Source: Candidatus Bathyarchaeota archaeon
GTDB lineage: Archaea; Thermoproteota; Bathyarchaeia; Bathyarchaeales; Bathycorpusculaceae
Assembly: GCA_963702095.1 (NCBI GenBank)
Contig: OY969706.1
Location: forward strand, 1,184,001-1,248,000
Direction: 5' to 3'
Length of the DNA stretch: 64,000 nt
Below, one piece after another: positions 1 through 64,000 of the stretch (positions are counted from its first letter, which is position 1; each line of letters begins with the position of its first letter). The notes under the pieces are model-generated. The model made no database searches and was not told where the DNA came from. It saw only the letters and a list, made by a program, of their open reading frames with translations. The position numbers and the translations under genes are program-made.

Positions 1-8
1 AAAGGGAA

Positions 9-1085
9 TTGGGGATTGAAATGATCCCAAAACATTGGGACATAACCCTTCCCGTTGACCTTATCCGGGCTGTCGCCATAGTTCTGGTTATTTTACTGCA
101 TGCATCCATCGAAGACTACCCCAACGTCGATTTGATGTCGCCTCAGGGCACACAGATCTGGGTAGCATCCAACATCTATGACTCCATAGCCCGCGTATGC
201 ATCCCCCTGTTTGTCATGCTGGCGGGTGCTCTTCTGCTGCAACCCAGCAAAGCCGACGAACCATTAGGCGTGTTTTTTAAAAAGCGGTTTGCGAGGATTG
301 GGGTTCCTTTTCTTTTTTGGGGCGCAATCTATTTCGTCTGGGGCTACTTCGTTGAAGGCTGGTCATTATCCGCCCAAACCATCGCCCAAGGTATACTAAA
401 TGGACCCTACTATCAATTCTGGTTCCTCTACCTGCTGCTTGGACTCTACATACTAACCCCCATCCTGCGTGTACTCATAAAACATGCGAAACCAAAAATC
501 ATCCGCTACCTCGTGGCGATATGGTTTTTGGGCACCGCCATACTTCCCCTCATCGGTTTGCTGGGACCCTACCAGCTAAACGCCAACGTCTTCATCTTCA
601 CGGGTTGGATAGGCTACTTCGTCTTGGGCGTATACCTGCTAAACGTGCATGTGCGTCGGTGGCTGCTCTACGTTGGCTTAGCAGGCGGCTTATTGTGGAC
701 GATGATAGGAACCTACCTCATCGTTGGTCACATGGGCGAAAAATACAGCCAATACTTCTACGACGCCTACACATTCAACATCATAGTAGCTTCAGAAGCC
801 CTGTTTTTGCTATTGCTCTCGGTTCCGACGCAGGCGCTTCAAAACCAAAGGCCCCGATTAAACCGCGCTGTAAAAGTTGTCAGCGCCAACACGTTGCCCA
901 TTTTTCTCTTCCACCCCATCGTGCTTGAAACCTTGCAGAACGGCTATTTGGGCGTAACAATCAGCATCACAACGCTAAATCCCTTCATAGAAATACCCTT
1001 GATCACCGCTTTGACCCTGCTCATCTGCCTTGCCGTGATTGTGCCACTTAAGAAAATTCCGGGCGTAAAACGAGTCATCGGTTAA
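9..1085 (+). CDS. Acyltransferase-3 family membrane protein (surface polysaccharide O-acyltransferase)
   Basis: DLIRAVAIVLVILLH, VPLF-like CIPLFVMLAGALLL, KKRFARI and FWFLY motifs; about 10 TM helices. Confidence 0.85.
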   Translation: MGIEMIPKHWDITLPVDLIRAVAIVLVILLHASIEDYPNVDLMSPQGTQIWVASNIYDSIARVCIPLFVMLAGALLLQPSKADEPLGVFFKKRFARIGVPFLFWGAIYFVWGYFVEGWSLSAQTIAQGILNGPYYQFWFLYLLLGLYILTPILRVLIKHAKPKIIRYLVAIWFLGTAILPLIGLLGPYQLNANVFIFTGWIGYFVLGVYLLNVHVRRWLLYVGLAGGLLWTMIGTYLIVGHMGEKYSQYFYDAYTFNIIVASEALFLLLLSVPTQALQNQRPRLNRAVKVVSANTLPIFLFHPIVLETLQNGYLGVTISITTLNPFIEIPLITALTLLICLAVIVPLKKIPGVKRVIG

Positions 1086-1264
1086 ATTTTGCATATAACT
1101 TTTTGACCAAAAAATATAATTTAGTCAGCCACCATAGGCTAGTTTGGGTTTTTGTTTTGTCTCATTCTGATTCTGCCATTCTTAAAAATCTCATGTTAAC
1201 TCTAAAAACTAAGTCGTTGACTTCCGAGAACCTCTTCAGAAGGGAAACCAAGGAGGTTGACGAC

Positions 1265-1594
1265 ATGTTCATGGATTTAATGAGTGTTTTCCAGCGGTAC
1301 TACGACCACGCCCCAGACAGAGACAAGCAGACGCTGCATAGCATCATGGACCTCGTCATCTTACTCTCGGAACAAGTACATTCGTCCCATCGCCAAGCAG
1401 AAAACGCCATAGCCGACTTCAAAACCTACATAACTGCGTTGGAAGGCAGCTACAAAAACGTGGACGGCGACTTCGAAAAAACAATCGCGGAACCCGCAGA
1501 GAAAGAAGCGGAAGTCAAAGATAAAGAGGAGGAGGAACGCGCTAAAGCTATCGAGGAATACACTAAACGGGCGCGTCCCAAATTCTACGAGTAA
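1265..1594 (+). CDS. Hypothetical coiled-coil protein
   Basis: ORF from ATG 1265 with upstream GGAGG; charged helical C-terminus. Confidence 0.55.
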   Translation: MFMDLMSVFQRYYDHAPDRDKQTLHSIMDLVILLSEQVHSSHRQAENAIADFKTYITALEGSYKNVDGDFEKTIAEPAEKEAEVKDKEEEERAKAIEEYTKRARPKFYE

Positions 1595-1595
1595 G

Positions 1596-2456
1596 CTATT
1601 TGCGCTCGATTAATTCAATGAGGGTTCCATCAGGGTCTTCGAGGAAAGCGATGGTTGTGTTCCTGTCGAATTTGGTTGGTTCGTCGCTGATTGTTACGCC
1701 TGCCTGTTTCATGGTGGCTACGGTTTTTTCTATGTCGCCTACTTCGAAGCCTAAGTGGTCAAAGAGGCGTTTCTCGTATTCGGGCTGCTGGAACTCTTTT
1801 TGGTCACGGTAAAATGTTAACTCAAGAATGCAGCCTCTGCCCTCTGGGTCTTGGAGAAAAACGATTTCTGCGTTGGTTGCTTTGATTTCATGTCGGCTCT
1901 TAACAACTAGACCGAAGAATTTACTGTAAAACTCGATGCTTCGTTGCATGTTGCTTGTGCGGATGCTGGCATGAACAAACACGCCGCCTCCACCAGCCTT
2001 TTCATTGGCGATTCTGCCATGAATACCAGTTTGCGGAGGCTTTGCTGCTTCTGCATCCAATGTTTTGTTCACCAATGCATCAGCCCTGCTAATCTGTGGG
2101 TGACTCCTAGGAACATTCACAAAACTTGCCTTCGTAAAGCAGCCCAACATGGCTTTGACTTGGTGGTTGAGCCCCTGCAGCACCTTGTCTTTTACGGCAT
2201 ATTGGCCGTTGAGTTGTTTAGCAACTAATTCACTGTCAAGGTGGCAGACGACTTCGGTGGCCTCCTGATCAACAGCAAATCTGAGCGCCAACAATAGCGC
2301 TTCGTATTCGGCTTGGTTGTTAGTGCGGTAACCTATGAAGTGGGCGTCTGTTTTTACGGTTACACCCCGCTCGTTTCTGGCAACGTAGGCGGCTGCGGCT
2401 GGTCCAGGGTTGCCTCTTGCGCCGCCGTCGGAGTAAATCAGCAGTTTTTGACCCAT
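1596..2456 (-). CDS. rnhA: RNase HI fused to C-terminal VOC/glyoxalase domain
   Basis: N-term DGGARGNPGPA, TNNQAEY, DSELV and ADALVN; C-term HASIRTSNMQRSIEFY...DHLGF...FLEDPDGTLIELIE. Confidence 0.85.
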   Translation of the reverse strand: MGQKLLIYSDGGARGNPGPAAAAYVARNERGVTVKTDAHFIGYRTNNQAEYEALLLALRFAVDQEATEVVCHLDSELVAKQLNGQYAVKDKVLQGLNHQVKAMLGCFTKASFVNVPRSHPQISRADALVNKTLDAEAAKPPQTGIHGRIANEKAGGGGVFVHASIRTSNMQRSIEFYSKFFGLVVKSRHEIKATNAEIVFLQDPEGRGCILELTFYRDQKEFQQPEYEKRLFDHLGFEVGDIEKTVATMKQAGVTISDEPTKFDRNTTIAFLEDPDGTLIELIERK

Positions 2457-2579
2457 TTGCTCTTCACTGTCTTGTTTAACTATTAATTGATTATTTAAAG
2501 CGTTAACCACCCAGCGTTGTTTGGGTTGTATGTTACTGTTAATGTACAGTCACATTCGTTTAAGAGCTAAAATGCCCTA

Positions 2580-2948
2580 GTGGAAATTAAAATGGGGAAT
2601 GTTTGGTTGACGAGCTCCGCCGCAGGAACCGCCAAGCTCAATAGGCGTGAATTGCAGTTTGCGTTGCTTAAACATGACCGCGAACGCAATAACCTCAAAG
2701 GGTCCAGACGCGGCAAACTCGACATCATCGCAGAGATCCTTTTGTTCTGTGAGCAACAGAAAACTAAAACCAGCATAATGTACAACGCCAACCTTAACTA
2801 TTCGCAGCTTAAAACTCACATGGACTCGCTGAACTCTCAGGGTTTACTTGCCAAACGAGTCAACAAGTACTCCACGACCGAGAAGGGGCACCTTTTTCTA
2901 GAGTTGTTTGCTCAACTCAACGATTTACTTGCCGAGTCTAAGCCTTAA
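2580..2948 (+). CDS. Winged-helix transcriptional regulator (ArnR1-like/HTH_45)
   Basis: RRGKLDIIAEIL...KTSIMYNANLNY...TEKG; start position uncertain. Confidence 0.8.
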   Translation: MEIKMGNVWLTSSAAGTAKLNRRELQFALLKHDRERNNLKGSRRGKLDIIAEILLFCEQQKTKTSIMYNANLNYSQLKTHMDSLNSQGLLAKRVNKYSTTEKGHLFLELFAQLNDLLAESKP

Positions 2949-2986
2949 TCGCCGTGTTCCGGCGATGCTGCATTTAAGAACACATT

Positions 2987-3163
2987 TTATTGCCTTCTAA
3001 CTTTATTGTTTAGTTCAAAATCTTTATCTTTTTTCAAATAAGCGATACAGTATTCAATTGCATGGCTAATTGAAGCGAACGTTCTCTCCTCAGAGTCAAC
3101 TTCGTTCTTGAGCCAATCATAGAGTTCTTGGTCTATGCTGATTGCTATTTTCTTCTTTGTCAT
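2987..3163 (-). CDS. Ribbon-helix-helix protein (58 aa, absent from ORF track)
   Basis: Manual translation MTKKKIAISIDQELYDWLKNEVDSEERTFASISHAIEYCIAYLKK...; typical RHH pattern. Confidence 0.75.
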   Translation of the reverse strand: MTKKKIAISIDQELYDWLKNEVDSEERTFASISHAIEYCIAYLKKDKDFELNNKVRRQ

Positions 3164-3358
3164 CCCACGATCGCTACAATATCTTGAGTGACTGCACTTA
3201 AATGTTTACGTCGCAGGCGGCATTCGTAGGTATGACTTGGTATCGCTTGGCATTGATAAGAGTTAAATAATCATACTCAGTAAAAACTATCATAACTTAG
3301 TAGTACTACATCTGATTGAGCAGTAGTATGAAAAAGGAAAAGACTGGGGAGCATAAAA

Positions 3359-4968
3359 ATGAGTGAACGTACACAAAAAAATGGTTCATATCTAAATGGG
3401 AAATCAACCGTAGGAACAAACACACGAGTTAAAGACACAAGCACTATCAGTGGTATGTGTCCCATCTGCATCCGCGACTGTCCCGTGGTTTGCGAAATCA
3501 GCCTATCTGCTTTTAGAGGAAGAGAAGCACTCTATCCTGAACCGGCACAATTTGGAACAAGCACCGCAGGAGCCCTCAAGAATTTCGGGTTAGACTGGTC
3601 ACATTTCAACATACAAGCCGGACTTTTGGAAGCCCAAGGCATACCCGAAACCTCAGAAGACGCCATATTCCCAAATGCAAACACAGAAACAGTGGTAGGC
3701 GGGGTTCCACTTAAACTGCCAATCCTAACCGGCGCTTTCGGCTCAACAGAAGTAGCGCGTGTAAACTGGGATGGATTAGCGATTGGAGCAGCACTCGCAG
3801 GGGTCTCAGTGATAATAGGTGAAAACATTGCAGGTATGGACGTCGCAGCTACATGTACAAACGGAAAAGTAACCCATTCACCGGAGCTTAAACGAAGGGT
3901 TGATTCTTTTAGAAAATTCTGGGATAAAAAATATGGCGAGGTCATCGTGCAGACAAACGTCGAAGACCAAAGACTGGGCATAGACACATATGCGCTGTCA
4001 AAACTGGAAGTAAACGTGATTGAGCGTAAATGGGGTCAAGGCGCCAAAGCCATAGGTGGAGAAGTACGCCTAAAAGACATACAGAAAGCCATCCTACTCA
4101 AAAAACGCGGTTACATAGTGATCCCTGACCCAGAGGACCCTGTAGTTCAGCAGGCGTTTCGCGACGGCGTCTTTAACACCTTTGAGCGTCACAGCAGAGT
4201 CGGTATACCCAAAGAGAAGCCCTTCATAGAAGACATCGAGTGGCTACGTAAACAGGGCGCTAAAAAAGTGTTCCTAAAAACAGGCGCCTACAGGCCCTCA
4301 GCAGTTGCGTATACCATGAAATTTGCTTCTGAAGCAAAGATAGATGCGTTAAGCTTCGATGGTGCAGGCGGAGGAACAGGCATGAGCCCAGTACCCATGA
4401 TGGATGAAATGAGCATCCCAACATTGTATTTACAAGCACTGGTACTGCAATGCGCACAGATACTCAAAAGCAAAGGAAAATACGTTCCGGACTTAATTAT
4501 GGCCGGCGGCTTCATAGAAGAAACCAGCATATTCAAAACCATCGCAATGAGCAACTTTGGAAACGGCCCCTTGTCAAAGCAGTCTTGATGGGACGCTCAC
4601 CGCTTACAGCCGCTATGAAATCAAGCTATTTCAAACAACTCGCAGCCGAAGGCAAGTTACCGAGTAGTTTTGCCGCTAAATATGGTGCAACACCTGAGAA
4701 ATTCTTCATTGCCACACCAGAACTTAAAGCAAAGTACGGTCAACGTTTCAGTGAAATCCCCTTGGAAAGCATTGGCGTTTATACGTACTTGACGGACAGA
4801 ATTGGTGTGGGCTTGAAACAGTTAATGGCTGGCAATCGGAAATGGAACCTTAACTTGTTAAACCGGGGCGACCTCATGAGTTTAAGCAGCATTGCCCAAC
4901 AGGTAACAGGTATTCCACTAGCGCATGAAGTCGAAAACGACGCAGTCAAGGCAATTCTTGACTACTAA
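3359..4968 (+). CDS. FMN-binding glutamate synthase family protein, frameshifted near 4570
   Basis: CxxCxxxC, KWGQGAK-GGE and DGAGGGTGMSP motifs; the frame continues in ORF 4450-4968 after a missing C in ggcccc. Confidence 0.85.
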
Positions 4969-5022
4969 ATTCACCTTCCTCTTTCATTTTTTTAAAAGGG
5001 GTAAGCGGGAGGAGTTTGTGTT

Positions 5023-5250
5023 ATGCCCAAAGCGTTTGTGTTAGTGAATACAGAGACCGGGTTTGAATCCGACGTTCTACGAGAATTAAAAACGATCGAG
5101 AGCATAGAAGAAGCCATAATAGTTTATGGAACATACGATATAGTGTTGCGCATAGCGTGTGCTTCGATGGATGAGCTTAAGCAAACAATCGCTTGGCAAA
5201 TAAGAAAAAGGGCTAAAATTACAGCAACTCAAACCATGATATTGCCATAG
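5023..5250 (+). CDS. Stand-alone Lrp/AsnC ligand-binding (RAM) domain protein
   Basis: AFVLVNTETG...VYGTYDIV...TQTMI. Confidence 0.85.
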   Translation: MPKAFVLVNTETGFESDVLRELKTIESIEEAIIVYGTYDIVLRIACASMDELKQTIAWQIRKRAKITATQTMILP

Positions 5251-5299
5251 GCTTATTGGAAAAGCGAGTGATAAAAAAATAGAAAAGGGTTCGGCGAAG

Positions 5300-6580
5300 C
5301 TATTTTTTAAGCAGCTCCATCAGCCTCGGCATCAACTCGTACCCATGCGCCAGAGTTCCCAAACTGCCGTTGGCACAGTTTTTCTCCGAGAACTTGCCGT
5401 CTTTACCGTCGCCTGCTACTTTGCCGCCTGAAATCAAAAGCGCCACCGGCGTGTCACTGTGCACTTTAAGCTCGCAGGGCGTCGCGTGGTCAGAGGTGAC
5501 GCAGATTAAGGTGTCTTTGAGCGAAATCTGCTTTAGCAAGGGTCCGAAGAAGTATTTGTCGATGGCTGCGATTATTTCGGTTTTTAGTTTGTAGTTGCCG
5601 TCGTGGCCGGGTTCGTCGGGGCCTTTGAGGTGTATGTAGAAGCAGTCGTGCTGTGGCAACGCTTCTTGGAGTGCTTTGACACGGTATTCCATGTCAGCCT
5701 GCAGGTTGCCTGAAGGGGGCGGAAGAAGCGAGGAATCCATGCCTGCCAACTGTGCTATGCCGCGTTCTGTGTGCATGTCGGCTAGGCAGGCGAAGTCGAC
5801 GTGGTAGTGTTGGTTGATGTTGAAGAATTTCGGCAGCAAATGACCGGCGTCACGGGTTAAGACGACGTTGGCTTTGAGTTTGCCTTCTTCGGCACGTTTT
5901 ATATTGATTGGGTGGTTTTCCAATAGCGCATGCGACTTCTCGATGAACTCGTTAACTAACCCCGCTGAGACTTTAGCGGCTTCAGTGTCGTCCATGGGCT
6001 CGCAGGTTTTCAGAACCATTTCGGGGTTGGCTTGTGCAACGCCTAATCCGTTGATTATGGCGTATGCGGGGTCACTGTTGGTTATGCTGCTTGAGAGGGG
6101 TTTATCTTTGCTTCTGATAAGCAGCACGGCTCGGTGTCCCAAGGTGTTTTTGAATTCAAACGTTGCCGGATAAGAGGTTAACTTGACTTCTTGGTTGACG
6201 GCTTCTGCGAGTTCCGTGGCTTCCTTTGTTGTCAGGTTGCGTCCAACTCGGCGGTCGATGATCTGTTTGCCTTCGCCTAAAGTTGCAAAGTTGCATCTTA
6301 GCGCCAAATCGCCGTCTTTCATCTTTAAGCCTATGCCGGCAGCTTCAGTGACGCCTCTGCCTGTACTGTACTTGAAGGGGTCATAGCCTAACAGTGAAAT
6401 CACCGCTACGTCGCTTTCAGGCGCGACACCCTTCCCCACAGTGTACATTAAACCGGTTTGTCCAGCTTCAACTAAACAATCCATGTTAGGGGTTTTTGCT
6501 GCTTCAAGGGGTGTTTTGTTGCCTAACGCTTTAATCGGCAAATCGCCCATGCCGTCGATGGCAATAAAGAGTAGTTTCAA
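5300..6580 (-). CDS. apgM: Archaeal cofactor-independent phosphoglycerate mutase
   Basis: IDGMGD, TPLEAAKTPNMD, PESDVA, HLKGPDEPGHDG and SDHATP. Confidence 0.92.
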   Translation of the reverse strand: MKLLFIAIDGMGDLPIKALGNKTPLEAAKTPNMDCLVEAGQTGLMYTVGKGVAPESDVAVISLLGYDPFKYSTGRGVTEAAGIGLKMKDGDLALRCNFATLGEGKQIIDRRVGRNLTTKEATELAEAVNQEVKLTSYPATFEFKNTLGHRAVLLIRSKDKPLSSSITNSDPAYAIINGLGVAQANPEMVLKTCEPMDDTEAAKVSAGLVNEFIEKSHALLENHPINIKRAEEGKLKANVVLTRDAGHLLPKFFNINQHYHVDFACLADMHTERGIAQLAGMDSSLLPPPSGNLQADMEYRVKALQEALPQHDCFYIHLKGPDEPGHDGNYKLKTEIIAAIDKYFFGPLLKQISLKDTLICVTSDHATPCELKVHSDTPVALLISGGKVAGDGKDGKFSEKNCANGSLGTLAHGYELMPRLMELLKK

Positions 6581-6626
6581 CCTTTTTTCCTCTTCAGCTA
6601 TGGCTATCTTGCTTAATCTTATAAAA

Positions 6627-7571
6627 CTATGTTTTTAGGGACAGAAGCGTTCGAATCGCCTTCTGCGTCTCCTGCGGCGCCCCAATTGTGTTTACCAAGT
6701 ATGTATCGCTTTTTTTGAAGAGCTTCTGGAAAAAGTTGGTGCGTAAAGCCAGTTTTCGGTCGTTCCGTACGAGTTGATGGGGGTTGCAGAAGTTATGTTC
6801 CAGCATATATTGCAAAGCGTCGTCCACAGTCAACGAAGTTACTGCCCGCGCATCTGCGGGGTCACGTTTCAGCAGTATTATTTTGTGTATGGTTGCCATG
6901 GGAATTACGCCGCCGCTGCCAACAATCCACCGCACATTCACAACTGCCCTGCCCCGCGCATCAAACTGCGCCTTATCCACCAACTGCTCATACTCGTTCC
7001 AGATTTTGCCTATGTCAGCTTGGATGTAAGTGTTTTTCTCAGAGCTAAACGCCAAAGGTTCACGGGTGCTTAAGCGTACAAAGTACCAGTCGTCGCTGAC
7101 TAGCCGAGCCGTTGGAATCCGCAGCAAACCCCAGGAATGGGTTGTTTTTCCTGTGCCTGAAGGGGCAATGATGGATATGCCGAGGCAGTTGATGTCTATG
7201 CATGCGCCGTGGACATGGTAAATGTGGTGTGCATCTTCTAAGATGTCTCCTGCAATGGCTAAGGCTATGCTTTTTATCCAGCCATAATAGTCGACGTTGA
7301 ATAGGAAGGCGGTTTTTGTGTAGGGGTCGTATTTTATGGTCATGGGTTGGTTGGGTTGGGTGAGGACGATGAGGCGTCCGTGGCTGCGGTTGTTTTCGTT
7401 TGCAGTGTAAAAGTTGTCTTCCCATAGGTCCTTGATTCTGGGGGAGTCTGTTAGGATTTTTATGCAGCAACCGTAGATTTCGGCTTTGTTGGTATAGAGC
7501 AAATCAGCTTTATATTTCTCGAATAAAGCATCTTTTTGGACCGGGTCGATTAGCTCTACTGTGTAGCTCAA
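6627..7571 (-). CDS. HPr kinase/PEPCK-like P-loop protein
   Basis: HGAC, Walker A APSGTGKTT and SDDW. Confidence 0.75.
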   Translation of the reverse strand: MSYTVELIDPVQKDALFEKYKADLLYTNKAEIYGCCIKILTDSPRIKDLWEDNFYTANENNRSHGRLIVLTQPNQPMTIKYDPYTKTAFLFNVDYYGWIKSIALAIAGDILEDAHHIYHVHGACIDINCLGISIIAPSGTGKTTHSWGLLRIPTARLVSDDWYFVRLSTREPLAFSSEKNTYIQADIGKIWNEYEQLVDKAQFDARGRAVVNVRWIVGSGGVIPMATIHKIILLKRDPADARAVTSLTVDDALQYMLEHNFCNPHQLVRNDRKLALRTNFFQKLFKKSDTYLVNTIGAPQETQKAIRTLLSLKT

Positions 7572-7642
7572 GTTTTCCTCTCCAAAATTACTTGTTTAAT
7601 TATACTAAGGACGCGGATAAGCCTTTCTAACTTGGGCACTCG

Positions 7643-9100
7643 CTAACCTTTGAGTGTAGCAATAAAGCCGTTGATGACATCTCTTATGGATTCGATAAGT
7701 GGATGCTGAATCTGGTCGGGGCTGACTTTTTCTAGGCGGTCCACCCGGAAGTAAATCGGCGGGTGCGGGTCCAGTCCCAGCCACTCTTGAACCCGGTAGG
7801 AGGGGGTGCGTTCGTAGAGTAAGCGTTGGAAACCGATTTTTTCCAGTGACCCCGCCAAAACCAGCGGGTTACCCACCACCTTGGCGGAGACTAAGTCGGC
7901 TCTTGCTTCGAAGAATTTGGCTATGAAAAATATCAACACCATCACAGCCCAGAAGTATGCAAAGAATAGAAAGGAGGAGAAGATCAGGGGGAACAGTTGG
8001 AAGAGGACGTAGAAGCGGAAGAGGAATTCAGCTGAAACTAACCCGTAGAGGATCAAGGGGTCTCGGCCTCGCAAGTGACCGAACTCGTGTCCCAGAACCC
8101 CCATTAATTCGTCTTCGTTTAGTTGTGCCATTATGCCTGTGGTTATGAGGACTAATCCCCGTTTGGGGCTGGGTCCAGAGGCTGCCGCGTTGGGAACCAT
8201 GGTGTTGGAAACCACTATTTCAGGCATGGGAAAACGGAAGCGGTCAGCGATGTTTTTGACTAACTCGTAAATGTTGACTTTTCTGGCTTTGAGGTTTTGA
8301 AGTTCACAGGGGACGCCGTATTTTGAGAAAACCTGTTGGGCTGAGTTAACGTCAACCTCGCCTTTTTTGGCGATGATTTCCTCGTAGATTTCTTTTTTTA
8401 TGGCGATGAGGGTTTCTCGGGGGTAAGTTTTGTTGAAATCGTTTTTTTCGTTTACCGGTAAGTAGAATTCGAGGAAGTGTATGATGGGGTTTTCTTTGGT
8501 TATGTGCCAGTCGGCGCTGCGTGCAATGAACCGGTTAGAGTAAAAGACAAAGATGAATTGTATGCCTATTAGAATTAGGGGGGCAATCCAGAACCCTGGT
8601 GGGTAAGCAGAGGATATGGTTATAAAAATGAGCATGCCGAAGACGATGAAGACTACGAAGAATAGAATCTGGGTCTCCAAAAAGAGGCGGTTAAATGACT
8701 TCGCTGGTTTAGTATAAGCTTCAGGGACGATTTCTTCGCCTTCCCGCCAAGCAAAGAATACAGTGGCGTTTTTGCTGTTTGCTGAGAAGATTTGTGTGGC
8801 TATTAGGATATCTTGTTTTGCTTCATCCACCGAAGTGCGTGATGCGGCGGAACTGACTGGAACGATTTTTAATTCGAATGGGCTGCCGCTTTTTACTTCT
8901 ACGTTTAGAAGGTGGTTGCCCGCTGAATTTACAATGGTGTAGGTTAGTTTTTCGCCAAGAACCGTTGATTCCCTGACGATGTCGATGAACCGCTGTTTCT
9001 GTGGGAGAATGTATTGGGTGTATATGAAATCGAATAGTTTCTGGTGGTAACTGGGTGGAACTTCAGGGGTAATTCTGAAAGTAAAAGAATTCGCCAACAT
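7643..9100 (-). CDS. htpX: M48 (HtpX-like) membrane zinc metalloprotease with N-terminal extension
   Basis: PNAAASG, HEFGH, EARAD and HPP. Confidence 0.85.
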   Translation of the reverse strand: MLANSFTFRITPEVPPSYHQKLFDFIYTQYILPQKQRFIDIVRESTVLGEKLTYTIVNSAGNHLLNVEVKSGSPFELKIVPVSSAASRTSVDEAKQDILIATQIFSANSKNATVFFAWREGEEIVPEAYTKPAKSFNRLFLETQILFFVVFIVFGMLIFITISSAYPPGFWIAPLILIGIQFIFVFYSNRFIARSADWHITKENPIIHFLEFYLPVNEKNDFNKTYPRETLIAIKKEIYEEIIAKKGEVDVNSAQQVFSKYGVPCELQNLKARKVNIYELVKNIADRFRFPMPEIVVSNTMVPNAAASGPSPKRGLVLITTGIMAQLNEDELMGVLGHEFGHLRGRDPLILYGLVSAEFLFRFYVLFQLFPLIFSSFLFFAYFWAVMVLIFFIAKFFEARADLVSAKVVGNPLVLAGSLEKIGFQRLLYERTPSYRVQEWLGLDPHPPIYFRVDRLEKVSPDQIQHPLIESIRDVINGFIATLKG

Positions 9101-9219
9101 TATAAAAAGTCAAAACCTACATTAAACCATCTTTTTCTGAGTTTATATCTCTATTGAAGTCATATCGCCTAGTGGTTTGGAGTTTTGGCGGCACATCGTA
9201 GGAGTTATGTGGATGCCGG

Positions 9220-9250
9220 CTTAGGGGAGATACTGTTAAGTTAAGTTACC
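9220..9250 (+). repeat. Left target-site duplication (9220-9228) plus left TIR (9229-9250)
   Basis: cttagggga|gatactgttaagttaagttacc. Confidence 0.93.
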
Positions 9251-9343
9251 TGAGGGGAAACTTATTGTTGATTTTAAATCTATCTTGTGTTTTCATAAAG
9301 GCAATATCTCGAATAGACTGTTTTTCTTTCAAGGGATAAAAAA

Positions 9344-10726
9344 ATGGCTGTCCCATATTTCAACACTAACACAATCTACTGTGGCGATAACGAAATAGTT
9401 CTCTCAAAATTTCCAGATGCAAGTGTTGATCTGATTTATGCTGACCCGCCATTCTTTTCTAACCAACAATATGAGATTATTTGGGGAGACGGTTACGAGA
9501 TTAGAGCTTTTGAAGACCGATGGAAAGGTGGAATAAACAATTATGTTGAATGGATGGTTCCAAAACTAGAGCAATGTCATAGAGTTCTGAAGACCTCAGG
9601 CTCTTTGTATTTACATTGTGACTGGCACGCAGGACATTACCTGAAGATACTTTTAGACCGCATTTTTGGGGAAAAACGATTAGTAAATGATATAATATGG
9701 AAACGTACAGCCGCGCATAGCGGCGAAGGAATAATCAAGAAGTATGGAACAATTCACGATAATATTTTGTTCTACACTAAAAGCGAAAAATACACATTTA
9801 ATCCTCAATATATGCCTTACGAACAAAAATACTTAGATAAATTTTACAACCATAAGGATGCAGATGGAAGAGTATGGCTTTCTCGTGATTTAACTGCTGC
9901 TGGGACTAGAAATGGTGAGTCAGGTAAACCTTGGAAGGGCATCGATGTAACAATGAAAGGTGTCCACTGGAAATATAGAGTATCAAAACTTGATGAATTA
10001 GAAAAGGAAGGCCGAATTTTTTTCCCAAAAAAAGCTGGAGGCATGCCAAGATATAAACAATATTTAGACGAAGCAAAAGGCATTTTACTTCAAGATATAT
10101 GGACTGATGTACCCGTTTTATCCTCTCATGCAAAAGAACGTCTAGGATACCCCACGCAAAAACCTGAGAGTCTCCTTGAAAGGATTATTAACACATCCTC
10201 AAATCCGATGGACATAGTTCTCGACCCTTTTTGCGGATGTGGAACAGCTATATCGATGGCACATAAAAAAGGGCGACGATGGGTGGGTATAGATATTTCA
10301 CCTACAGCTTGTGATTTGATGGAAAGACGAATGCGGAAACTTCACATATCACCAAACATGATGGGTATGCCACTAACAGAGGATGACCTGCGCAAGATAG
10401 CGGCTTTTGAGTTTCAGAATTGGGTCGTTAAAAGGCTCTATGGAAGAGTTACCGCAAGAAAAAGCGGTGACATGGGCATCGATGGGACAACATTTGAAGG
10501 AATCCCTATCCAAGTTAAGCAATCAGAGGACATTGGGAGAAACGTAATCGATAATTTTGAGACCGCACTGAGACGAAAAAAGAAAACAAAAGGTATAGTT
10601 GTTGCATTTAGTTTTGGGCGTGGTGCCTATGAAGAAATAGCTAGAGCTAAACTCAACGATAACTTAGATATTAAAGCTCTTTCTATCAAGGACTTGATAA
10701 AAAAGCAAGAGCAACAGCTTATTTGA
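9344..10726 (+). CDS. Beta-class N6A/N4C DNA methyltransferase fused to C-terminal Mrr-like PD-(D/E)xK nuclease domain
   Basis: DPPF, YPTQKP and LDPFCGCGT; C-term FEFQNW...DMGIDG...IQVKQ. Confidence 0.88.
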   Translation: MAVPYFNTNTIYCGDNEIVLSKFPDASVDLIYADPPFFSNQQYEIIWGDGYEIRAFEDRWKGGINNYVEWMVPKLEQCHRVLKTSGSLYLHCDWHAGHYLKILLDRIFGEKRLVNDIIWKRTAAHSGEGIIKKYGTIHDNILFYTKSEKYTFNPQYMPYEQKYLDKFYNHKDADGRVWLSRDLTAAGTRNGESGKPWKGIDVTMKGVHWKYRVSKLDELEKEGRIFFPKKAGGMPRYKQYLDEAKGILLQDIWTDVPVLSSHAKERLGYPTQKPESLLERIINTSSNPMDIVLDPFCGCGTAISMAHKKGRRWVGIDISPTACDLMERRMRKLHISPNMMGMPLTEDDLRKIAAFEFQNWVVKRLYGRVTARKSGDMGIDGTTFEGIPIQVKQSEDIGRNVIDNFETALRRKKKTKGIVVAFSFGRGAYEEIARAKLNDNLDIKALSIKDLIKKQEQQLI

Positions 10727-10871
10727 GCTTAACTCTTCCTTTTACTCTCTTTTCATATTCTTCTTCAGTTATGATGCCTTTTTCAATGAGTAAGTCTACT
10801 AGGGCTGATTGCATGTCGTCTAAGAGATCTATTTCTTCTAATGGTTCTCTTTCAATTTTTGTTTTCTTCAT
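10719..10871 (-). CDS. Small hypothetical protein (50 aa, SHOCT-like)
   Basis: LVDLLIEKGIITEEEY; ATG at 10871 overlaps the upstream RHH gene. Confidence 0.6.
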   Translation of the reverse strand: MKKTKIEREPLEEIDLLDDMQSALVDLLIEKGIITEEEYEKRVKGRVKLK

Positions 10872-11025
10872 GTTTCCCACCTTTCGCCAAGTATCCTTGT
10901 TCACTTAACCAATTCATAATAATGGTTCTTAAAGTATCACTGTAGCCCTCGCCCACTTTGCCAACAACTTCCTTATCCAAGATTTCAACCACTCCATCAG
11001 GCAGACTAACGATTATTTTCTTCAT
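10852..11025 (-). CDS. CopG/RHH-type DNA-binding protein (57 aa, absent from ORF track)
   Basis: MKKIIVSLPDGVVEILDKEVVGKVGEGYSDTLRTIIMNWLSEQGYL...; ATGA overlap with the transposase stop. Confidence 0.7.
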   Translation of the reverse strand: MKKIIVSLPDGVVEILDKEVVGKVGEGYSDTLRTIIMNWLSEQGYLAKGGKHEENKN

Positions 11026-11930
11026 TTACTAACCACCTTCAATCCTTCCTCTTTCTCAACTTTGTTACTCAAAGCATTAACTAAAAGCATGGCTTCTCTT
11101 TTTGTTGCTTCACTAATCAACCCTTTCCAAGTATTAGGCACGTTCATCCGTGCAGCTTGAGCGGGAGTTTTACCGCCTAGACTTTGATGCGGTCTAATAC
11201 AGTTATAATAGACGCTCCAACCTTCAAGCAACAGTTTTGTTGAATCATAGCTTTTTAGCCCTCTCATGCAACGTGTTCTATCTTTGAGTGTTCCATGCAA
11301 CCGCTCAACAATGTTGTTGGTTTCTCTTGCTCTAATCCCAACCCTCTGGACTAACTCAACCCTTGTATCCTTTCGCATGGTATAGAATACTTTGTTAAAA
11401 GCACTCTTGTAAACATGGCTTCCATCAACGAATACTGCTCTTGGGCGAACTTTGCTTTGGTCAACGCCTTTCTTGAAGATACTTACCGTATCTTCAAAAG
11501 TACGGGTATTTGAAAGGTGAGAAGCAACCATGAAACGTGTATCTTCGTCTATCATTTCCCAGAACCAAATACTGCGCCCTTCACAACTTAGCATAGTTTC
11601 GTCTTCATGCCATAGACCTGAAAGTTGAGGAATTTGAGACAGCATATATTCTTTGGCAAGCTCAGAATACTTCTTTATCCAATTCAGAACCGTAACTTGA
11701 GAAACCTTTTCCCCAAAAATCTGCTCAATATTCTTGCGAGTCTTTCTAAGAGACATACCATCGTAGTAGAAGTTTAGGGCAGCAACAATCATGTTTTGTT
11801 CGTTTCTCATTCGTGAGAATTTTCCGTTTGGTACAAAGATGTGACCGCAATCTTTACACTTGTAAGTTTGTTTGTTGTGGCGTATGCCTTTTTTGGTGAC
11901 GTTTTCTGAGTTGCAGTATTTACAGTTCAT
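11022..11930 (-). CDS. IS6-like DDE transposase with N-terminal Zn ribbon
   Basis: CKYC...CKDC, HTH, WHEDET, FVDG, NNIVERLHGTLKDR and YNCIRPHQSL; TATA-like TTATAAAT about 45 bp upstream. Confidence 0.9.
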   Translation of the reverse strand: MNCKYCNSENVTKKGIRHNKQTYKCKDCGHIFVPNGKFSRMRNEQNMIVAALNFYYDGMSLRKTRKNIEQIFGEKVSQVTVLNWIKKYSELAKEYMLSQIPQLSGLWHEDETMLSCEGRSIWFWEMIDEDTRFMVASHLSNTRTFEDTVSIFKKGVDQSKVRPRAVFVDGSHVYKSAFNKVFYTMRKDTRVELVQRVGIRARETNNIVERLHGTLKDRTRCMRGLKSYDSTKLLLEGWSVYYNCIRPHQSLGGKTPAQAARMNVPNTWKGLISEATKREAMLLVNALSNKVEKEEGLKVVSK

Positions 11931-12054
11931 CGGTTCACACACTCTTACAGCAATACTATAGTAAGCCTACAGTATTTATAACTTGTGGTACTCTCAAGGG
12001 ACTCTTACAACACTACCACAAAAGTTAAATCATATTTTACCCATAACATAAGCA

Positions 12055-12132
12055 TGGCGACTGGAAGGGGATTTGAACCCCCGATCAACCGCTTAGTGGG
12101 CGATGGCTATGTCCATGCTAAGCAATCCAGTC
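12055..12132 (-). tRNA. Atypical tRNA or tRNA-like gene, anticodon ACT, encoded CCA
   Basis: GACTGGA TT GCTTAGCATGGACATAGC C ATCGC CCACTAA GCGGT TGATC GGGGG TTCAAAT CCCCT TCCAGTC G CCA; all four stems pair. Confidence 0.85.
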
Positions 12133-12207
12133 ACTTATCGTTAGGGAAACACTGCGGGCGCAGGTCGGACGCAATGTTCCCTAACGGTCACTCCAGTCAA
12201 AGAATGA

Positions 12208-12927
12208 CTATGATACTTTTTCTGTTTGGAGTTTAGTCTTTTGTAGCTTTAACCATGCCTTAATCGCTTCAAGCTGTGACTCGACAAACTCTATGGCAAT
12301 TATGTCTTTTTTAACCCATATGTTATATTCATCGGACGAACCATAGGATACAACACCTGACGGTTGGCTTGGTTGCCTGACTTGAAATGATGAGGAAAGG
12401 TTAGCTGGTCTTTCTTCCATATCTTGTTCTGTCCTCCTATCGTCCTCGTAATTACTCTCTGAGGATGTTGACGGAAAACAGAATGCGACTGATTCAGTAT
12501 ATAGCTTGGCTACCTTTTCATACTTTGATTGTGCTATTTGTCTATCTACATGTAGCTTATCTACCAAATAACTGCAGAACTCGCCAGAAAGTGCTTTTGT
12601 TCCATAGTCCTTTCGTATCCTGACCCAAAGTTCAATTTTATTAAAAATAGTTTCTTTCGTAGCTTGAAGTTCTTGGGGTGTTAACGGATTAACAAGTTTT
12701 TCTGCAAGGTCTGTCGTATGTAGCAATCCTCTTCCTTCAGCAAGACCATATCTTTTAAGCGAGAACAAAATCATACCCGTCCACCCTCCACGAGCAGATA
12801 TGTTGAGCTTTTCGGCAAGTAGTTGAACGCTCATAGACTGACCTGAAAAATCATAGATTATTTTAGCCGTCTTGTATGCCTCGGGGACAGATATGTCGGG
12901 GTACTTATAACTGCCTATACTTCCCAT
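12208..12927 (-). CDS. Hypothetical wHTH protein (DUF5343-like), transposon cargo
   Basis: YPDISVPEA...LAEKL...SLKRYGLAEG...TDLAEKLVNP pattern; family assignment from memory. Confidence 0.6.
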   Translation of the reverse strand: MGSIGSYKYPDISVPEAYKTAKIIYDFSGQSMSVQLLAEKLNISARGGWTGMILFSLKRYGLAEGRGLLHTTDLAEKLVNPLTPQELQATKETIFNKIELWVRIRKDYGTKALSGEFCSYLVDKLHVDRQIAQSKYEKVAKLYTESVAFCFPSTSSESNYEDDRRTEQDMEERPANLSSSFQVRQPSQPSGVVSYGSSDEYNIWVKKDIIAIEFVESQLEAIKAWLKLQKTKLQTEKVS

Positions 12928-13080
12928 TACTAATACCTGCAATAGTATCTATAATAAGTTACTAATAAAGTTACTGTAAGGCGCAATTCACAGTATATTT
13001 TAGCGTATAAAACTACTTGAAAAACTTTCTGTAAATGTAAACCCCACTATAAAGTAGAAAAAATTTCAGAGTTTTTGTCG

Positions 13081-13111
13081 GGTAACTTAACTTAACAGTA
13101 TCCTTAGGGGA
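13081..13111 (-). repeat. Right TIR (13081-13102) plus target-site duplication (13103-13111)
   Basis: ggtaacttaacttaacagtatc|cttagggga. Confidence 0.93.
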
Positions 13112-13271
13112 TAGCGTTTATTAGTATCGAAATTCATTGTTAAAAATGCCGAACCGCGAGTTAAGGAGACTTTGTGGCGTCAAACGCTTGTTTGATACTG
13201 CAAAGATAATAACGGCTGACCCGTGACCCTCGTGTTCGAGATAGCCGATTATACAAGTTTAGAAAGGATGT

Positions 13272-13676
13272 TTGAAGTTGGCAGCATCTAAAAAAACTAT
13301 ACTCGTTGTGGATGATGACAAATCGATACTGCGAACCTTCACAAGGATTCTGCAGAAAAGCGGTTATGAAATAGTGACGGCAGAGACTGGGAAAGAAGCT
13401 ATAGAGAAAGCTGAGGTACAGCACTACGATTTAGCCCTCGTAGACATCAGGCTACCCGATATGGACGGCACTGATTTGCTTGCTAAACTCAAAAAGCAGC
13501 TTCAAAACACCGTGAAAATCATGATTACAGGTTTTCCGTCGCTTGAAACAGGCGTGAAAGCTCTTGATGAGGGTGCAGACGCCTATTTGGTTAAGCCAGT
13601 GAAGCCGCAGGAACTGCTTGTTCTCCTAGAAGAGAAGCTTAAGAACCGTGAAGAATCCGCGGAAGTCAGCCATTAA
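13272..13676 (+). CDS. Single-domain response regulator receiver
   Basis: LVVDDD, DIRLPDMDG, TG and YLVKP. Confidence 0.9.
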   Translation: MKLAASKKTILVVDDDKSILRTFTRILQKSGYEIVTAETGKEAIEKAEVQHYDLALVDIRLPDMDGTDLLAKLKKQLQNTVKIMITGFPSLETGVKALDEGADAYLVKPVKPQELLVLLEEKLKNREESAEVSH

Positions 13677-13744
13677 CCTCTCTTTCATTTTATTGTTCAA
13701 CATCTGACTAATTGTAACAATTAACTCTACTTGTTTGGATAAGA

Positions 13745-15034
13745 TTGAGTTTTAAGAGACAATTTCTGTTAGCCTATGTCCTCTTAGGATTGTTTGTTAT
13801 CTCTGCCGCTATGCCCTTCTATCAAGAAGCTGCTGAGCAGACTTCCGCTCTTTACTTAGCCCAAAAAGCATTTCCCAATTTAACGTTTAACCATCCAGTC
13901 GGCTTATTCTCAGACCCAACCGGGGCAAACAGGCTTTTTGTTATAGAGCAGTCTGGCGTAATCAAGGTCTTTAGCAACACCCAAAACGTATCTGGTTCGG
14001 CAGTGTTTCTCGACATAACAGACCGCGTTTTATACGGTGGCGAACAGGGCCTTTTAGGCGTAGCCTTCGACCCAAACTACACTCAAAGCCACAACTTTTA
14101 TGTCGACTACGTTGCAGATAACCCCCGCCGCTCGGTAATAGCCCGCTACACCGCAGACCAAAACAACCCTGACCTCGCATACCCCAACAGCCAGCAAGTC
14201 ATACTGGAGATAAGCCAGCCCTACAGCAACCACAAAGGCGGAGAACTCGCATTTGGACCCGACGGCTACCTCTATATCGGCGTCGGCGACGGCGGCTCAG
14301 AAGGCGACCCCAACGGCAACGGCCAGAACCGTTCAATCTTGCTTGGAAAAATCCTCCGAATAGACGTGAACTCGCAGTCGAACGGACGAAACTACGGCAT
14401 CCCCGCAGACAACCCATTTGTCGGCAACACTGATGGTTTCCTCGAAGAAATCTACGCTTACGGCTTACGCAACCCTTGGCGGTTCAGCTTTGACCCCGCA
14501 ACAGGTCAGCTTTGGGTTGGCGATGTGGGACAGGACAGGCTCGAAGAAATCGATTTGGTTGAGAAAGGCAAAAACTACGGGTGGAACACTATGGAGGGCA
14601 CACTCTGTTATAATCCGCCGAGCGGCTGCAACGGGACAGGGCTTACCCTGCCCATCTGGAATTATACGCATGATTTGGGCAACGCGATTATCGGCGGCTA
14701 CGTTTACCATGGCAAAGCCCTTCCCGCACTGGATGGGGCATACGTCTATGGCGACTATGGCTCAGGCAGAATATGGGCACTCCGCTATAGCGGCACCGCT
14801 GCAAACACGCTGATGGTTGATTCTGGGCAGAGCATTACCTCTTTTGGATTAGACCAAAACCAGGAACTCTACTTCACATCCTCCAACGGCAACATTTACA
14901 CCCTGTCTGCGCCTGCCGTGCCCGAGTTTCCCCTGCCGATTCAAACTGGACTCGCACTTATGCTTGTCCTTTTTGCCGTATTAATGGTTCTTGCTCGGCT
15001 GACCAAGGAACCCTTTAGAAAAATCAACCGGTGA
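13745..15034 (+). CDS. PQQ-dependent sugar dehydrogenase (GSDH/Asd family) with PEF-CTERM-like anchor
   Basis: GEQGLLG, NHKGG, FGPDGYLY, YGLRNPWR and VPEFP+TM+basic tail. Confidence 0.88.
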   Translation: MSFKRQFLLAYVLLGLFVISAAMPFYQEAAEQTSALYLAQKAFPNLTFNHPVGLFSDPTGANRLFVIEQSGVIKVFSNTQNVSGSAVFLDITDRVLYGGEQGLLGVAFDPNYTQSHNFYVDYVADNPRRSVIARYTADQNNPDLAYPNSQQVILEISQPYSNHKGGELAFGPDGYLYIGVGDGGSEGDPNGNGQNRSILLGKILRIDVNSQSNGRNYGIPADNPFVGNTDGFLEEIYAYGLRNPWRFSFDPATGQLWVGDVGQDRLEEIDLVEKGKNYGWNTMEGTLCYNPPSGCNGTGLTLPIWNYTHDLGNAIIGGYVYHGKALPALDGAYVYGDYGSGRIWALRYSGTAANTLMVDSGQSITSFGLDQNQELYFTSSNGNIYTLSAPAVPEFPLPIQTGLALMLVLFAVLMVLARLTKEPFRKINR

Positions 15035-15140
15035 ACCACTCGATTTTTGCAGGTAATGCAAGGTTAACTTGCAGGCTTATTTAATGCAGAAGATTTAGGC
15101 GATAAGCTTTGCTGATCTGCGGAAGGCTTAAGAGGGGTGG

Positions 15141-16052
15141 TTGTGTTGCGGGGGTATGCTGCAGGATTTGAGGGGTTTTGCCCAGTTTATCTCCGTCGAA
15201 CGAGGCTTAATGCTATTCATGATTTCGGTCGGCGCCACCTTTTTAGCAGCTAAAGCCTTCGCTTGGCCCACAGCGCTCTTTTTAGGCGTTATCATCTTCT
15301 GCATTTGGAGTGCCGTTGACGCCGTAAACAACCTCTGCGACGTAGACTTAGATGTTCTGTCCGATCCTAACCGGGCGCATTTCACTCGAAAACTTGGCAA
15401 ATACGGCTTGGCTGTTGCCGCCGGGTTTACTGCTTTGTCGTTGGCTTTGGGGGCTGTTACGTTGATGCCGTTTGTGGTGCTGTTTATCGGTTTAGGCATC
15501 CTGTTTGGCGTTTTGTATTCTGCTCCGCCTTTTAGACTTCGCAAAACCGCTTACAAACCACTCGTTAACTTCACGGTAGGCGCCGTGCCCATGATGATAA
15601 TCGCGGCTTTCTTCAACGCCTTCACCCCAAGCATCATAGTTTTGATCCTGCTGATCGGCGTAACCACAGCAATCAACAGCCTCTGGGAGGACTTGGCAGA
15701 TTACGCCTCGGATTTCCACAGCGGCTCACGCACCATACCGATTATCCTTGGGTTCAGACGCGGCCTGCTATTCACAATCGTCATGGGTTACTTGATGATT
15801 CCACTGATGGTTCTGGTGGGAGTGCTGTTTCAGTTGCCGATTATTTACTATACAGCATTGGCGGCGCTGTCGATTTTCATCACCCTGCGCTTAATCCAGA
15901 AAAGACAAACTATCTTCAAAGAAGACAGCGCAGACAACAAGAAACTCTTCAAAGTCGGCGAAGTATTAGCCAAAGACTTCGTTATAATCGCCATAGTATT
16001 TACGCTGAGCTTGATGCTGAGTAGCCTGCTGAGAATCAATCCGTTATTCTAA
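15141..16052 (+). CDS. UbiA-family prenyltransferase
   Basis: NNLCDVDLD, YSAPPFRLR and EDLADYASD; multi-TM; start may be ATG 15156. Confidence 0.85.
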   Translation: MCCGGMLQDLRGFAQFISVERGLMLFMISVGATFLAAKAFAWPTALFLGVIIFCIWSAVDAVNNLCDVDLDVLSDPNRAHFTRKLGKYGLAVAAGFTALSLALGAVTLMPFVVLFIGLGILFGVLYSAPPFRLRKTAYKPLVNFTVGAVPMMIIAAFFNAFTPSIIVLILLIGVTTAINSLWEDLADYASDFHSGSRTIPIILGFRRGLLFTIVMGYLMIPLMVLVGVLFQLPIIYYTALAALSIFITLRLIQKRQTIFKEDSADNKKLFKVGEVLAKDFVIIAIVFTLSLMLSSLLRINPLF

Positions 16053-16118
16053 CTCCGATGACCTGACAGAGTCAAGAACCCTTAAATTTCTGTCCCTCAC
16101 TAATTCTATGGTGTCAAC

Positions 16119-17579
16119 TTGAAAAGGGCATTCAGCGTTCTTCTTATTACTCTAATACTCTGCGGGACAGCCGCTGGTTCCGTCTTTTTCGGCACGACAC
16201 AGGCTTCAACTTTCTTCGGCGGTATAATAAGCACCGATACCAAATGGACCCAAGCGAATAGCCCATACACCCTTACAGGCTCAGTTGGCATACCAAGCGG
16301 CAGAACCCTAACGATAGAACCGGGCGTCACAATAAACTTGGGCAGTTACTACATACAGGTAAACGGTACCCTGCAGGCACAAGGTAGTCCAGCAAACCCC
16401 ATCCACTTCAACGACGGCTCAAGCTCAACAACGTCGAGTGCCGGGCTCCTTTTTATGGCATCGGCTTCCGGAGGCATAATAGAGAGCACTGTCCTTAACC
16501 ATACAAACATAGAGGTTGACGGTGCCTCGCCTAAAATCATCAACTGCACCTTCAACAGTCGAATAACAATTTTCACGGGCTCCCCCCAGATTAATGGCAA
16601 CCGTTTTGTCACAGGCGACGGCTTAGTGCTCTACGACTCAAGCGCCGTCATCTCCAACAACGTATTCACCGATAACTATCAGGCGATTTATGTGGGCTCA
16701 AACCAATTCTGCTCCTCGCCCCTCATCGAGCGCAACCTAATTGCTAATAACACCTATGGCATTATGATGCCCGTTTCAGCCACATTCAATCCCATCCTCA
16801 GAAACAACACCCTCGCCAACAATACCGATGGCATCGACATTTGGAACGGCGGTGTTCCCCTGCCAACAATTCAATACAACAACATCTATGGGAACAGCGG
16901 CTATAACATCCATTTGACAAACATAAAAGTAAACATTGACGCCTCAGAGAACTGGTGGGGAACCACCGATGAACAAACAATCAGCCAGTCAATTCTAGAC
17001 TTCAACGACGACTTCACATTGGGCAACGTAACCTTCAAGCCTTATCTAACCGAACCCAACCCAGAAGCAATGCCGGACGCAGCCATAACGGCTCAGCTTC
17101 CAGTGCAGAACCCCACTGAAACACCGCCGTCCACCGCTGAACCAACAATTCAGCCCAATGCCACACTGGATGCCGGCAAATTTAACATAGAATCAAACAG
17201 TACAGTCACCGAATTCTCATTCAACAGTTCAATCCCAGAATTGACCTTCACCGTTAGTGGTCCCGACGGTTCCACAGGCTACGTTAAAGCCACAATCTCC
17301 AAAGACTTCATACCCTCAGCCGACAACATCAAAGTCTACCTGGACTGCAACCTAACCGACCGCACGATAGATTCAAGCGGAAACTCCTGGATTGTCATGT
17401 TCACCTATCATCATAGTATCCACCGTGTCGCCATAAACGGGGTCGGCGGAGACTCTGAAGCTGGGGCGTTTCCAAGTTGGGTATGGTACACAGCGGCAGG
17501 GGCAGTAGCAGCCGGCTTGGTAGTCGCCGTTGGGTTGCTTGTGTTGTTGACGAGGGCTAAAGCCAAACAAACGCTTTAG
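16119..17579 (+). CDS. Secreted parallel beta-helix (NosD-like) surface protein with C-terminal TM
   Basis: Signal peptide, WTQANSPY, N-rich repeats and NWWG. Confidence 0.8.
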   Translation: MKRAFSVLLITLILCGTAAGSVFFGTTQASTFFGGIISTDTKWTQANSPYTLTGSVGIPSGRTLTIEPGVTINLGSYYIQVNGTLQAQGSPANPIHFNDGSSSTTSSAGLLFMASASGGIIESTVLNHTNIEVDGASPKIINCTFNSRITIFTGSPQINGNRFVTGDGLVLYDSSAVISNNVFTDNYQAIYVGSNQFCSSPLIERNLIANNTYGIMMPVSATFNPILRNNTLANNTDGIDIWNGGVPLPTIQYNNIYGNSGYNIHLTNIKVNIDASENWWGTTDEQTISQSILDFNDDFTLGNVTFKPYLTEPNPEAMPDAAITAQLPVQNPTETPPSTAEPTIQPNATLDAGKFNIESNSTVTEFSFNSSIPELTFTVSGPDGSTGYVKATISKDFIPSADNIKVYLDCNLTDRTIDSSGNSWIVMFTYHHSIHRVAINGVGGDSEAGAFPSWVWYTAAGAVAAGLVVAVGLLVLLTRAKAKQTL

Positions 17580-17610
17580 TATAATTGTTTACCGAAAAGG
17601 GTTGTTTTGT

Positions 17611-17736
17611 CTGTTCTGCTTGTTGCAAGCTGCACAACCAGCCAGCAACCTAAACCAGACGCAGAACACAAAACACAAACCCTCACACAAGCCACTGGTT
17701 GTTGTTGTGTATAAGACGTCTCCAGCAACAACTACA
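17611..17736 (+). repeat. Dispersed intergenic element, copy A
   Basis: Shares blocks with 53800-53930: tctgcttg, cacaaccagcc-gcaacc, cagacgcaga, tgttgttgtgtata and acaactac. Confidence 0.7.
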
Positions 17737-17802
17737 AAATAAAAAATTTTATCCACCGATAAATAGGGGAGGGGAGGTCAGCCGAGAGCAACAGCGTTCG
17801 TT

Positions 17803-20685
17803 TTACTCGACGTAGATTGCTGGTTGATACGGCATAGCCATTGCTGAGCGGTGTTTGGGGTCAAAGCGTTTCTCGTCGCATTCACTGTACACTGAGATTT
17901 GGGCGTTGAAGCGGTCTTTGAGGAACACTGCTGTAGAGTCGAGGATGGCTTTTTCGTTGACTTCGCCGATTTTGGTCATGTTGGCTTTGCGTTCGCCCGA
18001 AACTTTGGTGAGGGCTTTTATGATGCGGGGCACCATCGATGCGATGTCTTTCATATGCGGTTTCAACGCTGGATCGGAGGCGAATTCTTTCATAAGCTCG
18101 TTGATTTTGGCTTCTCCAGCAACGGTTTTAGCGACTACTTTTAGGTACACTTGCCATTTCCAATTTGCCGCCGTGTAGTAGACAATGCGGGTTGGGGCAA
18201 TCTTCATGGCTTTGAGGATGTTGTTGGTGTCTGTCATTGTGTCAGTGACGAGGTTTTCCTGTTCCTCAGCCCCAGCATCCACTTTAGCGGGATCAAAGAC
18301 GGGCCACTTCGCCACGCTGATAAAGCCTTCTTCGCCAGTTTGACTCCATAATTCCTCACACATGAACGGTGCAAACGGAGCAAGCATTTTAAGCCAGAGT
18401 TTAACGGCTTCACCCAATGTTTTAGCTTCTGTGTTGCCTTTGCGTTGGATATACCAGCGGAGATCATTCCAAGTTTCAAACAGCGCCGTCTGCAACGACG
18501 TACGCGTCTTAAGCTCGTCGAGGGCGGCGGTGACTTCTTTTACACACTGCTGCATCCTGCCCAAAAGCCAGCGTTCAAGCGCGGTGTCCTCTTCTTTTTT
18601 GGCGGATGCAATGATTGCACCTGCGAAACCCATCAGCGACTCAAATTTGGTTTTGAGGTCGCTAACGTTTTCCGCTCGCCAGTCAGGGTCATCCATGCCC
18701 TCTGCACCCAACAGCAATGCACAGCGGGTGGCGTCTGCACCGTATTTTTCGACGGCACCTTTCATGGTGATAAAGTTGCCTTTGCTTTTATGCATGCCTT
18801 GTCCTTCAACCATGAGCATGCCGTTTACGCCTATGGCTTTTGGCCAATGCTGCGGCGGAAACAGCGCAGCGTGGTGGAAGACGCAGAAACTAAGGTGGTT
18901 AGGCACCAACTCCTTTGCAGAGTTGCGTAGGTCAAAGGGGTACCAATAGAGGAATTCACTGCGCATGGCATCGAGCAACTCGCGGCTTAATCCGGTGGTT
19001 GTGCCCACTTCGTCTGGTTCGCCTTTGCCGTAGAATATGTAGTCGAATACTTCAGGGGTTAGTGATTCAGGTTTTATGTTGTGTTGCTTGATGTGTTTAT
19101 TTATGGTGTAGAACGCCATGTAGACGGTGCTGTCGCTTAGTGTCTCGATTATCCAGCCTTTGCCCCATGGCAGCGGCGTGCCGAAACCGGTGGTGCGGGC
19201 ACACGCCCATTCCCTTAGCCAGTCGATAACGGTGTTAAACCATGGCTTAGCCGAATCCGGGTAAACGGCTATGCACGCTATGGCTTGGTGGGCGAGTTCT
19301 TTCCATTTTGGGTCCGAGTAATCCAAGAACCACTGGTCTGAGAGGATTTTAACTATGCACTGGGTCATGCATCGGCAAACCACGGGTTCAGAGAGGTCAT
19401 ACATGCTGGTGGCGACGCCCATCTTTTTGAAGTCGGCGATGAGGATGTCTTTGGCTTCTCGTATGGATTTGCCTGCGTATGGACCACAGTTGGCTTTGAG
19501 GGTGCCGCCGTGGAACTCTTTTTTGTAGAGTTCTTTAGTGGCTACGTCGGCTTTAGAGTCGTTTTGGTCTTTTATGCCCATTTTCTCGACGATTTCAACC
19601 GCGGGGTACTCGCCGAAACCCTCGACTTTAATGATTGAGACGGGCTTAATCGCCTTAACCAACTCTGGGTCGACGCCGAACTGCGCCAATACCTCGGGTT
19701 TCTGCTGCAAATCACGCAGCGCCAAATAATCATAGGGTGCATGAGCGGGGACGCTGTAGACTACTCCGGTGGCGGTTTTGGAGTCCACAAACCAGCCTGG
19801 AAGGATTGGGAATTTGAGGTTGGTGACTGGGTTTGTGAAGGTTTTGCCGATGAGTTCTTTGCCTTTGAAGCTGCGTTTAACTTCGACTTTGCGTTCCTGT
19901 TCTTTGAGTTTCTCCGCGGCTTCTTGACTGATTATCCAGGATTCGCCGTTAACGTCTGCTTTGACGTAGACGGCATCGGGGTTAATCCACATGTTAGTGA
20001 TGCCGTAGACGGTTTCGGGGCGGAAAGTCGCCGCTGGCAAAAAAGTCTTCTCATCTAACTTGTACTTGATTAGGGTGTACTCTTCGGGGGTGACGCCTTC
20101 GCCGATTTGCCGGTCATGATCGCCCGTGGGAGACTGGTCTTTTGGGCACCAAACCACCGGGTGCGTGCCGCGGGTCACATAGCCTTTTTCTTTGAGGTTC
20201 TTGTACTGCCACTCCACAAACTTCTGGAAAGTCGGCATTACCGTTGTGAATTCCCTTCGCCAATCAACCGAAAAACCCACGCTCTTAACCGCTAAGCGGC
20301 CCTCGTTAGTGTAGTATTGAGCCATGTAGTAGGGGTCGACAAACTTTTTTAGTTCAGCATCTGGAACGCCGTCGACTTCGCGGAGCACTCTTATGTATGC
20401 TTCATCGCCGCGTGCCACACGTTGCGATGCACCAAGCAATGGTTGCCCAGTCCAGTGCCAACTCCAAGGCCAAAGCACATTGTAGCCCTGCATGCGTTTG
20501 AAGCGGGCATAGGCGTCGACGCGGCTGGCGGTGAAGGTGTGCCCAACATGTAGAGGACCATTCATGTATGGGAATGGAAAGGTAACCATTTTTTTCTCGC
20601 GTTTGAAGTCGGGGTCGGCTTCAAAGAGATGCGCTTCTTCCCATCGCTTTTGCCATTTCTGTTCAAGTTGCTTGGTTTGGCTCAT
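17803..20685 (-). CDS. leuS: Leucyl-tRNA synthetase (archaeal type)
   Basis: FPYMNGPLHVGH, TFRPET and MHKSKGN. Confidence 0.96.
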   Translation of the reverse strand: MSQTKQLEQKWQKRWEEAHLFEADPDFKREKKMVTFPFPYMNGPLHVGHTFTASRVDAYARFKRMQGYNVLWPWSWHWTGQPLLGASQRVARGDEAYIRVLREVDGVPDAELKKFVDPYYMAQYYTNEGRLAVKSVGFSVDWRREFTTVMPTFQKFVEWQYKNLKEKGYVTRGTHPVVWCPKDQSPTGDHDRQIGEGVTPEEYTLIKYKLDEKTFLPAATFRPETVYGITNMWINPDAVYVKADVNGESWIISQEAAEKLKEQERKVEVKRSFKGKELIGKTFTNPVTNLKFPILPGWFVDSKTATGVVYSVPAHAPYDYLALRDLQQKPEVLAQFGVDPELVKAIKPVSIIKVEGFGEYPAVEIVEKMGIKDQNDSKADVATKELYKKEFHGGTLKANCGPYAGKSIREAKDILIADFKKMGVATSMYDLSEPVVCRCMTQCIVKILSDQWFLDYSDPKWKELAHQAIACIAVYPDSAKPWFNTVIDWLREWACARTTGFGTPLPWGKGWIIETLSDSTVYMAFYTINKHIKQHNIKPESLTPEVFDYIFYGKGEPDEVGTTTGLSRELLDAMRSEFLYWYPFDLRNSAKELVPNHLSFCVFHHAALFPPQHWPKAIGVNGMLMVEGQGMHKSKGNFITMKGAVEKYGADATRCALLLGAEGMDDPDWRAENVSDLKTKFESLMGFAGAIIASAKKEEDTALERWLLGRMQQCVKEVTAALDELKTRTSLQTALFETWNDLRWYIQRKGNTEAKTLGEAVKLWLKMLAPFAPFMCEELWSQTGEEGFISVAKWPVFDPAKVDAGAEEQENLVTDTMTDTNNILKAMKIAPTRIVYYTAANWKWQVYLKVVAKTVAGEAKINELMKEFASDPALKPHMKDIASMVPRIIKALTKVSGERKANMTKIGEVNEKAILDSTAVFLKDRFNAQISVYSECDEKRFDPKHRSAMAMPYQPAIYVE

Positions 20686-20800
20686 GAATCCCTCTGATTA
20701 AGGCTTGGATTATTAAGAGTTTTGCTTCCTAGAAAAAACGGTTTAATGGATAGAGTATCTTACGCAAGAAAGAAATATAGCTTATTGGTAAGCTCAATGC

Positions 20801-21835
20801 ATGAGCGCCAATTCGGTTAACCTCGATGTTTTTCAAGATATTATCGAGCAGCATGGTAGAGCTATTATGCAGAGGGCGGTTGAGCAAATCCTGGATTCTA
20901 ATTACGATGCAGGGGCCGTTTCTTCAGCTGTTAAGTACCACGTAAAGTTTCTACCCCATGTTTTACCGCTTGTCCCAGCTTTGATGGCTCTCTCATGCGA
21001 AGCTGTAGGCGGAAAAAAAGAGGCGCCTGTAGGCATCGGAGCCGCTTTGACGCTTCTTGTTGAAGCCGCAAACATCCACGATGACATAATCGACCAAACA
21101 GTGATTAAACATAAGAGACGGACAGTTTTTGGCAAATTCGGAACCGGCGTCACCCTTTTGGCAGGAGACTTCTTGCTTTTTCAGGCTTCCCAGTCCCTAT
21201 ACCAAGAATGCAACACCTTGCCAAACGAGCAGAAAAATTTGATTCTTGATTTGACCTTCAAATCGCTGGCTAAGATCAGTAAATCTGCTGCAAAAGAAAT
21301 CAAGATGCAAAAACGGTTTGATGTGTCACCGAAGGATTATTTAGAAATTGTTCGACTCAGAGCCTCTGTTCCCGAAGCACACTGTATGATTGGCGGAATT
21401 TTAGGGGATGGCACCGAAAGTATGGTTGCCAGTCTGGGAGTATATGGAAGAAATTACGGTGTCGTGGGAACGGTGATTGACGAATTTATGGATCTCTACG
21501 ATTATACAAAATTCAGTAATAGGCTCAGAGATGAGGTGGTTCCTCTGCCGGTTTTATGTGCCCTTGAAGACTCAAAGATTAAAGGTGAAATTTTGCCGTT
21601 GCTTGAGGCGTTTGGAGTAAATCCCTCAAGTCACAACAGTATCGTCCGTGCGGTATTGGCTTCGGATAAAGTTAAGCAGCTTCAAAAAGATCTCTCTGCG
21701 CTGCCTATAAAAAGTAACCTAGCACTTCGGGAATTTATTAGAGAAAATAATGCTCGAGGGAATCTCCTTACCATCCAAATGGTGGTACAAGACTTCCTCT
21801 GCAATATAGGTGAATTTACCAGCCTAACGATCTAA
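20801..21835 (+). CDS. Divergent polyprenyl-synthetase-family protein
   Basis: FARM HDDIID, LAGDFL and degenerate SARM DEFMD. Confidence 0.8.
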   Translation: MSANSVNLDVFQDIIEQHGRAIMQRAVEQILDSNYDAGAVSSAVKYHVKFLPHVLPLVPALMALSCEAVGGKKEAPVGIGAALTLLVEAANIHDDIIDQTVIKHKRRTVFGKFGTGVTLLAGDFLLFQASQSLYQECNTLPNEQKNLILDLTFKSLAKISKSAAKEIKMQKRFDVSPKDYLEIVRLRASVPEAHCMIGGILGDGTESMVASLGVYGRNYGVVGTVIDEFMDLYDYTKFSNRLRDEVVPLPVLCALEDSKIKGEILPLLEAFGVNPSSHNSIVRAVLASDKVKQLQKDLSALPIKSNLALREFIRENNARGNLLTIQMVVQDFLCNIGEFTSLTI

Positions 21836-21874
21836 TAATTTTTTGTGCTTTCATTTTTTATTACTCCTTCATTT

Positions 21875-21906
21875 GTATTTTTGTACAACAGTATTTGTGT
21901 ACAACA
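21875..21906. repeat. 16-bp tandem repeat, possible operator
   Basis: gtatttttgtacaaca / gtatttgtgtacaaca with palindromic core TGTACA. Confidence 0.5.
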
Positions 21907-22011
21907 GATAAAAAGCAAGTTAGCCTTAAAAGCTTTGTTGTCCTTACCAAGAATTCAGTTTCTGAATGCTTAATATACTTAAGCCAGTTCCCCTGAAGTA
22001 GCCTTTAGATA

Positions 22012-23349
22012 ATGATGCATATAGATGCAGTAAACCATTTACTCGGTAAAGACAAGAAAGCGATCGTCATAAACATAGTTCTGATAGCGAACGCTTTTAT
22101 CTGGTATTCATATGCATTCAAATATCTCACAGGCAGCATCAATGCCATAAACTTGAACGATCCTTTTCTAACAATAATCAGCATCCACTTCATAGCGCTA
22201 TTTATTGCTCTAATACTAGGCGAACTTATCAGCCGCAAAATCGAGGACCACCTCAAACTTCTAATCATATGGATGGGGATTGGTGCTTTGCTGTCGCTAG
22301 TACCTCTAATCACTGGCCAAACCGGCACAGGGCTAATACTATTTGGACTCATAGCCGGCTTCAACTTTGGCTTCGGACTGCCCATATGCTTAGGCTATTT
22401 TGCTTCCACAACCGAATCCAGCAACCGCGGTAAGCTCGGCGGAATCATATACCTCCTAATCGGTATCGGGGCATTCATAATCAGTATAGGTGGCACCGAG
22501 AGCGTGTTTGTTGTATCGTTTATTCTCGCAGGTTGGAAAGCTATTGGTTTGTTCTTTGCGGCACTTTTAAGACCTGCAGAGAATAAAGCCCGCCCCGAAA
22601 AAAATCTGTCATATCAAAAAATAATTTCAAACAAAGTTTTTCTTTTATACTTCTTTCCGTGGGTACTATTCGTTTTGGTTAATAGTTTATCCATTCCTAT
22701 TATCGAACATTTTGGAAGTACCTTCCCAGCGGAACTTGTCCAAACTTCAACCAGTGTTGAATATGTGCTCTCAGGAGTTTTTGCTGTGCTCTTTGGCTTC
22801 TTTGCTGACTCCAAAGGTCGGAAACGTTTAACTGTTGCAGGATTTGCCTTGTTGGGGTTAGGCTACGCTGTTTTAGGTTTCTCCTCAGGAGACATATTAG
22901 CCTGGTGGTTTTACACAGTCGTCGATGGCGTCGCGTGGGGCTGCTTTGTAATGGTATTTATTTTCGCTTTATGGGGTGACATAGGGGAAGGTCAAAAGAG
23001 CGAAAAAATCTATGCTATCGGACTTGTACCTTATCTATTAACCTCCTTCATCAGATTTTCAATCGGCGACACTTTGGCAAGTTATGTTAATGCTCAAGGT
23101 TTAGCAACGATCTTTTCGTTTTTCAGCTTCTTTTTGTTCATAGCTGTATTGCCCCTTGTATTTGCTCCTGAGACAATGCCTGAGCAAACTATCAGAAATA
23201 ATGACCTAAAAAGCTACATTGAAAAAGCAAATAAACAAAAGGTGAAAGTTCAGAAGAAACAGGAAGGGCAAACCGAGGAAACTCAGGAAGTTGCAGAAGA
23301 GGCGGAAGAGTACAAGAAAGCAAAAGAATTGGCGGAAAAATACTATTAA
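22012..23349 (+). CDS. MFS transporter
   Basis: About 12 TM helices, GFFADSKGRK motif and PET. Confidence 0.8.
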   Translation: MMHIDAVNHLLGKDKKAIVINIVLIANAFIWYSYAFKYLTGSINAINLNDPFLTIISIHFIALFIALILGELISRKIEDHLKLLIIWMGIGALLSLVPLITGQTGTGLILFGLIAGFNFGFGLPICLGYFASTTESSNRGKLGGIIYLLIGIGAFIISIGGTESVFVVSFILAGWKAIGLFFAALLRPAENKARPEKNLSYQKIISNKVFLLYFFPWVLFVLVNSLSIPIIEHFGSTFPAELVQTSTSVEYVLSGVFAVLFGFFADSKGRKRLTVAGFALLGLGYAVLGFSSGDILAWWFYTVVDGVAWGCFVMVFIFALWGDIGEGQKSEKIYAIGLVPYLLTSFIRFSIGDTLASYVNAQGLATIFSFFSFFLFIAVLPLVFAPETMPEQTIRNNDLKSYIEKANKQKVKVQKKQEGQTEETQEVAEEAEEYKKAKELAEKYY

Positions 23350-23411
23350 GCCGTGGACTTGGTTTGCTTAATACCACTTTCCGTTCAGCCTCAAACCTGT
23401 TCACCGCTAAC

Positions 23412-23720
23412 TCAAATAAAAAGGCTTTTGATTTCAGGTTCTGTTAACTCTTCCCCAAGGTCAGCGCGGATCGCTCGTAGCAGAACTGATTTTCCGCTGC
23501 CGCTATCCCCTGTAATATAGACGACGTCTTTGGGACCGATTTTGAGCTCTGCATCTAGCACCTTGAATTTCTGAGTCTCATCAATACCCAAGCCGAACGC
23601 TTAAGCTACAACAAGACTTCTTGGCGTGGGCTTTGTGTGCGTTTCATAACTGATGTAAAATGTAAATTTTTCTTCAGTTCGATCGTAAATTCGGGATAGT
23701 TTCTTTATGTGAAAGATTTC
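23412..23720 (-). pseudogene. Truncated ABC-type P-loop ATPase fragment with internal TAA
   Basis: Manual translation ...PRSLVVA*AFGLGIDETQKFKVLDAELKIGPKDVVYITGDSGSGKSVLLRAIRADL... Confidence 0.75.
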
Positions 23721-23911
23721 TTTTCGATCGCTGCAAGATCTTCGATGCAAGGGTTATCTAGTGAGATGACAGTGCTAAGCCCTAAAAATGGTCCTGCGGA
23801 TAAACAACAGCTAAATGAACGATATGCAGCTTGGCTCCCTTTATGCCATATTCATCAGTTAGAGCTTAAATACAGGTTGCATGCAAATAGCAAGCAAGGG
23901 AGTGACAGAAT

Positions 23912-25471
23912 TTGAAAAAGCGTATGCTAATAGCTCTTACTGCTGTTGTTATAATTGTTTTTTCACTCATTACTCCAATTCAAGCTTCAATCGGGTGGCG
24001 TAGAACTTATCAGGGTGGCTCAATGGATGTGTTGACGCCTCTTTCTGTTGTTCAAACAACTGATGGTGGATATGCTACTGCAGTTTTTGGTTATATTCGC
24101 CAAGAGAATGAACAAGGTCTACAAAGCTCATATGAACTACAAATTTTAAAAACAGATTCAAACGGTGCAGTGCAGTGGAAGAAAAGTTATCCAACAGTTG
24201 AAGACCCAAACCATTTGAGCCAAATAATAAACACTTATTCAGATCAGTACGTGATTGTTCAAACCGCAGATCAAGGCTATGTAATAGCTGGGAGTGGAGG
24301 ACAATTCTGGTTATTTAAAGTAAACGCCCAAGGAACAGTTGTCTGGAGCAACGTCTACCAGTTGGCTGACGAATCATACATCAACAGCTATCTCTATTCA
24401 ATGATCCAAACTAGTGATGGTGGCTTCGCCTTAGCAGGATCTACTTATACAGACATGGGCGGCAAAGACTTCTGGCTAGTTAAAACCAACTCACTTGGTT
24501 TAGCCCAATGGAATCATACTTACAACAGCGGTTCATACACTGATGTATCTGGAGCAACCTATCCTTGTGAAGACGAGGCATTATGCGTAATTCAAACAAG
24601 TGACGGAGGATACGCACTAGTTGGTAGCAATTCACTCTACCGAGCAAGCACTTCATCGGTAGTCTATGCCTCATGGATGATTAAAACTGATGCCCAAGGA
24701 AATCAAGTGTGGAACCACGGCTACGACTTGTTAAACGAATATGGCTACAAACGCATTATTATCCAGACAAGCGATAATGGATATGCTGTTGCCGGTACAC
24801 AAAATGGCGATTTCTGCTTATTTAAAATCTCTGGAACCGGTCAAACTCAATGGAGCGAAATCTATGGAGATCAACAAACAGATACGCCTTGCGCGCTTGT
24901 CCAGCTTGAAGATAACGGGTACGCTATTGCCGGAACGTGGACACCGCCTAATATGACCGCAACCAGACCAACTATGGGGCTTCTGCGAACTGATTCAGCG
25001 GGTCAAGAACTTTGGCTAAAGACATTTAGTGCAAAAGAAACCGAAAGTGCCTTCAGCTATGATCAAGCAAACGATATGATACGAACAAGCGATGGAAGCT
25101 ACGCAATAGTGGGATCAACAACCTTTGGAACGGAAACTCACCAAGACGTCTTTTTTATTAAAACTGAAACGTTAGAACAAATCCCACAAATCACACCTTT
25201 GCCTACCCCATTGACAGATGATGGTAACTCTACACAATCGCCAGATCAAACATCCCAACCCTCATCTAACCCAACCCAGCCGAGCCCAACTCAAAATTCA
25301 CACTCTACGATTAACCCAGACGATGGCTCCTCACACAATATACTGCAAATCGATAATCCACAAAACATTCTAATCGTCGTCGGAGTCGCCTTAGTTATCG
25401 CTTTAGTGAGTATATCGGTTGTAGTACTGATAAGGAGAAGGAAATCACCAAAAATTCCACCACCTCCTTGA
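23912..25471 (+). CDS. Secreted repeat (beta-propeller-like) surface protein with S/T/P linker and TM anchor
   Basis: Repeated IQTSDGGYA...WLVKTD.G...W.KTY units. Confidence 0.8.
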   Translation: MKKRMLIALTAVVIIVFSLITPIQASIGWRRTYQGGSMDVLTPLSVVQTTDGGYATAVFGYIRQENEQGLQSSYELQILKTDSNGAVQWKKSYPTVEDPNHLSQIINTYSDQYVIVQTADQGYVIAGSGGQFWLFKVNAQGTVVWSNVYQLADESYINSYLYSMIQTSDGGFALAGSTYTDMGGKDFWLVKTNSLGLAQWNHTYNSGSYTDVSGATYPCEDEALCVIQTSDGGYALVGSNSLYRASTSSVVYASWMIKTDAQGNQVWNHGYDLLNEYGYKRIIIQTSDNGYAVAGTQNGDFCLFKISGTGQTQWSEIYGDQQTDTPCALVQLEDNGYAIAGTWTPPNMTATRPTMGLLRTDSAGQELWLKTFSAKETESAFSYDQANDMIRTSDGSYAIVGSTTFGTETHQDVFFIKTETLEQIPQITPLPTPLTDDGNSTQSPDQTSQPSSNPTQPSPTQNSHSTINPDDGSSHNILQIDNPQNILIVVGVALVIALVSISVVVLIRRRKSPKIPPPP

Positions 25472-25551
25472 GAACAGGGGAAAATCTGGGTTAAAGAGGC
25501 GCCGTAGCTTCTTACCTTGTTTGGGAAGCGTAATTTCAGTCAAGCTTTTAA

Positions 25552-26424
25552 ATGAATTCATACACACAGAAGATAGAGGTAACTCGGTTGAAAAATCGCT
25601 ACGCTCTATTCTTGCTGTTTCTGGTCTGTGGTGTTAGCTTACCTTCTCTTTCAGGTTTGCTAATCTATCCCTTTGCGCTGATTCCTTCCGAATTAGTCCT
25701 TGCTTATTTCATCTCACTTGCGCTGCTATTCTTAGCTCTTGCAATGCTTTTTCGTACTCGTCAATCCCTCAATAGCTATTGGCAAATTCTATTTGCCTTC
25801 TTCGTTGCTTCCTTGGCATTGTTTTTCGACTTACTATTCAACCTTACTTCCCAGACGCTAAACGGCTTCCTGCTAGACATGTTACTGAGCGCCTCAATAA
25901 TAGTAAGCGTCATTGTCCTATTGACAAAGTTAAGTGGGAACTCTCTTGGCGACATTTTTCTAAAAAAAGGAAAACTCAAATTAGGTCTAACCGTTGGATT
26001 CATAGGCTTTTTCATCTTCGCAATAACAGCTATTCCAGTAGCCCAGTATATGTTTCAAGGACAAAACTTAACCTTGGATAGAGTAATTGCCTGGTTACCT
26101 TGGATAATCCCTATAGTACTGTTAAATGGAGTCCGAGAAGAACTACTCTACAGAGGACTCTTCTTAAAAAAATACGAAGTAAAGCTTGGACCAAAAGCCT
26201 CCAACCTGCTGCAAGCAATAATTTTCTCATTAAGTCACTCCATGGCCGGAGTAGGGCTAAGTACATATACCCCTTTCATTTGGGCGCTTGTTCTCTTTAC
26301 TTTCGCTCTGGGACTGGCTTGGGGATATCTCATGCAACGCACCGATAGTATAGTGGGATCGGTTTTGTTCCATGCCGGAACTGATATTCCGGTTTTCATA
26401 GGAATATTCTCCAACCTCTTTTAG
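25552..26424 (+). CDS. CPBP/CAAX (Abi) intramembrane protease
   Basis: EELLYRG, FSLSH and FHAGTD. Confidence 0.88.
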   Translation: MNSYTQKIEVTRLKNRYALFLLFLVCGVSLPSLSGLLIYPFALIPSELVLAYFISLALLFLALAMLFRTRQSLNSYWQILFAFFVASLALFFDLLFNLTSQTLNGFLLDMLLSASIIVSVIVLLTKLSGNSLGDIFLKKGKLKLGLTVGFIGFFIFAITAIPVAQYMFQGQNLTLDRVIAWLPWIIPIVLLNGVREELLYRGLFLKKYEVKLGPKASNLLQAIIFSLSHSMAGVGLSTYTPFIWALVLFTFALGLAWGYLMQRTDSIVGSVLFHAGTDIPVFIGIFSNLF

Positions 26425-26464
26425 ATAAAGAGGAACCCCCAGTCATTTCTTTAAAATCGTTGAG

Positions 26465-27913
26465 CTATCTTGGCATTACAGCCAAAAATGGTTCAGGCTC
26501 CATCTGCACTGTCGCAAACACGGCTAGCGCGATACTCCAAAAGACGTCGTCGTGGGTGCCGTTTGGGTGAGAGTAGCCTATGGCGCCATCTTTGCGATGG
26601 TCATAGCGTTCAACGTTTAGCTCTGTGCAAAGGTCGCCTCTGTATGGGCGTTCCCAATTCAGCAGCGGATAGTAGAATTTGCCGCTAGACATGCGTTGTT
26701 TGAGTAGGCTTGCCATTTCGCTTTTTCTGGGGACGCTAAAGTTGACGCCTTCAGCGTTTTCTATGCCGGATGTTTGCATGTCGGCTATGATGCTTGGGCC
26801 TTCTCGGGTGAAGTCTACTCGGATTTTTTGGAATCCACCCCCGCGATCCTGCAGCGCCTTGAGGTAGCCAAGGACTTGGGCATAGAGTGTGGGCTGCTGA
26901 AAAATCTTCAAATGCCTCAAAAGCAGCTTATCATTTAGACGCTCGATGATTGCAAGTACGCAATAGTCTCGGGTTTGGGCTAAATCTAGTCCAGCAAAGA
27001 ACTCTCCTTCACAGGTTACTTCTGGGTTAAACTCTTGCAGGTCCTCCCCACAATTCTTCGCAGTACCAATGCAACTAACGATTAGGCTTTGTGCTAGCCA
27101 GGTATCTTCGTCTTCAGCCCAATCAGCCTCCATCTCTCGACGCCACCGCTGAGCGTCATCCCCGAACTGGCGTTTAATCTTCTCAACAATACCCGGCTTT
27201 AGTGGGCCGTTGGGTTCAAGGGCGTCGTTCCAGCGTACGTGTGAGCCGGCGAAGTCTTCGTAGTCTTTGTGGTTGCACATCTTCCAAAACAGCGAATCAT
27301 TATTCCAAGGAGTAGACGTCGCTATGAGCTTGCCGTTGGTTGTTCCCAAGGTGAATAGAATAGCGTCATAGAGCTCCTCGTCGTTGGGCAAGAAATTGCA
27401 CTCTTCGATCCAGATGACTTTGAATGTTGGACCTCTGATGGTATCGGGGTTGTTGGGGAAGGCTTCTATCATGCTTCCGTTGGGCAGGCTGACTCGGGTT
27501 TTCTGTACATGCAAGCCCTGCTGAGCGGGGAGTTTTCTGCAGAAGCCGCCTATGCGCCTGATGTTTAGCTTAGTTTGGCGCCAGCTGGGACCTACGATGG
27601 CTATGTAGCTGTCTGGGTGCTCCAGTGCATATTTGAGGATCAACGCTGAAACGCTAAAGCTTTTGCCGGTTTGGCGTGCCCAGCGTACCGCGGTGAATTG
27701 GTTTTTCTCAAACATCTCTGCTAACTCAAGCTGGTATTTGTAGGGTGTAAAGCCAAAAATCTGCTCAAAAAAGCCCTTAACATCACCCCTCAAGGCGTCA
27801 ACTTGGCTCTCAGTGGATTTTTCTATAGCTGCCACGTCTTCCCAGAGCTTGGTGTACTCTGAAAACAACTTATTTGGATGAAGTGCCCTTGCCTTTTTTT
27901 CTGAGCGCCTCAT
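26465..27913 (-). CDS. Terminase large subunit-like protein
   Basis: Walker A WARQTGKS, Walker B WIEE and STP; nuclease motifs GLDLAQTRD and HDDVFWS. Confidence 0.85.
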   Translation of the reverse strand: MRRSEKKARALHPNKLFSEYTKLWEDVAAIEKSTESQVDALRGDVKGFFEQIFGFTPYKYQLELAEMFEKNQFTAVRWARQTGKSFSVSALILKYALEHPDSYIAIVGPSWRQTKLNIRRIGGFCRKLPAQQGLHVQKTRVSLPNGSMIEAFPNNPDTIRGPTFKVIWIEECNFLPNDEELYDAILFTLGTTNGKLIATSTPWNNDSLFWKMCNHKDYEDFAGSHVRWNDALEPNGPLKPGIVEKIKRQFGDDAQRWRREMEADWAEDEDTWLAQSLIVSCIGTAKNCGEDLQEFNPEVTCEGEFFAGLDLAQTRDYCVLAIIERLNDKLLLRHLKIFQQPTLYAQVLGYLKALQDRGGGFQKIRVDFTREGPSIIADMQTSGIENAEGVNFSVPRKSEMASLLKQRMSSGKFYYPLLNWERPYRGDLCTELNVERYDHRKDGAIGYSHPNGTHDDVFWSIALAVFATVQMEPEPFLAVMPR

Positions 27914-28310
27914 ATTTTTGTCTCAACTCCACTAATTCAGCTTCGATTTTACGGTAACGCACATACTCGGCAAACCTCTTCTGATACACCTTAGCTCCAG
28001 CGATGATTCCCCGCAACCGCAAAACCTCCGCCTTATCTATACCCGGCTCTTGCAGTGCCGCTATTGCGGCGGCCAGGTACTTTAGCATCGTCTCAACGCT
28101 TGGCAGGTCTTTGAAAGAAGAAGAGCAAATTTTTCCACCTTCTTCTTCTCTTAACATCAATCCTAAATCCAGCAGCTTTTGGTAGATGGCGTTTTGGCGA
28201 TACTTGAATTCTAAACTAAACGCTAAAACAGCATAGTCGGTGATGCCTGAAGTGTACCAGTTTTTGAGCCTCTTCTCATCCTCTATTGGCCAAGGTTTGC
28301 CTTTAGTCAT
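27870..28310 (-). CDS. Hypothetical HTH-like protein overlapping terminase (possible small subunit)
   Basis: KGKPW..EDEKRL N-terminus; position immediately upstream of terL. Confidence 0.6.
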   Translation of the reverse strand: MTKGKPWPIEDEKRLKNWYTSGITDYAVLAFSLEFKYRQNAIYQKLLDLGLMLREEEGGKICSSSFKDLPSVETMLKYLAAAIAALQEPGIDKAEVLRLRGIIAGAKVYQKRFAEYVRYRKIEAELVELRQKYEALRKKGKGTSSK

Positions 28311-28974
28311 GCTTTTTGCCCCACAAACAACCCTACCACAGTCCCACTTAAGCCAGCTATGGCAGCGAAAACCTCAGGGTTCCAAGTATGCAACACCATT
28401 AAGTGGGCAATCTCTAAAGCAGACATAAAAGCGGTCATGCCAATGGCAAACTTTACTCCTAAAACCAGATTATCATTTGGCTCTTCAACTAGTACAGGAT
28501 GCCCCGGACACCGCCGCCTGCGTGTTAGGGCGCGTCTAATGGGCCTGCCATCGACACTTAGCCTCTGCTGAAACATTGCACTTCTAAAGGTTCTGGGACG
28601 ATTCATTGTCCGGTGCCCGCCCATCATGAAACTGTTAACAAGTTTGCCAGCCGAATCCGTTGGAATGTGTTCTTTAACGAGAACTTCTACGCCTAAGCCC
28701 AGCCGATCGGAATGGCAGTGTAGTCTAAGTCAAATAGGCCATCAGAGTAGCGAAAGCTGTTTTGTGCAATTACGATATGCTTGACTCGGTCGCCAATTAA
28801 CCCAACAAATATGCCCCAACTCTTAACTGGAACATCAATCGCCATGCCTGAACCGGAGCTTTTGCCAACGGAGGCATCGCACCATTCAACAGCGATTAAG
28901 TCTCCGGGTGAAACGTTTTCTAAAGCTGTAAGTACTTGTTTTGTTTGTTTTGACAAAGATGCCCTCTCTTGCAT
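28307..28974 (-). pseudogene. Two hypothetical ORFs (soluble plus 2-TM membrane protein), apparently frameshifted
   Basis: ORF 28693-28974 continues after a 1-nt shift as GVEVLVKEHIP... into ORF 28307-28627. Confidence 0.5.
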
Positions 28975-29680
28975 ATAGCAAAGACAAGGAGCAGAGCTTG
29001 CCCATAAAAAAGATTCTGCCCATAAATAACAGCTAAAAAACAGCAGAACAGATGATTACAAAATACAAGAAACTGATAGTGCGAGCTTGGGTTTGCTGGG
29101 GCTCTGGAACTGCTGTATATGTCCTAAACGCATGGAAAAAGCCGCAACAACAATACCCCGCAATAACACCGCAACAAGCCCTTACCTCTTTTCTGATGGA
29201 AAACAGCGCGGTTAATGCGGCTTTTTTGCATACAGTCGGTTTTCGCTTATGGTGAAAAAAAGGAAAAAGGTTGATTCGTACGAATATTTTACTTAAAAAT
29301 ATTTATGTTATTGTTAACAATAAAATTAAATCTTTTTCTACCATGCAATCATCCTTAAATTCGGAAAGCCCTACAACACTGGCTGAAAATATCCGGAAAA
29401 ATCTAACAGCCGCTTTTTTAACCTCGATATATGTTTACATTAACATATTGTTTCACATATTTTAGAGCAATATTTGCAAAGTGTTATCCTTTGAAACGAT
29501 AGTTAATTTTCCCAATAGGGAGTTTTGAAAAAGGGGGCGCTAAGGTTTATGGCTGATTTTTTGTTTACAACTGACTAGGAGGTATATGCTTTTAGCGGCA
29601 AAATATTTGGCATATAAAAAATCTATCCATGTGTAACTAGTCATTTGAATCTAACCTTGTTGTATACGTTTTAATATCTC

Positions 29681-29929
29681 ATGAGACCCCTTCAACTCTA
29701 TCAGGAGATGGCTAAAATGGGTGAACAACAACCGATGAATCAACCAATAAATAGAAAGAAAAACCAAGCAGTAATTTTAGGTTTAATCGGAATAATCTTA
29801 GCATTAGCAGGTGTGGGAATAATCGCTGTCCCTAATGTGCTGCGAGGATCAGGTTTAGGGACAATATCGCTTGTCCTGGGAATCCTAATCCTTGTGTTAG
29901 CGCTGTTCCGGTTTAGTGTACGGCGCTAA
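29681..29929 (+). CDS. Small 2-TM membrane protein
   Basis: Two hydrophobic helices. Confidence 0.55.
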   Translation: MRPLQLYQEMAKMGEQQPMNQPINRKKNQAVILGLIGIILALAGVGIIAVPNVLRGSGLGTISLVLGILILVLALFRFSVRR

Positions 29930-29958
29930 TAAATGTAAGTTAATGCTTATATGCAAGC

Positions 29959-30621
29959 TTGGGGGCTTTCATGATGACAAACTTAGTTAGTAACAAGAAT
30001 GCCATCTCAACAGCTGTAATAGCACTTGTAGTAATAGTTGTGGTCGCTGCTGTTGCTGGTGGAATTTATTTTGCCACAATACAAAATGCATCACTATCAC
30101 CATCTCCATCTAAATCGCCTACTCCATCAGCGCCAGTATCTACTCCGTCAGCATCAACTACACCAGCAGTAACCCCATCCTTAACTCCAACGACATCATC
30201 TTCACCCGCAACTAGCGTCACAGGAGCGTCGAGTCTACAGTACAGCGTAGATATCAGCCAAGACACAGCAGGCGCGCTACGAGGAACCTACACGTATTAC
30301 GGAAAGAATCTTGGAACATCCTCCACCATGATGCGAATTGAATTTAATGACCCATTAAATCCCGGGTTGGCAACTATCATAATTGTAAACGGAGCACTTC
30401 AACAGGCTTGGTATTATTCAGATCGAAAATGGACAGACACTTCTGCATCGTACACCACTTACTACAACACTCAAAACCAAGTTTGGCAAGGATACATGGC
30501 CTATCTAGCTGGGTGGAATGGCGTAGGAGACTACAGCTACACCATCGGCGCCGCTACCGTCAGAATCTACGACATCAGCGTTAATCCAGCGCTACCCGAT
30601 TCTCTATTCCAACATAGTTAA
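29959..30621 (+). CDS. Membrane-anchored S/T/P-rich secreted protein with class III-like signal
   Basis: KNAIST followed by a hydrophobic helix; SPT-rich linker. Confidence 0.7.
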   Translation: MGAFMMTNLVSNKNAISTAVIALVVIVVVAAVAGGIYFATIQNASLSPSPSKSPTPSAPVSTPSASTTPAVTPSLTPTTSSSPATSVTGASSLQYSVDISQDTAGALRGTYTYYGKNLGTSSTMMRIEFNDPLNPGLATIIIVNGALQQAWYYSDRKWTDTSASYTTYYNTQNQVWQGYMAYLAGWNGVGDYSYTIGAATVRIYDISVNPALPDSLFQHS

Positions 30622-30653
30622 GGGCCAAAAGGCAAAATAACAGCCCTTTTTTC

Positions 30654-31010
30654 TTATTTTATGGAAGACAAGACAACAATGCCGCTTAGAGAGTTTTGGA
30701 TTATGTTTTGACTGACAACTATACCTGATGAGTTCTCGATCGTTATGCCTGAAACGCAAGAGTCGAAGGTCACGTTAGTCACTGTTACGTTATGCATGCC
30801 CTCGACATAGATGCCGGGAAGCCACCCGATAGGCGACATCAAAGTCTGAGTGTCAACGGAGGGTTTGGTGATGGTGAAGCCGTTGCCATCCAAAAGAATT
30901 TCGGAGCGTTGGATTTCGACAGTGTTGTTTATGTTGTCCGTCAGCATGTAGGTGCTTTCAACCTGCTTTATGGGCGCTGTCTGCCTCTTGCTGCAGCCCA
31001 TGCATAACAT
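30654..31010 (-). pseudogene. Fragment of NosD-like beta-helix surface protein
   Basis: YMLTDNI...LDGNGFTI; no signal peptide and no C-terminus. Confidence 0.6.
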
Positions 31011-32806
31011 TAGGTACGAATATGTGATAAAAAGTTTAAACTAAACTGTTTAGAGATTCTCCGATGCCTCCAGTAGAGCACTAAAGAAATTGCGAGGATT
31101 ACAATCACAATGGCTGCCACAAGTGCCGTGGGCATAGTTACATCTGCTACCCCTTTCTTATCCGTCGGGTCTACTGAGAAAGTTACTTGCTGAGACAGGG
31201 CATTTCCATAATTATCGTTACTAAAGATAGTCAACGTGTGGTTTCCTGCTGCTAAATTGCTAAGGGTAGTATTTCCCGTATAAGCTACCTTGTCTTTGTC
31301 ATCTAAACGGTAGGTAATAGAGTAGGGCTCAATAACTGTTAAGTTCAATAGTAAACTGGTACCCGCTACAGTAGCGTTTTGTGGTGAATTCATGTTTAGA
31401 ATCGGTGAACCCCAGGGATACATTAACGGATAGGCATCAAAATGTGTGTTATTGTCAAACGGGAGGTGGGTTCCCATATAGGTTTTCCCAATCTTGTATT
31501 CCTGAATAAGGTAGGGTGAGTCGCCTATGCCATCTTGGTTTAGGTCTGAGCCATTGTAGTCATTCCAATAGTTTTTGTTACAGCTTCCAAAGGTTCCTTC
31601 CAGTGTTGCCTGCCCAAAAATGATGTCTTGAACCATAGGGTCAGGATCTTTAGGTTCATTGCTGTGGGCTCTAAAGTTAGATATGAAATTGTTTTGGGTT
31701 ATGCTCATTTCTAAACTGCGGCCCAAAGTCCCCCAAGCCTTAACACCTGCTAAGCCATTGTTCACCAAGTTATTTTCTGAAATTAACTCATAATTACAGT
31801 AGAAAGCTACGATTCCATTTTCTTGATTGCCTACAATATTGTTATAGCTAATTTTGTTGTGTTGAGATCCATAAAGCCATATGCCATCATGCGTGTTATG
31901 CATTATGCTGTTATAGCTTATCTGATTGTAGTCACAAGGTCTAACATATGCACTAAAAGGGTTGCCTCTTAGAACTATGCCATATGAGTTGTTTATCAAT
32001 TGGTTTTCGATTACCTGAGAGTTTAGGGTTTGATCCAAAAGTATAGCCGGTGAATTGTTGCTTATCTTTAAGCCTTTGACTTTTATGTTACTGCAATCAA
32101 CTAAACCTACGAACCCAGCGTTTGATGGGACAACCTTGTCATGTTCGTTGACCCAGTAAATAACGGGTTTGCCGTCAACGAGATTGGAGGTATCGATATT
32201 GTTGGCAAAGTCGGTAGTCAATTCCCAATCAAAACACAAGTTGTACCTGTTATTGCTTAGATGATTGTTTGTAAGAGTGTTGCCGGCGGACGTCGAGAAA
32301 GAGATACCGTAAGTTCCGTCCTGTATTGTGTTATTGTCGATAGTGTTACTGTAAGTGAACAGGCCAAGCGAAACGCCCCATTCGTTAGTTGTAAGGACAT
32401 TACCGCTAATCAGATTGTTATTGCATGACGCTTGCTGAACAGTGCTGTTCCACGTTAAGTCAATCCCATATGAGAAGTTGCTGATGATAAAGTTCTTCAC
32501 AGTAACGTAGCGCACTCCTTGCAGAAAAATACCGGTAGAGGTACCATCTCCAGTTAGTGTATGGTTGGCGCCCTCAAGGATTATATTGTTGCACTGAACC
32601 ACTATAGTTTGCTGCAAATCGTCAAGCAAGGTATAATCCTACCCGTGCCTCTTGATTTTATCCGTCCCAACCACGCTGCCATCGCTTGTTATTTGAATAC
32701 CTGTGGGAGTGGGCGGTGGAAAAAAGTTGCCGTAAACAGGACCGGCAAGGAAAGTTTCTGTAATCAGGCAAGTTATTAACAGAAGTGAAGGAACGGTTTT
32801 TCTCAT
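31010..32806 (-). pseudogene. NosD-like beta-helix surface protein with in-frame TAG at codon 56
   Basis: ATG 32806 MRKTVPSLLLI...DKIKRHG*DYTLLDD is in frame with ORF 31010-32629; NYWNDY and DAYPLM; C-terminal TM. Confidence 0.75.
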
Positions 32807-32965
32807 ATGCCAATATCGGAAGCGATTGAAATATAAGCGTTCTCATCAAGGCTTCTTGACTAAGCTAAGTCAGGATTCTTCTATATGTTCTAAAGAGGCA
32901 ACAGCAGTCAGAAGCCTAACGTTAATCTTTTATGGTTAAAGGGTTAAATAGGTCTTAGTGGTGGC

Positions 32966-34342
32966 TTGTTGAGACGAGCAATAACTAAATCGCTAATCAT
33001 TGCTTTTTCGTTTTTCTTATTAATTGCCTTAGGCGTAGGGGCTGGAGAATCTGCAGGTCCCAAGCTGCTTTGGAACTTTGAGGCGGCAAACCCCGTCTAT
33101 TCGGTAACAGCCAACAGCGGGCTAGTCTTTGTCTGCTCACCAGGCGGCAGTGTCTCAGAAAATGATAGCTACATTTACGCCTTAAACCCTAATACTGGAG
33201 CGCAAGTTTGGCGTTTTGTCACACACTGGGTAGTCAGTCACTCGCCAGTGTTTGCCGACGGCGTATTATTTGCAGGAGATGCCGGCAACCTTTACGCGAT
33301 AAACGCTAATGACGGATCACTGATTTGGAGTTGGGCATATGAGAAAATCAACGGTTCCATAGGAGCGATGATTGGTTGCTCGCCCGCTGTATCTAATGGC
33401 ATGGTGTATTTTGGCGCGGGTATATTGTCGGGTAGCAAAGTATTTGCCCTAAGCGCATTAACTGGTCAAGAAGTCTGGAATTACACGATTGGTCAGCCTT
33501 GGGGTTCTGTTTCTCCACGAACGTACTTGTCATCAGTTGCCAGTGGGTATGGAGCTGTTTATGTAATAGACGGTGGATCGGATCCCGCCCTCTATGCCAT
33601 CGATCACTCTAGCGGTATCTTGCTATGGAGAACGCCTATTGGAGAGACTGTATACGCTCCATATACCTATCCGTGTATTGGCGAAGGAAAGGTCTTCGTT
33701 GGCTGCACAATCAACTATGAGACTGATCATCCGCAAGCAGATCTGCTGGCCTTCGATGCTGCAAATGGCAATTTAATCTGGAACAAAACAGGAGCATTTG
33801 GAGGCTATTCGACTCCTGTTCTATCAAACGGTAGATTATACGTCAGCTCGGGCGATACTATGCAATCTGTAGACTCTGATGATGGAGCGCTGCTTTGGAA
33901 TGTCAGCGCGGTCGAAGTTAGCGGAGGCACGTTCTCAGTACCAACTGTATCTGGCGATAAAGTGTATGCGACCACAGGCGTTCGTTCCATGTCAGATGTA
34001 AACGGCCACGTTCTTGTCATAGACGCCTTGACAGGACAAACAATAATGAATTACATAACAAAGTATGCAACGTCCTTTCCAGAGTATGGTGGACCAGCCT
34101 ACGAAAACGGGACTATTTACTTCAGTCATTACAAAACTGTTTCAGCTTTGGGAGGTTCGCTTGTGGGAACGCCTACACCAGTCACAAGCCCTTCTCCTTC
34201 AACGGAAACGCCCTCGTCCACGCCGGAAGTTCCTGAATTTCCAATATCAATAGCGATAGTAACACTTACCTTAGTAACTGTACCATTTATCTTAAAACTT
34301 AAGCGATACAAAACAAAGACAAGAACTAAACATTTGTTGTAA
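32966..34342 (+). CDS. PQQ-like (BamB-type) beta-propeller surface protein with PEF-CTERM-like anchor
   Basis: Repeated YALN..TG...W units; VPEFP+TM+basic tail. Confidence 0.85.
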   Translation: MLRRAITKSLIIAFSFFLLIALGVGAGESAGPKLLWNFEAANPVYSVTANSGLVFVCSPGGSVSENDSYIYALNPNTGAQVWRFVTHWVVSHSPVFADGVLFAGDAGNLYAINANDGSLIWSWAYEKINGSIGAMIGCSPAVSNGMVYFGAGILSGSKVFALSALTGQEVWNYTIGQPWGSVSPRTYLSSVASGYGAVYVIDGGSDPALYAIDHSSGILLWRTPIGETVYAPYTYPCIGEGKVFVGCTINYETDHPQADLLAFDAANGNLIWNKTGAFGGYSTPVLSNGRLYVSSGDTMQSVDSDDGALLWNVSAVEVSGGTFSVPTVSGDKVYATTGVRSMSDVNGHVLVIDALTGQTIMNYITKYATSFPEYGGPAYENGTIYFSHYKTVSALGGSLVGTPTPVTSPSPSTETPSSTPEVPEFPISIAIVTLTLVTVPFILKLKRYKTKTRTKHLL

Positions 34343-34502
34343 TACAAAATTTTTTAATTATATTACCGACCAAGACCGTTACTTTAAACGAAAACACGTC
34401 TATGCTCCTTTGGCAGGTTACGGTTGCTAGCGAACACAGCATGCAAATGCTAATAAGGAAAGAAAGAAGAGTTGTTATAGCAACGTTTTCGCGTGACTAA
34501 TA

Positions 34503-34730
34503 ATGCAGGTTGTTGGAATTATTGATAGACCGGTAAAATACCATTGTTGTGACTGCAACAAGAAACTTAAGGCACGAGCAAAATCACCTAAATGGCGTGA
34601 GATTCCCCCCGACCAGAAAAGATGCCGAAGCTGCTCCGCCCGGCATAGAGGATTGCTAAGACATGAGCAGCAGCATCTGGTTAAACCTTCGCTTCATCAT
34701 CTTGCGCTTAAGCCGTTAGCGAACCGGTGA
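34503..34730 (+). CDS. Small putative Zn-finger protein
   Basis: CCDC...CRSC. Confidence 0.4.
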   Translation: MQVVGIIDRPVKYHCCDCNKKLKARAKSPKWREIPPDQKRCRSCSARHRGLLRHEQQHLVKPSLHHLALKPLANR

Positions 34731-34816
34731 ATTATTTTCTATTGAAGCTTAACTCTGGAAAACAGTGAAGAGCACTATTAGACATAAGTGTAGAGTTGAC
34801 TGCCTATTTCTGGGTG

Positions 34817-35206
34817 TTAAAAACTAGTTAAGTCAAAGCCAATCCTATGCGACAGCCTTTGCAAGTCGTTAAGTATGTAGACGAAAGCATAGCCTGCCCA
34901 TTTACCCCAGCGTTTTTCTGCTGTCCCCTTCAGAGCAGGTATGGATTTTCTGGGATCTTTTGGCAGTTCCCCATAAAACAAAACGCTAAAGATCTTGGCG
35001 CTCCAGACGTCAAGTGGAAAGCCCTTTTTAGGCATTACAAGTTCTGCAGAGTAGTCTCCCACTCCTCTTAGCTCCATCAACAAAGCTTTAGCCTGTGAAG
35101 GTTCTACGGCTGCCAGTTCGTTCATCGTTGGGAAACCCTCATCCAGAGACTCGGCAATGGCGACAAGATTTTTTGCTCTATAACCAAGCTTAGCTTTCTG
35201 CCGCAA
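34817..35206 (-). pseudogene. C-terminal fragment of HhH-GPD DNA glycosylase
   Basis: LGYRAK, LMELRGVGDYSAE, FPLDVW and WGKWAGYA; N-terminal half missing. Confidence 0.75.
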
Positions 35207-35622
35207 TTCACGCTCGCTCCAACAAGATTGCCTTTAAACTAAGAACAGTCAAAATGGTGTTAAGGTGTTTATTTCTTTTCTGCAGTTCAAATATTGGAAA
35301 AAAGCTACATTAACTTTTTGACAGGTAAAAGGTTGGCTAGATAAGCATTCATTTTAAGGAAAAACCAGGCTCTTAACAAGCTTCCGAATGCCTAATGGTT
35401 ATTCTTTTTTACGCGGAAGTAACCTATCGCGAAGAAACCAGACGAGAAGTAGACTGGAGGCGGCAAGACAAATCATACATGAAAACAAACAAGTTCAGGA
35501 AGTTCACCTGAAATATCGTGGGCATATTAACCCAAGCGCTCAATAATTCTCTTCGTTTGTATCTTCTCTGCTCTCCGAGGGGGTTTAGAAGACTTTTTAA
35601 CATCCACAACCCAGTTAATCAT

Positions 35623-36138
35623 ATGTTCCGCAGCATCCTAGCAAGCATGTTGAAATCTAAACGGTTCTGGATTTGGCAAATCGGCGGCGCAGTCATCTAC
35701 GCCATCCCCGCCATAATCCGTCTAACAACCGCCGACGTCGTCCTGCCAGTGCTGGGTCTACTCGAAACACCCTGGATCGGCTACTGGATCCCAGGCAACA
35801 TAGTCGAGAAAATCTTGGTCAACGCTTTCTTCCCGGGCGCTGCAGGGGCAATTGCAGGCGAAATTTTCTATTTCTATCTCAGCGGACCCGCAGCCAGTCA
35901 AAGCGACAAGTACAAGCGGCGACTGAAGGGCGCGTTGGTTTGGGTGACTTTGTGGTCGCTGTTTCAGTTGTGGGGCAACTTCCAAAACATCATCGGCAGC
36001 TACGGCGGCAACCTCTTCGAGTACCCCATGGTTTACCCGCTCAACTTTTTGCTGGCTTCCCTGTCAATCTTTACTCCCGACATCGTCGGTTACCTCAAAA
36101 ACGCCCTCACAAATGCTTTACACAAAAAAGAAGGATAG
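35623..36138 (+). CDS. Hypothetical membrane protein
   Basis: Multi-TM ORF. Confidence 0.65.
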   Translation: MFRSILASMLKSKRFWIWQIGGAVIYAIPAIIRLTTADVVLPVLGLLETPWIGYWIPGNIVEKILVNAFFPGAAGAIAGEIFYFYLSGPAASQSDKYKRRLKGALVWVTLWSLFQLWGNFQNIIGSYGGNLFEYPMVYPLNFLLASLSIFTPDIVGYLKNALTNALHKKEG

Positions 36139-36139
36139 G

Positions 36140-36694
36140 CTAAACATAGCCGAACACGCCTAAAACCTCAAGTTGGGGCACATTTTGAATGGTTCGGTTG
36201 TCTACGTTTAAAGTGGTTGTTGCGCACTGTTGAATTACCGTGTAGGGGACGCGGTAGTAGGAGTTTGGGTCTTCTCCGTAGGTGATTATGACGCCGGCGC
36301 CCCAAACTGGGATGTATGTTCCATAATCGTAGCTTTCAATGTGGGTCATGCCGTCGGTTGCACTGGTGTATTCAAAGGTTATTGTGAGGTTTTCTAAGGC
36401 TATGTTGTTATGTACTTTTACGTAAGATTCGTTGCCTCCATAAGAGGTGAATTCAAAAGGCAACGATAGGTTGGTTCTTGTTAGCTCCAAGACGATGTCA
36501 TCAGAAATCTGCTGGACCATCTGAGTTGGTAGATTATTCAAATCCACCTGCCCAACACTGGCTTGCTGCACAGGCAACCGCGACAAATAAACCATCGTGG
36601 TAGCATAACTTGTTGCTACGCTTACAATTACTACAAGCAACAAAGCAAACAGATACTTGATTTTACCATTCATTGACATCATCCACAAACCCAA
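36140..36694 (-). CDS. Hypothetical membrane-anchored protein
   Basis: N-terminal TM helix. Confidence 0.6.
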   Translation of the reverse strand: MGLWMMSMNGKIKYLFALLLVVIVSVATSYATTMVYLSRLPVQQASVGQVDLNNLPTQMVQQISDDIVLELTRTNLSLPFEFTSYGGNESYVKVHNNIALENLTITFEYTSATDGMTHIESYDYGTYIPVWGAGVIITYGEDPNSYYRVPYTVIQQCATTTLNVDNRTIQNVPQLEVLGVFGYV

Positions 36695-36776
36695 TTAACG
36701 GCTCTTCCCTTAAGTGGTTTCCGAAAACAACTAAAAGTCGCAAACAATAAATTACCAAAACCCCTAACCTGCAGGT

Positions 36777-37256
36777 ATGTCATTCCATGTCAGACGTAGA
36801 GAACGCGAAATCACCGACCCAGCCGAAATGAAGCAAGTGCTAAAAACCACCAAATACGTCACAGTCGCCCTATGCATGAACAACGAGCCCTACCTCGTCG
36901 CATTAAGCCACGGATATGACGAGGCCCATAGCTGCCTCTATTTTCACTGTGCAAACGAAGGCAAAAAACTCGTTTACGCCCAAGCCAACAACCGCGTCTG
37001 GGGGCAGGCAGTACTGGATTATGGAGTAACAGATGAATGTGACTACGCCTACACCAGCGTCCACTTCCAAGGCACCCTAACACTGCTAAGCGACCCCGCA
37101 GATAAACGTCACGCACTCGAAACGCTTGTTAGGCAAACCTCGAATCGTCCTGAGGAAAAGCTGGCGAAGGTGAAGCCTGAGAAGTTGGAGAAGACGACGA
37201 TGGGTAGAATAGACATTGCTTACATGAGCGGCAAGAAGCATCAGGCACCTAAGTAG
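36777..37256 (+). CDS. Pyridoxamine 5'-phosphate oxidase/NimA-like flavin-binding protein
   Basis: RRREREI, PYLVAL, LYFHCANEGKK and SGK. Confidence 0.85.
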   Translation: MSFHVRRREREITDPAEMKQVLKTTKYVTVALCMNNEPYLVALSHGYDEAHSCLYFHCANEGKKLVYAQANNRVWGQAVLDYGVTDECDYAYTSVHFQGTLTLLSDPADKRHALETLVRQTSNRPEEKLAKVKPEKLEKTTMGRIDIAYMSGKKHQAPK

Positions 37257-37288
37257 TCACCTAAAAAACAAAGGAAATGTGGTTTGCT

Positions 37289-37741
37289 CTACGCTTTGAG
37301 TTTTTTCCAGTCAAGGTAGGAGACTACAACCAGAATCACGGTCCACATTGCCCAGAAGATGAAGGCTTCGCTTATGGCAAAGATGAAGAGTGCGATGACG
37401 CGGTTTACGATGGATATTCCTATGACCAGTAGCGCTGCAGATGGTTTTTTGTTTCTTAGCCCCAGCAGTGAGTAAGCGTAGACTGCTGCGACTGCAAGCA
37501 AAAGGACACTGCCGATGATAAGTGCATTCTGTGCACCTACTGCATCGCTTAGGATGCTGGGCGGAGAGGTTACGCCGTTGAGTGTGCCGCCGTTGAGGGA
37601 GATTTGCATGCTGGGAACTGCCCACCAAGCGATGACGTTGCCCACTTCGCCGATGATGTTGATGATTACGAAGATTGTGAGGATGCGGTGGATCCAACCT
37701 AGACTTGCTGGTTTAGCTTGGGTTGTTGTTTGGGTTGTCAT
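37289..37741 (-). CDS. Hypothetical membrane protein
   Basis: 4 TM helices. Confidence 0.6.
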   Translation of the reverse strand: MTTQTTTQAKPASLGWIHRILTIFVIINIIGEVGNVIAWWAVPSMQISLNGGTLNGVTSPPSILSDAVGAQNALIIGSVLLLAVAAVYAYSLLGLRNKKPSAALLVIGISIVNRVIALFIFAISEAFIFWAMWTVILVVVSYLDWKKLKA

Positions 37742-37786
37742 AGCTACCTGTTTGGTTTGCTGAATATTTAAAATTTGTCAGCTTGC

Positions 37787-39634
37787 CTATCCGCCAAGTT
37801 TTGCCCAATCCACTTGGTAAACATACAAGTTATCTTGCGAGTAAACCTGCATCAACCAATCCACCGAATCCAAACGAGCCACACAGCCTGGATAGTGACT
37901 TAATTCATCGTTGCCGACGTAAACGTAGCTGACGTTGTATTGCCGCACAACCGACTCCAACTGGCTTTCTGTGCCATTATAAGCGTTATCCACGGCTTGG
38001 TCCCGAGCAAACACCTCGTTCATCGGTTCACCGTGTCCGTATGGCCAGTAAAAATAGGAGTCCACCCTCAACCGCCCCCCAATCATCGACGGCGGACACT
38101 GAATGCTGTAATAAGTAAGGAACACCGAGTTCTGAGGCGTGTTATCCCTAACCCACATGCCCACATTGTATTCGCTCCAACTTACCGCCGTGAAGTCGGT
38201 GCCGACATTGTAGATTATGACGCTTGAGGCAGTGATAACCGAGAGCAAAACCAAAGCGAACGCCACGGTTTTAGGCACCTTAGACAACACAATGCCTGCA
38301 AGCAAAACTATTGGAACCCAGGCGAATATAAAGAACTTGTACATGTCCCAATCCCAAGGCGTAAACAACAAAACATTTGGAATAATGACCAGCAAAAGAC
38401 ACGTGACTTTGAGGTATCCCTGTCCGCGCATAACAAACGATGCGAGGGCTAAGACGAAGGGTATGCCCAAGTTGAGGAAGTAATAGATAAAGGGGTTGTT
38501 GGCAAAATCAGTGACAAACGCTGTGCTGACGCTAACACTAAGCGGCGGCCCGCCTGAAAAGATAAAGGGCAACGCCACGACGCTGGGCAACAGGAAATAA
38601 AGGTAGCCTCTGTTGAGTTTACGCATGCTAAGGAGGACTGCGGCGGCGAAGGCGACGTAACAACAGAAGAACGCCACATTATGAAACTGGAAAACCAATC
38701 CAGTTAAGATGCCGGCAAGCAGCAACCTGTTTTTGTCGCTCATATCCCGTAGCAAAGCCAAAACCAACGCAAACACAGGCAAACCCATAAGCATCGGACG
38801 CTGCTGCAACAAATTATCGAAAATCGAGGGCAAACCAAATTGTCCCTTGAACTGGAAAATGTAATTCGTCCACGGCGCAAAAGACCCGTTAATCAACGCG
38901 TCAAACAGCCCAATGTAGCTGAAACCCCAACCGAAAACCCCCAGAACGGTGGCAATGATCGCGACGCGCCGCCCGTAATGCCGCCCCAACGCGTACACTG
39001 CAACCGCAAAGACCCCGATGAAGAGGGCGTTTAAGAAGGGTAAAAGCGTGGGCAGGTAACCGTACATTTTCTCAACTATTGCAGTGTGGAAATCGACGAA
39101 GTAGTGGTAGGTCAGCGGTGTGCCTATGTAGTTGGGGGTTTGCGGGGGGAAATTGCCTTGGTTGATGCTCTCTATGATTTCGTAGTGGAAAGGTGTGTCC
39201 TGCCAGTTTGAGCCTGTTACGACTATGCCGTATTCGTTGCCCCGCCAAACGCTCACCGCCAGCACGGAAAGCGAGACCAGAAAGATGACGGCGAAGAGCA
39301 GCAGGTTGGTTTTTTTGATTTGCCCCAGTTTGAGGAGGCTTCTGGGTTTTAGCGGCTCACCTTTCCTGTGGACGACCAAAGTGTAGAGCGCGGTTAACAG
39401 GGCAAAGCATCCCAGAATGGTCCAGCGGGAATAGCCCAAAGCCAAAGAGGCGAAATAAACCAGTGTCACCGAGGCGAGAACACTGAAGATGGGGACAAAC
39501 GCCCACGCTTCATAGGATTTAAGGTGGAAAAAGCGGTAACAGATTAACCCTGGAACAAGAAAAGTAAAAACCAGCGCCGTTGCAACCGCCAAATAACTTG
39601 AAAACACCGACACTGCAATCAAGAGCAAAAACAC
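37787..39634 (-). CDS. GT-C-like multi-TM glycosyltransferase
   Basis: WQDTPFH, FPPQTP..G.PL.YHYF; C-term YNVSYVYVG. Confidence 0.7.
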   Translation of the reverse strand: MFLLLIAVSVFSSYLAVATALVFTFLVPGLICYRFFHLKSYEAWAFVPIFSVLASVTLVYFASLALGYSRWTILGCFALLTALYTLVVHRKGEPLKPRSLLKLGQIKKTNLLLFAVIFLVSLSVLAVSVWRGNEYGIVVTGSNWQDTPFHYEIIESINQGNFPPQTPNYIGTPLTYHYFVDFHTAIVEKMYGYLPTLLPFLNALFIGVFAVAVYALGRHYGRRVAIIATVLGVFGWGFSYIGLFDALINGSFAPWTNYIFQFKGQFGLPSIFDNLLQQRPMLMGLPVFALVLALLRDMSDKNRLLLAGILTGLVFQFHNVAFFCCYVAFAAAVLLSMRKLNRGYLYFLLPSVVALPFIFSGGPPLSVSVSTAFVTDFANNPFIYYFLNLGIPFVLALASFVMRGQGYLKVTCLLLVIIPNVLLFTPWDWDMYKFFIFAWVPIVLLAGIVLSKVPKTVAFALVLLSVITASSVIIYNVGTDFTAVSWSEYNVGMWVRDNTPQNSVFLTYYSIQCPPSMIGGRLRVDSYFYWPYGHGEPMNEVFARDQAVDNAYNGTESQLESVVRQYNVSYVYVGNDELSHYPGCVARLDSVDWLMQVYSQDNLYVYQVDWAKLGG

Positions 39635-39871
39635 TATTGAGAGCCAATACTTCCTAACAACCGCACCTAATGCCGTGTTTGCAGTGATTTTGTGGTCCCC
39701 CTCAAGCGTTTTTAAGTTTATGTTCTGTTTTAAAGGGTATAAGATTGTCGCTTAACCCGCCGTATTGCGACCCATTGATTGTTCCAGTCGGCTGCTGGGT
39801 TATTGTTTAAGATAAACACCGAGAAAGCTTAATTAGTTAAATCTTCGTGTATTCTTGCGGCGTATCGATTT

Positions 39872-39949
39872 GCCCAGGTAGTATAGTTAGGTCCAGTATA
39901 TGCGGCTGTCGCCCGTAGGACCCGGGTCCAAATCCCGGCCTGGGCGCCA
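39872..39949 (+). tRNA. tRNA-Asp(GTC)
   Basis: Cloverleaf GCCCAGG...CT GTC GC...CCTGGGC G CCA; T-loop reads TCCAAAT. Confidence 0.92.
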
Positions 39950-40046
39950 CTTCTCTTACCCCTCTTTGCCAGCTAAGGATTTTTAATACCAAATCTGGGT
40001 TAAGATTGTCTTTTCATAAGCATTAAATCAATTTTAAAACAGTAAA

Positions 40047-40250
40047 ATGGTGATTATGATGGGAGAGCAAACAGAGATTCCATGTTCTAAATGCGAATTC
40101 TGGAGTAAGAAACGGAGAAATTTTTCATGCAACCCCAACGATTGCTCCTTACTTACTTTGTGGCTGCTTAAGAACTCCCCCATATTAAGAGAAGAAACCG
40201 TTCAAATGCAAGTTCGTCTCCCCGAGACCGCGTTTCAATATGTGGTCTAA
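40047..40250 (+). CDS. Small Cys-containing hypothetical protein
   Basis: CSKC...C.P..C. Confidence 0.5.
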   Translation: MVIMMGEQTEIPCSKCEFWSKKRRNFSCNPNDCSLLTLWLLKNSPILREETVQMQVRLPETAFQYVV

Positions 40251-40327
40251 GCACAAGACCTAACTTTTAGGTTTATTATCTGCGCCTTGCCTAGAAGTAT
40301 TGTAGGCATTTTGAGAGAGCTTATCCT

Positions 40328-40906
40328 TTGAAGTATAAGGAACTTCATCATCAAGCAAAACAAATTGACCGTTTAATAGATGCCGCCTTAGACGCTCATG
40401 GTTCCTTATTTATTCCACAAGAGGAACTGAAAACGATTATTTTGGGCAACTATCCAGATTTTTATGTGGAGAACTCGGGATGGCGCAAAATCGTTTTTGG
40501 CAACAGAGCAATAGACCACAAGATTGTATTAAAAGTGGGTCCACAGAAAAGCATCGAAAACGATCACCACGTCTACAAGAGCCTTCCCGAAGAGCAGCGA
40601 CACAAAGTATTTGCCAAAATATTTTGGCACACTAAGTATTGTCTGCTGCAGGAATATGGGTTGCCCGCTAAGGTTTCCCCCGAGCAACTTACGTCAATTC
40701 GGCGAGAAGTTAACAAATACGGCGTTTTCGACGTTAAAGCTGAAAATCTGCGCTCGATAGATGGGAAACTCAGAATTATTGATGCCAACGTAACCCGTAT
40801 ACCCCTGCCTACGGTGCTAAGGAAAATCGATGAGGTTAGGCCCAAAATTCCCAAGAAACTAAACCTCCTAATCAAGGCAATAACCAAGCGGTTCTACGAA
40901 AAATAG
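40328..40906 (+). CDS. Hypothetical protein with protein-kinase-like motifs
   Basis: SGWRKIVF, VLKV, LLQEY, DVKAEN and IIDAN. Confidence 0.55.
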   Translation: MKYKELHHQAKQIDRLIDAALDAHGSLFIPQEELKTIILGNYPDFYVENSGWRKIVFGNRAIDHKIVLKVGPQKSIENDHHVYKSLPEEQRHKVFAKIFWHTKYCLLQEYGLPAKVSPEQLTSIRREVNKYGVFDVKAENLRSIDGKLRIIDANVTRIPLPTVLRKIDEVRPKIPKKLNLLIKAITKRFYEK

Positions 40907-40981
40907 ACGCCAAATCAAGCTCTGGTTTTTTAATTAAACATGTGCAGAAAAGATATGAGCACAGCCATCACCAACTATTAG

Positions 40982-42355
40982 GTGTATATGACTTTAACAC
41001 AACCGCAGCAACCTCGACAAACAGGGCAAAACACAAGCAACTGGCTAGAAGACATCATAAAAAAAGTAAACCATAACGCCCTCGAACAGCAACAAGTTGT
41101 CACCCGCGCCAACAGCAGCCTCTGCGTGCTCTGCAAGGGCGCACGGTTTCTCTGCGGCAAAACCCGCTGCCCCATAATGGTTAAAGTCAACTATTTCCTC
41201 AAAAGCGTCCCCCTAATGTCCACACAAGACATCAACGGCGTGTCCCCGCCCAGCGTCTTCATAGGCAGAATCGGCTACCCCCACGTCTACATTGGCCCAT
41301 TGGTGCCGCCGGTACATGAAGACACAGCCATCTATGACCTGCCTGAACAATGGTTCGGTAAATCGATGGATGAAATCGTCGGTTTCCGCAGCCTGCTCAT
41401 CCGCGGCAAACACATGGTAAACGTGACTAAAATCAACGAAGCAGGCAAAATCCTCGACCAAACCCGAGAACTGGCACTTGCCGACAACAGCGTAGACACC
41501 GAACTTAACCTAACCAAAAAACCACGCGGCTCCATAACGCTAAGCGACGATGTGCAGCCTTTTGGGCCCTCTGCGCCTATCCGCGATCTCCATGTGGGTA
41601 ACGCACGGTACAACGACAAAATAGAGAAAGCTTACTATGACACGGATTTGCGGGCAACCAACGCGGTAGTGGAACTCTACAGCAAGGGCGTTATGGTTAC
41701 TAAACTCCAGAAGGCGTTTAGTGTCGGCGCCTTCGGCATCGAGAAAAAGCGGCGACTGGTTCCCACGCGGTGGAGTATAACAGCCGTCGACGACATCCTA
41801 TCCAAAAGCCTCGTCGCCAAAGTGAAAACTTTCCCAGAAATTAACGAGTACCGAGTCTACGAATCAATCTACCTTGACAACGTCTTTGAGATACTTATGA
41901 TTCCAGCGCAGTGGAGCTACGAATCCATGGAAGCATGGTACCCCGGCACGGTTTGGAACCCCAACGGCTCCAGCGTCGCCATCTACAGCGACTGGGAAGG
42001 CAACAGTGGACGCACCACCTACGCTTCCATCGGCGGCTGCTACTACAGCGCACGCCTCGCCGTCTGCGAACAACTCCTAAAAGAACGCCGCCAAGCCACC
42101 GCGATTGTGCTCCGCGAAGCTCGCCCCGGCTACATCATGCCCATCGGAGTGTGGCAAGTCCGAGAAAACGTCCGCAACGCTATGCACCAAAAACCTATCC
42201 ACTTCAAGAGCCTCGCGGAGTCGCTGCAGTTTATCGACGGCAAATTCGAAATTCCCGTGCACCGCTGGATACTGCAGAGTGAACTCCTCAAGAAGGCGCT
42301 GTTTCAGAGGCGTATAAGCGACTTCTTCACCTCCAATCCCTCTGCACAAGCGTAA
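40982..42355 (+). CDS. nreA: Nre-family DNA repair protein with C-terminal PIP box
   Basis: CxxCKG...CG...CP, RLVPTRWSITAVD and QRRISDFF. Confidence 0.92.
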   Translation: MYMTLTQPQQPRQTGQNTSNWLEDIIKKVNHNALEQQQVVTRANSSLCVLCKGARFLCGKTRCPIMVKVNYFLKSVPLMSTQDINGVSPPSVFIGRIGYPHVYIGPLVPPVHEDTAIYDLPEQWFGKSMDEIVGFRSLLIRGKHMVNVTKINEAGKILDQTRELALADNSVDTELNLTKKPRGSITLSDDVQPFGPSAPIRDLHVGNARYNDKIEKAYYDTDLRATNAVVELYSKGVMVTKLQKAFSVGAFGIEKKRRLVPTRWSITAVDDILSKSLVAKVKTFPEINEYRVYESIYLDNVFEILMIPAQWSYESMEAWYPGTVWNPNGSSVAIYSDWEGNSGRTTYASIGGCYYSARLAVCEQLLKERRQATAIVLREARPGYIMPIGVWQVRENVRNAMHQKPIHFKSLAESLQFIDGKFEIPVHRWILQSELLKKALFQRRISDFFTSNPSAQA

Positions 42356-42373
42356 TATAGCACAGTCAATCCT

Positions 42374-42868
42374 TTGGGACTGGGGAAAAACTTGCCGTAC
42401 ACGATTCGCTACCAATTCAGCCAAACCTTCAATGTGCCCGCCGAAGAAGCATACCAGTGGTGCACCGACTTCTCGCCAGACGACCCCGCCTTGATGGCTG
42501 AGGACAACGCTAAGCGAGAAATCACAAAGTTGACGGGTTCAGCGTTGATTTTGAAGGAAATTTTCCGCACCCCAGAGGGAACGGTCATAAAGGAAAAGCT
42601 TGTGCATCTCTACCCTGAACGGCTAACTTGGGTTTCAACACACCTAGGCGGCCCAAACAAGTACTCGCAGTTCATCTATGAAATCGAGGCGGAAACAGCG
42701 AATAATTCACGGTTGGACTTCACTGCCCAACATATCGAGCACCAAAACGAAATTTCTCCAGCGGAACTCATGAAATTAGCCGATAAACTATGCAATTACG
42801 ACGCTGAAGTTTGGAAGCTACTAGCAAAGGCAATGGATAAAGAGCTCTTGAAAAGTGGAAAATCTTAA
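42374..42868 (+). CDS. SRPBCC-like hypothetical protein
   Basis: FNVPAEEAYQWCTDF pattern. Confidence 0.6.
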   Translation: MGLGKNLPYTIRYQFSQTFNVPAEEAYQWCTDFSPDDPALMAEDNAKREITKLTGSALILKEIFRTPEGTVIKEKLVHLYPERLTWVSTHLGGPNKYSQFIYEIEAETANNSRLDFTAQHIEHQNEISPAELMKLADKLCNYDAEVWKLLAKAMDKELLKSGKS

Positions 42869-42902
42869 GAAACATAGCCCTCTATACCTTCACTGAACTC
42901 CA

Positions 42903-44519
42903 ATGCTAACCTCCACGGCAAAACGCTATAGTCTCCCCTTCTCAACCCACCAAACTAGGGAACCTGAGGTGGAGGCAGCAGCCGTTTTCTCTTTTGCCGA
43001 GACAAAGCGCAGTAAAGGCGGCGGTTTATTTACAAGGCAACCTCAAGAAACCCTGACGTTCATCGCCAAGCTGGGTTATCCCCTGTGGCTTTTTCCCCAT
43101 AACAACACCGCCTTAATCTTTGACAGCTTAGGCGGTTCAAACCGCAACGTGCCCTACGCCGAGGGAGCTTCTGCCGCCGCTTTTCTGGAACGGTTAGAAG
43201 CGAATGAGCGACCACGCGAAAAATACGTTGCTTTCTTATCAGACCATGGCAGCTATTTCCAGCAGCCCCCAAAAATGAAGCAGTTCCCGATGAATGGGTT
43301 GCTGGGCGACGCTGATTTTAAGGGTGAATTCAGGGTTTACCGAAAAGAAGCTGCCGAATTTATATCCTCTGAGGCGATGCTGCTGCCCCAGCTTGAAGAA
43401 CCAGCGATAACTATGCAGTTTGCTGAATTGGATAAGCTGCAAACTAGTCTGCAAGCCGACCAAGAAAAACTCGCTGAGTGCCTCCGCTTCGTAAAAAAAA
43501 CATCGGGACAATACTTGACCGAAATTGACTTTGAAGCAGCTGCAGCCACCGAAGAACTCAATGCAAGAATAAAAGCTCAAGAAGAACTCATCAACCCCCA
43601 AATAGCAAAACTCAACAAGGAATACCATCGAAAAATCAAAGATTTAACCGCAAGTTTCGACGATGAGTTGGATAGCCTCCAAAAACTCAGAGTTAAAACA
43701 GAGAAATACATTGACTCAACCGAAGCCAAAATCAGGGAATATGAACGTGAAGCTAAGGCACAGGGCAAAAAAGGGCATGAAATCTATGAGAAACGCTGGA
43801 AAGACAAAGTAAAGATTGCCCAAAAAGAGTTATCAGGACTCAAAAAAGAACTGAAAAAAATCACTGACAACACAAAAAAGGTTAGTAAACAGCAAGGCGA
43901 AGGGACCGCCCAGCTAAATTTTGAATGGGACGCCGAGGTCAAGCTGCTCCGTCAACCCCTGCTTGAGCTCGAAGCCGCGCGTAACCAGAAATTGGCTGCG
44001 TTCAAAGCGGAAAGCAACAAGCTGCTTTTGATTGAGAAACCCTTAGTCGACGGCTTAAACCAAAGCATCGAACTCGAAGAAAGCATTACTGGAGGATTTA
44101 ACAAGTTAGGAATAATCGACCCTCAACTGAAAAGTCCCATCTTAATCTATGTGCCCTTCTACGCAGTCTGCTATGAGGAGAGTTTGTCTAGACGCTGCCT
44201 CTACATTGCTCCCTCAACAGTTAACTCGGTTGATTTATCCGCTAAATTGAAGGGAGCGTTGGGTCTCTCAAGAACAGGGAATTTGCTTGCTCCACGCTTC
44301 AAAACAATCGCTGACCTCATCGGCAAAATCGGGGCACTTGCAAGCCAAAACAGTGCTCTACAGAGTCAACTATGGAGTTTAGGCGAAAAAAACAACCTCC
44401 TAAAAAACACCGTGTTCCGCGCTGCCGCAGAAAGCGGTTTGATCTATCTCAAGCATATAGGTTGGTTGTCTGAGCGGGAAACCGCCGATTTAATCGGCAG
44501 ATTAAGGCTTAACGGTTAG
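42903..44519 (+). CDS. Long coiled-coil hypothetical protein
   Basis: Central K/E-rich heptads flanked by YPLW and YVPFY. Confidence 0.7.
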   Translation: MLTSTAKRYSLPFSTHQTREPEVEAAAVFSFAETKRSKGGGLFTRQPQETLTFIAKLGYPLWLFPHNNTALIFDSLGGSNRNVPYAEGASAAAFLERLEANERPREKYVAFLSDHGSYFQQPPKMKQFPMNGLLGDADFKGEFRVYRKEAAEFISSEAMLLPQLEEPAITMQFAELDKLQTSLQADQEKLAECLRFVKKTSGQYLTEIDFEAAAATEELNARIKAQEELINPQIAKLNKEYHRKIKDLTASFDDELDSLQKLRVKTEKYIDSTEAKIREYEREAKAQGKKGHEIYEKRWKDKVKIAQKELSGLKKELKKITDNTKKVSKQQGEGTAQLNFEWDAEVKLLRQPLLELEAARNQKLAAFKAESNKLLLIEKPLVDGLNQSIELEESITGGFNKLGIIDPQLKSPILIYVPFYAVCYEESLSRRCLYIAPSTVNSVDLSAKLKGALGLSRTGNLLAPRFKTIADLIGKIGALASQNSALQSQLWSLGEKNNLLKNTVFRAAAESGLIYLKHIGWLSERETADLIGRLRLNG

Positions 44520-44604
44520 TTGCCTCAAAAAACTTATTCTACTTCCTCCACAATTCTAGTTGCGCTCTGCGCGCGATTTATGGCAGACAAGTATCGTGGT
44601 CATT

Positions 44605-45306
44605 ATGGCGGATAGTAACGGTTACATCTTGCGGGTTACCGACCTGGGTGTCAGACTGCAAAACCAAACTTTACTGGAACACATAAGCTTCAACGCCAAA
44701 AAAGGCACCACCCTAGCGATTCTGGGCCCCAACGGAGCAGGAAAAACCGTTCTTTTCCGAACCCTACTGAACCGTGTTCCCCATACAGGCACAATCGATT
44801 GGACAGAGAAAGTAAAAATAGGCTACGTGCCTCAATACGTGACAGTTTCTGATGTTCCCATGTCTGTTACAGAGTTCCTCTCTATCGGCAGCGCAGGCAA
44901 AACAGACGTTGAGGGACTGTTGAGGCTTGTTAAGCTGCATGACAAAGGTGTAACAGACAAACGTTTAGGGGTTCTCTCGGGCGGTCAGTTGCGGCGGGTT
45001 CTGATTGCTTGGGCGCTAAAAGAAGATCCAAACGTTCTGTTGCTCGATGAACCCACCACCGGCGTTGACATGGACAGCGAAGAACCCATCTACCTCATGC
45101 TCAACGACATCAAAAAAACCAACCAGATGACCATTTTCCTCATAACCCACGACATACACATCATCCAAGAATACGCCGACGACTTGCTGGCAATCAACAA
45201 ATGCGTAACCTTCTGTGGTCCCGCACAGGAAATAGGCAAGCCGGAAACGCAGCGGATAATCTATGGCGAACCAGTCTGCGTTGAAAGCATACGAGGGCAA
45301 CCATAA
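44605..45306 (+). CDS. znuC: Metal ABC transporter ATPase
   Basis: GPNGAGKT, GYVPQ, LSGGQ, LDEPTTGVD and THD. Confidence 0.88.
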   Translation: MADSNGYILRVTDLGVRLQNQTLLEHISFNAKKGTTLAILGPNGAGKTVLFRTLLNRVPHTGTIDWTEKVKIGYVPQYVTVSDVPMSVTEFLSIGSAGKTDVEGLLRLVKLHDKGVTDKRLGVLSGGQLRRVLIAWALKEDPNVLLLDEPTTGVDMDSEEPIYLMLNDIKKTNQMTIFLITHDIHIIQEYADDLLAINKCVTFCGPAQEIGKPETQRIIYGEPVCVESIRGQP

Positions 45307-46094
45307 TGGAGTATTACAGTTTAGTGCTTTCGATTTTTGTGGGAGTCGCCGCCGGTTATTTGGGTTCTTTGATGGTGCTGGAAAGGATGGCGTTGGTAGG
45401 CGATGCCCTCTCACACGTTGCCCTGCCCGGTTTAGCCATTGGGATCATATTAGGCTTTAACCAGTTTCTAGGAGCCTTTCTTTTCCTTTTTGTTTCAGCC
45501 GTGATAATTTGGCATGTACAAAGAATCACGAAAATCAGTTACGAAGCCCTCGTCGGCGCAATGTTCACTTTGGCGTTGGCTATTGGTATACTGCTCTTCG
45601 GCGATAACTTGGATGCGCTTGAAGCCGCCTTCTTTGGCGATATATCAACGGTAACTTTGACCAGCGCCTTAGGTGCCATGGCAGTCTGTGTGGTAGCGAT
45701 AGTTGCTACAAAATTTGTCTACGACAAACTGGTGTTAGCCATGATTTCCGAAGACCTTGCTATAGCCAAAGGCATCAAAGTTGCACAGGTAAACCTGCTC
45801 TACCTTTTTTTAATCTCAATTATCGTCGCCATAAGCATCCAAATCGTTGGAACCCTGCTCGTCGGTTTCCTCGTCATCGTGCCCGCCATAGCCGCCAAAA
45901 ACCTGAGCACCCATATGAAACAGTATTCGCTTCTCAGCGCTGCTTTCGGCGCTGTCTCAGGGTTTGTCGGCGTGCTCTTATGGGACCTTGGCGGTTTCGG
46001 CTTAGCCTTCCCGGGGCCGATGGTGGTTTTTGTCGGAATCGCTATCTTCGTTGTTACAGTTATCATAAACTGGCGATTAAAAATTACAACATAG
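45306..46094 (+). CDS. znuB: Metal ABC transporter permease
   Basis: GDALSHVALPG and FFGDI. Confidence 0.88.
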   Translation: MEYYSLVLSIFVGVAAGYLGSLMVLERMALVGDALSHVALPGLAIGIILGFNQFLGAFLFLFVSAVIIWHVQRITKISYEALVGAMFTLALAIGILLFGDNLDALEAAFFGDISTVTLTSALGAMAVCVVAIVATKFVYDKLVLAMISEDLAIAKGIKVAQVNLLYLFLISIIVAISIQIVGTLLVGFLVIVPAIAAKNLSTHMKQYSLLSAAFGAVSGFVGVLLWDLGGFGLAFPGPMVVFVGIAIFVVTVIINWRLKITT

Positions 46095-46104
46095 AGGCAA
46101 AAAC

Positions 46105-46536
46105 ATGAAAAAATATACAGGTAAAACCTCAACCGCCATAATACCCTACCCCAACGACAAGATACTGCTCATAAAACGCAACACCCGACCCTTCGTCGGT
46201 TACTGGGCGCTGCCAGGCGGAAGAATGGACCCCGGCGAAACCATCGAGCAAACCGTTGTCCGTGAAGTGAAAGAAGAAACAGGACTCCAAACGGAGATTG
46301 TGAGTGTAATAGGAGAATACGTTGAACGGGGCATAAAAGACGACATCGAATACGAGTATTACCCGACCTGCTTTGTGGTTAAAGTGGTCGGCGGAGAACT
46401 CAAAAAACAGGATAGTGAAATCCAGGAATTGCAACTCTTCTGCTTAGACGCTTTGCCGCAGCCATTGGCGTTTGAACATGAAAAAATGTTAGAAGATTAC
46501 GTTCACACCCCAAAAAAAGGCGTGAACGCAACTTAG
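46105..46536 (+). CDS. NUDIX hydrolase
   Basis: LPGG...GE....VVREVKEETG. Confidence 0.9.
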   Translation: MKKYTGKTSTAIIPYPNDKILLIKRNTRPFVGYWALPGGRMDPGETIEQTVVREVKEETGLQTEIVSVIGEYVERGIKDDIEYEYYPTCFVVKVVGGELKKQDSEIQELQLFCLDALPQPLAFEHEKMLEDYVHTPKKGVNAT

Positions 46537-46548
46537 GATTTAGTGCGT

Positions 46549-47493
46549 TTATCTGCTGTTTTTTGTCTGAGGCGGAGGCGGTATCGGCACCACAGTGGCT
46601 TTTGAAAGGTTCTCCTGTTCGTTTAGTATCAGCGAGATCGCTTTGCCTTCTGGCACGATGATTTTAGTGTTGTTCTGCAGCGAAGTAGTTATTGTATCAA
46701 GTTGCTTGAATGTGATGGCGCTGTCTTTGAAGTAGGTCGTTAAGGCTTCGTTGCGCAGTTTAGTTGCCTCTGCGTCGCCTTCAGCGATGGCGATGGTTGC
46801 AGTCTTCTGCCCTTCAGCCTGCAGGATAGCGGCCTGCTTCATGCCTTCCGCCCGCTGGATAGCCGCGTTCTTTTCGCCGCTTGCTATGGTGGCTTGGGCG
46901 ATGGCGGTTTTCTCGGCTGCCTGGCGTTCGTTGTCGGCTTTAAGGACGGATTCCATGGAGCTCATTAAGCCCCGGGGCGGCTCAAGGTCCTTGATTTCTG
47001 CTCTGACGATTTCTATGCCCCAGTCTTCGGTTTGCTCGTCGAGGGCTTCTTTGAGTTTCGCGTTGATTGTGGGTCTTGAGGTGTTGGCTACTGTCATGTC
47101 CATGCCGCCGATGATGTCACGGAGCACGGTCCGTGCAAGTGTATCGATTTGGGATTCATAGTTGTTAACGAAGTACTGGGAGGCTTTGACTGATACTTCG
47201 TCGGTCTTCACTTTGTAGAAGACCACGGCGTCTACGCCCATGAAGACTTTGTCTTTGGTGATGACGTCTTGGCGCTGTACTGGTGTCATGCGTTCGGTGA
47301 TGTTGACTCTTATGATGCGGTCGATGATTGGGAAGAGGAAGGTTACGCCTCCTTCGACGAAACGGTGGTATTTGCCGAGTCGTTCGATTAGGCCTTTTTC
47401 GGTTGGTCTAACTATGCGTACGGTTGATATGAACAGATACGCCAATACGGCTATGGGGATTATTATTGCCAATATTACTAAGAGGTCTACCAT
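46549..47493 (-). CDS. SPFH/band-7 (stomatin/QmcA-like) protein
   Basis: ERLGKY, QDVITKD, WGIEI and AEG repeats. Confidence 0.9.
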   Translation of the reverse strand: MVDLLVILAIIIPIAVLAYLFISTVRIVRPTEKGLIERLGKYHRFVEGGVTFLFPIIDRIIRVNITERMTPVQRQDVITKDKVFMGVDAVVFYKVKTDEVSVKASQYFVNNYESQIDTLARTVLRDIIGGMDMTVANTSRPTINAKLKEALDEQTEDWGIEIVRAEIKDLEPPRGLMSSMESVLKADNERQAAEKTAIAQATIASGEKNAAIQRAEGMKQAAILQAEGQKTATIAIAEGDAEATKLRNEALTTYFKDSAITFKQLDTITTSLQNNTKIIVPEGKAISLILNEQENLSKATVVPIPPPPQTKNSR

Positions 47494-47849
47494 GTTTTGC
47501 TCTCTCCTGTTTACTTGTTTTTTCTCTGTTTTGCTATCTGTGTATAGGGAGAATTAAAGTTTATTATTACATTATTATACAATCGTCTAGCGGGTATGTG
47601 AAGAGTATATACACAGATGCTACAGTATAGTGCAAATTTTTACTGAGATATAAAAAGCAATAAACAATCAGCGAGCGAAACCAAGCCAAAGCAGCAGCCA
47701 ACCCCCCAAACGCCAGAACAAAAAACCAAACCTAAGTTACTGTGCCACCACACGCACATATGCTTAAGTCCATAAATTAGGTATAAACCAAACGTAGTCC
47801 CTTGAGTTTTTCTAGTAGACGCTTTTAGCAATTTCTTTGAGATGAACAC

Positions 47850-49313
47850 ATGGCTAATGGCAAAAAGAAGGCTGGGTTGCTTGGTTCAATCGTTTTTCCT
47901 TTAGCGTTAGCTCAGTTTGTATGCAGCTATGCAGGATCCAACATGAACGTGGCAATCAGCGACATCGCCAGCGAACTGGGAACCACCGTCAACGGCGTTC
48001 AACTAGCCATCTCATTCTTCACAATGACTATGGCTGCTTTAATGATTCCCGGTAGCAAGTTAACCGACATTTCTGGGCGGAAAAAGATATTTTTGATCGG
48101 GTTGGGCGTTTACGCGGTTGGAGCATTGGTCGGTGCACTCGCCCCCGGTTTAGGTGTGTTAGTCTTTGGTTACTCTATACTGGAAGGGGTTGGCTCTGCA
48201 CTTCTTATTCCCCCCGTCTACATTCTACTAACCGTCACATCGGTTGGCATAACTAGAGCCAGGAACTTTGGAATTGTCAGCGCCGCCGCAGGGATAGGGT
48301 CTGCAGCAGGACCCTTAATCGGAGGTGTAATCACTACAGGAATAAGCTGGCGAGCATCCTTTATTCTTCAGGTCCTGATTGTTATAGCTATCATAATTCT
48401 TGCCATGCGAATCGTGGAGCCTCCCAAAGAAGGGCCAAAGCACCATTTTGATTTTGTCAGCGCTGTTCTCTCAGCTTTGGGTTTGGTTCTCATTGTTGTC
48501 GGTCTCCAGACAACTTCAACCTACGGTTGGTTTACCGCAACACAGAGCCTAATGATAAGCAATACCGTAATTATCCCTGAAGGGAGCGTTTCTCCCTTCT
48601 TGATTTTTCTTGTTGTAGGCTTTCTATTCAATATTGGCTTCTACTACTCCCTCAAACATAGAGAGCGAGTTGGGAAAGAACCCCTGATACAAACCCACAT
48701 CTTCCATAACCGCATATCCAACTTGGGACTGGTAACACAAAACGTTCAATGGCTCACGCTACAAGGAACCTTCTTTGTTATCTCAGTGTTTTTGCAAACT
48801 GTACGCGGATACACCGCAGTTCAAACTGGATTAATACTTACAGCCTCTACAATAGGAGTATTATTGACTTCAGCCATAGCGGGCAAGTTAGCTCAGAGAC
48901 GGTCACAGAGACTGCTGGTTAGAGGAGGGTTTATCATAACAATCCTTGGCATTGTTCTGCTTATTTTGTTGGCGCCTGATGCAGCTAGCGGCCCAATAAC
49001 CTACTTTTTGCCTGGGCTATTCTTGATAGGTGCCGGTATAGGTATAATGTTAACTTCTTCAGTTAACGTTGTGCAATCAGCGTTTGGCGAAAAAGACCAA
49101 GGTGAAATCTCTGGGCTTTCCCGAAGCATATCAAACTTGGGGTCGTCGCTTGGTGTGTCAATCGTCGGTTCCGTCTTGGTATCTTCACTTCTACCACAGA
49201 ATGAACCGTATGGATTAGCGCTCATTGTGATGGTTATAATTGCGATGGTTGGTTTGGCTGCAGCGATACTGATTCCTAAAACTCCAAAGCACCCCACTGA
49301 AGAATCCGAATAG
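47850..49313 (+). CDS. MFS drug transporter (DHA2-like)
   Basis: GSKLTDISGRKK and GPLIGG..T..ISWR. Confidence 0.88.
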   Translation: MANGKKKAGLLGSIVFPLALAQFVCSYAGSNMNVAISDIASELGTTVNGVQLAISFFTMTMAALMIPGSKLTDISGRKKIFLIGLGVYAVGALVGALAPGLGVLVFGYSILEGVGSALLIPPVYILLTVTSVGITRARNFGIVSAAAGIGSAAGPLIGGVITTGISWRASFILQVLIVIAIIILAMRIVEPPKEGPKHHFDFVSAVLSALGLVLIVVGLQTTSTYGWFTATQSLMISNTVIIPEGSVSPFLIFLVVGFLFNIGFYYSLKHRERVGKEPLIQTHIFHNRISNLGLVTQNVQWLTLQGTFFVISVFLQTVRGYTAVQTGLILTASTIGVLLTSAIAGKLAQRRSQRLLVRGGFIITILGIVLLILLAPDAASGPITYFLPGLFLIGAGIGIMLTSSVNVVQSAFGEKDQGEISGLSRSISNLGSSLGVSIVGSVLVSSLLPQNEPYGLALIVMVIIAMVGLAAAILIPKTPKHPTEESE

Positions 49314-49459
49314 ATGACGCTCACCTAAGAGGGAACGCCTGCTCTCTTGCGAGAAGTGATAATTTTAAAGTAATTGCTGTCAGAGGCTGCAGTTATAACC
49401 TATGCGAGAAAACGGTTTTCACAAAAAAAAAGAAAAAATAGAAGGTTAACTTGTCTGCT

Positions 49460-51567
49460 TTAATAGTTTCTTCCGTTCCAGCAGGAACAATGTTTTGGCG
49501 GTGGGTTTGGATAGCTGTTTGTTGTGCCAGTGACATAGTAAGGACGCATCATTTCGTTGTCTTCATGGTCTATTATGTGACAGTGCCAGACATATCCTGG
49601 TCCGTAGGTCGGGTCAAAGGAGTATAGGTTAACGCCTGGTTTAGGTGCACAGGGTCCACTAACGGGTGCATCTTGCGGTGCCCATCTAATGCGTATAACA
49701 GTCACATAGCCCGGCGGTGTCTGTATTGTATCTTTCCATGCGTGTTCATTAGCCGCAGGTGGTTCTGGATGGCCCAGTCAAGTATGACTGAACTGAAAGT
49801 GTCTGTGGAACCTCATCGTTGGGTACTGGAACTTCTCCGTTGAGTGCTTTCCAATCCATCTCATACTGCATAGCGTCGAAAGGTATACGGTAAACTACTT
49901 GGAACTGTGTTAGGTGGGTGTGTATCGGGTGTGTATCCATGGTTGGGTTGACAAGCCACCAGTCTTCAGTCGATCCTACTTTTGGAGTCTCAGTGATAAC
50001 GCCCATCCATCGCTGGCCATTTAAGAATACTCCAAGGGGTTCATCTGCGGCGTTGACTTCTTCAAAGTATGGCAGGGTTCTGCTTGGACTGTCTGCCTTA
50101 AGTGTGGGGAAAGTATTGCCTTTTAGAGTCGGCTCAAGGAAGTGTGGTAGGTTCTTTGCTTTGAATCCATAATGGTTGCCTACTGTGAACTGCATTATTT
50201 GCCCAGTATTCTCATCAATAGGGTCACCGTTTGGGAATGGTGCATTAGCATTGTTACTCATTATTACTTTTGTTCCGGGTGCAAGCTTTGAGAAGTCAAC
50301 AAGAATTCCTGCGCGTTCGCCTGGCGCAATCAACAATGAGTTCATTTGGACTGCTGTCTGTTCATAGCCGCCGTCAGTCATGATTTCGGTGAATGCAACA
50401 GCTTGTCCTGTTCCCACTACTGTTAAGCTTATGTTGTAGAATCTTGCGTTTGAACCATCTAGGCATGCGGAAGAAGTATTGGCCTCGATCAACGTTTAGG
50501 TTTGGCCAAACTTTACCGTTTACCATGATGGTGTTTCCGAAAAACTCTGGGTTCCAGTAGGGGTGGACATCAGGGACATTGCCTTCGCTTGGGAACCACA
50601 TTGAACCGTCAGTGTTAAACGAGCGGTCTTGAATGGCTATGGGGATGTCATATTTGCCGGTTGGTAGTTTGTTGGCTATGGGGTCGCATGGGTCGCGGAT
50701 AAGCCAGAAGCCTGCGAGACCAGACATGACATTTAGGCGGGTAACGCCTAATGCGTGATCATGGTACCATATAGTGGCGGGTTGTTGCTCGTTTGGATAG
50801 TAGTAGACTGCAGAGTTTGCTGAGGTGGGTTTTGCTGTCGCATAATCCATGCCGTGAGTGCCGTCGGCGGTGAACCACTGTTCGGGTCCGCCGTCAGAAT
50901 CGGACCTAACGACTGCTCCGTGGACGTGTGTCACCAGTGGAACTGGCGATTGTGCATCCCAACCGTTGGGATTAAGGGTTGTGTCATCGACTTGGATTGG
51001 TTGACCGTTGTATCCTGGTGGATAGGGCGGTGCAAGACCCATACCTGCTTGCATTGTTGCTTCCATCATTGGAATTTGGTTGGGGTTTGCCCAGTGAAGA
51101 GTTGAGTCGACTGCGAACATTTCAGGTTGGGTTATTTTGTTTGTCCAGGTAACCTGTACTGGAACGTCGCGTATTGTGTCGAATGTTGCTCCGGGTGAGT
51201 TGCGGAAGTATCCGAGGTATTTACCTGTGACTGCATCTTTAGCGATTCCACCGTAGCCCCAAACTGTTGTTTGTCCAAAACCTGTGGGGTTTCCGTTGGC
51301 ATCGGTTGTTGGTAGGATTTGTTCGGTGAACTGGGTCATGTCAATTTTGTATTGCTGGGTCCATTGGCGGGTTTTGCAGTCATAGGAATAGGTTGGCACG
51401 TAGACAGGGGGTATTACTAGTTGATTGACGTATTTCGGTATTAGAGAGGGGTCGAGTGTTGGTTGGTCGACTATTTGTGCGTTTGCAGTGTTTGGATTTA
51501 AGATAGCGAACATCGATAGCAGCATTGAAGCTACTAAAACTATTGCTAATTTATTTTTTAAGCCCAT
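49460..51567 (-). CDS. Multicopper oxidase (CotA/bilirubin oxidase-like), two +1 frameshifts near 50462 and 49770
   Basis: HVHG, WYHDH, HPIHTH and WHCHIIDHEDNEMM spread over three frames. Confidence 0.85.
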
Positions 51568-51811
51568 TTTAACTGCCTCAAAAATCGAGCGTATTACACA
51601 TCTAATTACACATCTAATCTGTTCAAAAACGAATTAGAAGTAACTTAATCTGCTCAATTGTACATTCGAGTGAGCACTATTAATCAGTTTGTTGTAGCTT
51701 GATGGCAACTACTTCGTTAAATTGACCCTGTGCAATCAACACTTACAAGTTGCGGCAAATATCGGATATTAGAACTAAAAAGCAATCAAGCGGAAATATG
51801 AGAGAAAAAAG

Positions 51812-51888
51812 CGGGCCCGGTGGGATTTGAACCCACGATCTCCGGCTCCGAAAGGCCGACACCTTAATCCGTGCTAGGCTACGAGCCC
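51812..51888 (-). tRNA. tRNA-Arg(TCG) with one extra T in the anticodon loop
   Basis: GGGCTCG...TCGGC CTTTCGGA GCCGG...GTGGG TTCAAAT CCCAC CGGGCCC G. Confidence 0.85.
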
Positions 51889-52073
51889 ATATTCATGCAA
51901 TTAGGCTGGCTACTTACATTTTAGTTTTGCGTGAGACGGATATGAGATTTGGTATTTGCTAAATTGTGTCTGCTTTCGGCAAATCTCATCACAATTTATC
52001 ACTTATGGCAAGAGAAATAGATTCTTTTTCTTAAAGACAAAAAAGGGAAAGTGAAGTTGCTTTTCACTTCATT

Positions 52074-52853
52074 TTACGGTCGTTTTCTAAGAAGTAAGAT
52101 GCCTAGCACTGCGCCAACGATTATGATTACTACTGCAATAATAGCGATGCCCATCCAGAGGTCTGATGTCGTTGCTAGTCCTGACTGCGGTGGTGCTGCT
52201 GTTGGTTGGGGTGCTGTAGCGTCTGTTGCGGTGAAGCCTGCTGAAGCGGCGGATGGCCAGTAGCTGTTGGAGCCATCAAAGTTAGCGTAGACTGTGAAGT
52301 CTCCTGAGATATCAGGTGTCCAAGTGTAGGTGTATGTTCCATAAGCATCGCTTGTGGTGCTGCCGATTTGTCGGTAGTTGCCGTTTGCGTCGAGGACGTA
52401 TAGGTTGATTGGGACGCCAGTGGTGTTGTATGGCATTGGCTGCTGCTGGTAAACGGTTTCCATGAATGCGCTCTGGCATTCGTCGGAGACAGCTGGAACG
52501 CCGTTGGGGTAGTTGAGCTTCACAGCGTTTTGTTCTGTGCCTGGCGAAACGTCGGTTACTCTGCCTGAAATGGTTATCGGTGTTGCTGTTGTTACGCCAA
52601 CGCTTGGAGCTGACACTGTGAGTGAGGTCGGTCCTTTGGCAAAGGCGTAAACTTGGTTGTCGTATTCGTTGACTGAGATGTAGACTCCTTGAGCAATCGC
52701 GTGGGCTCTGGTGTATGTGCCGAGTTCTTTCCAGATTAAGCTGCCATCGGTCATGTTGAGTGCTATAACTTGTGCACCGTGGAACAGCGGTGGGTCATAC
52801 TCGTGGCGGATACCATAGTAAGCTACGTTGCCGCTTTGGCAAGCCATACCCAT
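52074..52853 (-). pseudogene. C-terminal fragment of large PQQ-propeller-type surface protein
   Basis: NEYDNQVYAFAKGP, GVPAVSD, TGVP and C-terminal TM; no signal peptide or N-terminus. Confidence 0.7.
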
Positions 52854-53308
52854 AAAGCAAGCAGTAAGTATTTAGAATTTGCCATAACAAACAGAACTCC
52901 GATTGCCAGCCCGACAGACAGAACGCCAGCCCCGCAACAGACCAAAAGCCAGCCCCGTAGGTGACAGTTTTTCACACATCTACCTCAAAAACCTCCCTTC
53001 GGGTTGGGTAACGCAGACTTCACAGAACCCTAATTTCAGTGTATCATATTGGTCAGCATTTAAGCTTTTGCCAAGGCAGACTTCCGCTAAGTCGCTCGGA
53101 GAGTTAAAAATAGTTTGAAAAGTTAAGTAGAAATAATTTAGAGAGACAAAACGGCTCTATTTTGCTGATAAAAAAGAAAAATGCAAGATACCCTCAGAGT
53201 AGCGAATCTCTATCAGCTTGAACTTCTGGGCAACGATTTAAAAATTGAAACTTGGCCCCAGGCTAAAAAGATAGTCTTAAAAGCAAATTACGGTTATATT
53301 GACTGTTT

Positions 53309-53689
53309 ATGAAACTATGGAAAGTACTTGGGTACATTTTTGTTCTCTTAGGAACCGCTGTTTTCTTCTACGGTTTTTTCATAGGGTTGACTGATGCAAT
53401 TAATCCCTCTTCTGCCCTGATTTTCGGGGGGGCCTTAGATTTGTCGATGGATTCTTTTTTCTCGGTTCTTTGGGCTTCCATAGGTTCTTGGATGATATTG
53501 GCAACAATCATGTTCGCTATCGGTGGAATTGGATTAATTCTTGGTAGAAGCCCAAAAAAAGACGAAATACCGCCTAATCAAGCCATTAATTCCCGTCTCG
53601 ATGAACTGGAAAGAAACATGGGGCAAAATTTTGAAGTACTCTCGAAGAGGCTTGAGGAAATCGAACGAAAACAAAATGCAGGCGCTTGA
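53309..53689 (+). CDS. Hypothetical 2-TM protein with coiled-coil tail
   Basis: Hydropathy pattern. Confidence 0.6.
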   Translation: MKLWKVLGYIFVLLGTAVFFYGFFIGLTDAINPSSALIFGGALDLSMDSFFSVLWASIGSWMILATIMFAIGGIGLILGRSPKKDEIPPNQAINSRLDELERNMGQNFEVLSKRLEEIERKQNAGA

Positions 53690-53789
53690 CTCACCATTAG
53701 CGGGCGCATCCTCGTGGCAACTTTAACACCACCTAAAGCGGCGCGGTAGATGACTTTTTGGTTAGCCAACTTCTGCCATTTTATTAGCA

Positions 53790-53930
53790 AAATGAGAATC
53801 AGCTGGTCTGCTTGCGGAATCCGCCACAACCAGCCGGCAACCCCCCGCAGACGCAGACGCCAAAACAAAGCCGCCGGCTAAGCCTTCTGGCTGTTGTTGT
53901 GTATAGGGGTTCTCCACTACAACTACTACT
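53790..53930 (+). repeat. Dispersed intergenic element, copy B
   Basis: Matches copies A and C; ggaatccgccacaacca is identical to copy C. Confidence 0.7.
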
Positions 53931-54031
53931 GAATAAAGCGTTATGCGGCTAAACTCATGATTGACAGAAAATCCTTATCCGTTATTCTTATAAACCTACG
54001 CTAGTATTTACTTCTGTCACCTCAAAAATGG

Positions 54032-54109
54032 GGGCCGGTAGCTCAGCACGGCTGGAGCGTTCGACTGATAATCGAAAGGTCGGCAGTTCGAATCCGCCTC
54101 GGCCCACCA
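54032..54109 (+). tRNA. tRNA-Ile(GAT)
   Basis: GGGCCGG...TTCGA CT GAT AA TCGAA...TCGGCCC A CCA. Confidence 0.93.
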
Positions 54110-54188
54110 TTCCCACTTATCTCGCCTTTTACCCTAAAAACCGTAAACGCTATTAACAATCGTGGCTCATAAGGGCAGTCGATCCAAC

Positions 54189-54575
54189 ATGAATGGAAAG
54201 CTCCTGACTGTGATTTTTGTTGCCGTTGTTTTGATTGTGGCAACAGTTTTAGTCGTTTCCTTCATGAACACCCCTTCTGAGCACTCCGAGCCCTCGCCAT
54301 TGTTCACTGTCACTGGTAAACAGCAGCAAACCAGCGCCACATCGGGAGAATACCAAGTTATCAGTTGGAACTTCGCCTTCGCTTATACCGGTGCAAAAGC
54401 ACTACAGAACGTCAACCTATACCTAAACAATGGAGACATGCCTTTCAAAACTGTTCCGTCGGTAACCCAAGGTTGGACTTACGAGTACATTTGGACACCG
54501 GGCGACATCGGCGCAAACGCTACAATAACTGTTTCATGGCAGGGCGGAACAGAACAATATGACTTTCAACCCTAG
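54189..54575 (+). CDS. Membrane-anchored Ig-like hypothetical protein
   Basis: N-terminal TM, beta-rich body. Confidence 0.6.
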   Translation: MNGKLLTVIFVAVVLIVATVLVVSFMNTPSEHSEPSPLFTVTGKQQQTSATSGEYQVISWNFAFAYTGAKALQNVNLYLNNGDMPFKTVPSVTQGWTYEYIWTPGDIGANATITVSWQGGTEQYDFQP

Positions 54576-54594
54576 TCAGTTTCAATAGCCTGGA

Positions 54595-55734
54595 TTAATC
54601 CTGTTTTCTTTGCTTCTTTTTCGGGGACTTAAATTTAATATCAAACTCTATGCTGCCCTCTTCTGCGCTGAAAACCAGTTTTTCCTCCTCTTGCTGGGGC
54701 GGTTGTGGTGCTTTTTGGAGCTGAGTTGACTCAAAGGGCACTTGCTCTCCAACCACTTCCTGCTCAGGTTTAATCGTTTCTTTTACTGTTTTAACCACAT
54801 CCTCTTTGGTCACTTCCTCAATCCTTTCGCCTACTTTCTGCAGGGGCTCAACGATTTTTTGCACTGAAGCAGGCAGATGCAGCTTTGCGTGGGTGCCCAT
54901 GGTTGTAGCGTAAACCTTTGATACCTCCGCGCCGAAAAGCACGATTTGGTTGAGAACAAAAATCCAAAGCAAAATGATCAGAAGAGACCCTGCTGCGCCT
55001 GCAACGGTGGTTACAGTGAAGGTTTGGATATAGGCTCCAAAGACATAGTTGGTTACGGTAAACGCGATGCCTGTGACTACTGCGGCTAAAGCGACGTCTC
55101 GCCAGTGTACTTTGGCTTCGGGAATCATCTTGTAGATAATCGCTAAGAGGAAGGTAACTACTGCGAAGGACAAAAATATCTGGGCTATAGTTAAGCCTAT
55201 GAAGGTTAAGAACGCGTTGATGGAATACTGGGATAGGGCATTGTAGAGGGTTCCAGCAAAGTCAGTCCACAGAATCACAATCAACCCCAAAGAGGACACG
55301 ATGGCAAACGGCACAATCTTCTGTCTCACACGCTTCCAAATCGGCAGCCCCTTAGGCAAAGTGACTTCCCAGATGCAATCCATAGCGTCACGAAGAACCG
55401 AAAAAGCGCCGATTGCCCCGCCGATGGAAAACCCGATAACCACTATAGCAGTCCAAGCCGACGTAAAAGGTGACCCTGTACTTACGATTAATTGGCTAAA
55501 AAGCTGAGCAACAGCGGGTCCCACCACCGCGGTGATTTGCTGCACAAGGATTTGTATGGCTTGCTCTTGACCTAAAAAAACGGCGAAGAGCGACGTTACA
55601 AGTAAAAGCAGGGTAGGCAAGGGAAGAATTATAAAAAATGTCAGTGCCGCAGCTCTGATCGTGGCATTGTCGTCTAGCCAATCGGTAAAGGCAGTTCTGA
55701 AAATACCGTAGAGTTCCTGTTTATTCATTTGCAT
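54595..55734 (-). CDS. YihY/BrkB family membrane protein
   Basis: AAALTFF..L.LP, YKMIP and LFGAE. Confidence 0.88.
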   Translation of the reverse strand: MQMNKQELYGIFRTAFTDWLDDNATIRAAALTFFIILPLPTLLLLVTSLFAVFLGQEQAIQILVQQITAVVGPAVAQLFSQLIVSTGSPFTSAWTAIVVIGFSIGGAIGAFSVLRDAMDCIWEVTLPKGLPIWKRVRQKIVPFAIVSSLGLIVILWTDFAGTLYNALSQYSINAFLTFIGLTIAQIFLSFAVVTFLLAIIYKMIPEAKVHWRDVALAAVVTGIAFTVTNYVFGAYIQTFTVTTVAGAAGSLLIILLWIFVLNQIVLFGAEVSKVYATTMGTHAKLHLPASVQKIVEPLQKVGERIEEVTKEDVVKTVKETIKPEQEVVGEQVPFESTQLQKAPQPPQQEEEKLVFSAEEGSIEFDIKFKSPKKKQRKQD

Positions 55735-55883
55735 CCTTTTAGAAGTTGTATGCTTGAGGAATAAAGGTTTGAGCGTTAAGCATTGTTATATGTGTTTGTG
55801 ATGGTAAAGTTACAGTCACAGCAGCCAAGCGCCAATAGTTTTTTAAAGTCAACACAGAGAATAACTATTCAGAGGCTGAGTAT

Positions 55884-56264
55884 TTGACTAAAGAAGATGA
55901 AATGTTAGCTGAGTTAAAAAAAATCCGTGAAGCCTTAGAGAAAGCACCGCCGCCTGCGCCGCCAAAGGGATTATGGAATGAATTCAAAGATTTCCTGTCG
56001 AAATACAAGATTCTTGGATTAGCGGTTGCGTTTGTTTTAGGCTTGTATCTTGGCACGCTTGTTCAGGCGTTGGTCAGCAGCTTCATAATGCCGCTGATCG
56101 GTCTAGCGATTCCGAATGTAGATAATCTTGCAACCTACACTGTGACTTTTGGTAATCAGAACTTTACGGTCGGAGTGTTTTTTGTGGCGCTGATTACGTT
56201 CCTGATCGTAGCGTTCGTAGTGTTCTTGGTTGTTAAAGTCGCCAAGAAATGGAAAATAGACTAA
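55884..56264 (+). CDS. mscL: Large-conductance mechanosensitive channel
   Basis: EFKDFL, LAVAFVLG, IMP and FLIVAFVVF. Confidence 0.88.
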   Translation: MTKEDEMLAELKKIREALEKAPPPAPPKGLWNEFKDFLSKYKILGLAVAFVLGLYLGTLVQALVSSFIMPLIGLAIPNVDNLATYTVTFGNQNFTVGVFFVALITFLIVAFVVFLVVKVAKKWKID

Positions 56265-56266
56265 GA

Positions 56267-56300
56267 ACCTAAAAAAACAGGTTCCCTTTTCCCTTTCTTT
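56267..56300. terminator. Hairpin plus T-rich tract between convergent mscL and ahbD
   Basis: gaacct-aaaaaaac-aggttc followed by a pyrimidine run. Confidence 0.45.
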
Positions 56301-57367
56301 TAAGCCCCTCTTATAGGCTGGTAAATGCAGTAGGGCTCTTCAGCCAAGACACTTCTATTTACCGATAATGCTCTGGCTCGGCAACCCCCACAGGCAGCCT
56401 TAAATTCGCAAGCACCGCATTTACCGGTCAGTAAATCATGATTGCGCAACTCAACAAACAAAGCAGACTCTTGATAGATTTCTCTAAAGCTCTTTCTCCT
56501 GATGTTACCTGCGGCAAGAGGCAAAAACCCACAGCCAAAAACATCTCCAACATGGGAAACAAAGCAGAAGCCGTTTCCCGCCATGCAGCCTCTGCCAACG
56601 GTTGGATGACCCGAAGACGCATGTGGTGTGACACCCTCTTCTTGGTGCTGAGATATTATGCGTGTGTATTGGGGTGCACAGGTTACTTTGATGGGAATCG
56701 GCGAGGACAAATTCATTTCGTAAACTGTTTGCAGCGTTGCTTCGTATTGGCTGGGAGCTATTTCCATCTCAACTTTTCCTCGTCCCGTCGGCACCAGCAT
56801 AAAGACATCCCATTCTGTAGCGCCTAAACCCACCGCCAACTGTAACATCTTGGGCAAATCCTCCAAGTTATGTTTGGTAACTGTTGTGTTGATTCTAAAC
56901 GGCAAATCCCCCGCTTTGGCATAGGTGATGTTTTGCATGGCTAAATCAAACGCACCCTCCACTCTCCTAAAGGAATCGTGGATTTCTGCGTTGGAGCCAT
57001 CGAGGCTAACTGAAATCATCTTTACGCCTGAAGCCTTCATCCTGTCGATAACCTTTGGGATGATGTCGCTTCCGCTCGGAGACATAACCACCTTGATGCC
57101 CAACTTAGTTGCGTAGGCGGCTACTTCAAAGATGTCTTTGCGCTGGAGAGGGTCGCCGCCACTGATGATTAGGATTGGTTTGCAGAATTCGGCGATTTGA
57201 TCCATGAGGTTGAGGGCTTCTTGGGTGGTGAGTTGGTTGGGGTCGGCTTGTTTTTGGGCTTGGGCGCGGCAGTGACGGCAGGCGTAATTGCAGGCTCTGG
57301 TGGATTCCCATGCAATTACTCGGGGTGCCACAGATTGGCTTTGATGGATTGCTGCCATGTTGGGCAT
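56300..57367 (-). CDS. ahbD: Radical SAM heme synthase
   Basis: WESTRACNYACRHC, FMLVPTGRG and SPASM cysteines; operon context. Confidence 0.82.
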   Translation of the reverse strand: MPNMAAIHQSQSVAPRVIAWESTRACNYACRHCRAQAQKQADPNQLTTQEALNLMDQIAEFCKPILIISGGDPLQRKDIFEVAAYATKLGIKVVMSPSGSDIIPKVIDRMKASGVKMISVSLDGSNAEIHDSFRRVEGAFDLAMQNITYAKAGDLPFRINTTVTKHNLEDLPKMLQLAVGLGATEWDVFMLVPTGRGKVEMEIAPSQYEATLQTVYEMNLSSPIPIKVTCAPQYTRIISQHQEEGVTPHASSGHPTVGRGCMAGNGFCFVSHVGDVFGCGFLPLAAGNIRRKSFREIYQESALFVELRNHDLLTGKCGACEFKAACGGCRARALSVNRSVLAEEPYCIYQPIRGA

Positions 57368-57368
57368 T

Positions 57369-58502
57369 TTAGGATCCTACTTCCTGCTCGGTTAAGTAGC
57401 ATGCAGGGTCAGGAGCCCACACATCCCCGTATACGGCTTCGGCGCGGACTCGCAGATTGCCGTTGCAAACTTCGAGAAAGTGGCATCCATGGCATTTCCC
57501 TTTTAAATGCGCTTTGCGGTTTCTGAGGGCAACTAACATGGTTTCATTGTCTGTCCAGATTTCGCTGAATTTACGTTCCCTAACATTGCCTAAGGCATAG
57601 TGACGCCAGAACTGGTCTGGATACACATTTCCTTGGGGGTCAATGCATCCTATGCCTACGCCGGAACTGTTGCCCCCATTGACTTTGAGGAGTCCCAGCG
57701 CGTTTTGGGCTTGGCTGGGGCTTTTTTCTTTCAGTTTTAAGTAGAGGTAGGCGGCGTCGGCATGGTTGTCGACGGTTAAGATTTCAGTGGTTTGATGGAT
57801 TTTTTCTGCTTGAGCTAAAATGTAATCCATAAACGCCCTTGTCTGGGCATGGGTTAAGTCGTCGTTGACGATTAAGGAGCCCCGCCCAGCGTAGGCTAGG
57901 TGATAGAAGCAGACCCGAGGGATCTTCTCTGCCTCGATTAACTCGAAAATTCGGGGTAAATCATTTACATTATATTTTGTTACGGTGAAGCGTAGCCCCG
58001 GCTTTACCCCTGCCTTCTTGCAGTTTCGGATGCCCTCCATTGCCGCTTGGTATGCGTTGGTGCCTCCGCGGAATTTGTTGTTGGTTTCTTCTGCGCCGTC
58101 TAAGCTTACGCCGACATAAGAGAACCCTGCTTTCTTCAGTTTCTGGGCTACCGTGGCTGTGATTAGGGTGCCGTTTGTTGACAGCACTGCCCGAATGCCC
58201 TTGCCTGTAGCTAACGTGGCTAATTCAAAGAGGTCTTCTCTTAGGATGGGTTCGCCTCCGGAAAATAGCAGAACTGGCGCACCCAACACTCCGAGGTCCT
58301 CTATGAGCGCTTTAGCTTCTGTTGTGGTTAATTCGTTTGGGTAATGTTTGTTTTCAGCGTTGGCGTAGCAGTGGATACAGCGAAGGTTGCAACGTTGCGT
58401 GCTGTTCCAGACGACGACTGGTTTTTGATGGGTGGTGCTGCTGTAGCGGAGGTTATCCATCGAACCGGCGATGCCGCACCAGAGTTTGGTTATGTTCAAC
58501 AT
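57369..58502 (-). CDS. ahbC: Radical SAM Fe-coproporphyrin III synthase
   Basis: PVVVWNSTQRCNLRCIHC, CFYHL.YAGRG, LTVDNHAD and GGNSSG. Confidence 0.88.
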   Translation of the reverse strand: MLNITKLWCGIAGSMDNLRYSSTTHQKPVVVWNSTQRCNLRCIHCYANAENKHYPNELTTTEAKALIEDLGVLGAPVLLFSGGEPILREDLFELATLATGKGIRAVLSTNGTLITATVAQKLKKAGFSYVGVSLDGAEETNNKFRGGTNAYQAAMEGIRNCKKAGVKPGLRFTVTKYNVNDLPRIFELIEAEKIPRVCFYHLAYAGRGSLIVNDDLTHAQTRAFMDYILAQAEKIHQTTEILTVDNHADAAYLYLKLKEKSPSQAQNALGLLKVNGGNSSGVGIGCIDPQGNVYPDQFWRHYALGNVRERKFSEIWTDNETMLVALRNRKAHLKGKCHGCHFLEVCNGNLRVRAEAVYGDVWAPDPACYLTEQEVGS

Positions 58503-58969
58503 TTTGTTATCTCCTTGATTTTGGGAGTTTTGAGGTTTCGTTTGCTGTAAATGATGAGGTATTCGGTTAGGCTGGTTATGCTTGAGAGAAGCTTCACTAA
58601 TTCTATCACAGAGTCGCGGTCGTGGGCATGAATTACTGTGTAAATGTTGTAGTCCCACAACCCCATTACCGTTTCACGTTCATAACAGTGGGAAATGTCA
58701 CTGAAACCTGAAAAGTACACGCCGACTTCTTGCACTCGACTCTGCGGAACCTTCCAAGCAACCAACGCGTTGGCCAAGTATCCTACGCTATTGGGTTTGA
58801 GGGATATGCCGAACCTGCGGATAACGCCGTTTTCCTGCAGTTTTTTTAAGCGTTCAATAACCTCTTGGGTTGTGATGCCTATTTTGGATGCGATTTCGTC
58901 GAATGGCTGCGCGGTTAACAGCAGCCCTTTCTCTGCTTCAAAGACGAGTTTGCGGTCTACAGAGTCCAT
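58496..58969 (-). CDS. ahbB: Siroheme decarboxylase beta subunit
   Basis: IRRFG, NALVAWKV, SHCYER and YNIYTVIH. Confidence 0.85.
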   Translation of the reverse strand: MDSVDRKLVFEAEKGLLLTAQPFDEIASKIGITTQEVIERLKKLQENGVIRRFGISLKPNSVGYLANALVAWKVPQSRVQEVGVYFSGFSDISHCYERETVMGLWDYNIYTVIHAHDRDSVIELVKLLSSITSLTEYLIIYSKRNLKTPKIKEITKC

Positions 58970-58985
58970 AATTGGTAACCTCGGG

Positions 58986-59472
58986 TTAGGCAAGTTTGAA
59001 TCGGACGTTTATTTTAAAACAGTTTTTAGTGGGTAGGCTCAGCAGGTTCTTTAGGGGTACCGCGGCTTTTTGGGCAATCTCGTTTAAGGTTGCGTCCAAT
59101 TCGGTTTGGCTGGCGGCTTTGAGTGTAAACCATACGTTGTATTCGTGGTCTCGCTCATAGTTGTGTGAGACATTGCTGTATTGATTGATGACCTCTGCGA
59201 CTTCCTCAACCCTCTCATGAGGCACCTTCAACGCAACCAAGGTTGCGGCGGCGCATGCCTACTTTGGACTGGTTTAGGATGGCGCCGATTTTTTGGGTTA
59301 CACCTTGTTGATTTAGGCGTTCTATGCGGTTTAGTACTTCGGTTTCTGTAAGGTTTAGTTTGTCGCCAATCGTTTTGTAGGGTTGGGGGGTTAGTGGGAA
59401 ACTGTCTTGGAGGATTTGGATTAGTTGCCTATCAATCATATCCAAGTTTGAGGTGTCTTGGGGGGTTACCAT
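58986..59472 (-). CDS. ahbA: Siroheme decarboxylase alpha subunit, +1 frameshift near 59254
   Basis: QDSFPL..QPY in one frame; TLVALKVP...VSHNYER...YNVWFT in the next. Confidence 0.82.
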
Positions 59473-59611
59473 AATTTTTCACCGGTTACTTGCTTGCTGC
59501 TGCGCCGTTAGTTCAAGCATGTTTATTGTGGTTTACTTCTATAGTAAACGTATTAACATTGCGGAAAACTTAACACAAAATCGTTTAGTTGCGGATTAAG
59601 CAACATAACGT

Positions 59612-60073
59612 TTACTCAAACAACTTAACCATCGAATCAACCTTCAAAAACCGAGTCGTAACCGACACACGCGCATCCTTAACCCCCAAAATCAACTTCG
59701 TCCGCCGCACAACATCATTTAAATGAGCCATATCGCGTGCAAAAATGACTGAAACAATATCATACTCCCCTGTACTCTGAAAAAGATAAACCGTTTCATT
59801 GAAGGTTGTTAACTGTTTACAGGCTTTCTCCAGATGGGCTGGGTCAATTTTTAGCAGGATTGCTCCACTTACAGTGTATCCCACTTTGGCGGGGTCCACT
59901 ATAGCGGCGAAGTGGGTGATGACTTTTTCGTCTTGGAGGCGTTTGACTCGGAATCTTATGGTGGTTTCGGCGGTGTTTAGTTTGCGGCTGAGGTCTGCGA
60001 AGGATACTCTGCCGTCTTGTTGGAGGGTTTTGAGGATTTGTTTGTCGAGGTCGTCTAGTGCTGTGGTGGTCAT
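59612..60073 (-). CDS. Lrp/AsnC transcriptional regulator
   Basis: LDDLDKQIL..LQQDGR and TGEYD. Confidence 0.9.
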   Translation of the reverse strand: MTTTALDDLDKQILKTLQQDGRVSFADLSRKLNTAETTIRFRVKRLQDEKVITHFAAIVDPAKVGYTVSGAILLKIDPAHLEKACKQLTTFNETVYLFQSTGEYDIVSVIFARDMAHLNDVVRRTKLILGVKDARVSVTTRFLKVDSMVKLFE

Positions 60074-60369
60074 TTGTGGTACAGCTTAGTTATTCGTTGT
60101 TACTGTTTTATAGAAATTTCTGTGTGCTGGGTTGTTTGGGTCGGTTGGGTTTTGTTGGGGGCAGTATGATTGGTGTGTTTGTGGTTTGGGGTTTGTAGTT
60201 TTTTAGTCCTGTTATGATTAGGTGTTCGATGAAGGTGCTTCTTTTTTCTCTGCCGCGCATGGTTATGCTTATGTTGTGCTTCAACCCGTAGCCCTCTTAC
60301 ACGCAGTATATTTGGTATACAGAAAAGCTTTGTTAGCTTTCCTATACAAAATAGCACACGGTCTTTCCC

Positions 60370-60807
60370 ATGAAAACTTTACGCATATCCGACGACGCCC
60401 ACCAAAAACTAACCGCCATGCTAGGCGAAATAACCGCCCAAACCATGAAAATGCAAACCTACACCGACGCCATAGAAAACATGCTCTCCACCAGCATCTC
60501 CCTCCCCCCACAACTCCTAAACGAAACCCAAACCTTCATAGAAGCAAACCGCAACCTCGGCTACAACAGCCGCGAAGAATTCATCCGCGACGCCATCCGC
60601 AAACAACTCCGCACACTAAAAGAAGAATACACCTGCATCGAAGTCCCCAAAGACGAATACGAACGGATGCAACAAGCCCTCCAAGATTTAGACACCGACT
60701 TTTTGAGTGTAGACGACTTCATCAATCAGCAAATCCATAGCCTCCTAGCCAAACACCAAGAGATGCTAAAAGAAAAAGAGGCTTACGAACGCAAAACAAC
60801 ACAGTAA
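60370..60807 (+). CDS. RHH-domain regulator
   Basis: MKTLRISDDAH and GYNSREEFIRDAIR. Confidence 0.75.
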   Translation: MKTLRISDDAHQKLTAMLGEITAQTMKMQTYTDAIENMLSTSISLPPQLLNETQTFIEANRNLGYNSREEFIRDAIRKQLRTLKEEYTCIEVPKDEYERMQQALQDLDTDFLSVDDFINQQIHSLLAKHQEMLKEKEAYERKTTQ

Positions 60808-60981
60808 ACTATCTCTGCTGTCTTTAACTATTGTGTTTTCAACGTTTAAAGCGCGTTAACCTCCTTTTGCGGAGAGCGAACTTGGTTTTCAGGTATACAA
60901 TCGTCTAAGCCCTATCTATGCGGTTGCCGCGAACGGTTTATATTAAACAGACTTCAAATTAACTCAGAGGAGCAGAATTGT

Positions 60982-61305
60982 ATGAGCACTGAACCTTTTC
61001 ATGTAACAGACGCCAATTTTGAACAGACAATTAAATCGAACAAGTTAGTGTTGGTGGATTTTTGGGCTAACTGGTGTGGTCCCTGCCGAGCCTTGGCACC
61101 CACCATCACAGAAATAGCACAAGAATACAGCGGCAAAGTCATCATAGGCAAACTCGACGTCGACGAGAACCCTCAGACAGCAGAGAAATTCCAGGTTTTC
61201 AGCATCCCAACCCTGATTGTCTTCAAAGATGGGCAGGAAGCAGACCGCCTTGTAGGGTTATGCCCCAAAAACCGCATCACCGCTGCATTAGCAAAACAGC
61301 AGTAA
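60982..61305 (+). CDS. trxA: Thioredoxin
   Basis: WCGPC and SIPT. Confidence 0.95.
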   Translation: MSTEPFHVTDANFEQTIKSNKLVLVDFWANWCGPCRALAPTITEIAQEYSGKVIIGKLDVDENPQTAEKFQVFSIPTLIVFKDGQEADRLVGLCPKNRITAALAKQQ

Positions 61306-61309
61306 GGCC

Positions 61310-61936
61310 TTAGGCACCCTTCATTTTTTCATACATTTTCTCAAAAGTCCAGCGTATGCTAGATTTGAGTTCTTTTAAGCGTTCCTCGTCCACGTTTTTG
61401 ATGATGATTTCACGGATTAAATCACCTTCACGGACGATATTGTAGCTAAACATTTTCTCCGGCGTCAACTGGCCCAGTCTAACAAGTTCTTTGTCTTTCT
61501 CCTGCATCTTAGCAAACACTTTCTCCACCAAAAAATTGCTAAACGGCGGCGTGTTGACGCTGAAGTTTTTGCTTTCGTCGGGCATAACATGGATCGAGTG
61601 CTTCTCAAAATACATCAAAGCGAGAGGTTCTTCAGCCATGGTTTTGAGGGGTATGACCGTTTCTGCTTCTGCCGCGGGGGTTGATGGCGGTTCAACTGTG
61701 GGTTTGGCTGGCGGGGCAGCTTGTTTGGGCAGCACCACTTCCTGTTGCAGCACAACAGGCGGAACCGCGACTTCTTTTATGTCGCCGCGTTTGAAACCTT
61801 TCTCAAGCAAAATCGTGTTAACCGTATCCAGTGTAGCCTGGACTTCTTGAGTTTCAGCCGTGAGCCTGTCAAGCTGGTCTTCTAAGCGTTTCTTGAAAGC
61901 AATCATAGCCTTCATTTTTTCAGAGTCTTGAGCCAA
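61310..61936 (-). CDS. Hypothetical protein
   Basis: Coiled-coil N-terminus; TPPFSNFL...WTFEKMYEK. Confidence 0.7.
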   Translation of the reverse strand: MAQDSEKMKAMIAFKKRLEDQLDRLTAETQEVQATLDTVNTILLEKGFKRGDIKEVAVPPVVLQQEVVLPKQAAPPAKPTVEPPSTPAAEAETVIPLKTMAEEPLALMYFEKHSIHVMPDESKNFSVNTPPFSNFLVEKVFAKMQEKDKELVRLGQLTPEKMFSYNIVREGDLIREIIIKNVDEERLKELKSSIRWTFEKMYEKMKGA

Positions 61937-62004
61937 ACCAATACACCCGCACACTACTAGCAATAGGTACTTTATCAGTTTAACCCTTCTTGCACTGAAT
62001 GCAT

Positions 62005-62150
62005 AACAAATGAGCGCTCTACTTGAGGAATCCGCCACAACCAACCAGAAACTCCCCTCTCAGCCAAACACCAAAACACAACCGCCCGCCAGGCCCCTAA
62101 GAAGAAGATGAGCAAGGGCGGCCCTCTCTTCTTCTAATACTAAAAAAACA
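62005..62150 (+). repeat. Dispersed intergenic element, copy C
   Basis: tctacttgaggaatccgccacaacca...caaaacacaaccgcc followed by an agaagaaga/tcttcttct hairpin. Confidence 0.6.
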
Positions 62151-62165
62151 GATACCGATAAAGCG

Positions 62166-63935
62166 TTAAGGAGGGGCTTCACCTATCCGTTTAAGTTGCC
62201 CCTTATACATCTCCACAATCTCCTTTGAAGTGGTGGCGTCTTCGGGGGCTTTGTCTGTTCGGTATTTGCCCGTGAAACGTGGAAAACGGATCGCCATACC
62301 GCTGCCTTTGCGGATTGCATCCATCGCAGCCATATGAATGGGACTCAAGGTAACTTCAGCACCTAAAATCTCAAGCACTACCGCCGGCTCAAACCAGACG
62401 TCAGCTTCAAGCATCGATTTAACCCGGCTGTTTTTGCGTGGAACGATATGTTTCTGCAGCATTTCGTGGAGTTGGGCGAGGTCTTTGTCGGTGAAGCCTG
62501 TGCCGCATTTGGTGACTGTTTCGAAGGTGTCGTCTTTCTGCTTGTAAGTTGCCAAGAGCAGGGCGCCGTAGGTGCCTACGCGTTTGCCTCTGCCATGGAA
62601 CGCGCCGACTACAACCAAGTCGACGGTGTCGGTCATTTCGCTGCGGTAGTCCCGTTTGAACTTTATCCATAGCCATCCGCGGCTGCCTGCTTGGTAAACG
62701 GAGTCTTTGCTGGTGGATTTGCACATGACGCCTTCGCAGCCGTCTTCGATGGCTTCTTCAAAGAAGTCTTCGAGTTCCTTGGGGTTTTTGACAAGCTTCT
62801 GTGTGGCTGGCTTGACACGGTCATTGGGTTTGATGGCTGCCTCAAGTGCTTTGCGCCTCTGCGGAAAGGGCTCTTGAGTAAGGTCTTTGCCGTCAACGTA
62901 GAGCGCGTCGAAGGCAAATAGGCTGATGGGGTACTGGGTGATGGCTTCTTCGACGCCGTATTTGCGTCGGCGATGCATCAGCTCTTGGAAGGGCCGCATG
63001 TCGCCTGTTTCTAAGTCCACTGCCACGCATTCGGCTTCGAAAATGGCTTCTTTAGCCGTTATCTGTTCTCGAACCAAAATCACGGCGTCAGGGTACTGGT
63101 CAGAAATGTTTTCCAGTCGTCGTGAGAAAAGCATGACTTTGCTGCCGTTTTTGTGCGCCTGCACCCGTTCGCCATCATACTTGTACTCGGCTACACATTT
63201 ACCGCCGAACTTATCCAGAATCTCCTCGGGCACTCCCAAGCGTTCAGCAAGCATCGGGCGGATGGGTTCGCCCACCATAACCTGGAATTTTTCGATGCCC
63301 TCCAAGCCTTTTTCGGCGACGACACTGGCAACTCTGCCCAAATCCGAGGAAATATTGTAGGCGCGTTCAATTTTTTCCCGGGTTTCTTTGCCGCCGCCAT
63401 ACGAGATTGCCAAAGCTTCGAGCACGGTCATGTCAGCTATGCCTAAGCGCAGGTTGCCTGTGACGGTTCGGATGAGCCATTTGGCTTCTTTAGGCCCGGC
63501 ATCCGTCAAAAGCCCTGAGAGAAGCGCCATTTTTGTGTCTACTGTGCCACTGCCAGATGTTTTGGCCAGTTTGTCTAGGGTTTCATAGACTCGTTCGACT
63601 GTGAGTTTTTTGGTGAAGAAAGTGGATTGTTTGCGTTTGGCGAGTTGTTTCTCTGCGGTTTCGCCTATGTCGCCGCTCTTCTGTAGTTCGGAAAGGATTA
63701 CGCTTTCGCTTCCGCCTGAGGCGCGGATGAGAGCTTTTATGGCGAGTTTTTCTGCGACGCCCATTTCGACGCCGACGAAGTCTGGGCAGAGTTTGCCCTG
63801 TGTCAAGTAAACTACTTTGGCGATGATGTCTTTAGGAGTTTTCTTGAGCAGTTCCACCAGGTAATCGGTCATTTCTAGGCGTTTGGTGGTGGCTTCGATT
63901 TTCTCATACGACTCAGCGATTACAGCGTAATCCAT
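62166..63935 (-). CDS. lig: ATP-dependent DNA ligase
   Basis: EYKYDGER, EGVMCK, WIKFK and RFPRF. Confidence 0.96.
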   Translation of the reverse strand: MDYAVIAESYEKIEATTKRLEMTDYLVELLKKTPKDIIAKVVYLTQGKLCPDFVGVEMGVAEKLAIKALIRASGGSESVILSELQKSGDIGETAEKQLAKRKQSTFFTKKLTVERVYETLDKLAKTSGSGTVDTKMALLSGLLTDAGPKEAKWLIRTVTGNLRLGIADMTVLEALAISYGGGKETREKIERAYNISSDLGRVASVVAEKGLEGIEKFQVMVGEPIRPMLAERLGVPEEILDKFGGKCVAEYKYDGERVQAHKNGSKVMLFSRRLENISDQYPDAVILVREQITAKEAIFEAECVAVDLETGDMRPFQELMHRRRKYGVEEAITQYPISLFAFDALYVDGKDLTQEPFPQRRKALEAAIKPNDRVKPATQKLVKNPKELEDFFEEAIEDGCEGVMCKSTSKDSVYQAGSRGWLWIKFKRDYRSEMTDTVDLVVVGAFHGRGKRVGTYGALLLATYKQKDDTFETVTKCGTGFTDKDLAQLHEMLQKHIVPRKNSRVKSMLEADVWFEPAVVLEILGAEVTLSPIHMAAMDAIRKGSGMAIRFPRFTGKYRTDKAPEDATTSKEIVEMYKGQLKRIGEAPP

Positions 63936-64000
63936 GTTTCTGCTCTCAAACAATACACATTGCTGCAACTATTAAAATTGTCACCCATAAACATCAGCCA

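Follow-up and report, generated by a model that had tools for sequence, protein, structure and literature searches.

What kind of DNA separates two divergent genes of a bathyarchaeal genome, those for an M48/HtpX-like peptidase (minus strand) and a response regulator (plus strand)? The block concerned, 3874 bp at positions 9229-13102 of the window (the whole 64,000-nucleotide stretch that was analysed), has a GC content of 0.37-0.42, against 0.46-0.55 in the flanks. It contains five protein genes and one tRNA: a single transposase lies mid-element, with passengers to both sides (Table 1). The IS6/IS26 family, to which this transposase is related, is the textbook example of insertion sequences that can carry resistance genes about only when two copies act together.

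We conclude that the block is very probably a unit transposon, or "transporter IS", that is intact and autonomous and belongs to an archaeal IS6 branch, because it combines cognate terminal inverted repeats (TIRs), a 9-bp target-site duplication (TSD), a complete zinc-finger DDE transposase, and relatives whose ends are the same but whose cargo differs.

Ends, target site and age

The TIR, GATACTGTTAAGTTAAGTTACC, has no mismatch over 22 nt (9229-9250, plus strand; 13081-13102, minus strand), and reaches 25 nt if one mismatch is allowed. At up to three mismatches, these two ends are the only matches both in the window (none in 100 shuffles) and in the whole 2,937,366-bp genome (none for the reversed control), so that the genome-wide search and the controls uphold the ends reported in the first-pass annotation. 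The 9-bp direct repeat CTTAGGGGA touches both TIR tips. It occurs only twice in the window, and two or more copies of the 9-mer appeared in 8 of 100 shuffles; since a 9-mer found twice is weak evidence by itself, what counts is its position at the tips.

That 9-mer frequency, and the presence of one copy of the element in the 2.94-Mb genome, are what might be said for an ordinary immobile genomic island whose repeats arose by chance or belong to another element. We consider this highly improbable: the shuffles never yielded the TIR pair, homologous transposases at other loci lie between copies of this TIR motif, which diverges together with them, and related species have empty sites.

The insertion interrupts no gene; it lies in the spacer between the divergent htpX and response-regulator genes, where the first-pass annotation had placed it and where the flanking gene calls agree. 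Both flanks are adjacent in 7 of 19 orthologous loci, from seven related species (the other 12 loci are uninformative). In these empty loci some 250-350 nt separate the flanks, and a single AGGGGA-type copy stands beside a conserved TAGCGTTTATTA block. Judged from these loci, the insertion postdates the split of this species from its sampled congeners. The earlier description, "recently inserted", holds in that sense only; an empty allele within the same species was sought and not found.

Table 1. Features of the element and its insertion site (window coordinates)
Feature	Position	Strand	Remarks
Left TSD copy, CTTAGGGGA	9220..9228	.	Single AGGGGA-type copy here in 7 related species
Left TIR	9229..9253	+	22 nt perfect, 25 nt with 1 mismatch
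Cargo: 460-aa fusion	9344..10726	+	DNA N6/N4 methyltransferase plus Mrr-type nuclease domain
Core gene 3	10719..10871	-	50-aa SHOCT-like helical ORF; 61 aa from GTG at 10904
Core gene 2	10852..11025	-	57-aa RHH-like ORF; start overlaps transposase stop
Core gene 1	11022..11942	-	DDE transposase, 306 aa; N-terminal CxxC...CxxC zinc finger
Transposase upstream region	11943..12054	-	TATA-like box; 10-bp palindrome TACTATAGTA (11955-11964)
tRNA, anticodon ACU	12055..12132	-	Short variable arm, encoded CCA; ARAGORN, Rfam
Conserved hairpin	12139..12186	-	17-18 bp, between 244-aa ORF and tRNA
Cargo: 244-aa (probably 239-aa) protein	12208..12942	-	N-terminal winged-helix-like fold
Right TIR	13078..13102	-	
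Right TSD copy	13103..13111	.	9 bp

The three-gene core

The transposase, whose true start is likely the ATG at 11930 (MNCKYC), matches Pfam DDE_Tnp_IS240 (PF13610; 5e-20) and, toward its carboxyl terminus, rve_3 (8.6e-12). The NCBIfam equivalog model for IS6 (NF033587) is the best and the sole one above its cut-off, by 5 bits (129.9 bits; cut-off 125); IS481 (7.5e-18) and IS3 (4.5e-12) follow as secondary matches. Across 28 aligned transposase sequences, residues C7, C10, C29, C32, D114, D173, and E213 are invariant, and K220, seven residues past E213, is at least 90% conserved. At E<=1e-20, relatives fall into 856 protein clusters, for which the NCBI name is "IS6" or "IS1/IS6 family transposase".

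Two small genes accompany the transposase throughout the family. Core gene 2 was found in 28 of 30 elements, and in 27 of the 30 its start falls between -3 and +1 relative to the transposase stop. Core gene 3 lies at fixed spacing in all 30, and is fused to core gene 2 in one (L088). The first-pass annotation had counted both among the passengers; instead they belong to a conserved three-gene core of zinc-finger DDE transposase, overlapping RHH-like ORF, and SHOCT-like ORF.

The labels RHH and SHOCT, like the winged-helix (wHTH) label of the 244-aa protein, are weak ones, drawn from sub-threshold matches or faint fold similarity. Four of 26 members of core gene 2 match Pfam RHH_1, at best with E 0.013, below the cut-off; the structure model (extended amino terminus plus two helices; pLDDT 66.5) found no match in a Foldseek search, and PDB profile matches were judged spurious. 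For core gene 3, membership of SHOCT (PF09851/PF20612) was rejected, the best score being 19 bits against a cut-off of 27, with sub-threshold matches in 9 of 22 members. Both ORFs, translationally coupled to the transposase, are parts of the element proper; the pair would most likely act as a DNA-binding regulator, either of transposase expression or of end recognition. The region upstream of the transposase is a putative promoter/operator, and its palindrome is conserved in the window's element (WIN), L051, and L053-L055.

A family of cargo-carrying elements

The family survey covered the window's locus and 49 related loci. Thirty-five elements, 1912-7988 bp long, were delimited in these 50 loci; their hosts are Bathyarchaeia, Nitrososphaeria, Methanolobus, and Methanomethylicia. 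The TIR motif delimited 30 of them (exact 9-bp TSD in 23, 8-bp in 1), and a motif-free search for inverted repeats with a TSD in the remaining 20 loci added five (9 bp in 4, 8 bp in 1), so that the duplication is an exact 9 bp in 27 of the 35 and 8 bp in 2. Six of the 30 motif-delimited elements lack an exact TSD, although one of the six matches at 8 of 9 positions; the right end of L060 was possibly mis-assigned by the script.

TIR variants follow the transposase clades, and one motif brackets homologous transposases at 29 loci besides that of the window. The TIR begins with GA (GG in L057, L059, L079, L081, and L098) and has G at position 7. A sister element in another genome, G021, has core, tRNA, and a 237-aa ORF in common with the window's element, at 79-83% DNA identity; it has an internally deleted methyltransferase, has gained an NYN gene, and carries its own 9-bp TSD, CAGAGTTAG.

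Cargo is hypervariable: it forms 98 ORF clusters, mainly singletons, around the common core, and includes many restriction-modification, GmrSD, NYN/PIN, and toxin-antitoxin genes. Among 99 cargo ORFs of at least 80 aa, 30 have Pfam matches, 16 of which are of restriction-modification or GmrSD type; such genes are present in 12 of 30 elements, the window's included. The idea, already put forward in the first-pass annotation, of a transporter-IS lineage that spreads restriction-modification-type genes in archaea is supported: cargo-carrying relatives exist, their cargo differs, and such genes dominate it.

In the window's element the 460-aa fusion matches N6_N4_Mtase (4.3e-48, 164.6 bits), Mrr_cat (1e-05, 26 bits; cut-off 21), and PADLOC MTase_II (5.7e-71), and is predicted to be a single-chain restriction-modification enzyme. 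Four other elements (L054, L070, L076, L084) carry the same fusion. The 244-aa ORF matched nothing in Pfam, NCBIfam, or PHROG, and its 24 homologues are all hypothetical; the AF2 model (pLDDT 80) gave weak Foldseek matches to MarR-type wHTH proteins (E 0.01-0.15). Defence roles throughout the cargo are predictions from domain matches.

In this archaeal branch, cargo (mostly anti-virus defence) surrounds a fixed core of three genes inside a single pair of ends. The family is likely a major route of defence-gene shuffling among archaea that are uncultured and little known, Bathyarchaeia included. Moreover, the core of about 1.3 kb, with its 22-nt ends, represents a compact natural system for the handling of long cargo, and of a 9-bp stagger, by an IS6-type transposase.

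Relation to known systems and route of transposition

A literature search found no paper describing this element family. A single set of ends surrounding transposition genes and exchangeable passengers is also the plan of tIS and of unit transposons (for example, the Tn3 family), and Tn7-like elements often carry defence systems. In the window's element, likewise, the TIRs enclose the fusion gene, the 244-aa ORF, and the tRNA. However, the transposase is unrelated to those of Tn3-family and Tn7-like elements, the cargo flanks a small central core on both sides, and resolvase and target-selector genes are absent.

Likeness to the IS6/IS26 family (IS26, IS257, IS6100) consists in the matches to IS6 models, the K/R seven residues after the catalytic E, short TIRs with G at position 7, and one transposase gene. 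IS6 members are described in PMC7986276 as 0.7-0.9 kb long, with 8-bp repeats and a single known passenger-carrying member, in agreement with what the first-pass annotation had said of their size and TSD. The window's element has neither the 8-bp TSD nor the 0.7-0.9-kb, transposase-only layout of standard IS6 architecture. The family described here differs in length (1.9-8 kb), TSD (9 bp), transposase (about 300 aa with an amino-terminal zinc finger), its two extra conserved small genes, a TIR starting GA and not GG, and cargo inside one end pair rather than between two IS copies.

The long zinc-finger IS6 members and ISDsp3 (clade h / clade VII and "solo" in PMC7986276 and PMC6807381) likewise have a zinc finger added to their transposase, which is 319-353 aa long; among IS6 entries ISDsp3, of 1456 bp, is alone in having a passenger gene on record. 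These elements are set apart as bacterial, 1.2-1.5 kb long, with an 8-bp TSD and at most one passenger, and the RHH-like/SHOCT-like pair is not recorded. The archaeal "IS6" entries of ISfinder (ISPfu1/2/5, ISMja1, ISSis1, ISH14, and others; PMC6807381, Table 5) share archaeal hosts; GA-starting TIRs (ISPfu1/2/5, ISMja1, ISSis1); and a similar E--x---K-R motif past the catalytic E. Nevertheless, all 37 listed in that table are 671-853 bp long, with transposases of 206-237 aa and without passengers. A 9-bp TSD is already on record there for ISH15 and ISPfu5.

How might such an element move? The transposase would bind both GATACTG... ends and join them to a target cut with a 9-bp stagger. The IS6/IS26 route, with slightly better than even chances in our estimate, would proceed by replicative copy-in to a cointegrate, which host recombination would resolve. 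All that lies outside the core is exchangeable cargo: here the MTase-Mrr fusion, the winged-helix-like protein, the hairpin, and the tRNA.

A transposon of this same family could instead move by cut-and-paste, or by copy-out-paste-in as in IS481/IS3-type rve elements, "IS6" then denoting homology and not mechanism; this we see as a serious prospect at less than even chances. It gains from the rve_3 match and the secondary IS481 and IS3 matches, from the prevalence of 9-bp over 8-bp duplications, and from the loci read, none of which showed a segment between two copies in direct repeat. Harmer and Hall (PMC6807381) point to a lack of experiments on archaeal IS6, and argue that the archaeal "IS6" elements might have no place beside IS26. 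Against it stand the IS6 model as the only one above cut-off; the family's G at position 7 together with the GA start of the ISPfu/ISMja1/ISSis1 group; and the elements without a TSD, which replicative or recombinational histories easily produce.

A tRNA with anticodon ACU

The "tRNA-like gene" of the first-pass annotation is a genuine tRNA whose anticodon is ACU: it scores 45.5 bits against the Rfam tRNA model (RF00005; gathering score 29), and the eight copies in the family score 45-58 bits, with compensatory changes at 12 of 20 pairs and an invariant anticodon loop. ARAGORN's label, tRNA-Ser, was rejected: the variable region has 5 nt, whereas host tRNA-Ser genes are at least 87 nt long with a long arm. 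Seryl-tRNA synthetases normally need that arm. Of the host's type-I tRNAs, Arg(UCU) comes closest (72% identity; loop CUUCUAA), and the body is Arg-like, with C35, U36, and an A at the D-loop position used by tRNA-Arg. Cells normally avoid the anticodon ACU, and A34 tRNAs are unusual in archaea.

The tRNA occurs in eight of the nine elements of the window's clade (L058 being the exception) and in the transposase-less derivative L108. Among 185,579 species genomes, the exact pattern is confined to these elements. A Thermoplasmatales genome has another tRNA(ACU), next to an unrelated DDE_Tnp_1 transposase.

Codon usage bears on its role. AGU codons are enriched about threefold in the eight transposases that travel with the tRNA: AGT makes up 22.0 per 1000 codons (33% of Ser), against 6.5 (12%) in transposase ORFs of the other 22 elements, 7.1 (11%) in long host ORFs, and 6.3 in the L058 transposase. 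The Thermoplasmatales transposase is likewise AGT-rich (22.3 per 1000; 13.3 in its neighbours). The tRNA may thus be the element's own decoder of host-rare AGU codons, boosting or conditioning transposase synthesis, a role that the invariant loop on covarying stems and the restricted distribution would also suit. We hold this to be possible but rather unlikely: the eight transposases form one clade, so independent events are few; the excess is concentrated in about 11 alignment columns; cargo genes show none (14.1 versus 12.9 per 1000); and the short variable arm, Arg-like body and loop, and A34 all speak against it.

That Arg-like body suggests a non-decoding role, in which the tRNA would serve as decoy or replacement for a tRNA-Arg-type loop (immunity or counter-defence against an anticodon nuclease), with winged-helix protein and hairpin as a regulatory or partner module. 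Defence and RNase genes, NYN and PIN among them, do share elements with the tRNA, and L108 has kept winged-helix gene, hairpin, and tRNA together. Yet among the genes of the window's element none was identified as coding for an anticodon nuclease, the genes adjoining the tRNA differ between elements (clusters c2, c5, or c11, without profile similarity), and the AGT enrichment would go unexplained; we think this role quite improbable.

More generally, the tRNA, often with the winged-helix gene and leader hairpin, could be a transposon-specific device and not random cargo, present on unrelated transposon families (IS6-like; DDE_Tnp_1 in Thermoplasmatales) and paired with AGU-rich transposases. 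We would put this forward as unlikely, though of consequence: the element would carry a key for translating or protecting its own transposase, and the tRNA, if functional, would represent a new interaction of a transposon with the host translation system. The hairpin, too, shows compensatory change, at 9 of 25 predicted pairs among five sequences.

Transposon structure and insertion site

The element belongs to a family of IS6-related unit transposons with internal, mostly defence, cargo. It is 3874 bp long, is single-copy in its genome at the DNA level, and has a G+C content of 0.37-0.42 versus 0.46-0.55 for its flanks. The transposase amino terminus is an IS1/IS1595-type zinc domain. Three small or unfamilied proteins have no match in PHROGs, PADLOC or NCBIfam. 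An 83-aa plus-strand ORF overlying the tRNA is without support and was taken as spurious.

Features of the transposon and its surroundings, and loci in other contigs and genomes
Feature	Location	Strand	Remarks
M48/HtpX-like peptidase gene		-	Flanking gene
Target-site duplication (TSD) CTTAGGGGA	9220-9228 and 13103-13111		9 bp; touches both TIR tips; no further copy in window
Left terminal inverted repeat (TIR) GATACTGTTAAGTTAAGTTACC	9229-9250	+	Exact reverse complement ends at 13102
460-aa methyltransferase-Mrr fusion		+	Leftmost gene; N6/N4 DNA methyltransferase (4.3e-48) and Mrr-type nuclease domain (26 bits, cut-off 21)
50-aa (or 61-aa) ORF, then 57-aa ORF		-	Right of methyltransferase-Mrr fusion
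306-aa transposase		-	Pfam DDE_Tnp_IS240 5e-20, rve_3 8.6e-12; NCBIfam IS6 129.9 bits (cut-off 125)
Palindrome TACTATAGTA	11955-11964		Upstream of transposase
tRNA(ACU)	12055-12132	-
244-aa ORF		-	Rightmost gene; no family
AGGGGATAGCGTTTATTAATCTCGAAAA block	13105-13135		Directly 3' of insertion point
Response-regulator gene		+	Flanking gene; receiver domain
tRNA call (ARAGORN)	51811-51888	-	Four-base anticodon (ttcg); identity undetermined
SWIM-type transposase genes, same genome	L003:1486-2616; L004:1468-2625	-; -	376 and 385 aa
84-aa ORF of sister element	L049:9572-9826		Genome G021
TIR cluster	L070:9668-9722		Related-element locus
tRNA-Val(GAC)	L086:5765-5839	+	Directly upstream of transposase; Methanolobus vulcani B1d, NZ_VIAQ01000015.1
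Element w/o transposase	L108:167-2319		2153 bp; Bathyarchaeia MAG contig CAZEPB010000011.1
Region of tRNA with loop CCACUAA	L229:3919-6355		Thermoplasmatales MAG chromosome CP070724.1

The TIR pair reaches 25 nt with one mismatch. At up to three mismatches, GATACTGTTAAGTTAAGTTACC has two copies in the window, both TIRs (0 in 100 shuffles). The genome-wide TIR search suggested in the first-pass annotation returned these two element ends alone from the single-contig 2,937,366-bp genome (reversed control, 0). A 9-mer present twice occurs in 8 of 100 shuffles and so is not rare by itself; the evidence for target-site duplication therefore rests on position. Having one transposase and one TIR pair, the element is not a composite or pseudo-compound transposon. 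A tRNA-targeting integrative element was likewise rejected: the tRNA lies within the element, and the 9-bp duplication contains no tRNA sequence.

A search with the HtpX-like protein, against 40 relatives and the window's own genome, identified 19 orthologous loci from relatives. In seven of these, a single locus matches both window flanks, with a few hundred bases between them; the other 12 have no right-flank match and are uninformative on the empty site. Alignment of the seven empty loci reveals no insertion and one AGGGGA-type copy in each (exact in five, variant in two), adjoining a conserved TAGCGTTTATTA block. Because these seven loci lack the insertion, the element arrived after the host species split from the sampled congeners. 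The closest HtpX is 81% identical. A search of metagenome contigs for a same-species empty allele, using an exact 35-nt left flank, gave 0 matches. The first-pass description of TIRs, a 9-bp TSD and divergent flanking genes is borne out on each point.

The insertion leaves the AGGGGATAGCGTTTATTAATCTCGAAAA block intact. This block, kept upstream of the response-regulator gene in seven congeners (htpX/response-regulator spacers L011-L022), looks like a BRE/TATA promoter.

Family extent and known relatives

A transposase search of one-genome-per-species contigs yielded 49 loci. Bathyarchaeia account for the majority; others are from Nitrososphaeria, from Methanolobus vulcani B1d, and from Methanomethylicus/Methanomethyliaceae. 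Viral contigs yielded 0. The TIR motif brackets the transposase in 29 of the 49 loci, making 30 elements with that of the window. TSDs of exactly 9 bp flank 23 of the 30 and an 8-bp TSD flanks one; of the six with none, one matches at 8 of 9 positions. (The right end of L060, counted here, may be mis-assigned.) A motif-free search for inverted repeats and TSDs in the other 20 loci added five elements, four with 9-bp and one with 8-bp TSDs, for a total of 35. Element lengths range from 1912 to 7988 bp. TIR sequence varies in step with the transposase clades, and the ends are therefore cognate.

Of 5.8 billion protein clusters searched, 856 match the transposase at E<=1e-20, and their NCBI names, where given, are "IS6" or "IS1/IS6 family transposase". 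According to the available sections of one review, IS6 members span 700-890 bp (a few, 1.2-1.8 kb) and make 8-bp repeats; cargo moves as pseudo-compound transposons, and ISDsp3 is the sole carrier of a passenger gene (Varani et al. 2021, PMC7986276). The available sections of another give 671-853 bp for 37 of 37 archaeal entries, with transposases of 206-237 aa; TIRs that start GA in ISPfu1/2/5, ISMja1 and ISSis1; and 9-bp TSDs on record for ISH15 and ISPfu5 (Harmer & Hall 2019, PMC6807381). The same authors doubt that archaeal elements group with IS26 (PMC6807381). Passengers go unmentioned in the accessible part of a 2026 archaeal IS survey (PMC13343696). A search of full-text papers found no description of the window's transposon family.

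The host genome, outside the window, contains two longer IS6-type transposase genes. Their products carry an extra amino-terminal SWIM-like zinc finger and are 35-38% identical to the window's transposase; no TIRs lie within 1.5 kb. These transposases may be domesticated, or may be parts of much larger elements.

At L070, a pair of right-end TIRs is separated by 26 nt and touches an inverted TIR-like sequence, an arrangement suggestive of adjacent or nested insertions by family members.

A three-gene core

Two small ORFs accompany the transposase gene. In 27 of the 30 elements, the start of the RHH-like ORF (51-83 aa) falls between -3 and +1 relative to the transposase stop; the ORF is present also in L097, whose transposase is broken, for a total of 28. 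The SHOCT-like ORF (47-67 aa) is present in all 30, starting 118-236 nt past the transposase stop (142-152 nt for the majority). L088 encodes both as a single 104-aa protein, and L086 has an AbrB/MazE-like ORF instead of the RHH-like ORF. The fixed spacing, the overlap with the transposase stop and the L088 fusion argue that both small ORFs belong to the element and not to its cargo.

The 28 aligned transposases all retain the triad D114-D173-E213 and four zinc cysteines (C7, C10, C29, C32), and almost all retain K220. The small proteins are named from weak matches: RHH_1 in 4 of 26 RHH-like members (best E, 0.013), and SHOCT in 9 of 22 second-ORF members (best E, 0.0011). A low-confidence model of the RHH-like protein has an extended amino terminus followed by two helices; Foldseek on the 57-aa model found no match. 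PDB sequence profiles for the three core proteins returned zinc-finger or spurious matches exclusively.

Upstream of the transposase gene, a TATA-like box accompanies the palindrome, in a region kept in five elements. The small ORFs may encode a regulator, with the palindrome region as a candidate operator. Any transposition route, copy-in or otherwise, and any role for the two small proteins would be putative.

Cargo genes

Cargo is diverse. ORFs from the 30 elements form 98 clusters, the majority of them singletons. Among 99 cargo ORFs of at least 80 aa, from the 29 related elements, 30 have a Pfam match (E<=1e-4) and 69 have no family. Restriction-modification or GmrSD-type genes make up 16 of the 30: methyltransferase-Mrr fusions (L054, L070, L076, L084); GmrSD (L067, L069, L076); N6_Mtase/Eco57I enzymes and S subunits (L057, L061, L063, L097); Dam plus SacI (L056); and a methyltransferase (L069). 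The remaining matches are to NYN, PIN, HicB, UPF0175/DUF3368, DUF3800, HATPase_c_3, ParA, SDH/ClpP-type protease, ArsR and C70 peptidase. With the window counted, 12 of 30 elements carry a restriction-modification or GmrSD-type gene. The first-pass annotation saw here an IS6-like transporter-IS lineage that spreads restriction-modification-type genes and an RNA module; the cargo catalogue, together with the relatives' empty sites, supports that reading.

Its "wHTH" label for the 244-aa ORF is plausible, yet not established. The protein has 24 homologues, all unnamed. The AlphaFold model (pLDDT 80) comprises a compact amino-terminal part (residues 1-150), a disordered linker, and a carboxyl-terminal hairpin plus long helix. 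Foldseek on a 239-aa model gave weak matches only, to MarR-type winged-helix regulators (E, 0.012-0.15). In the ESM Atlas the protein falls among unnamed clusters, the nearest named being DUF5343 at 0.88, which is a lead only.

The sister element in G021 has a transposase 85% identical to that of the window and its own TSD, CAGAGTTAG. The two elements have the core, the tRNA and a 237-aa ORF in common at 79-83% DNA identity; in the sister, the methyltransferase is internally deleted and an NYN gene gained. In its 84-aa ORF, the initial ~20 methyltransferase residues are fused to an Mrr-like carboxyl terminus. This ORF is the window's 460-aa cargo gene with an internal deletion, and exemplifies the decay of cargo in a single lineage.

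A tRNA with anticodon ACU

ARAGORN predicts a tRNA(ACU) in 8 of 30 elements: that of the window and L051-L057. The carriers are eight of the nine members of one clade (support 100/99), the exception being L058. All eight copies score above the Rfam tRNA threshold (45-58 bits); compensatory changes affect 12 of 20 cloverleaf pairs, and the anticodon loop C-Y-A-C-U-A-A is unchanging. Among 50 predicted tRNAs, the host has no other ACU. An ordinary tRNA-Ser is rejected by the short variable arm, host tRNA-Ser genes being long-armed. Of the host's short-arm tRNAs, Arg(UCU), with loop CUUCUAA, comes nearest, sharing 72% identity.

Position and strand of the tRNA differ between elements. The adjoining gene is from cluster c2 (to which the window's 244-aa ORF belongs), c5 or c11; hhalign detected no profile similarity among these families. 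Between a c2 or c11 (L051) neighbour and the tRNA, a 17-18-bp hairpin is kept, with compensatory change in 9 of 25 predicted pairs (five sequences).

Across 185,579 species genomes, a loop plus T-arm pattern has seven matches, each within a known element; in viral contigs it has 0. A looser pattern has four matches in 401 genomes of the class (control, 0). Three are real tRNA(ACU) genes: the window's own, inside the element (G000), and those of G245 and G386, each with a family-type TIR within about 100 nt. The fourth, L230, is not a tRNA. The loose pattern ACTAA-N12-16-GGTTCRAATCC has at least 127 matches in genome contigs, a number that gives no frequency; among the 127 listed, 91 fall outside any called tRNA, 34 belong to ordinary tRNAs, one (L200) is a further tRNA(ACU), and one has a four-letter anticodon call.

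Family-type TIRs and a 9-bp TSD, CTGAGCAAT, bound the L108 element. It contains a 233-aa homologue of the 244-aa ORF, the hairpin, tRNA(ACU), two ORFs of no known family, and nothing else. It resembles a non-autonomous derivative that would be mobilised in trans. Among the loose-scan matches listed is the Thermoplasmatales tRNA (L229), which has a different body and the same loop. An unrelated DDE_Tnp_1 transposase gene is found some 370 nt downstream of this tRNA, whose other neighbours are a MazE/AbrB-like ORF and a gene for a winged-helix (TBPIP/FUR-like) protein; no element ends were found around tRNA and transposase.

AGT codons are frequent in transposase genes that travel with the tRNA.

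AGT usage in transposase and comparison genes
Genes	AGT per 1000 codons	AGT share of Ser codons
Eight transposases with tRNA(ACU)	22.0	33%
Transposase ORFs, other 22 elements	6.5	12%
L058 transposase (same clade, w/o tRNA)	6.3	13%
Host long ORFs	7.1	11%
Thermoplasmatales transposase	22.3	30%
Neighbours of Thermoplasmatales transposase	13.3	20%

Cargo genes do not differ (14.1 vs 12.9 per 1000). The transposase excess is confined to 11 alignment columns, and the eight AGT-rich transposases are kin, so that independent events are few. One column aligns with conserved Ser/Thr; further columns align with Asn/Gln, with Ala or with a mix of residues. Recoding of AGU to arginine is unsupported, as the columns lack an Arg-pointing pattern. 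The association is a correlation that makes the idea of a "private decoder" testable, not a finding; a purpose for tRNA(ACU) is something that we infer.

Other tRNAs also travel as cargo; tRNA cargo is present in 11 of 30 elements and hence recurrent in the family. The 3208-bp element L086, from a methanogen in culture, carries tRNA-Val(GAC); L064 carries tRNA-Leu(UAA), and L069 tRNA-Ala(UGC).

What the first reader, a model, noticed from the sequence alone, without database searches (positions are those of the whole stretch)
12055..12132. Transposon-borne non-canonical tRNA: Ser-codon anticodon (ACU) on an Arg-type body
Seen: a full cloverleaf with a perfect 7-bp acceptor stem, G73, encoded CCA and TTCAAAT T-loop, lying inside the IS just upstream of the transposase. 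The anticodon loop is CC-ACT-AA, so it has A34 and C33 instead of the near-invariant U33. The variable loop is 5 nt. Established: tRNA-Ser needs a long variable arm for SerRS; ArgRS uses A20, C35 and U/G36; A34 tRNAs are essentially absent from archaea. This RNA has A20 (GGA), C35 and U36, and its D and variable loops resemble the host tRNA-Arg at 51812. Inference: it may be Arg-charged yet read AGU/AGN (mistranslation or codon supply), act as a decoy for anticodon nucleases or integrases, or be a tRNA-derived ncRNA of the transposon. The intact stems suggest selection on structure rather than decay.
Basis: partly seen in the sequence, partly recalled or inferred. Interest (0 to 1): 0.85.

Follow-up and report, generated by a model that had tools for sequence, protein, structure and literature searches.

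The report
Transposon-borne Arg-bodied tRNA with Ser anticodon
A small archaeal jumping gene carries a well-preserved transfer RNA whose body looks like an arginine tRNA but whose anticodon reads serine codons, so it may insert the wrong amino acid on purpose, something so far described only in a few bacteria.

Summary
The tRNA at 12132-12055 (minus strand) is real: ARAGORN and Rfam call it, and its anticodon loop reads CCACUAA (C33, A34). It lies inside a 3874-bp transposon (9229-13102) with 25-nt terminal inverted repeats and a perfect 9-bp target duplication. Relatives have an empty site there.

It belongs to a family of at least 40 distinct sequences in Bathyarchaeia genomes and metagenomes. 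The cloverleaf shows strong covariation: 95.7% of cells pair, and 14 of 20 pairs show double changes. All seven relatives found without any anticodon constraint carry ACU or GCU.

A model of the family scores the host's tRNA-Arg(UCU), Arg(CCU) and Arg(GCG) highest and its tRNA-Ser lowest. A20, C35, U36 and A/G73 are the published arginine identity set. There is no long variable arm, which serine identity needs.

The most likely reading is a dual-identity tRNA, charged by ArgRS and reading AGY. This parallels the bacterial tRNAProX family, which also has A34 and a non-U33. Charging, expression and decoding were not tested.

The transposon's own genes use AGY as serine, so it has no private code. 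Six of nine close transposase homologues lack the tRNA within about 4-5 kb.

The parts
9220..9228 (.). Left copy of the 9-bp target site duplication CTTAGGGGA
   Evidence: Read. Identical to 13103-13111.
9229..9253 (+). Left terminal inverted repeat (25 nt)
   Evidence: the repeat finder pair I1, 96% complementary to 13078-13102. The same TIR brackets the tRNA in L022, L034, L039, L066 and L087.
9344..10726 (+). Cargo: DNA methyltransferase fused to an Mrr-type nuclease domain (460 aa)
   Evidence: Pfam N6_N4_Mtase 4.3e-48 and Mrr_cat 1e-05. PADLOC MTase_II 5.7e-71.
10719..10904 (-). 61-aa ORF, last gene of the transposase operon
   Evidence: the ORF listing. Only weak SHOCT hits below cut-off. 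Conserved next to the transposase in relatives.
10852..11025 (-). 57-aa ORF whose ATG overlaps the transposase stop (ATGA)
   Evidence: Translation. Homologue of the 83-aa ORF in L022. No family hit.
11022..11942 (-). DDE transposase with an N-terminal zinc finger. The likely true start is the ATG at 11930.
   Evidence: Pfam DDE_Tnp_IS240 5e-20. NCBIfam IS6 family equivalog 129.9 bits against a cut-off of 125, plus the IS1/IS1595 Zn domain. Homologues begin at MNCKYC.
11943..12054 (-). Spacer with a hairpin (arms 11974-11990 and 12014-12030) and an AT-rich TATA-like box ahead of the transposase
   Evidence: the repeat finder pair I18. The conserved block TTGGTA...TACCACAAG-TATAAATA appears in 15 of the 16 loci printed, all but L040. 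Its promoter function is inferred.
12055..12132 (-). The tRNA: Arg(UCU)-type body, anticodon ACU, C33, G73, encoded CCA
12139..12208 (-). Two conserved hairpins between ORF244 and the tRNA (8 bp and about 17 bp)
   Evidence: RNA fold of 12050-12215: -69.3 kcal/mol, z = -5.5. Present with changed but still pairing arms in L003, L036, L067 and L087.
12208..12942 (-). Cargo ORF244: winged-helix protein of unknown role, directly upstream of the tRNA
   Evidence: No Pfam, NCBIfam or PADLOC hit. AlphaFold mean pLDDT is 74.6, with residues 11-160 confident in the per-block values. Only weak MarR-type Foldseek matches, E about 0.03. The family occurs in 8 of 49 loci.
13078..13102 (-). Right terminal inverted repeat
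13103..13111 (.). Right copy of the 9-bp target site duplication

Best explanation
Shown: this is a functional, selected tRNA gene descended from an archaeal tRNA-Arg(UCU). Position 34 has become a purine (A here, G in other members) and position 33 is often C. It is carried as recurrent cargo of a family of TIR-bounded DDE transposons in Bathyarchaeia. Inferred mechanism: it keeps every published arginine identity element (A20, C35, U36, A/G73) and lacks the long variable arm that SerRS needs. The host ArgRS should therefore charge it with arginine, and its anticodon ACU (or GCU) should pair with the serine codons AGU/AGC. That would make it a dual-identity, mistranslating tRNA giving low-level Ser-to-Arg substitution. 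C33 probably damps its decoding efficiency. What the transposon or host gains from this (stress tolerance, defence, or harm to competitors) is unknown.
For: Real tRNA. Selection on the cloverleaf across 40 distinct sequences: 95.7% of 798 cells pair, 14 of 20 pairs have changes on both sides, 149 such cells, and 0 of 500 shuffles reach this; slid controls pair at 36-52%. The acceptor stem was not part of the search pattern, yet it pairs at 97.9%. Window against G021: 9 differences in 78 nt by my count of the two printed sequences, none in a stem, while the flanks are about 79% identical. Arg body. The pattern also hit an ordinary Woesearchaeota tRNA-Arg(UCU) with the same body. [quoted passage not shown] The family has discriminator A in 26 and G in 14 of 40, and never a pyrimidine. 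Anticodon kept without selection by my pattern: 7 of 7 relatives found by BLAST, by transposase homology or by an NNNN pattern have RCU (G021, G052, G333, G405, G474 and G288 have ACU; G019 has GCU). Precedent: bacterial tRNAProX dual-identity tRNAs all have A34 and have A33 instead of U33, and they were shown to mistranslate (PMC10404621 abstract; PMC11415595 passage). Mobility: TIRs plus a 9-bp TSD in 6 complete copies, 5 perfect and 1 with one mismatch. Relatives have empty sites. Distribution is sporadic: 5 of 120 genomes of the genus.
Against: No aminoacylation, expression or proteome data exist. No RNA run holds the locus. C33 in 14 of 40 members replaces the near-universal U33 and may cripple ribosomal decoding. 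In the transposase family, AGY codons alternate with TCN, Thr, Ala and Asn. In tRNA-less homologues the AGY columns hold S, A, V, T, Q and N, and Arg is not among the ten commonest residues. The element would therefore mistranslate its own proteins. The arginine identity rules were established in bacteria, yeast, plants and mammals, not in archaea. Six of nine close transposase homologues (69-79% identity) show no such tRNA within about 4-5 kb, so it is dispensable for transposition. The G288 and G052 copies show decay in the D or T arm.
Confidence: 0.45

Rival explanations
1. A tRNA-shaped RNA that does not decode. It could act as an RNase P/tRNase Z processing signal that ends the transcript of the upstream winged-helix gene, or as a tRNA mimic that binds ArgRS or another anticodon-loop reader as a regulator.
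For: In many of the 49 loci an ORF on the same strand ends 1-77 nt before the tRNA: ORF244, the TGT-fold protein, f26, f27, o175b and f63. In the window's subgroup two conserved hairpins sit between that ORF and the tRNA. No TATA-like box is evident upstream in that subgroup (judged by eye). C33 occurs in 14 of 40 members. The element's own genes need AGY to mean Ser.
Against: A mere processing handle needs no particular anticodon loop. Yet C32-Y33-R34-C35-U36-A37-A38 is kept in 7 of 7 unconstrained relatives while the stems have diverged and been compensated. G18, G19, the T-loop and an encoded CCA (27 of 40) are those of a working tRNA, although the D-loop GGA and T-loop GTTCRAATCC were fixed by the search pattern. 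In the GCCGAGG subgroup the tRNA is divergent from its neighbour and has its own AT-rich upstream region.
Confidence: 0.27
2. A decoy or resistant variant aimed at an anticodon-loop nuclease or other tRNA-Arg-targeting system, carried alongside defence-type cargo.
For: The cargo and neighbours are defence-like: an MTase-Mrr fusion, a Cas4/MmcB-like nuclease (weak hits, below Pfam cut-offs), and a TGT-fold protein. The changes are confined to positions 33 and 34 of an otherwise Arg(UCU) loop.
Against: No nuclease partner was identified. An RCU tRNA cannot replace a cleaved tRNA-Arg(UCU) in reading AGA/AGG. No known system of this kind in archaea was found in the papers searched.
Confidence: 0.1
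3. A serine-charged tRNA that supplies AGU decoding for the AT-richer transposon genes.
For: The transposon genes use AGT at 15.2 per 1000 codons against 7.2 in host long ORFs. ACU pairs with AGU by Watson-Crick. AGY behaves as Ser in the element's genes.
Against: The variable loop is 5 nt. [quoted passage not shown] The family model scores the host tRNA-Ser among the lowest-scoring of its recognised tRNAs. GCU members duplicate the host's own tRNA-Ser(GCU).
Confidence: 0.06
4. A decaying pseudogene of a passenger tRNA-Arg(UCU).
For: The G052 and G288 copies have damaged T or D arms. A34 and C33 are typical of broken tRNAs.
Against: Covariation and 95.7% pairing across 40 sequences. There are no stem substitutions between the window and G021 despite about 20% flank divergence. 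Non-autonomous derivatives still keep it (L034).
Confidence: 0.03

Closest known systems
Bacterial dual-identity tRNAProX (tRNAProA/N/T of Streptomyces and Kitasatospora)
   Same: The anticodon of one amino acid sits on the body of another. It is a conserved family rather than a one-off mutant. All have A34, and U33 is replaced (A33 there; C33 in 14 of 40 here). The genes are accessory (PMC10404621 abstract; PMC11415595 passage).
   Different: This case is archaeal, not bacterial, and Arg body with Ser anticodon, not Pro body with Ala/Asn/Thr anticodon. No dedicated synthetase gene lies beside it. It is carried inside a TIR/TSD transposon. Mistranslation is not shown here.
tRNA genes carried by phages, plasmids and other mobile elements
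   Same: A tRNA carried as cargo of a mobile element, probably starting as an AGA-reading tRNA-Arg(UCU). AGA is used at 26.0 per 1000 codons in the transposon against 8.6 in the host.
   Different: By recall, those tRNAs keep matching anticodon and body. Here position 34 is consistently a purine, so Arg codons are no longer read.
IS6-family insertion sequences and passenger-carrying (cargo) transposons
   Same: The transposase passes the NCBIfam IS6 equivalog cut-off and carries the DDE_Tnp_IS240 domain. The element has terminal inverted repeats and target duplications.
   Different: It is 2.4-3.9 kb with several passenger genes and a tRNA. The transposase sits in an operon with two small ORFs. 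The TSD is 9 bp; 8 bp and GG-starting IRs for IS6 are recalled, not tested.
Nematode nev-tRNAs (Gly/Ile anticodons on a leucine-type class II body)
   Same: A natural tRNA family whose body predicts a different amino acid from its anticodon (PMC4300185, abstract in the listing).
   Different: Those are eukaryotic and chromosomal, and involve a different amino-acid pair.

Membership tests
tRNA (Rfam RF00005) | Cloverleaf scoring above the gathering threshold | tested here: met
   45.5 bits against 29. Called by ARAGORN.
tRNA (Rfam RF00005) | Stems maintained by compensatory change in relatives | tested here: met
   14 of 20 pairs have double changes and 95.7% of cells pair.
tRNA-Arg isoacceptor | Identity elements A20, C35, U/G36 and A/G73 | tested here: met
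   Read. The rule is from PMC9976931. A20, C35 and U36 were fixed by the search pattern in the 44 metagenome loci, but they also hold in the window's own copy and in the unconstrained members G333 and G474; G288 keeps C35 and U36 but has lost G18/G19, so A20 cannot be placed there.
tRNA-Arg isoacceptor | Body closest to the genome's own tRNA-Arg genes | tested here: met
   The top three non-self hits of model R1 are Arg(UCU), Arg(CCU) and Arg(GCG).
tRNA-Arg isoacceptor | Anticodon that reads an arginine codon | tested here: not met
   ACU or GCU in all members.
tRNA-Arg isoacceptor | Charged by ArgRS | not testable with these tools
   Needs an in vitro or in vivo aminoacylation assay.
tRNA-Ser | Long variable arm (class II) | tested here: not met
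   The variable loop is 5 nt. Host tRNA-Ser genes are 87 nt with a long arm.
Dual-identity (mistranslating) tRNA, as tRNAProX | Conserved mismatch between anticodon and body | tested here: met
Dual-identity (mistranslating) tRNA, as tRNAProX | Demonstrated insertion of the body's amino acid at the anticodon's codons | not testable with these tools
   No RNA or proteome data.
Dual-identity (mistranslating) tRNA, as tRNAProX | Co-encoded dedicated synthetase | tested here: not met
   No aaRS domain among the neighbours scanned. This may not be required, because ArgRS tolerates any base at position 34 (inference).
IS6 family transposon | IS6-type DDE transposase | tested here: met
   NF033587 scores 129.9 against 125; PF13610 5e-20.
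IS6 family transposon | 8-bp target duplication and short GG-starting IRs (recalled from ISfinder descriptions) | tested here: not met
   The TSD is 9 bp in 6 of 6 complete copies. The IR begins GATACTG in 3 of the 6 complete copies, including the window's; the others begin GATTCCG, GATTCTG and GGTGCTG, and the last does start with GG.

The most novel reading that the evidence does not exclude
A family of archaeal transposons spreads a ready-made mistranslation device: an arginine-accepting tRNA that reads the serine codons AGU/AGC. It needs no extra synthetase because ArgRS ignores position 34. Any cell that receives the element would gain regulated Ser-to-Arg ambiguity. This would be the first mobile, and the first archaeal, dual-identity tRNA. 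The ambiguity might serve as a stress, defence or competition function, given its company of restriction-modification and TGT-fold genes.
Probability: 0.3. Interest if true: 0.9.

Novelty: new variant of a known kind. Interest (0 to 1): 0.74.

Why it matters
The dual-identity tRNAs named in the papers I read are few: bacterial ones (tRNAProX, and tRNASec/tRNACys hybrids) plus the nematode nev-tRNAs. In the 2024 review PMC11415595, a term search found 'archaea' only in two passages about EF1A. A 2026 preprint counts only three A34 tRNAs among 10,517 archaeal tRNAs, none in a two-codon box.

Here a family with A34 or G34 on an Arg body is conserved by selection. It rides a transposon with clear insertion footprints, so the trait can move between genomes. 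If it is charged with Arg, genetic-code ambiguity would be a horizontally transferable trait in archaea. It would also be a natural test of how ArgRS, EF1A and the ribosome handle C33 and A34.

Even if it does not decode, a conserved tRNA-shaped RNA kept by transposons, including non-autonomous copies, would be a new kind of transposon component.

Tried and rejected
1. A 15-nt inverted repeat (10943-10957 against 12095-12109) looked like IS ends cutting through the tRNA. It lies inside the 57-aa ORF. By my own reading of the printed sequences, not a computed alignment, only about 9 of 15 positions are kept in L022. I rejected it as chance. The real ends are at 9229 and 13102.

2. A private code in which AGY means Arg in the element's genes was rejected. 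This includes column 280 of the 39-sequence alignment, which mixes R and S among linked transposases. Homologues without the tRNA have A, S, T, E, D or Q there.

3. Insertion of the transposase next to a pre-existing tRNA was considered, because blastn homology among some loci starts about 45-210 nt after the tRNA. It was set aside because the TIRs enclose the tRNA in every complete copy.

4. The viral-contig scan gave 0 hits.

5. RNA evidence: no RNA holder is listed. The only run laid (X1, DNA contigs) covers 12045-12330 only.

6. ORF244, the TGT-fold protein and the small ORFs have no Pfam, NCBIfam or PADLOC family. An HMM of ORF244 does not reach the other upstream ORF families.

8. Literature searches returned no report of an Arg-bodied ACU/GCU tRNA or of a tRNA carried by an archaeal transposon. 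Subscription journals and unsearched supplements may hold one.

Full report
**1. The observation**

ARAGORN finds four tRNAs in the window. One is tRNA-Ser(act) at 12055-12132 on the minus strand. Rfam's tRNA model scores it 45.5 bits against a gathering score of 29.

Read directly, it has these features:
- a 7-bp Watson-Crick acceptor stem, GACUGGA/UCCAGUC
- discriminator G73 and an encoded CCA
- D-loop AGCAUGGACAU, giving G18, G19 and A20
- anticodon stem AUCGC/GCGGU, with one U-G pair
- anticodon loop CCACUAA, giving C32, C33, A34, C35, U36, A37, A38
- a 5-nt variable loop
- T-loop UUCAAAU

The only blemish is a U-U at the fourth D-stem pair. Two DNA contigs of a public sludge-metagenome run match 12045-12330 without a difference. 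That run may be the source sample, so this is weak support.

**2. The vehicle**

The ORF just downstream on the same strand (11942-11022) is a DDE transposase. It matches Pfam DDE_Tnp_IS240 at 5e-20. It matches the NCBIfam IS6-family equivalog at 129.9 bits against a cut-off of 125. It has an N-terminal zinc finger. Its stop overlaps the start of a 57-aa ORF, which is followed by a 61-aa ORF.

A repeat search over 9000-13400 found 25-nt arms at 9229-9253 and 13078-13102 that are 96% complementary. The nine bases outside each arm are the same, CTTAGGGGA. The unit 9229-13102 is therefore a 3874-bp transposon with terminal inverted repeats and a 9-bp target duplication.

It holds, in order:
- an MTase-Mrr fusion
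- the three-gene transposase operon
- the tRNA
- two conserved hairpins
- a 244-aa winged-helix protein

In many genomes of the same genus the flanking M48 peptidase and response-regulator genes lie about 150-560 bp apart, against 4175 bp here. This holds, for example, in G014, G030, G003, G005, G015, G025 and G026. The genome holds one copy only.

Five more complete copies have the same TIRs around a tRNA of this family, each with its own 9-bp duplication at a different target. They are L022, L034, L039, L066 and L087, 2.4-3.8 kb long. Four of these five duplications are perfect, as is the window's own, and one has a single mismatch. L034 has no transposase gene but keeps the tRNA.

**3. The family**

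A BLAST of the tRNA with its flanks against 60 relatives found:
- an 81%-identical homologue in G021, with loop CUACUAA
- a more distant one in G019, with CCGCUAA
- a partly decayed one in G052, with CUACUAA

Record titles place these in Bathyarchaeia.

A pattern scan of metagenome contigs gave 44 loci. The pattern fixed the D-loop, C32, R34, C35, U36, A37, A38 and the T-loop. It fixed no stem. Together with the genome copies, this gives 40 distinct sequences.

On the cloverleaf:
- 95.7% of 798 cells pair
- 14 of 20 pairs have changes on both sides, in 149 cells
- 0 of 500 shuffles reach this
- slid controls pair at 36-52%

The acceptor stem lay outside the pattern, takes more than ten different forms, and pairs at 97.9%. 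Between the window and G021 there are 9 differences in 78 nt. All are in loops, while the surrounding DNA is about 79% identical.

**4. Is the RCU anticodon an artefact of my pattern?**

No. Seven relatives were found without any constraint on position 34. G021, G019 and G052 came by BLAST and by an NNNN pattern. G333 came by flank and transposase homology. G405, G474 and G288 came by transposase protein search plus the family covariance model. All seven have RCU: six ACU and one GCU.

Across the 40 sequences:
- position 33 is U in 26 and C in 14
- position 34 is A in 26 and G in 14
- the discriminator is A in 26 and G in 14
- CCA is encoded in 27

**5. Whose body is it?**

A covariance model of the family was run on the whole genome. 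Its scores in bits:

| tRNA | Score |
|---|---|
| the gene itself | 88 |
| tRNA-Arg(UCU) | 81.5 |
| tRNA-Arg(CCU) | 76.4 |
| tRNA-Arg(GCG) | 68.1 |
| tRNA-Lys | 66.4 |
| tRNA-Ile | 66.1 |
| tRNA-Arg(UCG), window 51812 | 63.8 |
| tRNA-Ser(GCU) | 32.9 |
| tRNA-Ser(UGA) | 30.8 |

The unconstrained pattern also picked up an ordinary Woesearchaeota tRNA-Arg(UCU) with the same D arm and anticodon arm. The family therefore derives from tRNA-Arg(UCU) by change at position 34, and often at 33.

**6. Likely charging**

According to the review PMC9976931 (passages read), arginine identity rests on A20, C35, position 36 and A/G73. [quoted passage not shown] The window's tRNA and the family have all four arginine elements and a 5-nt variable loop. 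ArgRS must accept U, C and G at position 34 in its normal substrates (inference). The prediction is therefore Arg charging with AGY reading. This is inference, and no archaeal ArgRS was tested.

**7. Tests of what it might be for**

*(a) A private code.* In 14 tRNA-linked transposases, AGY codons alternate with TCN, Thr, Ala, Asn and Gly. In 25 homologues without the tRNA, the columns that are AGY-Ser in linked genes hold S, A, V, T, Q and N. Arg is not among the ten commonest residues. AGY therefore means serine in the element itself.

*(b) Codon supply.* The transposon genes use AGT at 15.2 per 1000 codons, against 7.2 in host long ORFs. They use AGA at 26.0, against 8.6. This fits an ancestral AGA-supplying tRNA-Arg(UCU). 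It does not explain the purine at position 34 unless SerRS charges the tRNA, which the body argues against.

*(c) Necessity for transposition.* Nine transposase homologues at 69-85% identity were found in other genomes of the family. Three have the tRNA (G405, G288, G474). Six show none within about 4-5 kb under default filters (G434, G448, G381, G248, G327, G336). The tRNA is therefore frequent cargo and not a required part.

*(d) Prevalence.* A strict pattern hit 4 of 401 genomes of the order. The relaxed R34 pattern hit 5 of 120 genomes of the genus. The latter is an underestimate, since G333's copy escapes the pattern.

**8. Context in the other loci**

They cover 49 loci, some of which are near-identical copies.
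- The transposase family occurs in 28 loci.
- In 18 of those it lies directly downstream of the tRNA on the same strand.
- A 412-452-aa protein occurs in 17 loci.
- A 163-175-aa winged-helix protein occurs in 12.
- ORF244 relatives occur in 8.
- MTase relatives occur in 8.
- An SSV-type integrase lies next to the tRNA in 5.

The 452-aa protein has no sequence-family hit. It folds as a tRNA-guanine transglycosylase: pLDDT 80.6, 177 PDB matches at E of 0.001 or less, and the top hits are QTRT1 and Zymomonas TGT at about 4e-7. It has invariant CxCxxC...H residues. Whether it acts on this tRNA or on DNA is open. It is absent from the window's copy.

**9. Comparison with what is known**

The nearest described thing is the bacterial tRNAProX family. 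Those are proline bodies with Ala, Asn or Thr anticodons, shown to mistranslate (PMC10404621, abstract and outline read). A review notes that they all have A34, and A33 instead of U33 (PMC11415595, passage read). Those are the same two positions that are odd here.

The differences are the domain, the amino-acid pair, the absence of a dedicated synthetase, and carriage on a transposon.

A preprint reports only three A34 tRNAs among 10,517 archaeal tRNAs, all in four-codon boxes (10.64898/2026.05.15.725136, passages read). My seven literature searches found no report of this family.

**10. Verdict**

The gene is a real, selected, transposon-borne tRNA family with an Arg body and a Ser-codon anticodon.

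The descriptive part is secure, at about 0.9. The mechanism (Arg charging and AGY mistranslation) is the best-supported reading at about 0.45. A non-decoding tRNA-shaped RNA is the main rival. Expression, charging and decoding remain to be measured.

Noticed in passing
L073:1111-2466 (+) and 16 other loci, e.g. L043:3209-4444: A 412-452-aa protein with no Pfam, NCBIfam or PADLOC hit but a confident tRNA-guanine-transglycosylase fold and invariant CxCxxC...H residues. It lies next to the tRNA in 17 of 49 loci, usually with a 163-175-aa winged-helix protein. It could modify this tRNA or, like DpdA, DNA.
   Followed up: partly
window 51811-51888 (-): ARAGORN reports the host tRNA-Arg(UCG) as 'tRNA-???' with a 4-base anticodon (ttcg). 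By eye the anticodon loop has 8 nt (CUUUCGGA). Rfam scores it 54.1 bits. This could be a real extra loop base or an assembly indel.
   Followed up: no
L023, L041, L056, L065, L071 (e.g. L041:2593-3531, minus strand): In the GGATGG/GCATGG-acceptor, GCU-anticodon subgroup, an SSV-type integrase (Pfam Phage_integr_3, 1.2e-31) lies 105-350 nt downstream and faces the tRNA. Members of the tRNA family therefore also sit at, or in, integrase-type elements.
   Followed up: no
L034 (oriented: TIRs at -1790 and +597 from the tRNA start): A 2.4-kb copy with TIRs and a 9-bp duplication (one mismatch) has no transposase gene but keeps the tRNA. It is a non-autonomous derivative.
   Followed up: partly
window 13745-15034 (+): A PQQ-type sugar dehydrogenase gene with a PEF-CTERM-like tail. 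It is missing between the response regulator and the UbiA-like gene in several relatives (e.g. G014, G030), so it is a second variable insertion beside the transposon.
   Followed up: no
transposase alignment: Ser sites encoded by AGY in tRNA-linked transposases fall in variable columns: Ser is kept in 13% of cells of tRNA-less homologues. TCN-encoded Ser sites fall in conserved columns, where 57% are kept. This could be ordinary codon history, or avoidance of AGY at critical serines.
   Followed up: no
L005/L024 (G052, Ca. Bathyarchaeum tardum), about L005:1509-1690: A decayed copy of the tRNA (broken T stem, loop still CUACUAA) sits about 100 nt from a perfect right-end TIR. It looks like a remnant of the same transposon family in another family of the same order (f7, genus g16).
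   Followed up: partly
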